64,000 nt of DNA from Octopus vulgaris (lineage: Eukaryota). The translations under genes were made by a program, and so were the position numbers. Positions 1 to 64,000 of the stretch are shown here, one piece after another; within the stretch, counting starts at the first letter, position 1; each line of letters opens with the position of its first letter. The stretch is taken from the NCBI GenBank assembly GCA_951406725.2, contig OX597822.1, positions 68,634,001 to 68,698,000 of the forward strand. The letters run 5' to 3'. Below the pieces are notes generated by a model. The model made no database searches and was not told the origin of the DNA. It saw only the letters and a program-made list of their open reading frames with translations.

Positions 1-116
1 TGGGTGGGATGGTTTCATAAGAGCCGGTTAGGCCGAAGCCTGCACCAGACTTCTGTGAATGTTTTGGCAGGATTTTTACAGCTGGATGCCCTTCCTAACA
101 TGTGTGTGTGTGTGTA

Positions 117-261
117 TAAGAGGCCGACCAAGAACCCGCTGGCTTGACACCATCAAGAGTGATACCGGAATGGACATAGCCAATCTGAAAGAAGCGGTCC
201 AGGATAGAACTGACTGGAGGAAACTGATCCAACGAGTAACTGAGAGTCGACTTTGACTGAG

Positions 262-266
<5 letters not shown>
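117..266 (+). mobile_element. RTE-type LINE 3' fragment
   Basis: Translates to RGRPRTRWLDTIKSD...AVQDRTDWRKLIQRV, a typical RTE C-terminus, and sits between microsatellites. Confidence 0.8.
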
Positions 267-312
<46 letters not shown>

Positions 313-868
313 TGCTTGAGTTATCTAAAAGATCATGAGTCAGGGAGAAGATGCACTCATCATGCTCATTTCTACCTCCAAGAGTGGAAGTGAAGCCAGT
401 CAGGCAGCGCTAGCATCAGCCACACTCAAAATTATGTAGAAAAAATTTTTCCAAAACTTTTTTTTGCTGATATGCCCATCTGATGAATGCTTGTTTGGTG
501 AAAGACCAAAAGAAATGAAACAGTCATCAACTTCAATAATAATAAATATACCCTACTACTTGTATTGGGTACTCTATAGTTTGCTCATAATACTACTTGC
601 AAACATACACAAACATCCAAACACTAGTGTGTGTGTTAAGTATAGTGATCTGCAACTGTCTCAGAGAAAGAGGTTCTGTTTTACAAAGTTTTTCATAAAG
701 TGGTCATCTGTTCTGTAGTTGTTTTGTATTTGACTGTGTTTGATGTACTTGTCGTTTTGTGTTTATGTTTGTATCAGTGTATGGCTTGATCTATTAGTTT
801 GTAAGAAAAGCCATTGTTGATTAGGTGTATAAGGGCGTGGTAGTTCACTTGAAGCATTGTAATACTGA

Positions 869-1193
869 AGAAAGTAAAAAGAGGGAAAATAGAAAGTTTC
901 CGACAATGCAGTGAGTTTAATATATAACCTATATATTTCAGGCTCAAAGGTCCATCTTCAGAAAAAAAGAAGAGAAAAACAATCTGAGAAAAGCCCAGTT
1001 ATGTAGGTCCCATTAACCAATTCAAATTCCCTAACATTAGAGAATTTGAATGAGTTAACAGAACCTACGCAACTGGACTTTTCTCAGGCTGTTTTTTATC
1101 TTCTGAAGATGGGCCTTTGCACCTGAAATATAAGGATTTTATTAAACTTTCCACATTGTTAGAAACTTCCTATTTTCTCTCTTTTTACTTTCT
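869..1193. repeat. Imperfect palindrome (about 160-bp arms) with a decayed hammerhead-like core in each arm
   Basis: Centre near 1035. CTGAAGA-TGGGCCTTTGCACCT-GAAAT at 1103-1129 (+) and its mirror at 935-961 (-). Confidence 0.75.
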
Positions 1194-1309
1194 CCAATTA
1201 TGTGTTCGTTTTATTCTGTGAATTTCTCTATAGATAATCTTTCATTAGTGAAGGAAAATCTAAATATTCTTCTAGGTATATCTTTGACATCTTATATATG
1301 TGTGTATCT

Positions 1310-1765
1310 ATAAGTCTTTAAGCACCAATCTCTTCAATGGTACCATCCTGCCTATGTTCTTATACGCAAGGGAGATGTGATCCACTACAAAGAGGGAAGA
1401 ATATAAATTGGCTACAATGTAAAGAACCATGGAAAGATATACACAAAGAATAACACTGCAAGAGCTTATCCAAAATGAGGCAATCTGAGAATGGAATGGA
1501 ATGAACGATGTAATCACAGAAAACCAAAAGAAAAAAGTTCCATGGAGCCAGACATGTCACAAGGTTCACAGACAACAAGTGGATCTATGCTGTTGCTGAG
1601 TGGCATCCAAGTGATCGGAAAAGGCTGCTTGGAAGGCATCCATAATGATGGACGATGATTTAGTTAAATGATATAGGCCAAGATGGAAAAGACGGATGTG
1701 ATCAAAGAAGAACTCGAAGTATACTGTGGCCAGTAATGTGTAACAACATACAATAGTTTGGTTGA
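1310..1765 (+). mobile_element. Decayed RTE-type LINE 3' fragment
   Basis: Interrupted frame reading LPMFLYAREM*STTKREEYKLATM*RTMER, resembling the post-RT region of RTE elements. Confidence 0.6.
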
Positions 1766-2444
1766 TACGGGTGATATAAGCATAAACATGTGTGCCTTTA
1801 ATGTAAACCGACATGTGGTATCTATATTGTTGATTTTAATATTTAGGGGTAAAAATGGAATATTGCATTGTTAACAGTTTTATTTCTGCTGGTCTGGACA
1901 TTGAATTTTAGTTCAGATTAGTTAAATAAATACCTGACTGATGATGTAATACATCTAGTGCTCAATATTCAAATTTCATCAATTTGAATTGGCTCTGCTA
2001 ATAACAAAAACATAGCAACACACACCAACATCATTCCATCTTGAAGATGGGACTATGAAGGTCCAGGAACATTGAAGATTGATTTAGGAACTTTACTGTT
2101 CCAAATAAACTGAAATTAATTCATGTGAAAATATGAATAAAGATAGAAAGAAAGAAGACTTGGTATAAAAAATAATAAATAGAGCACCGTTGCATTTGCA
2201 ATACATGAGTATGTATCTTTTGGCAATATATACCAGTATTGGTACATTTGAAATGAAGCCTGTTGTGATATTTGTTCTGTGCTAAGTCACAGATACTCCC
2301 TTGCTGTTCTCACTATCAGAAATGTAATTTACTAATGATTGGGCTCCTTGGAAACTGTAACTAGCAATGCTATTATTCTTAATATATATATACATATATA
2401 CACACACACATATGTATACATATATGTATACATATATGTGTGTA

Positions 2445-2830
2445 TTCTTTTACTTGTGTCAGTCTTTTGACTGTGGCCATGCTGGATCACTGCCTTTAGT
2501 CAAACAAATCAACCCCAGGACTTATTCTTTGGAAGCCTAGTACTTATTCTATCAGTTTCTTTTGCTGAACCGCTAAGTTACAGGGACGTAAACACATCAC
2601 CATCGGTTGTCAAGCGATGTTGGGGGACAAACACAGACACACAAACATATATATACATATATATTCATATATATGACGGGCTTCTTCCAGTTTCCGTCTA
2701 CCAAATCCACTCACAAGGCTTTGGTCGGCCCGAGGCTATAGTAGAAGACAAGAAGACACTTGCCCAAGGTGCCACGCAGTGGGACTGAACCCGGAATCAT
2801 GTGTTTGGTAAGAAAGCTACTTACCACATA
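2445..2830 (-). mobile_element. SINE family A copy
   Basis: Reverse complement of 43773-44150. Confidence 0.85.
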
Positions 2831-2879
2831 TATATAATATATATATATATATATACACACACACATATGTATATACATA

Positions 2880-2924
<45 letters not shown>

Positions 2925-3633
2925 CACACACACACACACATGCATACATTACTATTTCTTTATTCACTTAATCATTTCCATCAAGTGACCCAAGGTGATG
3001 AAAGACAAAGTGAATTCCAGGAGATTTTGAACTTCAGAAGCTAGAGAGACAGAGAGAGACAAAACTCAATGCCGCAATACAGTTAAGCCAGATTTAAATC
3101 TACTGCTACAGCTCTCTTTTCATTTTTGCCAATTCACCATCCTACCTAACCTTAAAAACAATTATCACTTAGTGTTTAGAAAGGTAAAAAAAAAAAAAAA
3201 AAAAAAAGAGAGATACAACAAAAGAACCAGAAGATGAGAGACAAAAAAATAACAATAACAACAACAACAATAGCATGCAACAGAAAACAAAAAGCTAGAA
3301 GAGTTTTCAAGTGGATTACTATAAATTTGTAATCGCAGACAACTATAAACTGATTTGAAGTGTGAAGCAGCTGGATAGACCAACCCAGGTTTGCTGCGAT
3401 AGACAACCAACAGCAGTAGAGTATTTTACATGGTATGGCTTTCATAAAAGGATTATTCCTACAGCTAGGAAGATTAAAGCATTAATTCTGGTAATTTTAG
3501 AATTAATCCAATAATTCAACCAGAGTAGATATAGTCTTAACAGGGGTTGTGTGTGCGGGGCACGGGTGTGAGGAGGGGGAGAGGATTAAGGATAATGGTG
3601 ATGAAGAAGAGGAATGAGTAGAATAATACATAC

Positions 3634-3665
<32 letters not shown>

Positions 3666-4974
3666 GTGTGTATGTATGTATGTATATGCCTTAATATTCA
3701 ACAAAAATACTGAAGAACAGAGAGAGGGGGGGGGCTGATGACAATTATATTATTCCACTATCAAACTATGTAAAATTTAAGAACTGCAGTACGGTGCTTT
3801 TAGAGCAACCGACCAGTTGACAAGATCAATTCCAAGCCAAACCAAACAATATACAATGAACATATTTATTTATTTATGACTACCTGTCTGCTTTTAAGAT
3901 GGGCTATAGATGGAGTTGCACTGATTAAAATATTTCTGGCCAGCACAAGGTGTGTGTGTGTGTGTGTGTGTGTCTGTGAGAGAGAGAGAGTAAACAGCTA
4001 TAACTCTCAATCTTTGTTGCCATTCTAACAACCAAATAGGATAATGCTTGTTGTGTGTACAGTTCAGAAATCAGCCAATCAACTTGAACATATCTAAATA
4101 GTTACAACTACAAAAAAAAAACACACACACACACAAGAAGAAAAAGTTAAAAGAAACAAAAAACCCCGCTAAGGAAAATACTGTTCTCACACATACACAT
4201 AGACAAAGCTTACAACACCACAGAGTAGTAAGTTACAAAAACAAAAAAAAAATGTTTTGAAAGAATAAGATGAAAATAGAAGTTTCCTTTTAACAATAGA
4301 GAAGGGGTGATAGCAGGTGAGAAAATAAATCTGAAAATAAACACATGAAATGCATCAACCATTGTCATTATTGTAAGTGGTATAATAAAAGCAGTAAGCT
4401 GGCAGAATTGTTAGCATGTTGGACGAAAATGCTTAGTGGCATTTTTTTCCAGCTTTACATTCTGAGTTCAAATTCCACCAGGGTCGATTTTTACCTTTCA
4501 TGTATTTTCAGGATTGATAAAATAAGTATGCGTTGTGCAATGTCATCAACTAGGTCTCCCCCACAAAATTTCAGGCCTGGGTCCAGTAGTAGAAAGAATT
4601 ATTAAGGGTAGAATAGAACAGCGGAGGAGAGAATTGGTGCAGTGACAGACAAAATGTATTATGTTATTTGGGGCAATTACATCCCATTATGTTCTGAGTC
4701 CAAATCTCTTCAGAGTTGAATTCAACCTTTAATCATTCAAAGGCTGAGAGGATCAGTTAAACGGATTACACCTCTATCCATAATTTATGGCATTGAGCCT
4801 ATGTTGGAAATCATTATTAATCCAGATGGAGAAATGGTAGTAACAGTTTAGTAACACAGACAAGTTACCTATTCATATTTAGTTCAACCCTTTACATTCT
4901 GAGGTCAAATCCCACTGAAGATGATTTTGCAGTTACCTTCACTGCACCAAGATTGATAAAATAAGTACCACATG

Positions 4975-5400
4975 CAGTGCTGGATTAATCATTAAGCAAA
5001 ATAAGCACATGTTTAGGCATCAAGGGAAGTGGGGGTGGGGGCACTACAGAAATGGTAGATGGTTTACGGCACAAAAGAAATCACTTTAAACTTTCTAAAA
5101 TAATATTCAGGATGCCTTTGTCTCTACTAAGTATAGATGCAGATGTGTTACTGAAGATTAATTTCGAGGATCTGATCAAAGACTTTGCAATTCAAAAAAG
5201 AAGGAGGAAACTTTTCAAATATAAATAAAGTGAAAGTATACAAAAATAAATTTTCCCCTCTTACTGTTTTGTTTCGTCTTCAAAAATAAAAAATTATTTT
5301 ATGGTTTGTTATTGTTTATATTTTGAATTACATAATCTTTTTTGGGGGCACCAAAATCTTTTAAGTGCTTAGGGCTTTGATGAGTCTTAATTTGGCCCTT
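4975..5400. mobile_element. Probable hAT-like MITE
   Basis: Degenerate TIRs CAGTGCTGGATTAA / TTAATTTGGCCCTT with GC-rich subterminal tracts. Confidence 0.45.
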
Positions 5401-5404
5401 ACTA

Positions 5405-5741
5405 CAGGGCTGTCTTAGTAGCATGATATGCCCTCAGGTAAATCAATGCACTGAGCCCTATGGTTAGTCCACATTACTCCATAAGGAGCATAGGGCCAGT
5501 TTCCTGGTTACTCTGGCATATATTTGATTCCCTGGATGGGATGCCAGTCTGTCGCAGGATTACTCATTCACAGGAATCGAAACCACAATCTTAGGATCAT
5601 GAATCCAACACCCTAACCACTAAGCCAGGGGCCCTATACTATTTATTTCTTGACAGCAAACCACAAACATACATAGATCAAAAGTGGGCCCCTGGAATGT
5701 AGGGTAACTGCGCAATGTACCCATACGTTAAGATAGCACAG
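5405..5741. mobile_element. Probable hAT-like MITE interrupted by a SINE (about 5490-5632)
   Basis: Degenerate TIRs CAGGGCTGTCTTAG / TTAAGATAGCACAG. Confidence 0.4.
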
Positions 5742-5828
5742 ACCACACGTGTCCACATTGACTAAGTCAACTGGTTCTCTTCTATAAACTCTTAATCATG
5801 TACCAATATTAAAATTAATCATCATAAT

Positions 5829-5884
<56 letters not shown>

Positions 5885-6109
5885 TAATAATAATAATCTT
5901 TTCTAGTTAAGGCACAAGGCCTGAAATTTAGGGGGAAGAGACAATGCAATTACATCGACCCCAGTACATGACTGGTACTTAATTTACCAAACCCAAAAGG
6001 ATGAAAGGCAAAGTCGACCCCGGCGGAATTTGAACTCTGAATGTGAAGACAGACAAAATGTTGCTAAGTATTTTGTCCGGCACAGCAACAATTCTGCCAG
6101 CTCACCACC

Positions 6110-6204
6110 TTTGTTGTTGTTGTTGTTGTGGTGGTGGTGGTGGTGGTGGTGGTGGTAGTAGTAGTGGTGGTAGTGGTAGTAGTAGTAGTAGTAGTAGTGG
6201 TGTG

Positions 6205-6281
<77 letters not shown>

Positions 6282-6282
6282 C
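6110..6282. repeat. Compound (GTT)n/(GGT)n/(AGT)n microsatellite
   Basis: Read directly; similar tracts at 16385-16446 and 39888-40038. Confidence 0.95.
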
Positions 6283-6601
6283 ATTGTCATAGTAGTGAGG
6301 ACTGAGTTTTTCGTATTCACGCTACACTCCTGGATGAGAAAAACATTGTAAGAATTCCGACAAAACTTCCTTTGAATAGCAAACAAGGTGAAGGCGGTGA
6401 ACTGGCAGAATTGTTACCATCCCAAGAAAATGCTTGGCAGCATTTTGTCCACATTTACATTCTGAGTTCAAATCCCACCAAGACCAACTTTGCCTTTCAT
6501 CCTTTTGAGGTCGATAAAGTAAGTACCAGTCAAAGACTAAGATCAATGTTATTGACTACCCCAAGCCCCAGAACTTCAGGCTTAGAACTTAAAGTAGAAA
6601 G

Positions 6602-6637
<36 letters not shown>

Positions 6638-9600
6638 GTTATTAATATTATTTATTACCATCATCATTAATATTATTTATTACCATCATCATTATTATTA
6701 TTATTACCATCATCATTATTATTATCTGTCTTTATATTCTGAGTTCAAACTTTGCTTTTCATCCATTCAGGGTTGATGAAATAAGTACCAGTTACACACT
6801 GGAGGAGGAGGTGTCGATCAAAATGACTTATCCGCACAAAATTTCAAGCTTTGTGCCTACAGTAGAAAGATCATCATCATTGTCGTCATCATCCTCATCG
6901 TGCTGAAGTGTGAGTTTTTGGTATTCATGCTACTCCCCTGGATGACAAACAGTGTAAGAATTCCAACAAAATTTCCTTTCAATAACAATTAAAGTGTAGA
7001 AAGTTATAGAAAAATAAAATTAATTTCAATCAGACATTCATAAGAAAGGCTGTTTTTCTATTTGTTGCCTATCAGAATATTTAGAAGATATTATATCATA
7101 TTTGATGGCACACTGTCATCCTAAAAAATATCTATAAAAAAAAACACCCTGGGTCGTTACATAAAACATTACTTTAGATATTACATAATTTAATGCTACA
7201 AAAACTTTTTTATCCTGAGTATGCACAGTGCTGCTGAAATTGGGTGTGTGTCTTTTTATGTCATCAAATATGGTAAAGAAGAATAAAAATTCTTTAACCA
7301 ATTGAAAGTACTAGGAATTGAAATGCCTAAATAAAAGGAGAAAGAAGATTGGTAATAAAATGAGAGAGAAGGGGTAGAAAGAGAGAGTGTGAGAGAGAGA
7401 AAGTTTTAAACAACTGATAAAGCTCACTTTACTTCGAGAAAATGAAAACCAAAGTCCAAAAAACCTAGCACTGGCCCACCTGCATCTGCAAAAGAAAGAC
7501 CCTGTCTAAAATGTCAGACACCTCCTGCCCACCGTCTCTCTACAGCATAAACATGTGTTAATTATAATAAAAACGACTTTCAAAGATCATACGTATAGTT
7601 GTCAGAAAGACTCGTTTTATATCTGTGCCAAAGTACAGGTGAGTATGGTGCGCACATGACTGCATGTGCATACAGGTATGAAGGCTCGTGCTATGTAAAA
7701 GACTGTACATTTTAGAAGTGGCTTAGTTCGAGACAATACAAGCTAGAGACAATGTCATTCTAAAAATGAAATATATACATATATATAAAAATATATAGGC
7801 AATATGCATAGATACATATTTTTAGTAGTTCGTAAAAATTATAGAATCTTGTTCAGCTTCTATGACGTTCAAGAAAATAAGATCTTTTAAAGGGAGTTTT
7901 TCCGAAGTTATAGGAGACTAGTGACTATAAATGTGTGAGTACTGGTGTCCTGAAACATGTTAATCAGGCCAATCAAATTTGTCAATATGACCTCTGGGGT
8001 AACAACACGCCTCATCGAAAATATCTCTCTGATAAAAAGGGAAAAAAAATATCTTTCTTTCTCTCTCTCTCTCCCTTTCACTCCACGCGCACACACACAC
8101 ACAAGCAGAAGTAAATTCTGAAGTAAACTTTAGAATTTGCCGCCATCACCAAATGTTCTCCCCGCCCACACACCATCAACTATAGGGAGTGGGGGAGCAG
8201 AGAGAAGAAATAATAGCCAAAGGAACAATGAAGTACCACTACTACATTTGGTTTTTTAAACTACCTATACAGGTTTCTAAGTTTTTAATAACAGAATGGG
8301 AACGCAGACGGAATATTGAAATAAAAATACATTTTTAAAAAAACCCTTGGCATAGAAGATATTTGTAATAAAATAATTAACTTCTAAGCTTCAATCAATT
8401 TTGAAAATAATCAAGAATTTGGGGAGTTTTGGCAAAATAACTAACTTTTATATTAATCAGTCTATTCATACAGGGCTTTGGAGTTTTTTGAGTTTTTTTT
8501 TTTTTTTTACAAAAGTTGTTACATAAAATTAAAATGGAAGATTTTAATGCAAACGTTCTAAAACTTTTTTTTTTTGGTTCGTAAGAACTAGGTGGGCTGA
8601 TATCAAAAGTCTTAGGAACAACATTTGAATTCAACTAGATTCTGGATTTTGGGGTTTGTTTGTTTTTTGCTTGTTTGTTTCTTGCATTTGAACGATTTAC
8701 AGGTGAGTTTTAAACTAAAAGACTGAAAAACTTGAAAAATCTAAAGAAACTGAAGAACTTAACCTGTTGGCACCACCAAGATTCCGAACCTAACAATGGA
8801 GCACAAAAAATTTCCAAAGTATTAAATCAAAAGAAACAGAAAAACAATGATGATGATGGCAATGACTTTTTACAAATGGAAATATTTTCTATTATTTTCA
8901 AAGATATTTTTCCTTTTAGGCTTAGTCTTAAACAAATAAATAAGACCCCCCCCCCCCGAATGTTCTTACTTGGAATTATTTTTTAAAAGAATGAAAAGAA
9001 ACTCTGGAACAAGACACATACACACACATTCACAGAATATAAAAGTACTATAAAGAAATTCATGAAATTAAAAATATATTTGGAATATTTGGTAGAAGTA
9101 GGGTACCATTCTGAGTAGTAATATCATTAATAATAATATATATGTGAAAAAGTTTTGGAATATATGTAAAAAGGTTTTTGAAAATTACAGTAGTAAAAAG
9201 GAAGAAATTAACTTCCAAAATAGATAAATTTTTTAAAAATTAATTAAGATCTTTTAAAAACTTTCAATAAAATTTCCTCATGTAAAAGTTACCAACACAT
9301 TATATTTAACGTATTTCAATGTATATACATGGGAAAATGTAAGTGGCGTATACATGCATGTGTATATTTCTGCATGTAATTATGTATATAGGTATGTGTA
9401 TGTGTGTTTACATGTAAAACTGTAATGGGAGGAAGGTGAAAAAACAATCTTATGATTATCAGTTTTAACAAAGATTTATCGTTATCGAAACAAAAATGAA
9501 AACACCCACAAAAAAATAAGCAATCGACCGAAAACTTGGCGTAAAAAATACCACCTTTTCTACAGGTAAGTACCATACACACATTAAAAAAAAAGGGGGG

Positions 9601-10179
9601 AAAAAGAACCAAAAGAGAAAGAAATACTTGAATATGTGAAAGTAAATCAAAAGGCAATAATTGACGTAGAATTAAAAGAAAGAAGAATTATAAAATCAGA
9701 CCCACCATGATGTAAAGTTCGAGGTATCCATATAAGCAGAGAAAATAAAGAAGTGAGCTCTTCTCAACAAATGCTATATTCCTTGTTTATAGTCACCACT
9801 ATCACCACCACCACCACCACACCACCACCACTGACAACACCATCATTACTACCACTACTACTGCAGTCACTGCCACTGCTGCTAGTTCAGTTACAACTAC
9901 TACAACCACTGCTGCTGCTGTGATTACTACTACAACTACTACTACTACTTCTACAACTACTGTTACAATCATTAACTACTTCTGAAACTTTTTTTTTCTT
10001 TTTCTTTTTTATCAGCCACAGCTGCCCAAGTAAAAATATTTTGATGAAGCTTCTAACATGGCTTAGTGAGGACACACCTGAGCAGGTAAATTATTACCCT
10101 CTTGCGGGAGAAGACAGGATAACTAGCTAGCAAAGCTTAGCTTAGATGGGAGTGAGTCCGAGGCCTTTTATACACTCAC

Positions 10180-10244
10180 CTGTATACATCTTGAGATGTC
10201 TGGTGTAGAAAACAGAGGGAGGCCATCTTAAAAGTCTTTAGCAT
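10180..10244 (-). CDS. Possible short first coding exon of an unidentified host gene (MLKTFKMASLCFLHQTSQDVY, phase-2 donor)
   Basis: In-frame ATGs at 10244 and 10226 run open into a consensus donor CAG|GTGAGT at 10180/10179, inside a transposon-poor island. No homology recognised. Confidence 0.25.
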
Positions 10245-10606
10245 ACCTTTACCATGCTCCTTGAGTCACCAGAACTTTCTCACTTCCTGTTTGTTCTCAG
10301 GGTAAAATGTCTGCTGCACTCCTATTTATCTTACCTTTTGTTTTCGCATTTATCACCTGCCACTAAGATATAAGTGTTAGGGCACACAAACACACACACA
10401 CACACACACATACACACAAACAAACAAGCAAACTAATTTTTTTTTTGTTTAAATATTTATTTTTAATTTATTTTATATATTGTTCCATACCAATTTCTCT
10501 ATGTTCCCTATCAACAGGGCTAATTTCTGCAAATTTTGGTCACATATTCACACACACACACACTTGTATGATATATGGAGATAGATAGACAGACAGACAG
10601 ATAGAC

Positions 10607-10665
<59 letters not shown>

Positions 10666-11111
10666 TAGATAGACAGATAGATATACACACATGTATACAT
10701 ATATAAATATATATATATATATACACACACACACATATTTGTATACATTTAGACACATACACACATATATCTGTATATATACGTGTGTGTGTATGTGTGT
10801 AAGGATGTATGTATGTACAGACATATGCTTACATATATATTGAGTGTATATACATACACACACATATACATAGTATATTGTACGAGGTTGTGTGTATATG
10901 TGCACACAGATATATGTGCGCATGCATGTGAATCTCTCCCTCGTTACTCTGAGTATTTCGCATCTGTACACTCATTCAACTTTCAGGTGATCAAGAAATC
11001 AATAAATATACAAAAGACTTGGCAGAAATTCCTCACCTTCAAACAAATAAATATACTCTACTACATTTATGTTCTTTCCTATTAGGACAGCCAAACATGC
11101 ATACATATAGA

Positions 11112-11312
11112 AAGAGGTGCCAAAGAGTTCCTGGCTTTAAGGCCCGGGTTAGAGGCCCGACCTTCTGGGTTCTTGTACAGGGTTTAGAAAAACTGAAGGA
11201 CTGCTACTATAAGTGTGAATCTGAGAGGGGAATATGTTGGATAAAATCATAATTAACTGGTCCTCCTGTATTATCTTTTACCCAAAGCTAGGCACTTTTC
11301 AACACTCCTTCG
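11112..11312 (+). mobile_element. Mariner-derived MITE (about 200 bp)
   Basis: TIR-like ends GGTGC..AAGAGTTCCTGGCTTT / AAAGCTAGGCACTTTTCAACAC; retains a transposase C-terminal remnant (GLEKLKDC..KC). Related copies at 11886 and 60150. Confidence 0.75.
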
Positions 11313-11511
11313 TGGACTGTTGGAGACTTTTTTTTCCTCATTCTTCCTTTTGCTTTAAACTTTCCTAGGTCTCCTGTTTCCACTGAAGAGCTTTGCTCGA
11401 AGTGTAAAACAACCACTCTTACTTTCCTTCTCTGAGTATCTTATTAATACTTTACACGTACCAAGTTTTCGTGTTGTTTTTTCTTGTCTTTTTTCTCCAT
11501 TTTTTTTATCA

Positions 11512-11548
<37 letters not shown>

Positions 11549-11585
11549 CAAATGAAAGACAGAAGATGGAATATACGAGAATATA

Positions 11586-11701
11586 TTATTAATCACAACA
11601 ATTGTTTCGACACATCTAGGCATTGACTCTTCTTGTGGGACGCACAAAACTGGTTCAGGAGTATCCAGTGGTGCAGACGTATCTCATCGGGTGATAAATA
11701 A
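11586..11701 (-). ncRNA. Type I hammerhead-like ribozyme with a U4C core variant and long stem II insert
   Basis: Minus strand reads TTATTTATCAC CCGATGA GATACGTCT...AGATGTGTC GAAA C-AATT-G TT GTGATTAATAA. Stem I pairs 10 of 11, stem II has 9 bp, AACAATTGTT is palindromic, and the triplet is GUU. Confidence 0.72.
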
Positions 11702-11885
11702 ATTAAAAAAACTCGTTAAATGACTGTTCCATAATGCAACTTTCCTTTTTGTGGAGAGAAAAACAGCCAAACAGAGGAAAATTCTTCATATATAGAGAAG
11801 ATCCAAAAATAAAATTGTAGAAGACAAAAAGAGAAACGAACACTAAATACAGTGAGAAAAGTACACACACTCACACACACACATG

Positions 11886-12087
11886 ATGGGGTGCTGAAAA
11901 GTTCTTGTTTTAAGGGTAACACGAAATGACCTGGTTGGAGGCCCAAACTTCTGAGTTCTTTTACAGGGCTTAGAGAAACTGAAGGACCACTATAATAAGT
12001 GTGTGAATCTGAGAGGGGAATATGTTGACTAAAATCATAATTAACTGATCCTCCTGTGTTTTCTTTTATACCTTTCAGCACCTCCTT
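11886..12087 (+). mobile_element. Mariner-derived MITE, second copy
   Basis: GGTGCTGAAAAG...CTTTCAGCACC termini; body matches 11112-11312. Confidence 0.75.
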
Positions 12088-12947
12088 GTATATAGAGTTG
12101 TGCGGTTAAGAAGTTCAGTCTGCATCCATGTTGGGTTGGGTTCACTCCCACTGCCCGGCACATTGGACAAATGTCTTCTATTATAGTTCTGGGCCAGCCA
12201 AAGCCCTGTGCATTTCTATCTATGAATTTCATAGATAGAAATTGCATGGCAGCTCGTCATGTGTGTATGTGTGTGTATGTAGTTGTGTGTGTATATTTGT
12301 AGCTGTGAGTGAATGTGGTGGTGTGTGCATGTCTGTGTCTTTGTGCCTGTGTTTGTCTTCTTCATCATTTGACAATTGGTGTCGGTTTGTTTACATCCAC
12401 ATGTCTAAGCAGCTCAGCAAAAGAGACCAGTAGAATAAATACCAAACTTCCAATAAGTACTGGGGGGGTTCATCTGTTTGGCTAAAAAAAGGCGGTGCTC
12501 CAGCATGGCTGCAGTCCAATAAATGAAACAAGTAAAAGATAAAAGGTATGTGGGGGGGGGGGAGAATGTGTGTGTGTTTCTACATTATTCTGTATCAATA
12601 AGTCTTCATCCAATCCATACCAACAGAGAAAAACGAACATAAGAATTAGATATCCAACCCATGTTGCATGGTGAGTTAAACAAAAATTTATTGAAGCAGT
12701 ATGTTATAGCTAGATGCCTTTCCTGTCATCAAACCTTGCATGTTTGTTTGGGTTTTTATTTATTTATTTTTTTTCAAGTAAAAGATTTTTTTTTCCTGCC
12801 TGTTTTCACAAGTCACAGAACTGCAGAACATATTGGAACGTATGGGAAATATAGACATGACATTATTGTTTTGTTCAACTATCTCATCCAAAGATATGCA
12901 GGATATATGCATTCATGCATGTGTGCTCACACACACACATATATATG

Positions 12948-13012
<65 letters not shown>

Positions 13013-13093
13013 GAATGTCCTGTCCGTGTTTATTGTATTGTTTTCTTGAGTTATACGTTCTTGTCCATGTTGTATTTTTCTACATACCTTAAC

Positions 13094-13704
<611 letters not shown>

Positions 13705-13826
13705 TATATACATACATGTGTGTAACAAATCCAAAAAACAAAGAACAAATGCAAAAAAACCAACACGAGAACGTGGTACATATAAAGTATTAGCAGACGC
13801 TCAGGGAAGGAAAGAAAGGTGGTTTA

Positions 13827-13864
<38 letters not shown>

Positions 13865-14561
13865 ACAGTATCATCACTTTACATCCACTTTCCATGCTGG
13901 CACAGGTTGGGTGTCAGCATGTCTTCAGGGTACTGCTCACCCAGGCAAGTCAGAAGACCCCCATCTCATTCACAATGGACGTCCTTCCCAATAACAAGTA
14001 CCTTACTCAAAGTACTGGATATTTTATTTTATTTATTTTTTTTTTGTACCACCAACACCAAAGAGGTATCATGTCCTTGACAATACTAAAAGATTTTCAT
14101 GACTTTACACTTTACAGTGAGTACAAGATGCATTTTTCATGACACTAGCCCAAGAGAAGTAGCTTTGTCCTCAACATGACAAAAGGGTGCTCATGCACAA
14201 CTTTCTCTCTCCCTCACACTCACCTCCCTCCTCTCTCTGCCCTTCTTGTTGCCAACCTTCACTTGTTTCTAAGCAAGGTAATATTTCTCCAAGATCAGAC
14301 ATGCTTGCATGGAAGATTAGAAAAGAACAATGGCACTTATATCATGACAAGAAAACGTGCATGCACGCACACACACACGACCAGGCAGCTTCCTTTGGTT
14401 TATATCTAAAAAGAAATCCACACACAAGGTTTGGGCCAACCTGGGGTAACTTGCCTGAGGTACCAAGCAGTGGGATTGACCCTAGAACCATGTGGTAGAG
14501 AAGTGAGCTTCTTAATATTACAGCGACGTCTGCACTTATATATGCACATTCATATATATAT

Positions 14562-14592
<31 letters not shown>

Positions 14593-14955
14593 ACGGGAAG
14601 CTTTATGAAAATAAACAAAAGACGAAGGCAGGTGGAAAACAAACGAACAAATTGTATTAGTATGGCGCTCAGGAAATATATATATGAATGTGCATGTATA
14701 TATATTTATAATTATATAATTATATATAAAAACACTTTTTGTATAAGTTTTTACCGATAATGGGGTTTTTTTCCATACCGAAACTACTTGGTAAAATTTA
14801 TTAATTATTAGATTAATAATTCTTTACCATATATCTGTAATGATTATATATATATATGTAGAAGTTTGAAAAGAACACATGAGTTGATATATATGTGGAA
14901 AAAAGTCAAGGTAGAAAAGGCTAAAATAATTTCATAGAACACATTTTAGTACTGA

Positions 14956-15129
14956 TTTCAGTCATTGAGACTTTTTCAACTGTAAGTACAGAAAACAATT
15001 AAATTTTGGAAAAATTAAATAAAATGTTTTCTAAAAGAATATTTGCATAGTATTCAAATATTCTTTTTAAAAACTTTTCATTAAATTTGTTTTCCACGCT
15101 TACTGTTGAAAAAGTCTCAATGACTGAAA
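14956..15129. repeat. Imperfect palindrome with perfect 25-bp outer arms
   Basis: TTTCAGTCATTGAGACTTTTTCAAC (14956-14980) / GTTGAAAAAGTCTCAATGACTGAAA (15105-15129). Confidence 0.85.
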
Positions 15130-15606
15130 CCAGAACCCTTTTACTTGTTTCAGTGCGGGGGGGGGGGGGGAAACAAACACAGACACACACACACATGACA
15201 GGCTTCTTTCAGTTTCCGTCTACCAAATCCACTCACAAGGCTTTGGTCGGCCTGAGGCTATAGTAGAAGACACTTGCCCAAGGTGCCACACATTGGGACT
15301 GAACCTGGAACCATGTGGTTGGTACGCAAGTTACTTACCACACAGCCATTCCTGCACCTAGGAAGATATTTATATATGAATAAATCCAACTTACATAGAA
15401 TACAAACAACAGAGAAAATTAAATATACACGTGTGTGTGTATATATACATAGATAGATAGATAGATAGATAGATATAGATATATGTATGTATATATACAC
15501 ACATATATATGTTTATTGTCTATGTTATCGCTTATGTTATGTTATCATCTATTTTTCCGCATGTTGTGTTTGTTCGATTCTGCTTGTTATGTTCTTTATG
15601 TCCTAC

Positions 15607-15656
<50 letters not shown>

Positions 15657-16399
15657 CACATATATACATACACACACATATATATTTGTGTGGATCTGTG
15701 TATATACTGTTGATATTTACAACAGATCATTTTCTCAATCTAATATTAGTGAAGATAAATTTCATAAGCTTTGTGTCGCTACCTCCAGCTGAGACGAATC
15801 AAAGAATATCATTGAAACATGAATGGGGCATGTATCTAGGAATGTAAAAAGTTTTGCTTATTCTTGGTTTGGTTTTCAATGGTCCCAGTAAATCCAGGTA
15901 GGATGCGGGGCGGGGTGGGGGTGTTAAGCAAAGGGCAGAGGGAGAAGAACAGGGGAATTAGTGAAGAACTATTTAGGTGGTTGGGTTTTTCATTGCCCCC
16001 CCACCACCACCACCACCACCATCACCACCACAATTCCAGGAATTGAGTGAGGGGTACAAAGGTGAGAAAGAAAGGGAGAGAGAGTGAGAGTGAGAGTGAA
16101 GTACATGGAATTAGTGAAGAACTATTCAGGTGGTAAAAAAAAAAAATGGACTGTACACCTGGATAGGTTTTTATTTGTTTACTAATTAAAAAAACAAGGG
16201 TAAAAAAATATATATATATATAAAAAAGGCAAGGAGAGGGGAGGGGAGGGGGGTAAATATTGTTCTAATAGTGGTAGTTGCAGTGGGGGGTATTAAGCAG
16301 AAGAGACAGAAAATATGTTTCTATGAATTGCTTCAGCTCATTCCTCCTCCTTCAACTCTCTCTCATTAGCACTGCCTGTTATCTGTGGTGGTAGTGGTG

Positions 16400-16446
<47 letters not shown>

Positions 16447-16585
16447 CGTTGCATGCAGGGAGAGGCAGAAAGTGTTTTCGTATGTAGAAATTTTTGTGTA
16501 TCGGTTCTATGTGTGCGTGTGTATGTAAACACATGCATATATGCGTATGCATGTGTTTACATGCGCAAGCATGCACATGCACACG

Positions 16586-16628
<43 letters not shown>

Positions 16629-16713
16629 CTATCAGCACAATAGCACATTCTATTACAGATCATCATTCTACTTGCTGCTACTATAGCTGAGTCTAATCTT
16701 GTGAGGGCAGTGC

Positions 16714-16752
<39 letters not shown>

Positions 16753-18099
16753 CGTGCGCTGTGAGTGGAAGTTACAGAGGAGATAGAATAAAAACCTACA
16801 CCAGTAAATAAGAGAGCAAGAGACAAAGACAGAGGGAGGGAGAGGGGAGAGAGAGAGACGCACAGAGAGTAAAAGAGAAGAGAAGAGAGAAAATGGCTCT
16901 GATGCTTCCTTTAAAACACCTTCCTGTTTTCTCCCAGCACTACCTGCTCCAACAGCAAAAGGAACAAACACTGTCCTCTGACAACAGAAAGCGACCGACC
17001 AGCAGTGGTGGTGGTGGTGGTGGTAGTGGTGGTGAGATTTGGGTTGTAGTTAGTTACCTGAATCCACCCAGCTCATCCTCCTTCGTTTACCTACCTGCTT
17101 CAACACTAACACACATGCAGGTATGGGACACCTTGGCCTAACTTTTGTAGAAAAAAAAAAAGAGAGAAAAAAGAGGGGGTAAGGAATCCAGGAATCAGTA
17201 AAAAGATCTCTATGTTATTTTATCTATCAAAGCTGCCTGGGTTGAGTTGTCTAGTTGTTGGTTCTGATACAGTCTGGGTTTAGCTTTTTAGATACAGCCA
17301 AAAGGAAGAGAGAGAGAGAGAGAGGTGGAGGAGTTAAGATGGTCAGGTTATCAAAGCTTTGTACATCTTTCTTCAGGGGCCACAGTCATAAAAGGAGACA
17401 ATCAGAGAAATGAGAGAGAGGAAAGAACAGAAAGGGAAAAAAGGTAAGAAAGACCTGAAGGTGGTGGAGAAAGGAAAAGACAGCGATAGGGGTGGGGGTA
17501 GTAAGATGTGCAAGAAAGATAAGGTAAAGGAAGTTCAGGTGAAGGACTAAGTACAGCAGTTTGATAGTCCACACTTACATTTCTTTAGTTTATTAAGGAG
17601 AGTGGGTGAGGGTTGATGGGGGCAGAGAAGCTAACCTGTCGCCCACCTCACTCTCTCTTTCGCTCTATGTCCCTATCAGTACCCCCCACACACATACATA
17701 CACACACAGGGCAGATATTAGAGGAAAGGAAAAAACTAAAGAGAGAAAATGGAACCAGGAGAAGAGTGTGGGGGAGAGAAGGAGGGGAGTATTGAAAGAA
17801 GTCATTAGTAAAAAAAATAAAAAAACGGTAATGGGTCAGTCAGCAGAATAACCTGAGGAAGGAGAGAGAGAGAGAGAGAAAGAGGAAAAAGTTTAATGAA
17901 TGAATGGCAAAAAAAATAAATAAATAAAAGACATTTTATCTCACCTCATACAACAGGTAGGAATTTAGAGAGAGAGAAAAACAAAGAAAGGAAGGATGAA
18001 AGAAAGAAAGAAAGATTATATGCTGCTAGGTTTAGAACAGAGATTTCCTCCCATACCAGACCTGCCTATCAATATTTGAGAAGTTTTACAAGTGGCTGC

Positions 18100-18162
<63 letters not shown>

Positions 18163-20827
18163 GAGAGAAAGAGAGAGAGCTGGTGTGTGTGTGTGTGTTT
18201 GTTAGTGGCTGGCTATAATGTGCAGCGTACATATGAAAGAGTTATAGGACTACAGTATAAAAAAAAAAAAAGGTTGTTCTGACTATGAACAGAACATCAA
18301 GAATTATTGGCAATCGTACAATGCAGTATAAAGCAGAGTAAAAGCAAGGTAGTTCGTCTTTGTAACAGGTGTACTGTAGCCTTTCCACTGGTCAGTCAAG
18401 TGGAACAGGAGATAGCTGACAGCTTCACTATTGGATCAAGTCAAAGACCTAGAAAAACACAGGTATAGTGTTCAGCCTTAGTGGCAAAAATAAAAGAAAT
18501 GAAACGAGAGAGAGAGAGAAAAAAAATGAATAAAGTATATATATATATATATACCTACATAAACAAGATCAGTTAAGAAAATCTAGAGCTGTTAAAATGA
18601 AAGGAAATTGTAATCTTATGAGATTAGGGCTCTTAATTGTTGCTTTTTATTTAGTCATTTTGTTTTTATATTTTATTTATTTGTTTATTTATTTATTTTT
18701 TTACCTGAAACTGAGTTGGTTACAGTCTACATAAAATATGAAATACTTTCAAGAAACATGCCAGTGATTGAGGAAGAGGAGGAAGAGGGGGAGAAGAAGA
18801 ATGGTATCTTATCAAACCACAAGCCAATGAGCTTCATTGGGAGTGAATCCAAAAGGGGCCAATTGAGGCCATTCAAGAACTAATAAAACTTATAAAACAA
18901 AATATCACTTCCAAAGCTGAAGATAGCAAAACATTATAATGAATTTGTGTTCTTTTATTTTTTTATAATTTTTTCCTTGTTTCAGTCATTTGACTGCAGC
19001 CATGCTGGAGCACCGCCTTAAAGGATTTTTTTTTAGTTGAAGAAATCGACCCCAGGACTTATTCTTTGTAAGCCTAGTAATTATCATATTGGTCTCTTTT
19101 GCCAAACTGCTAAGTTATGGTGACATAAACACACCAACATTAGTTGTAAGTGATGGTGGTGGTGGGGGGGGGGGTAAACATGCACACAAATGCACACAAA
19201 CACACACACACACATAGACAACAGGCTTCTTTCAATTTCCATCTACCAAATCAATTCACAAGGCTTTGGTTAGCTCAAGGCTTTTGTAGAAGGCACTTGC
19301 TCAAGGTGCCATGTCCAGGGAACTGAACATGGTTCCAGGCTCAGTCCCTGGACTGAACCTGGAACCATGTGGTTGGGAAGCAAGCTTCTTACCACACAGC
19401 TACACCTGCACCTGTGTATGCGCATTCCTGATGTGAGTGGTACAACATTTAAGATTTGGTGGAGAGATCATCACCACCACCACCACCACTACCACCACCA
19501 TTTTAAGATTTACTTTTCCATGCATGCATGTGTTGGATGGAAGTTGCTGACGTCAGATTTTCTGTAGTTATATGTCTTTCCTGTTGCTAACTCTCACCTG
19601 CTTCCAGGTGAGATGCTATTTCTCTCATGTCCAGACACGGGAGACTGGAAACGAAGGAAACCGCTTGCATACCAACGACACCTGGTTTGCAACTGCTGCA
19701 CAATGTCAAGGTAAGCAGACAGTAACACACACACATGCGCGCATGCATACACAGATAACAGACTTCTTTCAGTTTCTGCCTATTAAACCCACTCGTAAAG
19801 CTTTGTTTGGGCCAGAGTTTACAAGTAGAAGACATCTGCCCAAAAAGGTGCTATGAAGTGGAACTGAACTCAAAACCATTTGGTTGGGAAGCAAAGAAGA
19901 CAAACTTCTCACCACAAAGTCACACCTATAAAATTATTGAGAAGAAAAAGAGAATGGGACGAGCATTTTAGAATAACTTTCGTTCTCTGTTGAGGGTATT
20001 ATTAGATATCATAACCACCTTGTGAAACAGAAGACAGAAACTAACTGACTGATAGGACTTTGACCCATGTTACTAACTATCCATTGCTAGGCAACCATGC
20101 TATAGATTACACCATGGAGCTCCTGCCATTCTATCTTCTCAAATTAGAGAATCTGAGATGGAATAACTTAACAAGGGTATAGTAACATAATCAGTAGGAT
20201 GATCATCTTGTAAGTGACAAGCACATACTTCAAGTCCCGTCAGGATGTCTACTACTCTTTTCTGTCTCAAACGGATACTTATAATGTCTAATAAAGAATT
20301 AAAGCATCAGACTGAATGCCTTTCCAATATTTGTTCCAATTCTCTATGCTTCGAGTTCAAATCCTACTGAGATTAACTTTACATTTCATCCTTTTGAGGT
20401 TGCTACAAAAGCGCAAGTCTATAGAATAGGGAACTAGTGGAATTGTTAGAGAGGTTAGACTTGATGTCTGGCACAATCTGTTCTGGTTCTCTGTTTTCTT
20501 CCAGTGAAGCCTGCAACAATATTAGTACCAAATTGTGTTTGTGTTGCATCTCTATTTCGCAACCTCAGATGCAGAAAAGGGAGATAAGATGACTGGGTGC
20601 AGCTGCTTGGAAGTGACCGTTTAACACAGCTGACTAGACATTCAATCTGTTTTGGTAACAGTACAGTACTTTTTGGCACTGGAGGCAAACATACACACAC
20701 ACACACATGCGGGCACACAGAAATATACACATAAAAAGTGAAAGAGAGGGGGATGGGGAGAGAGAGAGAGAGAGAAAGACTACGCCATATGCCCACTATA
20801 ACCACTATGCTATATAACCACTACATA

Positions 20828-21082
20828 TGGCGTAGTGGTTAAGAGCGCAGACTACTAACTCCAAGATTCCGAGTTCGATTCCAGGCAGTGACCTGAATAA
20901 TTATAATAATAATCATAACATTGAAAAATACCTTAGGAATGAGAACCCATGTTCAAAATTTCCCCAAGACCCCTGATGAAGCCCGAAACGTGTTAACAAC
21001 AAACAAGGTGAGGACAAATATCCGTCAAATAAAAATAATGTAAATAATGTACATAATTCCTCATCTCTTAAATATAGAACTG
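20828..21082 (+). mobile_element. tRNA-headed SINE-like element with a hammerhead-like tail
   Basis: A-box TGGCGTAGTGG, B-box GAGTTCGATTCC, an (AAT)n spacer, then CTGATGAAGCCCGAAACG and AACAACAAACAAGGTGAGGACA (shared with 30721-31024). Confidence 0.7.
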
Positions 21083-22023
21083 TATTAACAAATATGTTAT
21101 TAGAATGCATTTTTTTACTCATGACTCTGGGAAAAAATGTAAAAAAGTTAAGTAAAAAAAAAAAAAACTCCAGCCAGAATTGAACCCAAGAAAAAGATAG
21201 ATGTACAGACAAACAGAAAAACCTATCATTTCTAACAACAGTCACCTCTTAAGTTATAAAAGTATAGCAAATACTATTCAGTGTTTGCTTCATAATAGTA
21301 TTAATTCTATCTAGTATATACTCAAAAGATTATAATAAATAGAATATGCTTTAATATTGCATTTCTAAGGAAACGTGGAAGGACGGGGAAAGAAAGAAAC
21401 AAGAAGTAAAAATATATACAAAAACGTGTTTTTTGTGTGTGTGTATGTATGTAAGTATGTATGTATGTATGTTTGTATGTATGTATTTATGTGAAGAGGA
21501 AAAACTGTTTTAAATCAGTTATATAGTGAATTGTGTGCATTTTTCTTTTATGTATCAGATTTTGAACAGAGCTATTCATGTCAAGTTTATGCTAGTTTGT
21601 TTGTTTTTTATATTGAAACAATCAATACATACAAGACATCAATAATTAAATAATGGCACCACACCCTGAAAAATGATCTGATTCCAATATAGAATGACAT
21701 ACACATGTGTGGACGTGGACACACACATACTAACATCCAATACAGAATGACACATGTACATATACATACTCACATGAACACAAACACACACACACACATG
21801 TATACAAGTGTAACTCGGCTCTTTATTTCGATACTTCGGCCAACTTTCTATAGGATTAATTCTCCAATATATACTAAATAGATAAAGTAAATCAGTTTTT
21901 GTGCAAATGCTGTTTATTTTTCTTTCTTTTTATTATATTAGCTAGCTAACAGCAGTGGTGGGGGATATAATGCTTCAGATAATAATAATAATAATAATAA
22001 CAATAATAATAATAATATAATAG

Positions 22024-22280
22024 CAGTTGTGGTCGATGTAAAAGGTAGCAGTAGTACCAATAATTGTCAGTGCCTTGGGAGCAAGGAGTAAAAATCTTGA
22101 GAAGTATATGGAACAAATAGGGGCTGCAATAACAGTGGAGCACTTGCAGAAAACAGCACCACTTGGAACTGCTTGAATACTCCGGAAGGTGCTCCAAAAA
22201 TAAGGTGTGTTACCTTAGTTCACTGGTAGTGTACAGCTGACACTGTAGTACATCTCCAGTGTTAGAAGCTGTGCAAAGGC
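22024..22280 (+). mobile_element. R4/Dong-like (restriction-like endonuclease) non-LTR 3' end inserted in (TAA)n
   Basis: Translates to LWSM*KVAVVPIIVSALGARSKNLEKYMEQIG...EHLQKTAPLGTA*ILRKVL, matching the C-terminal pattern of RLE elements. (TAA)n flanks both sides. Confidence 0.75.
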
Positions 22281-22309
<29 letters not shown>

Positions 22310-22312
<3 letters not shown>

Positions 22313-22680
22313 CAAAAGCACTCAGAGAGCACAAACCACTGCCAAAGCAACACCAACGTCTTCTCAACGATTAGACAGAGATGACTTTTAAAATGAGAAT
22401 ATCTGAAATAAACTCGACTGCTATCACAAACGAGAATACTAAAAATGAACCCGACTGCTCTCAAAAATTAAGTAAAAACACAAGAAAAGTAATCCAGAAT
22501 CCTTGTCCGGTACCGGATCGATCTCAAAATCCAATCAGTTCGTGCCATTCACAAGGCCAAAACTCCCTGAAAGTTTCATCAGAATCCATCCAGTGGTTCT
22601 TGAGATATCTTGTCCACAGACAAACAAACAACCAAACACGACTGAAAACAATACCTCCGCCTTCGCTATGGTGGAGATAC
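22310..22680 (+). mobile_element. Helentron/HINE-like non-autonomous rolling-circle element
   Basis: AAGTTTCATCAGAATCCATCCAGTGGTTCTTGAGATAT, then a CAGACAAACAAAC tract and a terminal hairpin CTCCGCC-TTCGCTAT-GGTGGAG. Confidence 0.55.
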
Positions 22681-22929
22681 TAGTAGCAACAGTAGCAGTA
22701 GTAGTAATGGTATTTTCAAATTTCAGCACAAGGCCAGCAATTTCAGGGGAAGGGGTAAATCAATTACATCAACCCCCAGTACTCAACTAGTACTTATTTT
22801 ATCGACCCTGAAAAGGATGAAAGGTAAAGTCAACCCCAACAGAATTTGAACTCAGAATCTGCAGGCAGATGAAATACTGCTAAGTGTTTTGCCAGGCGTG
22901 TTAACAATTCTGCCAGCTTGCTGCCTTAA

Positions 22930-23323
22930 TCTCTATATATATATAAAACTGAAGTTGTCTGTGTATGGCAGGTTTGGTAGCCTTCAACTAACACTATCTC
23001 CTCCTAGACCCTGCGGCACAAGTTGACTAAAATTGAGAGTATGAAAGAAGAAGGCTTGCTCTTCCTTCCGTAGAAGAAAAAATTCAAATTAGACCATGTT
23101 AAGACCAGAAATTATTTACATCAAAAAGGTACGTTTTTTCTATGAAAATCCCTATTTTTTACGATTTTTTTACTACTGTGTCGCCATTTTTTGGTGTATT
23201 TCAACCAGGAAAATGTTCACTTAAAGAGAATAACAAGCTACATAATGCAAAATTTTTACTTTTCAAAAATTCCAATTCTAAAGGGCCGAAACAAATCCGA
23301 GCAACGCCAGACGATACTGCTAG
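22930..23323 (+). mobile_element. Non-autonomous Helitron
   Basis: 5' A|TC-TCTATATATATAAAAC start; subterminal hairpin TCCGAGCAACGCCAGA; 3' CTAG|T end; inserted between A and T. Confidence 0.8.
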
Positions 23324-24435
23324 TAATAATAATAATTCTTTCTACTAAAGTCACAAGGCCTGAAATTTTGGCAGAAGGGAGACAGTCAATTACATCAACC
23401 CCAGTATCTTACTGGTACTTAATTTATCAACTCTGAAAAGATTAAGGGCAAAGTTGACCTTGGCAGAACTTGAATTCAGAACATAAAAAAACGGACGAAA
23501 TACAACAAAGCATTTTGCCAGGCATTTTAATGATTCTGCTAGCTTACCGCCTCAATAATAATAATAAAAATAATTATAACAATAATAATAAAATAAATGT
23601 GCCCTTTTAAAGCTTAGCCAGGCTCATGGGCCCGGTTTCCCGGTTTCTATGGCGTATGTGTTCCCCAGCTGGATGGGACGCTAGTCCATTGCAGCGTTAC
23701 TCATTTTTGCCAGCTGAGTGGACTGGAGCAATGTGAAATGAAGTGTTTTGTTCAAGAACACAATGCGTCGCCTGGTCCAGGAATTGAAACCACAATCTTA
23801 CAGTCATGGTGCTGACACCTTAACCACTAAGCCACGCACCTCCTATAACAAAAATAGTAATGATAATAACAATAACAATTGCACATAAACACACATACAA
23901 GTTAAGAATTTCTTTTAAAAGTAAAAAATCATACTTTTGACACAATATTAAATTTTAACATGCAAGAAAAACAAAAAGACTCAAATCAATACAAAAATAT
24001 TTATGAAGTTCAAAAATCAATAACAGAAGTTCATTTACACATTTCCTTACTTCCTTTATGATTTCACTGCTTTAGGGGAGACGTTCATTTTCCTTTGCTT
24101 TTATCAACAAGAACTGTCAACAAGTTCAGAGTAAAATATACAGACCAAAATATTTGGATCAATATTTTGTGTGTGTAGGCAGTGAGCTGGCAGAATCATT
24201 ACTGCAGTGGAGAAAAGGTTAAGTGGCGTTCCTTCCAACTTTATGTTCTGAGTTCAATTGCTGCTAGGATTGACTTTTTTGAGGTGGTGACCAGGGGGAA
24301 CTGTTATCAAGTCAGACAAAATGCTTAACGGTATTTCTTCCGATATTACCATTCTGAGTTCAAATGCCACCAGGGTCTACTTTGTCTTTCATCCTTTCGG
24401 CATCAATAAAATAACTACCAGTTGAACACTGGGTT

Positions 24436-24472
<37 letters not shown>

Positions 24473-24988
24473 CATCATCATTGTTTAATGTCCACTTTCC
24501 ATGCTAGCATGGGGGTTGGATGACTTGACTGAGGACTGGCGAACCAGATGGCTGCACCAGGCTCCAATCTTGATCTGGCAGTTTCTACAGCTGGATGCCC
24601 TTCCTTATGCTAACCACTCTGAGGGTGTAGTAGGTGCATTTAGTGCCACCAGCATGAGTGCCAGTCAGGCAGTACTTATTCTTTGTAAACCTAGTACCTA
24701 TTCCATCGGTCTCTTTGCTGAACTGCTAAGTTACAGGGACATAAACACACCAGCATTGGTTGTCAAGCGATGGTGGGGGGACAAACACAGACACACAAAT
24801 AAATATATACATATATATATATGTACGATGAGCTTCTTTGCAGTTTCTGTCTACCAAATCCATTCACAAGGCTTTGGTCCACCCAAGGCTATAGTAGAAG
24901 ACACTTGCCCAAGGTGCCATGCAGTGGGACTAAACCCAGAACCATGTGGTTGGGAAGCAAGCCTCTTACCACACAGCCACTCCTGCAC

Positions 24989-25025
<37 letters not shown>

Positions 25026-25164
25026 TACATACATACATACATGCATGCATGCATACATAAGAACACATATTTGTACAGAATTATATAAACATTTTGACAT
25101 AAATATATATGTATACAAATATACACACACACACACACATATATTGTGCACATATATGAATACA

Positions 25165-25790
25165 TATGTCTGGATGATTTACAAATGCCACGCCAAAAAG
25201 CTAAACCGATTTCACATGAATTGCCTGGGAATGCTGTTGAAAATCACCTGGCAGGAGAATGTCCCAGACATGGAGGTCCTCTTTTGAGCTCTTCTGCCAA
25301 GCATTTACATACACGCTGCTGAGGAAAGTACAGGTCAGTTGGGCAGGCCACCCTGTTTGAATATCTAACATGCAACTCCCTAAGAGACTGTTTTATAGTG
25401 AACTGGCAGAAGGCAAGTACATGCAAGGTGGACAGAAAAGACACTTCAAGGATACACTGAAAGCCTCATTAAGGAGCCTTGAGATCAACCCCCGACACCT
25501 GGGAAATGCAAGCACAAGACCACCCAACTAGGGTGGCAAAGCTGCAACAACCGAGGTGCCATCTCGCCTCAAACAGAACAGGGTTGCATGGACACAATGA
25601 AAATGTCAACTGCACAAGCCCAGAGCCAACTCCTTGCCTTTAGTCCCAACAGGCCATCAATGTCTGACCTGCGAAAGAACCTTCTGAGTATGCACTGGAG
25701 TGATCAGCCATAGACAGCCACCCCATGCCTTGTCTTCTTCTCCCTCTCATGTGATGTCCTTGGTCACTGTCAATAACAACCAACAAACTA
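25165..25790 (+). mobile_element. Decayed RTE/BovB-like LINE 3' fragment
   Basis: HAKKLNRFHMNCL...LLKITWQENVPDMEVL, then a frame with QGGQKRHFKDTLKASL. Confidence 0.8.
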
Positions 25791-26291
25791 ATAATAAAAG
25801 AAATCATGAGTTTATGGTATATGTATACACACATTTATACACACATATATACACACATATATACACACATTTATGTGTATATTCTTTTATTCTTTTACCT
25901 GTTTCGGTCATTTAACTGCAGCCATGATGGAGCACTGCCTTTAAGTGGGTTTTTCCCCAGTTAAAGAAATCGTCCCCAGGACTTATTCTTTGTAAGCCTA
26001 GAACTGACTCTGTCAGTCCCTTTTGCCGAACTGCTAAGTTATGGGGGGTGCTTAAACACATCAACATCAGTCGTCGAGTGATGGTGTCAAATGAGGGTAC
26101 AAATACAGACACAAACACACATAACAGGCTTCTTTCATTTTCCATCGACCAAATCCACTCACAAGGCTTTGGTTGGCCTGAGGCAGAAGACACTCGCCGA
26201 AGGTGTCATGCAGAGGGACTGAACCTGGAACCATGTGGTTAGCAAGTTACTTACCACACAGCCAGCATGGAAAACAGACATTAAAGGATGA

Positions 26292-26328
<37 letters not shown>

Positions 26329-26543
26329 CTCGTTAGTAGTTCAAATATCCACAAAAGAAGCACACTCTAAGCCATTTGAATCTGACAAGTAGCCTATATG
26401 GCTAAGCGCTTCATAGGTGTCAAACCAATGGTCACTCCCTGACTAACCATAACAATTAACTTCCTAAAAAATATGTGAGTGTATATTTGTGCGTGTCCCA
26501 CCCATGCTAGCATGGAAGGCAGACATTAAACAATAATGATGAT

Positions 26544-26599
<56 letters not shown>

Positions 26600-26704
26600 C
26601 AATTGCAGCGTGGAAGGTCTCAGCACACGATCTCAGATCAAATTACTTGCTATGCGAGTACATCTCCGTATATATATATATATGCACATAAATGTTTGGG
26701 GGAG

Positions 26705-27005
26705 GTATAAGCAGTACCATATAAAACTATTAAATGTGAAGAATGGTTAAGAGAAAGAGGATCCGCCCAGCATTTACCCAAATGACCTGTCAGCCATTCT
26801 CATAGACAGCAGCAAGATAGATACAGCAATTAAGGGTATAAAACTAAGGAAAGTCCTCGATCCATCAGGAATTACCAACGAATGCTTAAAATATCTGGCA
26901 ACTAGGATACATACTAGTCGCTCATATAAAGTCAGGCTGTACAAAAACGAAAAAAATTGCCATACCCAATGACTAGCAGAGCAGCACCAGAGTTATTATA
27001 ATGGC
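26705..27005 (+). mobile_element. Decayed internal fragment related to the LINE at 35323
   Basis: Aligns by eye to about 35490-35785 (gacagc..gcaattaagg..tcaggaat..atgcttaaaa..catacccaatgact..agcagcacca). Confidence 0.7.
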
Positions 27006-27593
27006 TCACGCGTTATTACATAATTTGAAAAGAAGAGGTGTAGCAGTTGTCATGTGGCTTAACAAGTGAAGTATACTAGAGGATGTGTATCAATATTCTT
27101 CTTGTTAATATCAACTAGTTGCTACACTATACCTAAGCTTACCTGTCATCTGTTACATGTATAGTTTACTCACATTGTCTCACACACATTTATACACACA
27201 CTTGTATAAGTTGATAGACAGATAGATATAGAATGGAAAAATTCCCATATAGGAGGTTTTTTTGGTGTGTGTTTGTTATGTATCGTTTGGTTTGTTTGTC
27301 TTTTTTTGTTGTTGTTGTTGTCATTTTCTTTAATGCTAGGATTGGTAGCAAGTCATAAAAATCTCTGTTACAATTACATGCTCTGAAAACAGACTGCTAC
27401 CACACCCATTGTAAAGTGTGATCAACACATTCTAAAATTGGTCCAGATCTATTCAACAGAAAAAGACAGCAAAATTGTTACAACAAGCAAGGAAAGGAAA
27501 TATGTCTTCAAAGTAATTGAGAAGAATTACATGAATAAGTTGCTTCACTCTGGTACTCCAAGCGGTAACTCAATGAAAGAAAAATAAAAGCAA

Positions 27594-27720
27594 CATCCAC
27601 CCAGCCACCCATCCTTCCACCCACCCAACCACCCAGCCACCCATCCTTCCACCCACCCAACCACCCATCCAGCCACCCACCCACCCAACTACCCATCCAT
27701 CCACAAGCCTATCCATTCAT
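27594..27720. repeat. (CCAN)n tetranucleotide tract
   Basis: CCAC/CCAT/CCAG/CCAA units. Confidence 0.9.
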
Positions 27721-27729
27721 TTGCATCAC

Positions 27730-28320
27730 CCACTATTCCTGAGATTATCATGTGGGTAGAGTCCTCAGGCCCCTCCTGTATAGGGTCCTATCGAAAGTGA
27801 CCATTATTACACTTTCATGCTGGATTCCCAAACATGATCAACTGAAGACTTTGGATATTATCCAACCATCTTGTTCTTGGTCTACTCCTTGTTCTCCTGC
27901 AGTTTGGCTCATCTTGAAGAACCTGTTTAGTGATTCTTTCTTGCGATATTCTAATCACATGTTCACAACAGAGGATCCATGATCTCTCAATGTAGAGAAG
28001 TAGGAGCTTGATCTGGATAGGCTCCCTGATCTTTGCACTACACAACCTGTCGAGTAACATTATTCCAAAGATCTTTTGGAGGAACCTAATTCCAGTCACC
28101 TGAATTTGTGATCATACTTTTCCCAGTCATTACCCAACATTCAAGACCATAGGAAACCAAATTGAGGAAGGAAAATTTGGCTTTTCTACCAACCTCTCTG
28201 CTTCTGACGACTGAATGCTAAAAGCACATAATCGCACCAGTACTTACAATTCTAGCATCCTGCCACCTGTTACTCATGTGTACGGCCCTATGATACTTAA
28301 ACTAAACCACTTGCATCAGT
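27730..28320 (-). mobile_element. Decayed RTE-like LINE 3' fragment
   Basis: ORF 27815-28099 contains HVIRISQERITKQVL...RRTRSRPRTRWLDNI. Confidence 0.75.
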
Positions 28321-28585
28321 AAGTAACAGTGAACAAATAATTAAAAGTAGTGAAAGAGCATTTTGAAGTGTAGGAAAAGCAAATATGATAGTTGAAATAT
28401 TAGACTTCTTATGTTGGGTGGGATTAGAACCTAGCATTTACTAGTAGTTAATTCAAACTAACTAACTATCTGGCTCTCAGATGGTTATGACAATGAGTGT
28501 TTCTGTTGGTCCAACCAATCAATAGAACAATTTGCTTGGGAAATTAATATGCGAGTGGCTGAGCACTCCACAGATGTATGAACCC

Positions 28586-29126
28586 TTAATCCTTTAGCAT
28601 TTAAACCGGCCATATCCGGCCCAGATATTCTACCTGTTTTATGTTGAAACCAGCCAGATCCGGATACTCATAGCTACCTTACAATGACATTCTAAAATTA
28701 ACAATCACATCATCAAAATCTTTAAGCAACAAGAAAATGCATGATTAATTCAAAGCAATGTGAATAAATAATCATTACATTTGACAGAATTTGGAGGCAT
28801 ATGGCCTTGTGGTTAAAGCAGTAGACTCACAGTCGAGGGATTGCAGGTTCGAATCTCAGACCAGGTGGTGTGTATGTTTATGAATGCAACACTTAAGCTC
28901 TGCGTGGCTCTGGCAGAAGGTAATGGCAAACTTCTGCTGACTCTTTCTCCACAACTTCCTCTCACTCTTTCCTCCTGCATCTTGCAGCTCACCTGCAACA
29001 GACCAGCATCCCATCCAGGTGGGGAACCTATACGCCAAGGAAATTGGCCCTTATGAGCCAGGCATGGCTCGAGAAGGAACAGTCAACAACACATTTGATA
29101 GAATAATATGAACACTAAAGGGATAA
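28586..29126 (+). mobile_element. piggyBac-like MITE interrupted by a tRNA-SINE
   Basis: TTAATCCTTTAG...CTAAAGGGATAA termini. The SINE at about 28791-29090 is flanked by a duplicated ACATTTGA(C/T)AGAAT. Confidence 0.7.
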
Positions 29127-29276
29127 CATTGTTTTTAGGGAGATACAGCATGAATCATTTTTGTCAGCCTAGTCAACTGGTGCAATGAGAAATAAAGTGC
29201 CTTGCTCAAGGAAACGATACACCACTGGGAATCAAATTCACAACTTTATAATCATTAATTCAACCAAACAATATTC

Positions 29277-29495
29277 TTTTCTACTCTAGGCACAAGACCC
29301 AAAATTTTGGGGGAGAGGGTGGGGGAAGTTGATTAGATCGACCCCAATATGCAACTGGTACTTAATTTATCGATCCTGAAAGGATGATAGGCAAAGTTGA
29401 CCTCAGTGGTATTTGAACTCAGAACATAAAGACAGACGAAATACTGCTAAGCATTTTGCTTGTCGTGCTAATGTTTCTGCTAGCTCGCCACCTTT
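29277..29495 (-). mobile_element. SINE family B, representative copy (tRNA-like head; central GCCTTTCATCCTTTCGGGGTCGATAAA domain reminiscent of the Meta-domain)
   Basis: Element strand reads GGYGAGCTRGCAGAA..GAGTTCAAAT..CTTTGCCT.TCATCCTTTC. Other copies at approximately 4390(+), 5900(-), 6390(+), 6725(+), 22720(-), 23340(-), 24178(+), 31285(-), 42120(+), 43480(-), 45923(+), 47110(-) and 56545(+). Confidence 0.82.
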
Positions 29496-29559
29496 CAAAC
29501 AAGCAATATTAAAACAAGTTTATTTCTAAAGAGTATCAAACAATGGAATCATCATAATC

Positions 29560-30000
29560 ATCATCATCATTTAACATACATTTTCCATGCTAGCATGGGT
29601 TGGACAGTTCGACCAGGGTCTGGGAAGTCAGAAGGCTGCACCAGGCTCCAGTCTGATCTGGTAGTGTTTCTACAGCTGGATGCCCTTCCTAATGCCAACC
29701 ACTCCGTGAGTGTAGTGGGTGTTTTTTACATTCCACTGGCACAGGGGCCAAAGGAGGCTGGTAACAGCCACCATTGGTTGGTGCTTTTTACGTGCCACCG
29801 GCACAGAAGCCAGTCAGGGTGGCGCTGGCGTCGACCACGTTTGGATGGTGCTTTTTACATGCTACCGACACTGGTATCACAACTACAATTTTCATTTGAT
29901 TTTTATTTTGATGTTGATGTACTTGACTCAATAGGTCTCCTCAAGCACAGCAGGTCGCCCTACGATCCAAGGTAAGCACAGCAAGCCGTCCTGCGATCCA
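29560..30000 (-). mobile_element. LINE-tail-related element with repeated GTGCCGGTGGCACGTAAAAAGCACC modules
   Basis: Reverse complement of the 37414-37600 tail plus an upstream extension shared with 44275-44700. Confidence 0.8.
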
Positions 30001-30720
30001 ATAGATAGTTATAGCTGCAGAGAGTTGTGATGAAATATAGAGCTAAAAATAAAATGCAAACGAATTAAGAAAGGATTGCATTCCACAAACGAGAGATTAA
30101 TTATGATTGATTGCTTCTTTCTTGACACAGGTACAGGCAGCATGACCATGTGGCTGAGAAGCTTGCTTCACAAACCTTTGGTCTTAGGTTCTGTTCCACT
30201 GCACAGCACCTTGAGTGTTTACTACTATAACCCCTGGGTCAGCCAAAACCTTGTGAGTAAATTGGGAAGATGGAGATCGAAAGAGGCCCATCATATGTGT
30301 GTGTATGGGCATGTATGCGCATGTGTCTACCCTCATCTAGACATCACATGATTATCAACAAGTTGTTAATGAATATCATCATCACACAACTGAGTTAATC
30401 ATTTTCAGCTTTCCATGAAAAGGATGTCTAGTTAATTAATATTACCTCGTTTGGAAGGTTTGTGACAGAAAGGACATCTAGCTATAGAAAATCTGCCTCA
30501 ACAAACTCCGTCTGACTTGAGCAGGCATGGAATAGTGGGCATTAAAATGATGATGATTTAATTCTCAATGACCCAGTATCCTTAACAGTAAATAGGTACC
30601 AGGTTGATGTTCGTATATCACTGCAAACAATAAAGACAAACAGTAGGACTTAACAATTGTTAGCTTTGCAACACTAACTTAAAACTGACAGCCCCAAATT
30701 TCTTACAAAATGCTTGGTTA

Positions 30721-31024
30721 CATTATGTATTAGTCAGGGTAGTTGTCCTCATCCTGGTTGTTGCTTTCCACTACATTTCAGCCATGTACACTCCAGCCTT
30801 CTTTGGGTGTCTAGAGATTTACCTTAGCGCCTTGACTGGGATTGTATAGCATAGTGGATAAAGGTGCTAGTTAATGCATGCAGTCACCTAGAGTTTCTGA
30901 GTTCAATCCGAGGCAAGGCACTAAAGAGAATCACAAGAATCTGAAAAAGGCCAGAGCATACAACAGCCAAAATGTGGTGGAAGCAACAATCAAGATGAGG
31001 ACAGTATTCTGATCAATACATAAT
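30721..31024. repeat. Inverted pair of decayed hammerhead-like tails around a tRNA-like head
   Basis: Arms at 30721-30834 and 30914-31024 are reverse complements (GCAACAA.CA.GATGAGGACA). A-box TAGCATAGTGG and B-box GAGTTCAATCC lie between them. Confidence 0.7.
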
Positions 31025-33271
31025 ACAAAATACCTTATTTCAGAAACTACAGACTGTGTTTGGTTATGTGATTAAAAATATTTTGGAAAATAATCAAAAA
31101 TTTCAAGAGATTTCATAAAATACCTGACTTTATCTTTATTAAGCCAGTATTTGAACATGTCCTAATAAAAAAGTTCTTACATTAAATCATAATGGAAAAA
31201 CTTTTATTCAAGTTTGAACACTTAAAATAGGCTGCTTTGTTCTACAGAATTAGAGGCAGTCTTAGATGGGTTAATATTGAATTCAAATTTTAGCAAAAAG
31301 CCAACAATTTCCAGGGAGGAATCAAGTCAATTACTTTAACCCCAGTGTTCAACTGGTATTTACTTTTAAAACTCCCAAAAGGAGGAAAGGCAAAGTCAAC
31401 CTTGGCAGAATTTAAGCTCAGAACCTACAGACGGCCGAAATATTTATTTTTTTACTACTCACAAGGGGCTAAACATAGAGGGGACAAACAAGGACAGACA
31501 AACGGATTAAGCCGATTACATTGACCCCAGTGCGAAACTGGTACTTTATTTAATCGACCCCGAAAGGATGAAAGGCAAAGTTGACCTCGGTGGAATTTGA
31601 ACTCAGAACATAATGACAAACAAAATACCGCTAAGCATTTCACCCGGTATGCTAACGTTTCTGCCAGCTTGCCAGCCTAGAGTACTAACAATACTGCCAA
31701 CTCAATGGATGGGTTAATATCAAAAGGGCTAAGAAATATCTCTATCTGTTTAGTGTACTTCAAGCTTTTAACATCATGAAAACAGAAACAAGCCCTAAAT
31801 TATCTCAAAAGCTACAAAGAAAGGCAAGTCAACTTGGCAACAATCATCTATCTCCAAATTTATTGATTACAGCTATAAATCACAATTATGAGGGAAAAAT
31901 TAAGTAAAATAGCGTAACTGGAAATTGAATATATTCAATTTCTGGCTGTAAAAGATCTGCCTCAACAAATCTGCCTGATTCATGCAAGCATGGAAAAAGT
32001 GGGCATTAAAAACAGTCGTGATCACAGAGACAGCTCCTATCTAAGGCTGTTTTTGGAAGGAATTTTATTAGCAGTGTTGTATGGCTGTAGAAAACTGGGA
32101 CTACGGAGTTACCTAAATCACATTTCTTATAAATGGTTAGTCCACATTATTTTCTGTAAGGAGAATATAGCATGTTTCTTAGTTTCTCAGGCATATACAT
32201 TCCTCACTGGACAGGACACCAGTCTGTCGCAAGATTACTCTCTTTTTTCCCCCCCTGCCCTGGATGGGATGCTAGTCCATTGTAGGATAACTCATCTTTG
32301 CTAGCTGAGTGGACAGGAGCAACATGAAATGATGTGTTTTGGTGAAGAACACAACACATCATTTGGTTTGGGAATTAAAACCACAATCTTAAGATCATGA
32401 GTCCAGCACCCTAACCACTAAGCCATGCACCTCCATGCGTCTCTCAACTTTACTAGTAATTAATTAATAACTTATGGTATAGCAAAGAACACTAACAAAG
32501 TTTGTGTTGTTCTGATGTTTCAATCAGGTTCTTCAAAATAAAATAAAAACTAAAAGAGTACAAGAAAACAGTAAACAAAGTCAAAGACTTTCCACACACT
32601 TCTCACTTCTTCAAAGAAGTGCTTTAACTAAAAAAAAAAAAAAAAATCACCTTTCTTCATGGCATAGAAATTTATTTTAATTTGATATTTAAAATGTAAA
32701 AAAAAAAAAAAAATTTACGCCATTATATTAAAAGGAAAGCATTCAAATGAGTAGGTTGTGTCAACTAGTCTTAAACGACAAGTTTACAATGCCCTGCCGC
32801 TTTTATTTACAACTACCACCTTCTAACTCTTCCTATCTGTCATGAAAGCATAGTCTCAAAGCAGTTGTCTGTAGAAGGATCTGATTACATGAGAGCTCTT
32901 TGCCAACCAACCAACCACCTGTTGTGTTTCCTGCTTTGTCAGAGGTTTTCCTATGCAACTTAAATGTGAGCTAAGTAAGCAGGTAACTGATTTTCAAAAG
33001 TTAGCTTCACAAATAACTAGATCATTCGCATCAGTGATCTTTACAGGCCAAACCCCAATACGCGTTTCGTAATTCCACAATTTAAATAACAACACCAACT
33101 TAAGAAGATTCTATTGCAGTTTTGTTATCAGATCTCTTCACTCATGTAATATTCCATAAAAACGAAGGAAGGAAGGTGGGGTTTCAAACACTACTGTATA
33201 AGTTTTTTAGACAAACTAATGACTTCTAGAGAGAGAGCAACCAATGTATATACTGAGGTATGGTAGTTTGC

Positions 33272-33605
33272 ATAGGAGTTGGCTCAGTAGTCAGAGCATC
33301 AGGCTCACAATCATGAGGTAGTGAGTTCAATTCCTAGACTGGACTGTATGTTGTTTTCTTGAGCAAAACATTTTATTTCACATTGCTCCAATTCACTCAG
33401 CTGTAAAAATGAGTTGCGACATCAGTGGTGTCAAGCTGTATTGGCCTTTGCCTTTCCCTTGGATAACATCGGTGGCCTGAAGAGGGGAGGTTGGTATGTA
33501 TGGGCGGCTGTGGGACTTCCACAAACAACCTTGCCCAGACTTGTGCCTTGGAGGGGAACTTTCTAAGGGCAAACCCATGGACATTCATGACCAAAGCGGG
33601 TCTTT
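33272..33605 (+). mobile_element. tRNA-derived SINE family D, representative copy
   Basis: TGGCTCAGTAG..GAGTTCAATTCC head and a CACTCAGCTG core. Reverse copies or relatives at about 52515-52827, 23598-23845, 32180-32435 and 5490-5632. Confidence 0.7.
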
Positions 33606-33959
33606 ACTCTAGTAGATATACTTTACATGGAGTGAACAAATACCACCTTCAAGGGTTTAGCTAGTTTTATAACAGTTCCTGATATATTTCAGATACATAT
33701 TTTCTCAACCCCCAAGAGGATGTAAGGCAAAGGTGACAAACATAAAAACACATGATGAAATATCACAAAGTAATTTCTCCAATGTTCCATCCATTCTGCC
33801 AGTTCATTGCTTATTGGTGATGCAGGTACACTTATAGTAAAGATTAAAGAAACCCTTTACTGATGAATGACCATAGGATTGCACCTAGAAAGTTACTCTC
33901 CAAAGGGTTTTAGTCAAAGATATCGACCCCAGGAGTTAGTCTTTGTAAGCCAAGTACTT

Positions 33960-34347
33960 ATTCTATCTTTCTTTTACTATTTTACTTGTTTCAGTCATTT
34001 GACTGCGGCCATGCTGGAGCACCGCCTTTAGTCGAGCAAATCAACCCCAGGACTTATTCTTTGTAAGCCTAGTACTTATTCTATCGGTCTCTTTTGCCGA
34101 ACCGCTATATTACAGGGACATAAACACACCAGCATCGGTTGCCAAGCGATGTTTGAGGGGGGGGGGGGACAAACACAGACACACATATATATATATGATG
34201 GGCTTCTTTCAGTTTCCGTCTACTCATAAGGCTTTGGTCAGCCAGAGGCTATAGTAGAAGACACTTACCCAAGGTGGCACGCAGTGGGACTGAACCCGAA
34301 ATCATGTGGTTCATAAGCAAGCTTCTTACCACACAGCCACACCTACA
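33960..34347 (-). mobile_element. SINE family A copy
   Basis: Reverse complement of 43773-44150. Confidence 0.85.
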
Positions 34348-35281
34348 TTTGACAAAGTAATCTGAATACTAAAGGGTTAACCCCCAAGTCAGCTCTGACT
34401 GAACAGACTTATGATCAAAGACTTATGAGACAAGATCAACAAGATTTACTGGAGAGGGGATGGGGTTCTCTCTTTCAAATGCTGTTTCTAGGACTACAAT
34501 ATTTAGCATGCCTTACTTTCTTTTATACTAAAATGGTAGAGTGTGACTTTAGAGAAACTTGTACATAAAGACTTCTTTATGTTCAAGGATATTTCATGGA
34601 GTTACTAGTTTTTAGTATGTACTACCTCTATCTCCTTTCCCTCTGTGTTCATCATATCTGAACTGCAGTGAAGCATGGATTAAATTCATTTGACTTCTGC
34701 TTGAAAACCAAATATCTGATGAGGGCATTGTTCACAAAAGTATTCTATAACAAAAGAGAAAAGAAAGATTGAAAAGAGAACCACACTTGTAAGCTAAGGT
34801 GAAGGTGTTTAGTAGAAAAAGTAAATTTGAAATGGTATTATTTACTACAAGTTAGTGTAATGTCTCATTATAATATAAATAAAACCAGTAAGTTTAGGTA
34901 CCCAAAGCCACCTTTTAAATCATAAGATATGTTTTTTCTGATTCATGTTAAAGACATCTTTACACATCATTTGTGAATTTTAAAATGTAATGTCATTTAA
35001 GGAGAAAAAGGTTTGTCTTTTGAACACCTCATTAACAAAGAATTCAACTGCATTATAGGCAAAGGAGTAGCTGTGTGGTTATGAAGCTTGCTTCCTAACC
35101 ACTGGTCTTGAGTTCAGTCCCACTGTGAAACACCTTGAGTGCGTCTCCAACTAAAATTCTGTGAATGCATTTGGTAGATGGAAACAGAAAGGAGCCTACC
35201 ACATATAAGTGTGTGTGTGTGTGTGTACATATATATACACATATGATGAGCTTCTTTCAGTTTCTGTCTACCAAATCCACC

Positions 35282-35322
<41 letters not shown>

Positions 35323-35326
<4 letters not shown>

Positions 35327-37362
35327 GCAGAAAAGAAGAAGTTTGCCAATGTCCAGCGTCGCGAGGATCAAAGAGCTGAAGTATTTCGGATTGCCAGACA
35401 GTGTGTCAGAGAAAATAGCAATGTTATAGGAGAGAAATGTGTCCGCATGGATGATGGGGCACTTGCTTTTACTACTAGTGAAAAGAAAGAGGCTTGGAGA
35501 AGCCATTATGAAAGACTGCTGAATGAGGAGAATGAATGGGAGGAGGAGAGCCTGCCAAATGTTGACCCAGTAGAGGGACCAGCTACCCGAATAGACAGCT
35601 CCCTTGTAGATAAGGCAATTAAGGATATGAAACCAGGCAAAGCCCCTGGCCTATCAGGAATCACTGCTGAGATGCTTAAAACAGCTGGCTATGTGGGCTA
35701 TGCCATAGTCACCCGCATTGTAAACCAGGTAGTTCACAATGGAGTCATACCCAATGACTGGTGCAGCAGCACCATAGTCAACTGCTACAAGGGTAAGGGT
35801 GATGCTCTAGATAGAAATAACTACAGAGGTATCAAACTGTTGGACCAGGTGATGAAGGTCTCAGAGAAGGTCATAACCAATCTCATTAGGGAGAGAATTT
35901 GTTTAGATGAAATGCAGTTCGGTTTTGTACCAGGTAGAAGCACCACTGATGCTATATTCCTGGTCCGACAACTGCAGGAGAAGTACCTAGCTAAAGATAA
36001 ACCCCTCTACATAGCTTTTGTAGACTTGGAGAAAGCCTTTGACAGGGTTCCCCGTTCCCTTATCTGGTGGTCGATGCGGAAACTGGAGATTGAAGAATGG
36101 CTAATAAGGGCTGTACAGGCTCTATACAGAGAGGCTGTCAGCAAGGTTAGGATTGGCAACGAATATAGTGAAGAATTCCGGGTAGAAGTAGGTGTGCACC
36201 AGGGCTCAGCCCTCAGTCCCCTTTTATTCATCATAGTCCTTCAGGCAATAACAGAGGAATTCAAAACGGGATGCCCCTGGGAGCTCCTCTATGCCGATGA
36301 CCTAGCTCTCATAGCAGAATCACTACCGGAACTAGAAGAGAAATTTCGGGTGTGGAAGCAAGGGTTGGAATCAAAGGGCCTTAGAATAAATGTAGCAAAG
36401 ACCAAAGTATTAGTAAGCAGCAAGAGGTACTCAGCACACATCCCCTCAGGTAGGTGGCCCTGCTCAACCTGTAGGAAAGGTACAGGTAGAAACTCCATAA
36501 GATGCACCCAATGTAAGTTATGGACACATAAGAGGTGCAGCAACATTAAAGGGAAATTAACAGATAAGATAGCTTTCATGTGCGGCAGATGCACAGGGAC
36601 AATAGACACAACAGACACTCAGAAAACAGATTCCATCACACTCCAGGGAGAGAAACTAGAAGTAGTTGATAGTTTCCGCTACCTGGGAGACCAAGTTAGT
36701 AGCGGAGGTGGATGCACAGAGAGTATCACCACTAGAATACGAATAGCCTGGGCAAAGTTCAGAAAGCTCCTACCCCTACTGGCAACAAAAGGTCTCTCCC
36801 TCAGAGCAAAAGGTAGATTGTATGATGCATGTGTGCGAACTGCCATGCTTCACGGTAATGAAACATGGGCTGTGACTGCAGAAGACATGCGTAGACTTGA
36901 AAGAAATGAAGCTAGCATGATCCGCTGGATGTGTAGTGTCAGTGTGCACGCAAAACAGAGTGTAAGTATCCTGAGAGAAATGCTGGATATAAGAAGCATC
37001 AGATGTGGTGTGCAAGAGCGACGCTTGCGATGGTATGGTCATGTGCTGCGGATGGATGAAGAGAGATGTGTGAAGAAGTGCCACTCCCAAACAGTTGAAG
37101 GTATCAGGGGAGAGGTAGACCCAGGAAGACATGGGATGAGGTGGTCAAGCATGACCTCAGAGCATTGGGCCTCACTGAGGCAATGGCGAAGGACCGAGAT
37201 CTCTGGAGATATGCTGTGACTACAAAGACCCGGGCTGCTTTCTGCAGCAATTCCACATACCCCCTACCCATTCTAAGTACCCCGGATCCCCAAAGTACCC
37301 TGGATCCCCAAAGTACCCCGATCCCCAAAGTACCCCGGACCTCGTTGCCCCCGTGCCGCTGA
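35323..37362 (+). pseudogene. Non-LTR reverse transcriptase ORF2 remnant with an internal PHD-type zinc finger and one frameshift near 37110
   Basis: Motifs KAPG, NYRGIKLL, QFGF, FVDLEKAFDRV, GVHQGSALSPLLF, LLYADDL (YADD 36290-36301), FRYLG and RLRWYGHVLRM. The C-terminus GRPRKTWDEVVKHDL...DRDLWR continues in the frame of the 37141 ORF. The first ~53 aa of the 684-aa ORF call are SINE/microsatellite read-through. Confidence 0.92.
37275..37339 (+). repeat. 18-bp tandem repeat (AAGTACCCCGGATCCCCA, about 3.6 copies) at the LINE ORF/3' UTR boundary
   Basis: Units start at 37275, 37293, 37311 and 37328. Confidence 0.9.
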
Positions 37363-37639
37363 CACGTTAAAATGCTCGAACCGATCGTGACGATGCCGGA
37401 CCCTCCGGCCCCTGTGCAGGTGGCACGTAAAAAGCACCCAATCCATTCACGGAGTGGTTGGCGTTAGGAAGGGCATCCAGCCGTAGAAACTCTGCCAGAT
37501 TCAGACTGGAGCCTGGAGCGGCCCCTGGCTTCCCAGACCCGGTCGAACCGTCCAACCCGTGCTAGCGCGGAAAGCGGACGTTAAACGATGATGATGATGA
37601 TATATATATGTATATATACACACACACACATATATATAT

Positions 37640-37831
37640 TCTTTTATTTGTTTCAGTCATTTGACTGCAGCCATGCTGGAGTACAGCCTTTAGTCAAACA
37701 AATCGACCCCAGGACTTATTCTTTGTAAGCCTAGTACTTATTCTATCAGTCTCTTTCGCCAAACCACTAAGTTACAGGGACATACACACACCAACATCAG
37801 TTGTCAAGTGATGGTGGAGAGGGGACAAACT

Positions 37832-37869
<38 letters not shown>

Positions 37870-38030
37870 CGACGGGCTTCTTTCAGATTCCGTCTACCAA
37901 ATCCACTCACAAGGCTTTGGTCGGCCCGAGGCTATAGTAGAAGACACTTGCCCAAGGTGCCACACAGTGGGACTGAACCTGGAACCATGTGGCAGGTAAG
38001 CAAGCTACTTACCACACAGCCACACCTGCG
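37640..38030 (-). mobile_element. SINE family A copy
   Basis: Reverse complement of 43773-44150. Confidence 0.85.
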
Positions 38031-38958
38031 CATATAAATAAAAAATACACATTAAGTACAGGAAAAATACATAAACACATGAGAGAAAAGTACAGGACAT
38101 CGTTTGGTATATATATATATTAAATTAGAGACAAAACCACTATTAGGTAAATATAATTATACTGTAAAATTGGATTTAATCCTAAATCTAATTTTTCCCT
38201 GTAAGTTGTTTTTTTTTCTCTAATTTGTTGCACACACGCATTTTTGCTAATACATACGCGGTGAAGCTACACATTAGCGTCGTATTTTACGTTCGCTATT
38301 TCCAGTAAATATCGGTACTGAGTTGTGCCATTTATTTACTAATTTGTGTATATATATATATATATATATATATAGTTAATCCAAACATGAACAAAGAGAA
38401 AACACAACGACGCAAGGACATGGAACAAGTATAGTGTTATTGGACGCTTAGGAAAAGAAAGAAAGAAGGAGGATTTAATGTTTCGAGCAGAGCTCTTTGT
38501 CAGAAATTTAGAAAAATGGAAAAGTACAAGGAAGGGAAGACAGAGAAAGAAAATCGCCAACGATATACACGCAGTCACATGTGTGTGTGTGTGTATCTTT
38601 GTCAAGACATCATGTAATGGTTGTAAATGACCATCATCATCATCATCATCACACAAGCAGTGTTGTTTGTTTCCAGGCTTGCATGAAAAACATGTCTGGC
38701 CATGGATAACTATTATCTTCCTTGGAAACAGGTGAGGGTTGGCAACTGGAAGGGTATCCAGCTACAAAACTTGCCTCAATAAACTCTATCTGACTCATGC
38801 AAGAGAGGATTAATTAAAAGATAATATTAAAAGATAATGACAATACTACCAACATGACAAATATGATCCATGTTTCTTTACCCAATTTTTGTATTTTTTC
38901 TAACATTTCACACGTTCTTCAGTTTTATAAGGATATAACACCATACAGTCACATAATA

Positions 38959-39464
38959 CTAGGTTGAGAAAAAAGTTTGTGTGCCATGTTAAAATAATGA
39001 TTATTTTTATACAAGAATTTATTCAAAAACAACAACTATTCTTCAAAATAAAGACCATCATTTTCCACAACCTTCTGCAAGCTTTCGGATTTGGTCAAAG
39101 CAACAATCCTTCGGCTTTGAAATGAAAACTTCTTGACAGGCTTCTTTAACTTCATCAAATGACTCAAATCGGCGTCCTTTCATAAAGTACTGCATTGATC
39201 AGAAGAGACCATAGTCAGATGGAGCAACATCTGGACTATAGGAGGGATGTGGCAGAACTTCCACACTGTCCAATTCTTCAATCATGTTGCTGGTCTTTCT
39301 GGCAATATGTGGTTTTGCATTATCTTGTTGAAACAAAGCACATTTTTGACGAACACATTGAGTTACCATTGAACATGACATGAACTGAATGAACACACAC
39401 CACAAAAATATATTTAAAAAAAGCATTATTTTAACATGGCGCACAAAATTTTTCCTCAACCTAA
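38959..39464 (-). mobile_element. Internally deleted mariner element with both TIRs
   Basis: LFQQDNAKPH and VLPHPSYSPDVAPSDYGLF motifs; TIRs TAGGTTGAG..GTGTGCCATGTTAAAATAAT / ATTATTTTAACATGGCGCAC..CTCAACCTA; TA flanks. Confidence 0.9.
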
Positions 39465-39903
39465 TACCTTAAAGAGACAGTCAAAGATATTTTGTCTCAG
39501 CTTTAAAATTTTACCAACAGAAGTTAGAATATAGATTACACTGTAAAATAGGCTATTATATAAACTACGTAGGTTCAAATACACTCCTGCATTGTAGCAC
39601 AATATTGGCTGGAAGAAGTTTGTGTAGCAAATTATGATTAGAGTTTCATCAAAGAAACTCCCAAAACTCTTCATGTCACCACCATTATAGGCACACACAC
39701 CAAGCTCTTTACAAATATAACCTTCAACTGAATGGATGGCAGGATATGTACAGACACACACACACACACATACACATCTACACACATACATTTAATATAC
39801 TGCCTAGGGACCAATCTTGAGAAATTAGGCTTCTCAAAATCAGAAAGGAAAAATTTGATTCCAAGACTATAGATCCAAACTACCACTGGTGGTGGTGGTG
39901 GTG

Positions 39904-40014
<111 letters not shown>

Positions 40015-42068
40015 ATGGTGGTAGTAGTAGTAGTAGTATCATTAGAGCTGTGGAAAAATGCCTGGTGGTATTCTGAATTCGAAACCCACAGATGTTTGCT
40101 CTCAACTTTCTCTTTGATCCCTCTGGTGGTGGGGGTGTCAAATAAAATAAAATACCAGTCTAGTACCGGGGTCAATACTAAGGACTAACCCCTTCCACTA
40201 AAAACCGTTGGGCTTCGTAGCCTAAATTAGAAGCAATTAGTCTTAGCAGTACAGTAATCCCAGCAGAAGTATTTAAAGAGTTGCCACCACCATCACCACC
40301 ATCACCATCACAATCACCATCACCATCATCACCACCGTTACTGCCACCACCTTTCATTCTTAACCATGAGATGGTGAAAAGACAAAGATCAAGATGGTGG
40401 GGGTGGTTTATAGAAAAAAAGAGAGATTAGAGACAGAAATTAACGAATCAGTTTTTTTTTTAATTTATTGGTTTATTTGTTTTTATATTGTTTATTTATA
40501 TTTGTCATCATCCAACACCTTCAGACAAAGAAAGAAAATTAGAAAAATTTACAAACACACATGAACACAGAAAAAGGGTCAATTACAGGAAAGGGTCTAC
40601 AGAGTACCCCTATGTACAAGTATACTTTCTCTTTAGAGGGTACCCTCCTGCACAAGTATACCCTTTCTTTTACTTCCTCTCTCTAGCAGACCAATCCACA
40701 TCACCACCACCACTCCACACCACCAACAGTAATAAGTGGCAAGCAGTTAGCATTCCTCAAAACCATAATGAGTCCCCTCAGGTAATTGGTTTTGAAAATC
40801 CCAGGTGGAAGAAAAAAAAATAGCAAAGAGAGAGAGAGGGGGGGGGAGACTGTGAGAGGGAGGCAGCAGTTTTGTTTATAGAAAAAAAAAGTATCCCCTC
40901 TTTCTTTCTTATCCCCTCTCCCTACATGATTGTACCAATGCTTTCACCTAAGCGAGTGGCAAACTCTCCTTTTCTCTACCCAGCGCTCTCCCTCTCTCTC
41001 TATCTTTCTTTCTTTCTTTCACATACACACAACCAATTCTTTCCACAACATACACATACATACAAGCACACCGACACACACACACACACAAGCACTAGCT
41101 CTGTCCTCTCTACACACCAGTTAAGAGCAAGTTGATGTTACAACCTGCAGAATAGAACTAAAGCTGAAAGCAGAAGAAAACAATTTGCTTTTTCTTCTTT
41201 TCTCCTTTATTTTGCTTTATTCTTATTTTTATTGGGGGAGGGGGGGAAGGATAGAGAGAGATAGAGAGAGAAAGAGGGGTGTGTTAGACAGATAGGTTAG
41301 ACAAGACAGAAAAAAGACATTGTGGGAGATTGAAGAGAGACAGTCATGAGTGCATATGTGACAGAAATGAAGAGCAAGACATAAGAAGAGAAAGCAGGGA
41401 GAGATCTGACTGTGGTTAAAACTTAACCTTGCCAATGTATCAGGCTGAGATTAGGGAACAGTAAGGAGTAGGGGCAAGTGGGTTACGGCAATATTTAAGG
41501 ATTCTACAAATGAGAAGGGATAAATCTTAATACCTTTGAAGAAATCTTAATTGTTGAATTACTTAGGCTGTCTTTGTTTGTTTGCTTTGGGGTGGGAGCA
41601 AAGGGTTGCCTTTTTTTCTTTGTTGTTTTTGTTGTTTTTTTTTATAATTCTTTTTCATGTTATACTTCATGTGACACGAAAGACAAATCTAGCTAAGGGA
41701 AGTAAAATACAGAAAAATATATACCAAGGTAGAATCATCATCATCATCATCATCACCATCGTTTAACGTCCGTTCTCCATGCTAGCATGGGTTGGACAGT
41801 TTGACCGGGGATCTGGGAAGCCAGAAGGCTGCACCGTAAAGATTAAAACATTTCGCTTCCTTGTTACGAATTTAGGGAATGCTGAGAGAAAAAAGTTTAA
41901 TAGATGCAAGTGTGGCTGTGTGGTAAGACACTTGCTTCCCAACCACATGGAGCTGGGTTCAGTCCCACTGTGTGGCACTTTGGACAAGTGTTTTCTACTA
42001 TAGCCTTGGGCCAACCAAAAGCCTTGTGAGTATATTCAGTAGACGGAAACTGAAAGAAGACCGTCATG

Positions 42069-42103
<35 letters not shown>

Positions 42104-43772
42104 TAGAAAAAAACCTACCTTTAGCGGCATTTCGTCTGTCTTCACATTCTGAGTTCAAATTCTGCCAGAGTTTTAAAAAAATAAGTACCAGTTGAACACT
42201 GGGGGGTTGATGTAATCAACATCCCTGTTCTCCTGAAATTGCTGGCCTGGTGTCAATATTTGTTATTAAACCACGTATTCTTTATGTTAAAGAAGTTGAT
42301 AAAATGTCATTTCAAACTGTTATTTAGCCATGTCTCTTCCTTTGCATTCTGGATTCGAATATCACTACATTAACTTTGCAATTCTCCCGAAATTGACCAA
42401 ATAAAGCCTTTGTCAAGAACTGAAGATGATTTAATTGACTGTGCAGTGCATCATCATCATCCAGTGTTTTAAATCTGGATTTTGTCCCTGTTAACAGGGG
42501 TGGCCGGATCTACCTCATTGCCATAGCAACCGAGGTAGGCAAGTGCAGCCCACCCCAGCTTTTGGGCTCACTAGTGTCCATTCTATCATGAGGCTTTTTG
42601 GGAGCTGAATTTTCTATGGGGGGGCATGCCCTTGGTTACCCCCAACCTGAGTTTCTAGACATGAGTGGTCCCAAGACCAAGGCCTCTACCACAGTTTTTA
42701 AGAAATATGGTGGGAAACTAGCTCAGGAAGGCAGGGACACTACTCTCTAAAGACCCCTTTCGGAGCGCCTCATTTCCCAAGAGGAATTCAAAAATCCAGA
42801 AAAAACTCCCAGAAAAATAAAAATAAAAATAATTTACAATGTGAGACAAAAAAGATGCCAAAACCAATAATGTTTTCATAAACAGATAATCAACTTTTAA
42901 GATTTTATTATGCACTAATAATCAAAGAAAACACAAACCACAAATAATGAGTCACTGCATTTTAACAAAGTTGACAGTACCTATTGTCATTTGTATATTG
43001 ATTAAAGAACAAGACATATTTTGCAGAATAGCATGCATTCAATGGACTATTATTTTCACTTCTGATGTTCATATACATACATATATATATATATATATAT
43101 AAATACACACACACACACATATAGATATATAGATATATTCTCTCTATTTCTATTGGTCAATAAATAATAGACTGTGTAGCAGAAAATCCATACGTGTTGT
43201 ATTACTCTTTCTCTTTTTTTTTTTGTTTCTTTCATGCAACCCAAAAAAGCAGTGAAGGGTGGAAAAACATGATGTAACATATCTCTGTAAGTAAAGCAGA
43301 CAAGAGAGAATAGTTTGGTTATATTGCATTTTATCGGAAAACAGGTAGATGATAGCACCTATTTAAGTCATGTTCACATACGTCTTTCCATGTCAGAGAC
43401 TTCAGTTTTAGGTCAGTTGCATTACTAGAATACATCAAGTTTTTCACTCAAAAAAAAAAACCTATTCAGAAATAATAGCTTCAAATTTTGACACAAGGCC
43501 AGCAATTCTAGAGGAGAAGGTTTTGTTGATTACACTGGCTCAGGACCTGCCTGGTACCTATTTTAGTTGATCTCCAAGAGAAAAAAAAGGTAAAGTCAAC
43601 CTTGGCAGAATTTGAACTCAGGATGTAAAGAACCAGAAGAAGCACTGCAAAGTATTTTGTCAGCCTTGCTGATGATTCTGCCTTAAATTATTCAGAAATA
43701 ATAAAATGGATATATAAAATGAAATCAAATCAAATGTGAATATAAACGGAAATCTTCTACAGATTTTAACAA

Positions 43773-44150
43773 GGTGTAGGAGTGGCTGTGTGATAAGTAG
43801 CTTGCTTACCAACCAGATGGTTCTGGGTTCAGTCCCACTGTGTGACACCTTGGGCAAGTGTCTTCTACTATAGCCTCGGGCCGACCAAAGCCTTGTGAGT
43901 GGATTTGGTAGATGGAAACTGAAAGAAGCACATAGTATATATGTGCGTGTGTATGTTTGTGTGTTTGTGTTTGTCCCCTCAACATCGCTTGACAACTGAT
44001 GCTGGTGTGTTACGTCCCTGTAACTTAGCGGTTCGGCAAAAGAGATCGTTAGAATAAGTACTAGGCTTACAAAGAATAGGACCTGGAGCTCGACTAAAGG
44101 CGGTGCTCCAGCATAGCCACAGTCAAACGACTGAAACAAGTAAAAGAGTA
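43773..44150 (+). mobile_element. tRNA-derived SINE family A, representative full copy
   Basis: Head TGGCTGTGTG..GGTTCAGTCCCACTG, internal (TG)n, tail GACTGAAACAAGTAAAAGA. Further copies or fragments at approximately 12097(+), 15140(-), 18975(-), 19740(-), 24672(-), 25885(-), 30135(+), 35063(+), 41905(+), 46170(-), 46815(-), 47625(+), 51160(-), 53055(-), 53365(-) and 53555(-). Confidence 0.88.
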
Positions 44151-44274
44151 AAAAAAATGAGTAAAGTGATTTGATCTGAAGAAGATCAACCAATTCACTT
44201 TTAGTATGTGCCTTGTATGAGAAAGTTAACATCTTTGTTGCAATGCCTTTTATTAATTAAACCTAAATGAATCA

Positions 44275-44700
44275 CATCATCATCATTGTTTAGTGTCCGT
44301 TTTCTATTCTGGTATGGGTTGGATGGTCTGACTGGGGACTGGCAAGCCAAGAGGCTGCACCAGGATGCCCTGCCTAACGCCAACCACTCTGAGAGTGTAG
44401 CGGATGCTTTTTATGTGCCATGGGAGTCAGAGTCAGTCAGGTGACACTGGCATCAACTACATTCAGATGGTGGTTTTTATGTGCCACCAGCACAGGAGCC
44501 AGTCAGGAAGGTGTGGGGGAGTCTAGCATTGGCCACATTCGGATGGTGTTTTTTATGTGCCATTGGCACAGGGAGCCAGTCAGGCGGCACTGGCATCGCC
44601 ACAACTACAATTTCCCTTTTGATTTTGATTTGATTTTTTGACTGATTTTATTTGACTCAATAGGTATTCTCAAGCGCAGTGCCAAGCCTGACGATTCAAG
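44275..44700 (-). mobile_element. LINE-tail-related element, second long copy
   Basis: Shares ACAACTACAATTT..TTGACTCAATAGGT and the repeated TTTTATGTGCCA modules with 29560-30000. Confidence 0.75.
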
Positions 44701-45253
44701 GGTACTTTTTTTTTTTATATAAGATAACTAATAAGGCATGGGTTTCTTGAGCTGGACTTATTTTATGGGTGTAAACCAAGAAATCATTATTATCAAATAA
44801 AAGAAATTAGTATTTTTACAGGTATAAATCACATACAGCACATTCCTAATGAGACAGCTGCAGGTTTTTTACTAAAAGCCTATGACCACACCCTACTTGA
44901 GAGTAAACAAAGATAAAACTTCTTTTAATAAATGTCTTGTGGCCATGCAATTTTATGATCAATGAAACATTTGGCATGGATAAATGGTTCATAAGGATTG
45001 TTAACAGCTATGTTTAGTATTATGCATGAGATAGCTAATACTGGAATTGTATCTAACAATGCATATTTTTAACAAAGAATTGGAAATTTGGGTGAATGTT
45101 CAAGGCTGTGCTCTCAACCCTTCCCACAAAATATTTAGCATATCAATTACAGCCACATTAAGCTTTTTTTATTTTCTATCAGAAAGAACTATTCACACAA
45201 GATTGCTTTCCTATCGAATTTCAGACAAGAAAGTCTACTTTAAATAAACACCA

Positions 45254-45327
<74 letters not shown>

Positions 45328-48217
45328 CAACAACAAAATCAGTGACAGCACCAACAACAGCAACAATACAAACAAACAAATAAATAAATAACAATATGGA
45401 CAAAGTATTTAAAAGAAATAATAATAATGAACCAAACACTGAGACTGTAACAGAATTCCTATTGTTAAATACTTAAATAACAATGCCGCCATATTGATGT
45501 CATACATCACTGCAAATCAACTGAACTAATAATAAACTTCAAATCAACATGCAAATGTATTATAAATGACTTGCTGTATTACCATTACTTTTAATTAAAA
45601 ACACAAACTACAACCTTAAAAAAAAAATCATCACCACAACCACTACCATCATCATCATTATCATTATCATCATCATCATCATTATATGCCTGCTTTCTGT
45701 ACTGGCATAAGTCTGAGTCAGTTCTGATAAAAAAAAATTTAAAAAATACTGCCATCAAAAATGGGTCAAGGAATTATGTCTCACACAGTTTTTCTACCCC
45801 TGGATGTGTTTTCTAACACCAACTACTTTACAGAATTTACTGGATGCGTTTTATCGTAATTCCCTAATCGTTATGCCCTCGTTAAGCAAAAGCTTCTCCC
45901 GAACTTAAATTGTCTTCATTGATGGCGAGTCAGTAGAATCATTAGTGCAATTGTCGAAATGCTTAGCAACATTTCTTCTGTCTCTATAAGTTCTGAGTTC
46001 AAATCCTACCGTTCATCCTTGATGGGGGTCAATAAAATTAAGTACCTGACAAATATTGGAGTTGATGTAATCGACTAACTCCATCCCACTTAAATTGCTG
46101 ACCTTGTGCCAAAATTTGAAAACATCATAATAATTGTTAGCATAGTTTCCATCTCCCAAATTTACTCACTATAGCCTGGGGCTATAGTAGAAGACACCTG
46201 TCCAAGGTACCACACAGTGGGACTGAACCCAAAACTATGTGGTTGGTTGCAAAGCAAGCTTTTCAACCACACAGCTATGCCAGTACCTATACAAGCTTCT
46301 GAATCACACATATGAAAAAAGGAAATTTTAAGTGTACAATCAATTCATAGTTACCAAGAATTTACCATTTGCTTCATGTCACATACCACCAGAAAGAAAT
46401 TCCATAAATATTAATTTACAGATTTTTCTAAATGTCTTTAGAAAGATCAAATTTCTTTACCAATATTTGTTTTCTATTATTTATTATGATTTATTTTATT
46501 ATGATTCTATTAAGTTTTATTATGTTTTTTTAAAAAATATTTTATTACATTGTGTATTATTTATTAGATAGAGAAACAGGAAGGTAATATTTTTCAATTT
46601 AAGTGAAATTTTCAAGTAATCTGTTTAGCATTTCATCAACAAATATATCCTTATATGGCTTGAGAAAGGCATTTAGAAAGTGGTTGCTGTTTAATAACCT
46701 AGGTTAGCCTTCACAGAACCAACCCATGACAACCCCATCTCCCATCTTATTTTCACCTACACTATGAATATATTTTTTTAATTTTTCTTCAGCTCTAGAA
46801 ACTCATTAGCTGTTTTATTCTTTTACTTGTTTCAGTCATTTGATTGCAGCCATGCTGGAGCACTGTCTTTAGTCAAGCAAATCAACAACAGGACTTATTC
46901 TTTGTAAACCTAGTACTTATTCTATCGGTCTCTTTTGCCAAACCCCTACGTTACGGGGACGTAAACACACCAGCATCGGTTGTCAAGTGATGATGTGGGG
47001 GACAAGCCCAGACACACAAACATATAAACACACATACATATTTATATATTTTAAGCAAACTTCTAACTACATGGTAAGCAAGCTTCTTACCACATGGTAA
47101 GCAAGCTTCTTATTTTTTTTATTGCAAGGGGCTAAACATAGAGGGGACAAACAAGGACAGACAAATGGATTAAGTCGATCAGATCGACCCCAGTGCGTAA
47201 CTGGTACTTAATTTATCGACCCTGAAAGGATGAAAGGCAAAGTTGATCTCGGTGGAATTTGAACTCAGAACGTAGCGGCAGGCGAAATACCGCTAAGCAT
47301 TTCGCCCAGCATGCTAACGTTTCTGCCAGCTCACTGCCTTCTTACCACATGACCACTCTTGCAATAAGAAGCAAGAAACAGTGTACTCAGAGAAGAGTTC
47401 TTGAACAACACCTTATAGCTACGTTGGTACTAGGATGTTCTTTTGTATTTCATTATATTTTAAAATTAAAATTCTTTTATATTTCAGCATCTTCTCCACT
47501 CCATTTTTTAACATACTTGTTGAGTTTCTATGGGATAACCTTTCCATAAATTCTCATAGCACACCATATACATCTTTATATATATATACAGGACAGGCTT
47601 CTTTCAGTTTCCGTCTACCACAACTGTGTGGCACCTTGGGCAAGTGTCTTCAACTATAGCCTTGGACCAACCAAAGCCTTGTGAGTGGACTTGGAAGACG
47701 GAAACTGAAAGAAGCCCATTATATATGTATATATTTGTGTGTTGATATAAAATGGGTTTCACTGAATGGAAACTGAAAGAAGCCCGTTGCATATGTATAT
47801 ATTTTTGTGTGTGTCTGTGTTCGTCCCCCACTCCCAATTGCTTGACAACCGATATTGGTGTGTTTACATCCCCCATAACTTAGCAGTTCGCAAAAGGAAC
47901 CTATAGAATAAGTACTAGGCTTACAAAGAATAAGTCCTGGGGTCAATTTGTTCGACTAAAGGCAGTACTCCAGCATGGCCACAGTCAAATGGCTGAAACA
48001 AGTAAAAGAATAAAAAAATTTATACATAGTACCTATATAAACTGAGTTAATTTAGCTGTTTCTTCATAGACTGAACAACCTTGTTCATATGATGAACAAC
48101 CTTGATTGATTTTTGAATCGTATTGGATTCTTATCAGAGGTGCCCACATCAATTTGATCAATTTCAGACAAACAAGTAACTGATCTGTTAATCAACAATT
48201 ACAGTGGCTACAGAAAA

Positions 48218-48682
48218 CTGGTGCTACTAATTTGCATATTGTATGTATCAACAAGTGGAGGCACATGGCCTAGTGGTTAGGGCAGCGGACTCATGGTCGA
48301 GGGATTGCGGGTTCAAATCTCAGACCAGGCGATGTGTGTGTTTATGAGCGAAACACCTAAGCTGCATACAGCTCCTGCAGAAGATAATGGGGAACTTCTG
48401 CTGACTCTTTCGCCATGACATTCTCTTACTCTTTCCGATACAGGTGAGCTGCAAGATGCAGGAGGAAAGAGTGAGAGAAAGTTGTAGCGAAAGAGTCAGC
48501 AGAAGTTCGCCATTACCTTCTGCCGGAGTTGCATGGAGCTTAGATGTTTTGCTCATAAGCACACACATTGCCCAGTCTGAGATTCGAACTCGCAATCCCT
48601 CGACCGCGAGTTCGCTGCCCTAACCACTAGGCCATGTGCCTCCACTTGTTGATACATACAATATGCAAATTAGTAGCGCCAG
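48218..48682. repeat. Fold-back inverted repeat of a tRNA-SINE plus about 40 bp of unique flank
   Basis: CTGGTGCTACTAATTTGCATATTGTATGTATCAACAAGTGGAGGCACATGGCCTAGTGGTTAGGGCAGCG is mirrored at the right end. Arms are about 220 bp with a spacer of about 30 bp. Confidence 0.92.
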
Positions 48683-48819
48683 GTGCCACACAGAAGGACT
48701 GAACCCGGAATCATATAGTTACAATGCTACCTTATTACCACACAATTAATAGCATACTATTTTACAAAAAATACAGAATATTAAACTGAGATGAATTCTA
48801 AAGAAAAATAGCATCTAAC

Positions 48820-49381
48820 ATTCTTTTCTACTCTAGGTACAAGGCCTAAAATTTTTGGGGAAAAGATCCTAGAGAGGATGAAAGGCAAAGTTTACCTTGG
48901 TGGAATTTGAACTCAGAACGTAAAGACAGACGAAATACTGCTAAGCATTTCACCCAGCATGCTAATGTTTCTTATTTCTTTATTGCCCACAAGGGGCTAA
49001 ACATAGAGGGGACAAACAAGGACAGACAAAGTGATTACATCGACCCCAGTGCATAACTGGTACTTAATTTATCAACCCCGAAAGGATGAAAGGCAAAGTC
49101 GACCTCGGCGGAATTTGAACTCAGAACGTAACGACAGGCGAAATACCTATTTCTTTACTACCCACAAGGGAATAAACACTGAGGGGACGAACAAGGACAG
49201 ACAAACGGATTAAGTCGATTATATCGACCCCAGTGTGTAACTGGTACTTATTTAATCGACCCCGAAAGGATGAAAGGCAAAGTCAACCTCGGTGGAATTT
49301 GAACTCAGAACATAACGGCAGACAAAATACAGCAAAGCATATTGCCCGGCGTGCTAATGTTTCTGCCAGCTCGCCGCCTTT
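48820..49381 (-). mobile_element. Three stacked or nested SINE family B copies
   Basis: GGATGAAAGGCAAAGT..GGAATTTGAACTCAGAAC occurs three times (about 48876, 49084, 49268). Confidence 0.85.
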
Positions 49382-49801
49382 AAATAACATGTCTAATATT
49401 TAAAATATTCCTAAACTCTTTATCAGTCTTCTCTCTCTCTGTATGTGTGTGTGTGTGTGTTGTGCATCTGTGCATATTTAATAGTTCTTTTTGAAATTGT
49501 GTATACATTTTCATTTGGTAGAAGTGTTGGATCTATGTATTGGTTTTATTATTTTTTTTTCTTTTAAATCCTGGTCACAGCTGCACCAGTGACAATATTG
49601 CAAACTAACACAGGCTAAAAGTTGTTCTTCAACAAAAGACAGATATGGAATGCCTGCATCTGTGTCCATGCATGTGTGTGTGAGTGGTTCTAATTTCAAA
49701 GGGATTTTTTTAATAGCACACACCAAAGTACATATATGCACACACATACATACATACATATTCCATATATGGATGTGTTTTACAAGAATACACCCATTTT
49801 A

Positions 49802-50653
49802 CAAGGTAGTATCAAAAGGTTCCCAGACTATCTATGTTTAATAAAAGGAACTTTTTTTATGTAAGTCCTAACATCATCTCCTTCGAAATAGTCACCTTAT
49901 GCAGCAATACAGCGGTCCCAACCAGCTGAGGACTATCTGTGGTGTCTGTATGCCAGTTGAGGACCATCTGTCGATCTCAATAACAGTGTTAAAATGGTGA
50001 CCTTTGAGCTGCACATTTGTCTTGAGGAAGAGATGGAAGTTTGCAGGTGCTAAATCTGGCAAATAGGGCAGATGTAGAAGTATTATCATGTTGTTTTTGG
50101 TAAGAAACTCATGAATGAGGTAGGCTCGGTGACAGGGTGCATTGTTGTCGTAAATCCAATTCTTCAGATGTCTTCCCTCAAATGTTTCAAAATGTCACAG
50201 TAGAACTCTCAATTGATGGTCTGGCCCTGTGGGACATGTTCTCAATGCACAATACTACATTTCCAGGGTTCACGCTTGTGGCAGGTCTTCCAGGCTGCTC
50301 ATCATCTTCCAGGGATATTCTTCTGGGTTTGAAGCAAATGTGCCACTCAAAACATTGTGTATGACGCAGTGCCTCATTACCGTAAGCTTGCCAAAACATG
50401 CTCAATATCTCTGTGCAGGTGGCACGTAAAAAACACCATTTGAGCGTGGCCGTTGCCAATACCGCATGACTGGCCCTCATGTCGGTGGCATGTAAAAGCA
50501 CCCACTACACTCTCAGAGTGGTTGGTGTTAGGAAGGGCATCCAGCTGTAGAAACTCTGCCAGATCAGATTATAGCCTAGTGAAGCCATCAGGGGTTCACC
50601 AGTCCTCAGTCAAATCGTCCAACCCATGCTAGCATGGAAAGTGGACATTAAAC

Positions 50654-50710
<57 letters not shown>

Positions 50711-50923
50711 GTGGGCACTTTGTTCCAACTTCCTGTCCATGAGAAAAATCACAGACTACAAAAACACAAATTTCACAACTTGCAAAGTAAACACAGCACT
50801 ATCACTTGGCACTATCACTAACTCATGAAGGTCACAGCAAGCTCTCACTGCACATGCAACCATGTGCTGTCATTTGTTGGCATGCTTCAGAATTAGTCCA
50901 GGAACTTTTTTAACACCAACTTG
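49802..50923 (-). mobile_element. Decayed mariner element interrupted by a LINE-tail insertion
   Basis: LHLPYLPDLAPANFHLF and CFEWH..FK..RISLEDDEQPGRP motifs; TIRs CAAGGTAGTATCAAAAGGTTCCCAGACT / AGTCCAGGAACTTTTTTAACACCAACTTG; TA flanks. Confidence 0.85.
50411..50706 (+). mobile_element. Short insertion matching the 3' UTR/tail of the RTE LINE, with a long (GAT)n tail
   Basis: GTGCAGGTGGCACGTAAAAA..GTGGTTGG.GTTAGGAAGGGCATCCAGC.GTAGAAACTCTGCCAGAT..GTCCAACCC.TGCTAGC..TTAAACGATGATG matches 37414-37600. Confidence 0.88.
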
Positions 50924-53304
50924 TATCTGCTGTAATATATCTGATTAAATTTTTTTTTATATTAGTATAAGTCATATTTCCAGGCATTCCAACTTTGAAG
51001 ACACATCACTCCAATTTTGATTAGAAACTTTAGAAAAAAATTTATAAACATCACAACATGGTCCCTATACTTTCACAAGTTATTTCCTAATGATATTTTT
51101 GTTAATAATTTAGCAACAATACAGAGCTGGTTAATTACTTTATAGTACTCTTTACTCTTACTCTTTTACTTGTTTCAGTCATTTAACTGTGGCCATGCTG
51201 GAGCACCACCTTTAGTTGAGCAAATTGACCCCAGGACTTATTCTTTGGAGGCCTAGTGCTTATTCTATCAGTCTCTTTTGCCGAACCACTAAGTTACACT
51301 AAGTTATGCTAACACACCAGCATCGGTTGTCAAGCGATGTTTGGGGGGACAAACACAGACACACAAAGATATACACACACACATACATATATACAACAGG
51401 CTTCTTCCAGTGTCTGTCTACCAAATCCACTCACAAGGCTTTGGTCAGCCCGAGGCTGTAGTAGAAGACACTTGCACATGGAACCCGGAGCCATGTGGTT
51501 CATAAGCAAGCTACTTACCACACAGCCACTCCTAGGTCTGTGTTTTTATTTTATTTTTATTGACAGTACAGATATGATTGCCTGTCATTTGGAGCTAGAA
51601 TTTGTTTCTATGTAAAATGTTACCCTCTATTGTCTAGGGTACACAATAAATCCTTTCCTGAGACTTATTCTGACATATTCCTTGGCAGGGATATGGTAAT
51701 AGAAGGAAAGGTCAAGCAATGTCTTTGACACTTAAGGGAGGAGGAGGGGAGGAGGAAGAGGGAATGGGGAAGATAAGGAAGATTAAAGGGAGGAAGGGAA
51801 GGACAAAGAGGAAAGGCGGGAAGATGAAGGGGGGAAAAAGAGGAGGAGGAATGGATAGAAGGTTGCAACATTGTGGTGGAAATAATTGGGAAATTGTTTA
51901 ATGCTAGGTTCTGGAATAGGAATGGTGAGAGGAATTGAGATGAGGAAAGGAAGGGGGATGTTGGTTGGAGCTGAAAAGGGTTGATGGGAGTGGGGGTGGG
52001 GGGTGCAGTAATGACTATGTAAGTTGGTTAAACCCCATTTTAATGAAGATAAGTAAATGAACCTAATCACACACACACTTCAGAACAGAAAGATAAGGTT
52101 TAAGACTGAAACAGTAAGATTCATTGTCTTTTCATTCCATTTAGACAAATGTATATATTGTTATTTTAATGTTAACTCTTATTATTTACATAATTATTAC
52201 CATCCTTATCATTGATGTCCATTTTCCACAACAGTTGTTTTTTGTTGTTTGACATGTCCATTGTTCTATGTGTCAGCCTAATGGAGGCCCATATTATATA
52301 CTTCAATATGAAGTGGTTTATCCTATGGAGGACATGGATCCGTTCTGTAACACATTGCCATTCTTAATGATCTCACATCCCTCTGAAAGACTCCAAAATA
52401 GTTTAAAGTTTCACCAATGATTCTCTGTCATCTGTTCCTTGATATCATTCTCATTCACAGGTGCCACTCACTATCAATGAACACGTCGTCATCGTTGTCA
52501 AAGACTCCACCGTCAGTCTTGACTGACCATTGGATTGAACCTAGAAAGTTACCCTCCGAGGGACAAATCCGAGCAAGGTTGTTTATGGTGACCAGTAGTC
52601 ACCCATGCATGCCTGTATCTCCTTTCTATGTCAACCAATGTTATCTAAGGGAAAAGCAAATAATGATACAGCTTGGCACCAGTGACACTGTAACTCATTT
52701 CTACAGCTGAGTGAACTGGAGCAATCTGAAATAGTGTCTTGCTCAAGAACACAACACACAGGCTGGTCTGGGAATTGAACTCACTACTTTATGATTATGA
52801 GCCCGATGCTCTAACCACTAAGCCATCATTATCATCATGAACATCACCATTTACTGTAGACTTTTCTTTGCTTGCATATGTCAGAAAGAACATATTGGGT
52901 CACATTTTCTGTCGCCAACCTTCACCTGTTTCCTTTGGCCTGACACATTTTTCACGGAAGACTGGAAACAGACAACCCTGCATGTATGATGGTGAGGTTC
53001 ATTTACAACCATCACATGATGCCCACTAAAAAAAAAGGTACAAACACACACACACATGACAGGCTCCTTCTAGTTTCCATCTACCAAATCCACATGTAAT
53101 GTTTTGGTCAGCCTACAGCTATAGTAGAAGACACTTCCTTAAGGTGCATTCAGTGGAACTGAACACAAGCCCACTCAGTCGGTAAGTATGCTTCTTAACC
53201 ACACAGCCATGCCTGTGTCTGATTAAGAAAAAAGTGATTGGTTAATTAGTTCATCTCTTACCAATGTGTATATCTTTTGGTGATATATATGACACACACA
53301 CACA

Positions 53305-53365
<61 letters not shown>

Positions 53366-54344
53366 GACAGGCTTCTTTCAGTTTCTGTCTACCAAATCCA
53401 CTCACAAGGCTTTGGTCGGCCCGAGGCTATAGTAGAACACACTTGCCCAAGGTGTCACGCAGTGGGACTGAACCCAGAACCGTGTGGTTGGTAAGCAAGC
53501 TACTTAACACACAGCCACTCTTATGCCTATGTAGCTTTTTTTTTTTGTCTTTTAGATTTTACTTGTTTCAGTGATTAGACTATGGCCATGCTGGGGCACT
53601 GCTTTGAAGAATTTTTGGCTGAGTTAATCAACTCCAGTACTTTATTTTTTAAAGTCTGGTACTTATTCTACCAATCTCTTTTGTCAAACTACTAAGTTAT
53701 GGAGAAGTTAACACACCAACACCAGTATATACACGATGGGCTTCTTTCAGTTTCTATCAACCAAACCCACTCACAAGGTTTTGGTCGATCTAAGTCTATA
53801 GTGGAATACATTTGCCCAAGGTGTCACACAACAAGACTGCACCTGGAACCATGTGGTTGGAAAGCAAACTCCTTACCACACAACCACGCCTATATACCTA
53901 CTTAAAAAAAAAAAACTTGAAAAAATAAAACAAAGAGACTTTCCTACCAAACTCAAATTGGTACAACCAATGTTCGGTATTTGGGTGAGACAGTAACAAG
54001 AGCATTAGTACAGAAATATGATTAGTCTCAAACAGCTGTTGGAATATATAAAATCCAATTATTGAATGCAGTTCCTAGTCAACTTTCAAACAAAACAGTA
54101 TCATTAACATATGAATACAAATGAGCAAACATACAAAAATGGTCGAACATAGACTAACAAAAGTTAGTTTAATTAATTTTATCATTAGATAATTAAATAT
54201 TTTATCATATTTTGCTTTATTTATTTATTTACTTTTTTTTTTTTTTGCATTTCGTACAGAAAGTAAGGAGAGGAAATATTTGATCACTTAGAATTTTCCA
54301 GGATCTCTGAGAATGTACGTATGTATATATATTTTCTCTTTCTC

Positions 54345-54722
54345 TGTTACTTGTTTTAGTCATCTGACTGCGGCCATGCTGGAACACCGCCTTTAGTCGA
54401 GCAAATCGATCCCAGGACTTATTCTTTGTAAGCCTAGTACTTATTCTATCGGTTTCTTTTGCCGAACCTCTAAGTTACAGGGATATAAACACACCAGCAT
54501 CAGTTGTCAAGCAATGTTGGTGGAGGGGACAAACACAGACACACAAACATACACACACACACACGACGGGCTTCTTTCAGTTTCCATCTACCAAATCCAC
54601 TCACAAGGCTTTGTTCGGCCCAAGGCTATAGTAGAAGACACTTGCCCAAGATGCCATGCAGTGGGACTGAACCCAGAACCATGTGGTTGGTAAGCAAGCT
54701 ACTTAACACACAGCTACGCCTA
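54345..54722 (-). mobile_element. SINE family A copy
   Basis: Reverse complement of 43773-44150. Confidence 0.85.
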
Positions 54723-54758
54723 TCTATAGATGGATGGATGGGTGGGTGGATCAATGAC

Positions 54759-54803
<45 letters not shown>

Positions 54804-55009
54804 GTATATCAATTTTTGATATACACATTAGCATTTGGCTAAATAAGCCATAAATCTTTATGGTAAATATATATATATACTGACAGACAGATTTAGCCAA
54901 ACCACCAAGTGTTTGAGTAGTCACAACTGACAAGCCTATGACTGATAAGCAAAATTAGTCTAGTCTAGTGATCCTAGAGACACTCAGGAGATGGTTATCT
55001 CCCCTATCA

Positions 55010-55602
<593 letters not shown>

Positions 55603-55626
55603 ATATATATATATATATATATATAT

Positions 55627-56061
55627 AGGTACTTGAATGAATTATCTTAGTATGGATAATTCGGTTAACCGATACCTGGGTAGCAAATTCACGTCAGAAA
55701 AACACGGTTGAAGCTACATGCCAAGAGCAGAGATCACGTGCTTTCGTGTGGAAATTTGTGTGTTTTTTTAATACAAATAAATGATAGAATGGAGTTGAAC
55801 AACGATCTAACAAAATTCCTTTATTCTCGACATATGTTTCAAAGGCTGCATATTCCTAATTTCGAAGGAATAAGGGGTGCATTATGCCGCCTTCTCATCA
55901 GGAAAAACAAGGAACTTATGTCAGCATCAAGATGAACAAAAACTTTTAGATGACTGCCCACACGGAGCCCATAGCGATAATGAGTGTTTCTTTAAAATAT
56001 TCCTTCGAAACATATGTCGAGAATAAAGGAATTTTGTTAGATCGTCGTTCAACTCCATTCT
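55627..56061 (-). mobile_element. Hammerhead-bearing element with an inverted partial terminal copy (Penelope pLTR-like)
   Basis: About 60-bp inverted repeat at 55786-55845 / 56002-56061. The right arm repeats only the 3' half of the hammerhead (CCTTCGAAACATATGTCGAGAATAAAGG). Confidence 0.65.
55815..55915 (-). ncRNA. Type I hammerhead ribozyme with extended stems I and II
   Basis: Minus strand reads GTTCCTT-GT-TTTTC CTGATGA GAAGGCGGCATA...TATGCAGCCTTT GAAA C-ATAT-G TC GAGAA-TA-AAGGAAT. The core is intact, stem II pairs 11 of 12, ACATATGT is palindromic, the triplet is GUC (cut between 55829 and 55828), and stem I has a 2x2 internal loop. Confidence 0.88.
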
Positions 56062-56104
56062 TTCAACGGACGCTAAACGATGATGATGATGATGATGATG
56101 ATGA

Positions 56105-56155
<51 letters not shown>

Positions 56156-56753
56156 TATATATGAATATATATATATTGCATGCTTTTCACAACATTAAGA
56201 GTTTTTAACTCTTATTCCTTGCAATACAGGTGCTTCAGCATCTCAGTCACAATTAGTGATGACAAAATTTTTCTTTTATGGTATTATATTGTGCCTAGCT
56301 GTTTATATTAATTTTTGATATAACACACACACACACACACAAACATACATATATATATATATGGATATATTAGGTGTAGGGTAATGAAATTTATTACATA
56401 ACCTTTGTTTTTTCAAGTGTCATCTCTATTTCTTATCACCAGTCTATATTCACCTAACATTGTGTTCTGAAGCATACACATATTGAGTTCTGCACTAGGT
56501 CATTACTCCCCCCCACACACACACACACATATATATAAATATATGAGGTGAGCTAGCAGAATCATTAGCACGCTGGGCAAAATGCTTGACAATATTTCAT
56601 TTGTCTTTACATTCTGAGTTCAAATTCTGCCAAGGTCAACTTTGCCTTTCATCCTTTCGGGGTCGATACAGTAAGTATCTGTTGGGCACTGGGATCAATG
56701 TAATCGTCTTATCCACCCATCAAAATGGTTGGCCATATGCTACAATTTGAAAC

Positions 56754-56794
<41 letters not shown>

Positions 56795-57513
56795 GTATTT
56801 TGCTGCTGAAATTTTTCTAAGAAAAATAAAAAGATTTAAAAGAAACAAATACACAACAAGCTCTATTGTGGGGGAAGGATTTTCCTGGTGAGTAAAACTT
56901 CCCATGTAAAATAACCCAGAAGTATCTATAGCCATAGCAGAAGGATATAGAGTTTCAATTAAGCAGAACAAATCACAATGTAGACATTGTAGCTTACAGA
57001 ATATATCACTTGCTTGATTTTTTTTTCCTTCTATATATTCAAAACATAGATGAAATCATAAGAAATTATTTCTGAGTTATATGCATGTATGTATATGTTA
57101 TTATTATCCTCTGCATCATCATTATTATTTTAACATTCACTTTTCTATGCTTGAATATGGTGTGACAAGATTTTCTGTGGCCAGGTGCTTGAGGTACCAT
57201 GCAGCAGGACTGCACCCACAACCACATGGTTGAAAAACAAGCACCTTACTACAAAACCATATGTATGCATGTGTGTGTGTGTGTGTGTGTGTATGTGTGT
57301 ATAGGTATACACACATCCAAAATGGAGGCAAACACCTTTCTCCATGTGATTGACTTGACACTAGGATATTTCCCTACTTTTCTTAACAGGAAACCAATGA
57401 TAGCCTTAATTCACAAAAAAAGAAGAAATTATATCCACCAATATAATGTTGAGCACTCATTTTCATCATTCAACATTTACGTATATTTATATATATGTCT
57501 CTCTATATATATA

Positions 57514-58055
57514 TGAGCAAAATGCCCCCCGTCTAATGGATGGTGCTGAGTTGTCAAAAATTTAAACCAAATTTTTTCAAAACAGCTTGTCCGACCGTCC
57601 CATAGGCCTCCCCCTTTGAGAAACACTGATTTAACCTAAATTTGAGACACCAGCAAAAGAAGAAATAAAAATAGACTTTTTGCTTATTATTTTATTCACA
57701 CAAATATGCAACCGAAGAGTTTAAAGTACCAGTAATGATAAGGCTGTTGACTGGGAGAACACAAACATGGTTTAAACAGTAAGCTTGGCAGGAAAGAAAC
57801 GTGTCTTTAAGCAGTACAAAAACAACAGAAAATGGAAGGTGCAGTTATGTACAGGTTGACAGAAGAAAAGCAGGACAAAAACGGCTTTATCGCATTCTCA
57901 CCTGGAATCGATTTTTGTAATTTTTTCAAGACTTATACACGCCCTGATACCATCGGTATCTACATATCAAATTTGAGCATAATCAGATGCAGGATGCCCG
58001 AGATCCAAGAAGACACACACATAGACAGACAGACAGAACGGCTTTTATATAAGAT
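57514..58055 (-). mobile_element. Helitron-like non-autonomous element
   Basis: The minus-strand start ATCTTATATAAAAG followed by (CTGT)n resembles Helitron 5' ends. The 3' CTAG is not clearly preserved. Confidence 0.45.
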
Positions 58056-58645
58056 ATATATATATATATATATTATATAAAAGGGCTTAGTAAAATAAAT
58101 TACTTCGCCGCATACTGAACTCATAAATGTTGTTTTGACTAATCTTGAAACGTACGTACTCAAATAACCTTAGCATTTGATTTTTAATGTCCTTACCCCC
58201 AAACTTTTGTGAGTTAAATTAAGCAAACGCTATATATGAGAGAGATTTTCTTTAAGTATTAGAAATAGCTTTAAAAAAAGTTTTTTAGCTGCTATTTCTA
58301 ATGAGTTCAGTATGCGGCGAAGTAATTTATTTTACTAAGCCCTTTTATATAATGTAATAATTTGAATTCGCCTTAAATGGTCCCTTTGCATACTGAACAC
58401 TTGGTGAAATTGATTAATAATTAATTAATTTTACCCTCAATTGTTGAAATTATAATTAATCTCCCTCTAATTATTGCTTCGGATTTTACCGAAATAAGCA
58501 TAGCGTTTGATGATTTTAACCCACGCTGGTGGAAAGGGGAGAACAGAAATGATTCACTTGCTTATTTGGGTTTGCTGGCACTGTTAGTTAAGAGCGGATC
58601 TTCGAAAGGGTATGTTCTTACTTTCAGTGTTTCCAAATCCAAACC

Positions 58646-58716
58646 AAGGAATTTATGAGCTGAAGAGAGAAATGTTGTTTTGACTAATCTTGAAACGTAC
58701 GTACTCAAATAACCTT
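58646..58716 (+). ncRNA. Type I hammerhead ribozyme, array copy 1
   Basis: Stem I 5' arm AAGG..TGAG; core CTGAAGA (58660-58666); stem II GAGA..TCTT; GAAA (58692-58695); C-GTAC-G palindromic stem III; cleavage triplet GUA (cut after 58703); stem I 3' arm CTCA..CCTT. Confidence 0.85.
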
Positions 58717-59190
58717 AGCATTTGATTTTTAATGTCCTTACCCCCAAACTTTTGTGAGTTAAATTAAGCAAACGCTATATATGAGAGAGATTTTCTTTAA
58801 GTATTAGAAATAGCTTTAAAAAAAGTTTTTTAGCTGCTATTTCTAATGAGTTCAGTATGCGGCGAAGTAATTTATTTTACTAAGCCCTTTTATATAATGT
58901 AATAATTTGAATTCGCCTCAAATGGTCCCTTTGCATACTGAACACTTGGTGAAATTGATTAATAATTAATTAATTTTACCCTCAATTGTTGAAATTATAA
59001 TTAATCTCCCTCTAATTATTGCTTCGGATTTTACCGAAATAAGCATAGCGTTTGATGATTTTAACCCACGCTGGTGGAAAGGGGAGAACAGAAATGATTC
59101 ACTTGCTTATTTGGGTTTGCTGGCACTGTTAGTTAAGAGCGGATCTTCGAAAGGGTATGTTCTTACTTTCAGTGTTTCCAAATCCAAACC

Positions 59191-59261
59191 AAGGAATTTA
59201 TGAGCTGAAGAGAGAAATGTTGTTTTGACTAATCTTGAAACGTACGTACTCAAATAACCTT
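59191..59261 (+). ncRNA. Type I hammerhead ribozyme, array copy 2
   Basis: Same sequence as 58646-58716; predicted cut after 59248. Confidence 0.85.
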
Positions 59262-59734
59262 AGCATTTGATTTTTAATGTCCTTACCCCCAAACTTTTGT
59301 GAGTTAAATTAAGCAAACGCTATATATGAGAGAGATTTTCTTTAAGTATTAGAAATAGCTTTAAAAAAGTTTTTTAGCTGCTATTTCTAATGAGTTCAGT
59401 ATGCGGCGAAGTAATTTATTTTACTAAGCCCTTTTATATAATGTAATAATTTGAATTCGCCTTAAATGGTCCCTTTGCATACTGAACACTTGGTGAAATT
59501 GATTAATAATTAATTAATTTTACCCTCAATTGTTGAAATTATAATTAATCTCCCTCTAATTATTGCTTCGGATTTTACCGAAATAAGCATAGCGTTTGAT
59601 GATTTTAACCCACGCTGGTGGAAAGGGGAGAACAGAAATGATTCACTTGCTTATTTGGGTTTGCTGGCACTGTTAGTTAAGAGCGGATCTTCGAAAGGGT
59701 ATGTTCTTACTTTCAGTGTTTCCAAATCCAAACC

Positions 59735-59805
59735 AAGGAATTTATGAGCTGAAGAGAGAAATGTTGTTTTGACTAATCTTGAAACGTACGTACTCAAATA
59801 ACCTT
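59735..59805 (+). ncRNA. Type I hammerhead ribozyme, array copy 3
   Basis: Same sequence as 58646-58716; predicted cut after 59792. Confidence 0.85.
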
Positions 59806-60149
59806 AGCATTTGATTTTTAATGTCCTTACCCCCAAACTTTTGTGAGTTAAATTAAGCAAACGCTATATATGAGAGAGATTTTCTTTAAGTATTAGAAAT
59901 AGCTTTAAAAAAAGTTTTTTAGCTGCTATTTCTAATGAGTTCAGTATGCGGCGAAGTAATTTATTTTACTAAGCCCTTTTATATAATGTAATAATTTGAA
60001 TTCGCCTTAAATGGTCCCTTTGCATACTGAACACTTGGTGAAATTGATTAATAATTAATTAATTTTACCCTCAATTGTTGAAATTATATATATATATATA
60101 CATTCATACACACACATATATATACATTCATACATACATACATACATAT

Positions 60150-60335
60150 GCAAGGGGGTATCATGAAAGGCCAGGCTGGAGGCCCAACCTTCAGGGTTTT
60201 TTCATAGAGCTTAGAAAAATTGAAGGACCACTGCAAGACATATGTGAATTTGAGAGGGGAATATGTTGAATAAAATCATAATTAACTGACCCTCCTGTAT
60301 TTTCTTTTACCCAAAGCCAAGACCTTTCCGGCCTC
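60150..60335 (+). mobile_element. Mariner-derived MITE, third (partial) copy
   Basis: GAGAGGGGAATATGTTGAATAAAATCATAATTAACTGA is shared with the 11-12 kb copies. Confidence 0.7.
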
Positions 60336-60376
60336 TCCCCACCTATATACATATATGTATACACACATACATACAT

Positions 60377-60418
<42 letters not shown>

Positions 60419-61644
60419 TATAGGAAAGCTAAAATAAATTTATCATACATGTGCACATGTGTGTGCATGTGCATGCGTGGATGTATGTGTGTACGTTTGT
60501 GTATCATGCTTAATGCAAATACATCATGGAAAGCATATCATTGGCAGACATGCTTTATAGATGTATTGTGTTTACAACTAGGCAGAAATGCTGCACCAAG
60601 CATTCTCACCAGCTGCTGCTCATTTGCACAAGACTCGAGGAAACATTACGTTGCTTGGAAACAGGCAAAGGTTGATGATAGGGAGAGCATCTGGCCACAG
60701 AAAAAATCTCCCTCATCAAAAAACCCAATTAAAAATGGGGAAAGTAGATGGTAAAACTAACACATATTTGTTCATTTGTTTTATGTCCATCTTCCATCTT
60801 AGCATGGGTTAGATGTATATATTATCGAGACATTGTTTTACAACTGTATGTCCTTCTTGCTGCTAACCTTTAACTAGTTTACAAATAAGGGGTATCTCAT
60901 TCCCCCCACCCTCCATCTCCCACTCTGCTTTGGCAATTTTGCAAACTTATCCACCCATTCATCCTCTCCAATCTTCAATTCACTTCATTATATACATTTC
61001 CATGTTACCATTTTCTTTCCCCACCTCAGAGAGCTGTGTTTCTTCTCTACTGCAAGAGCAAATACTGTTAGATAAATAAAAGAAAATTAGATGTAAAATA
61101 TCAGAAAAATTACACAAATTGGGAATCAATTGTGTAAATATTATTTAATGACTAGAAGAAAACTACCCAGAGGTTGGTTTTTCTGCTAATATTGTAAATA
61201 AAGTTTAAGTCTTTGAATGCACTTCATATGTATTCAATGAAAGGTTCTTCATGAAATATCATCAGAACTTACCTCTTGCCTCAGGCAACCAAGCCTATCT
61301 TATTTAATGATAGTGTTTGGTGTTCACTGCCAATACAGGCCACTAGAAGTTTCTCTGGATTCTAATTCTTTATTTTTTGTAGAAAAGGGACTTGTTTACA
61401 GACAATAAATACACAAAAACAATCTCATTTATACTACTCTCCACTTCATTTGAGAGGGTTTTGTCTTGCAAGTTACTTGGCTGACCTCACTGCTGCTGAT
61501 GCTATGTAAAAAGCACCCAGTACACTCTGTAAAATGGTTGGCATTAGGAAAGGTATCGAGCTGTAGAAATCATGCCAAGGCAGACAATAGAGCTTGATAC
61601 CATCTTCCGGTTTGTCAGTTCCTGTCAAACCATTCAAACCTGGA

Positions 61645-62010
61645 TTAGGAGTGGCTGTGTGGTAAGTAGCTTGCTTACCAACCACATGGTTCCGAGTTCA
61701 GTCCCACTGCATGGCACCTTGGGCAAGTGTCTTCTACTATAGCCTCGGGCTGACCAAAGTCTTGTGAGTGGATTTGGTAGATGGAAACTGAAAGAAGCCT
61801 GTCATATGTGTGTGTATATGTTTGTGTGTCTGTGTTTGTCCCCCCAAACATCGTTTGACAACCAATGCTGATATGTTAGCAGTTTGGCAAAAGAGACCAA
61901 TAGAATAAGTACTCGGCTTACAAAGAAGAAGTCCTGGGGTTGATTTGCTCGACTAAAGGCAGTACTCCAGCATGGCCACAGTCAAATGATTGAAACAAGT
62001 AAAAGAGTAC
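61645..62010 (+). mobile_element. SINE family A copy
   Basis: Same head, body and tail as 43773-44150. Confidence 0.85.
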
Positions 62011-62071
62011 AGAGTAATGTATAGATGATATTCATGACACCCAACCTTTTTGAGTTCACTTACAGGAACAC

Positions 62072-62300
62072 TTTAATTCTTCGGCATTCAGATTGTTCTA
62101 TGAAAGGTAATGCTCATTTAGTCACATTGTTTTGAATTAATCATGAATTTATCTTGTAGCTTCAACATTTCAATGATATGATTGTTGATTTTTAGAATGA
62201 CATCACAGGGTAAGTGTGATAGGCCAGATCTGGCTGGTATGAGCATAAAACAGGTAGAATATTTGGGCCGAATATCACTGGTTTAAATGTTAAAGGGTAA
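62072..62300 (-). mobile_element. piggyBac-like MITE, uninterrupted copy
   Basis: Reverse complement of the 28586 MITE body (CATAAAACAGGTAGAATATTTGGGCCG...GGTTTAAATGTTAAAGGG). Confidence 0.7.
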
Positions 62301-62333
62301 GGCTTAAAACTGTAAGCCTAATGAAACAATTGT

Positions 62334-62635
62334 GGAGGCGCAATGGCCCAGTGGTTAAAGCAGCAGACTCGCGGTCAGAGGATCGCGGTTTCGATTCCCA
62401 GACCGGGTGCTGTGTGTGTTTATTGAGCAAAAACACCTAAAGCTTCAAGAGGCTCCAGCAGGAGGTGGTGGCAACCCCTGTTGTACTCTTTCACTCCAAC
62501 TTTCTCTCACTCTCTCTTCCTGTTTCTGGAGTAACGCTGCGATGGACTGGCGTCCCGTCCAGCTGAGGGGAACACATACGCCACAGAAACCAGGAAACCG
62601 GGCCCATGAGCCAGGCTAAGCTTGAAAAGGGTGCA
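62334..62635 (+). mobile_element. tRNA-derived SINE family C, representative copy
   Basis: A-box TGGCCCAGTGG, B-box GGTTTCGATTCC, tail GGAAACCGGGCCCATGAGCCAGGCTA. Related copies at 28793-29085 and 48258-48645. Confidence 0.8.
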
Positions 62636-64000
62636 GAATTTTTTTAAAAAATGAAACAACTGGCAATTTTACAGGGCTGTAGTTGCTGACATCTATAATC
62701 TAACTATCTGATTAATCAGTTCCTAATTGGAGCTAGTTAGAGAAGACTTATTGAGAGTTAAGTATCTTGGCTGTGATCATACAGTGTTGTGCCAATAAGA
62801 GAATATGAACTTTCCAACCAGCTCTTATTGATTCAGTCATCTGAGATTTTCTTCTAAGGTTGACCTGCCTACCTGCCTTTAATCTGCCTCATACGAAGCA
62901 ATGGAAAGAAGACAGGTATGCAGCATAGATCTCCAGCTGTCACAGAATCTATATTGTTGAATTCAGGTCTAATATATTATCTGTATTTGTGTATTTATTG
63001 TCTGTAAACAAGTCTCTTTTCTATAAAAGAATCCAGAGAAACTTCTAGTGGCCTGCGTTGGCAATGAACATCAAACACTATTGTTAAATAAGGTAGGCTT
63101 GCTTGCCTGAGACAAGAGGCAAGTTCTGGTATCTTGAGAAGAACTCTTCATTGAAGAAATAAGAAGTGCATTTAAAGGCTTAAACTTTATTTACAACACT
63201 AGTAGAAAGACCAACCTCTGCGTGGTTTTCTGCTAGTCACTAAATAATATTTACACAATCGATTTCCAATTTGTGTAATTTGTCTGATATTTTACACCAA
63301 ATTTTCTTTTATTCATCTAATAGTATTCAGTCACTCAGTAAATAAATTTAGAATGCCAAACATTCAAAGACAATATTAGAATTTATGAAGAAATTCAGGA
63401 ATTATAACTTAACTTACTCATATATCTTAGTTTATTGTGCGCGTGCGTGTGGAGAGAGATAGAGAGGGGGGGATGGGGGGAGAGAGAGGGGAGAAAGGGA
63501 GAGAGAGAGACACACACACATATATCAGAAGATTCCAAGGATATTGGAATCATATAATTTGACTGATGCTGAATTATTAAACTTATACGCTGTAGAAATG
63601 GTTCATTAATATGTCTGTAGAAAATAGCATTGCAAATATTTGGGCAACTTTTTTTTCCATTTCCAGAAATATAAAAAGAGATGTTAAAAATGCTATCTCA
63701 TAATGGAAGATGATAGTGTTTCAGTGAAAAAAAATTATTTTTGTGACTAAATCATGTAGTTGAAATCTTCAATGCTAAAGGATTCTTGAAAACCACATTC
63801 GGATAAAAAAAAATATTAAAATTGGAATTTATAAGAATTTCCTAGACAGTGCAGACTTCCTTTAACTAAAAATTATATACTCCAAACTAATAAATAAGTA
63901 GCTTCCTTTATTAAATAATAAATTCCAATACACTTTATATTTAAAAAAAAAGACTTTGCCCAAAATACCAAAACTCATCTTTCCATGCATCATACCAACT

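What the first reader, a model, noticed from the sequence alone, without database searches (positions are those of the whole stretch)
58072..58353. Inverted 5' cap on the array records the integration mechanism
Seen: the first 53 bp are an exact reverse complement of an internal unit segment (58301-58353). They join the array in the middle of hammerhead stem II, so the first ribozyme lacks its CUGAAGA. Known: Penelope-like insertions often have a short inverted partial pLTR at one end. Inference: the array was inserted by a Penelope-type RT with a template switch or fold-back, not generated only by unequal crossover.
Basis: partly seen in the sequence, partly recalled or inferred. Interest (0 to 1): 0.7.

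Follow-up and report, generated by a model that had tools for sequence, protein, structure and literature searches.

The report
Two-armed Penelope-type retrozyme insertion
The small inverted piece is the short arm of a back-to-back, two-armed insertion of a ribozyme-motif repeat into a TA stretch, and across the genome one arm almost always ends at one fixed point of the repeat and the other arm at a second point about 100 bases further on, which likely records a Penelope-type enzyme copying the RNA onto both cut DNA strands at once.

Summary
Confirmed: 58072-58124 is the exact reverse complement of unit positions u177-229 and joins the 545-bp array inside hammerhead stem II. It is not a special 5' cap. 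It is the short arm of a head-to-head insertion whose two outer ends are both sense 3' ends in (TA)n. In 98 end-anchored insertions, 79 are two-armed, and 76 of these pair site A (about u229) with site B (u326/330); one is B/B, none A/A. Arms run from tens of bases to 6.8 kb and the inner junction wanders, so the stem II position is incidental. Pure fold-back is geometrically impossible in 18 of 74 well-resolved insertions. Arms share variants, junctions carry microhomology, and 14 of 74 stop at the same RNA coordinate (2.5 expected). A sister retrozyme (5 of 5) and an intact 1312-aa Penelope-like element (11 of 11) obey the same rule. Best reading: twin priming at two fixed RNA sites by a Penelope-type enzyme. 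Retrozymes, inverted pLTRs, one-sided tails and two start sites are published; the strict pairing was not found in my searches. Earlier scan notes report it for other families in this genome. Reads were uninformative; the partner enzyme is unidentified.

The parts
58054..58071 (.). left (AT)n target run
   Evidence: sequence
58072..58124 (-). short arm (site-A arm), unit u177-u229 read on the minus strand; its sense 3' end (u229, ...UAUAUAAU) faces the left TA run with 2 nt shared
   Evidence: u229 is the commonest site-A end, 47 of 74 (which prints it as 230 through a 1-nt offset in my script)
58124..58125 (.). inner head-to-head junction, u177 joined to u1, no simple microhomology; the 9-mer at 58120-58128 is also the reverse complement of u527-535
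58125..60088 (+). long arm (site-B arm): 3.6 units of 545/545/544 bp, one substitution and one 1-nt indel among them; sense 3' end at u330 (...GAAAUUAUA) with 4 nt shared with the TA run
   Evidence: u330 and u326 are the commonest site-B ends, 33 and 29 of 74 (1-nt offset)
58125..58165 (+). truncated first hammerhead (rest of stem II, GAAA, stem III, predicted cut after 58158), no CUGAAGA
58650..58710 (+). complete type I hammerhead motif (CUGAAGA 58660, stem II, GAAA-C-GUAC-G-UA, predicted cut after 58703); further copies at 59195-59255 and 59739-59799
   Evidence: no Rfam hit; activity untested
58354..58454 (+). 'tail': the 101 nt between site A (u229) and site B (u330), first copy
58305..58398 (+). 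predicted stem u181-191 : u264-274 that encloses site A; C-G in 207 and U-A in 57 of 274 pattern matches (copies, not independent events)
60089..60100 (.). right (TA)n target run
   Evidence: sequence

Best explanation
The 53-bp inverted piece is the short arm of a two-armed, head-to-head insertion of a 545-bp non-coding hammerhead-motif repeat (a retrozyme) into a (TA)n run, likely made by a Penelope-type RT-endonuclease that primes reverse transcription from both cut target strands at two fixed RNA sites about 100 nt apart. Shown: the anatomy, the two fixed outer ends, their near-strict one-of-each pairing, the free inner junction, the shared variants of the two arms, and the junction microhomology. 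Inferred steps: (1) a multi-unit or circular RNA is bound at the structured region around sites A and B by a Penelope-type protein supplied in trans, probably as a dimer; (2) both strands of the TA target are nicked; (3) one 3' end starts copying at site A and the other at site B, so both new strands are antisense and grow away from their own flank; (4) each stops after tens to thousands of bases, running through hammerheads without stopping; (5) the two cDNA 3' ends anneal through 1-4 nt, sometimes with short locally templated inserts, and each is extended on the other, giving the head-to-head junction. One RNA molecule for both arms is favoured over two molecules of one source, but is not proven. 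Here the site-A strand stopped after 53 nt and the site-B strand after 1964 nt.
For: Pairing: of 59 insertions anchored on a site-B end the other end is site A in 40, site B in 1, elsewhere in 2, absent in 16; of 39 anchored on a site-A end the other end is site B in 36, site A in 0, absent in 3 (four loci corrected by hand; Fisher p 3e-21). Top-hit sample: 27 of 30 head-to-head pairs are A/B. At least 1121 site-B and 527 site-A ends in TA genome-wide, control patterns 0. Containment: 18 of 74 violate fold-back, as many as for shuffled arm lengths (20.6). Same source: 1.1 differences per 130 nt between partner arms against 7.2 between insertions (44 of 74 scorable). Same stop point: 14 of 74 against 2.5 expected. 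Microhomology of 1 nt or more in 49 of 56 ungapped junctions (null 48%), 2 nt or more in 31 of 56 (null 19%). No arm starts at the predicted cut u35 (0 of 148) and 48 of 74 insertions have an arm longer than one unit. A 559-bp sister family, 64% identical, ends at the homologous positions, A/B in 5 of 5 insertions with both ends in view, some without TA microhomology. An intact 1312-aa element with YVDD, CX4CxxC, C..C inside the GIY-YIG core and HxxxxH has one short and one long end in 11 of 11 scorable insertions of 16 fetched. Literature: PAc cuts and extends both strands, is predicted to be a dimer, and starts at two RNA sites that bound the tail (PMC11167929); the tail is often at one end only (PMC8557442).
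Against: No partner enzyme was tied to this family: the 1312-aa element shares no significant sequence with the unit, and its domains rest on motifs only (Pfam and PDB found nothing). 56 of 74 insertions, this one included, are also compatible with fold-back by containment, and this junction has no simple microhomology. 19 of 98 insertions show one arm only, and one is B/B (L073). On one RNA the site-B enzyme would have to displace the site-A cDNA. PAc showed no strand difference in start site in vitro and pairing of sites within one event was not reported in the text I read. Arm 5' ends are not significantly enriched at sites A or B, as a collision model might predict (p 0.32 and 0.17). Microhomology may be slightly inflated because the best of 99 reference units was used. 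Anchoring patterns select the commonest end variants. No reads, RNA or empty site were seen.
Confidence: 0.75

Rival explanations
1. Fold-back or self-priming (first reader; self-priming was proposed for Penelope inversions in PMC3846280): one cDNA is made from the target, its 3' end folds back or switches template and copies itself, and the copy is then joined to the other flank.
For: 56 of 74 insertions satisfy containment, including this one; partner arms share variants; the junction 9-mer here fits a hairpin at u527-u4; 6 of 10 inserts of 5 nt or more are full copies of sequence within 60 nt (two may be misplaced junction calls).
Against: 18 of 74 violate containment, the rate expected for independent arms; in L098 and L118 the arms do not overlap at all. 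Among 15 near-symmetric junctions 9 have the wrong sign for fold-back from the site-B arm. It does not explain why the second end stops at the other fixed site. Two of the 18 (L148, L155) are nearly alike and may not be independent.
Confidence: 0.12
2. The two fixed ends are endonuclease cut sites on a DNA intermediate (resolution of a copied or circular cDNA), not reverse-transcription start sites.
For: PMC8557442 attributes the tail to EN-mediated resolution; both sites are AT-rich (AUAAU, AAAUUAUA), like PAc's preferred ATT cut.
Against: Both ends are sense 3' ends on opposite strands with a free, microhomology-joined centre; a cut double-stranded intermediate would give one sense 5' and one sense 3' end. 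PAc tail ends map to RT start sites in vitro.
Confidence: 0.08
3. The inversion arose after insertion (DNA repair, recombination, unequal crossover) or is an assembly artefact.
For: Later duplications do occur at some loci (L036, L061/L062/L068, L080, L092/L093). This junction has no read support from my calls (34, 54).
Against: 79 of 98 anchored insertions are two-armed with fixed, paired ends in three unrelated or diverged families; neither crossover nor misassembly would produce that.
Confidence: 0.03

Closest known systems
Animal non-LTR retrozymes (Cervera and de la Pena 2020, PMC7229834, passages; Li, Clavereau and Pollet, bioRxiv 10.64898/2026.07.22.740005, part 1 of 5 and passages)
   Same: Non-coding, AT-rich tandem units, one type I hammerhead motif per unit, dispersed in many copies, proposed to ride on Penelope-like elements.
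   Different: Unit of 545-560 bp against about 170-400 nt; strict (TA)n targeting; head-to-head two-armed insertions with fixed ends. 'Inverted' does not occur in the first paper's text and only in a reference title of the second. Circular RNA and cleavage are untested here.
Insertion units of endonuclease-bearing Penelope-like elements (PMC8557442 and PMC3846280, passages)
   Same: Inverted 5'-truncated copy joined head-to-head, tail at one end only, (TA)n preference in clades with the CX2-5CxxC linker.
   Different: No ORF (longest stop-free stretch 77 aa); tail about 100 nt against 30-40; inversion is the majority outcome (79 of 98); those papers call the tail optional and explain it by EN resolution or self-priming.
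PAc (Poseidon of Anolis) in vitro mechanism (Frangieh et al. 2024, PMC11167929; abstract and main text read, supplements not seen)
   Same: Two internal RT start sites bounding the tail, AT-rich target, both strands cut and extended, hammerhead cleavage not needed.
   Different: The text I read does not link the two sites to the two ends of one insertion or to the inverted copy. Start sites here share 1-4 nt with the TA target, though some sister-family ends share none.
L1 twin priming and dual priming (PMC2837659, passages)
   Same: Both target strands prime, giving an inverted arm and an internal junction.
   Different: No poly(A); both sites are internal and fixed; arms overlap in sequence and may each exceed one unit; L1 arms are described as inverted fragments with an internal deletion.

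Membership tests
Animal non-LTR retrozyme | tandem non-coding units, no LTR/PBS/PPT, no ORF | tested here: met
   545-bp units; longest stop-free stretch 77 aa; PBS/PPT not searched for separately
Animal non-LTR retrozyme | type I hammerhead motif in each unit | tested here: met
   CUGANGA, stem II, GAAA, 1-bp stem III with palindromic GUAC loop, UH, stem I in 93 of 99 units; no Rfam hit
Animal non-LTR retrozyme | dispersed high copy number | tested here: met
   1120 candidate places; 1121 and 527 end junctions
Animal non-LTR retrozyme | self-cleavage of the RNA | not testable with these tools
   needs transcription in vitro
Animal non-LTR retrozyme | expression as linear and circular monomer RNA | not tested
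   no RNA run was laid; contigs could not show a circle
Penelope-type insertion | inverted 5'-truncated copy joined head-to-head | tested here: met
   79 of 98 anchored insertions (corrected by hand)
Penelope-type insertion | tail at one end only | tested here: met
   76 of 79 two-armed insertions are A/B; tail about 100 nt rather than 30-40
Penelope-type insertion | target-site duplication | tested here: inconclusive
   both flanks are TA runs, so a duplication cannot be read
Penelope-type insertion | sequence kinship of the unit to the pLTR of a coding element | tested here: inconclusive
   not found for the one family examined; two other leads were unrelated or non-coding; other Penelope families were not surveyed
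Autonomous Penelope-like element | own RT plus GIY-YIG ORF | tested here: not met
   no ORF in the unit
L1-type twin priming | poly(A)-primed first strand and variable internal second priming site | tested here: not met
   no poly(A); both sites internal and fixed

The most novel reading that the evidence does not exclude
Twin priming is the normal integration route of Penelope-like elements: a dimeric enzyme holds one RNA (for retrozymes, a circle) with one active site at each end of the tail, extends both target strands at once, and the host joins the two cDNA ends. This one rule would explain the inverted pLTR, the one-sided tail and ready-made retrozyme arrays.
Probability: 0.4. Interest if true: 0.75.

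Novelty: new member of a known kind. Interest (0 to 1): 0.5.

Why it matters
How Penelope-like elements make their tandem and inverted ends is described as unresolved (PMC8557442). This young, non-coding family gives a countable footprint: one end at each of two fixed RNA sites in 76 of 79 two-armed insertions, with arm geometry that rules out fold-back as the general cause. It turns the question into a direct test in the existing in vitro system and defines a roughly 170-nt cis-element (u160-u330), conserved in a sister family, as the likely enzyme-binding site. It also gives junction-level support to the idea that animal retrozymes are mobilised by Penelope-type enzymes. The single locus is an ordinary example of the family.

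Tried and rejected
Rfam: no hammerhead match. Junction position in stem II as a signal: rejected (17 of 148 against 19 expected). Pile-up at the hammerhead cut: rejected (0 of 148 at u35, 4 in u33-46). Stops at sites A or B: not significant. Hidden snap-back as a general junction feature: 0 of 26 asymmetric low-microhomology junctions reached 9 nt, but the script also missed the window's own case through its choice of reference, so the test is weak. Partner search: 1312-aa element unrelated in sequence; an ORF remnant in L203 beside a unit-like stretch is a separate repeat; the diverged family in L181 is another non-coding tandem repeat. Pfam and PDB did not name the 1312-aa protein. Dropped before counts: L093, L154 and three repeat copies in L080 as duplicates; from the 97 A/B pairs, 23 with an arm under 93% identity, an unresolved junction or a gap over 25 nt were left out to give the set of 74. 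Scan notes searched by sequence gave nothing.

Full report
Observation. The window holds a 3.6-copy array of a 545-bp unit at 58125-60088 with one substitution and one 1-nt indel between units. I number the unit from 58670 (u1-u545). Bases 58072-58124 are the exact reverse complement of u177-u229, with no extension on either side. The forward array begins at u1, the fourth base of hammerhead stem II, so the first motif lacks CUGAAGA. Both ends of the whole structure lie in TA runs. The hammerhead is not recognised by Rfam, but a type I pattern (CUGANGA, stem II, GAAA, C-GUAC-G, UA or UU, stem I) is met in 93 of 99 distinct full units, which were chosen by the GAAAC..GU part.

The family. A search of the own genome gave 1120 candidate places, 40 scored. 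I fetched those 40. Most were two arms joined head-to-head, each ending in TA with its sense 3' end, one near u229 (site A) and the other near u326-330 (site B); 27 of 30 head-to-head pairs were A/B. To avoid selecting on structure I searched for each end alone: 1121 site-B and 527 site-A junctions, controls 0. I fetched 60 of the first listed site-B ends on C1 and the first 40 new site-A ends on C2 and C3. After dropping two duplicates: of 59 site-B-anchored insertions the far end is site A in 40, site B in 1, elsewhere in 2 and absent in 16; of 39 site-A-anchored insertions it is site B in 36, site A in 0 and absent in 3 (L073, L080, L129 and L166 corrected by hand; Fisher p 3e-21). Most one-armed copies also have TA at their 5' side, and a few show arms of 10-20 nt. 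The 'cap' is thus the short arm of a standard two-armed insertion.

Geometry of 74 young, well-resolved A/B insertions. Median arm lengths are 452 and 454 nt and are uncorrelated (rho 0.13, p 0.28); the site-A arm is the longer in 29. Arm 5' ends spread over the unit, with none at the predicted cut and no excess in the hammerhead. 48 have an arm longer than one unit, so the template was multi-unit or circular and was not stopped by ribozyme cleavage; PAc likewise does not need cleavage. Fold-back requires one arm to be contained in the other; 18 of 74 break this, close to the 20.6 expected for shuffled lengths. Yet 14 of 74 stop at the same RNA coordinate (2.5 expected), and of 15 such junctions 9 have the wrong sign for fold-back from the site-B arm; this suggests two enzymes reaching a common end on one RNA. 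Partner arms differ by 1.1 changes per 130 nt against 7.2 between insertions, and the partner is the nearest or tied-nearest arm in 35 of 44 scorable cases. Of 56 ungapped junctions 49 have at least 1 nt and 31 at least 2 nt of microhomology (null 48% and 19%); 18 have inserts, and 6 of the 10 inserts of 5 nt or more are local copies. The window's own junction is blunt, but its spanning 9-mer is also the reverse complement of u527-535, 10 nt upstream of the array start; chance is about 3-6%, so a local template switch is possible but unproven.

What fixes the two sites. Site A lies in the loop of a predicted stem (u181-191 with u264-274) with a compensatory C-G to U-A change between subfamilies; site B follows a second hairpin. 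Commonest ends are u229 (47 of 74), u330 (33) and u326 (29), sharing 1-4 nt with the TA target. A 559-bp sister family at 64% identity keeps this region best, ends at the homologous positions and is A/B in 5 of 5 insertions with both ends in view, of 23 loci examined; several of its ends share no bases with TA, so position rather than homology sets the site.

In-genome comparator. An RT fragment from L088 (weak RVT_1 match) found a young family with intact 1310-1312-aa frames. [quoted passage not shown] Of 16 insertions fetched, chosen for long frames or visible head-to-head pairs, 11 had both ends in view and all 11 had one end at ORF nt 25-26 and the other at nt 70-85, in TA or, once, at an N gap. 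It shares no significant sequence with the retrozyme, so it shows the rule belongs to Penelope-type integration but is not shown to be the partner.

Mechanism. Shown: anatomy, pairing, independence of arm lengths, shared variants, microhomology. Inferred: a Penelope-type enzyme in trans, probably dimeric, nicks both strands of a TA run, primes one strand at site A and the other at site B, and the two antisense cDNAs are joined at their 3' ends. One RNA against two RNAs of one source is not settled. Against: no partner, no RNA or read evidence, 19 one-armed and one B/B case, the need for strand displacement on one RNA, and no significant stops at the two sites.

What is known. Animal retrozymes and their proposed link to Penelope elements (PMC7229834, passages; bioRxiv 10.64898/2026.07.22.740005, part 1 of 5 and passages). 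Inverted truncated copy and one-sided tail (PMC8557442, passages; PMC3846280, passages, which favours self-priming on an antisense template). Two RT start sites, both strands extended, predicted dimer (PMC11167929, abstract and main text). Twin and dual priming for L1 (PMC2837659, passages). My searches listed no paper holding both 'pLTR' and 'twin priming' and none that states the one-site-per-end rule; subscription papers are missing from the library, and the supplements of the PAc paper (Figs S1B, S2), of PMC8557442 and of the preprint, which I did not see, may bear on this. Earlier scan notes, read after I had formed this reading, report the same rule for 360-, 363- and 490-nt families in this genome; they are unchecked AI notes and add no independent support. 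The label 'octopus-like' comes from those notes and from recall, not from a call of mine.

Verdict. Real, well supported, a new member of a known kind. The locus is ordinary for its family; the value lies in the family-wide pairing rule, which narrows an open mechanistic question and is directly testable. Interest 0.5.

Noticed in passing
L205:2763-6698 (G000:C17:6331762-6335697): Young Penelope-like family with intact 1310-1312-aa frames, a long Asn/Ser-rich insert before the RT, a hammerhead-like motif in its pLTR and many near-identical copies; candidate active enzyme for in vitro work.
   Followed up: partly
L233 (G000:C2:183801526-183804889) and L181:257-814: Sister retrozyme family, 559-bp unit, 64% identical, with a hammerhead motif with a longer stem III and a GUC cut triplet; 1264 candidate places.
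   Followed up: partly
L073:505-1508: The one B/B insertion, from an older subfamily; both arms end at u323 in TA.
   Followed up: yes
L080:505-1134 and 5935-6563: A small A/B insertion present as a mirror pair, twice within 6 kb; probably copied afterwards with its surroundings.
   Followed up: no
window 61043-61421 and 62982-63345: Long inverted repeats (84-94% complementary) about 1.6 kb apart with other repeats between them; looks like a non-autonomous DNA transposon.
   Followed up: no
window 14750-14840: Decayed stretch resembling the unit's u261-305 region (48 nt, 81%), ending near a TA run; probably a remnant of a related family.
   Followed up: partly
window 57500-58050: The left flank is itself a very high-copy repeat whose end runs into the TA target.
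   Followed up: no
L042, L045, L082, L164, L106: Several arms are almost exactly one, two or three units long, as if copying a circle stopped on returning to its start; not significant in my test.
   Followed up: partly
L061, L062, L068 (C24): Three copies of one one-armed insertion with the same non-TA 5' flank beside a LINE-like remnant: a segmental duplication.
   Followed up: partly
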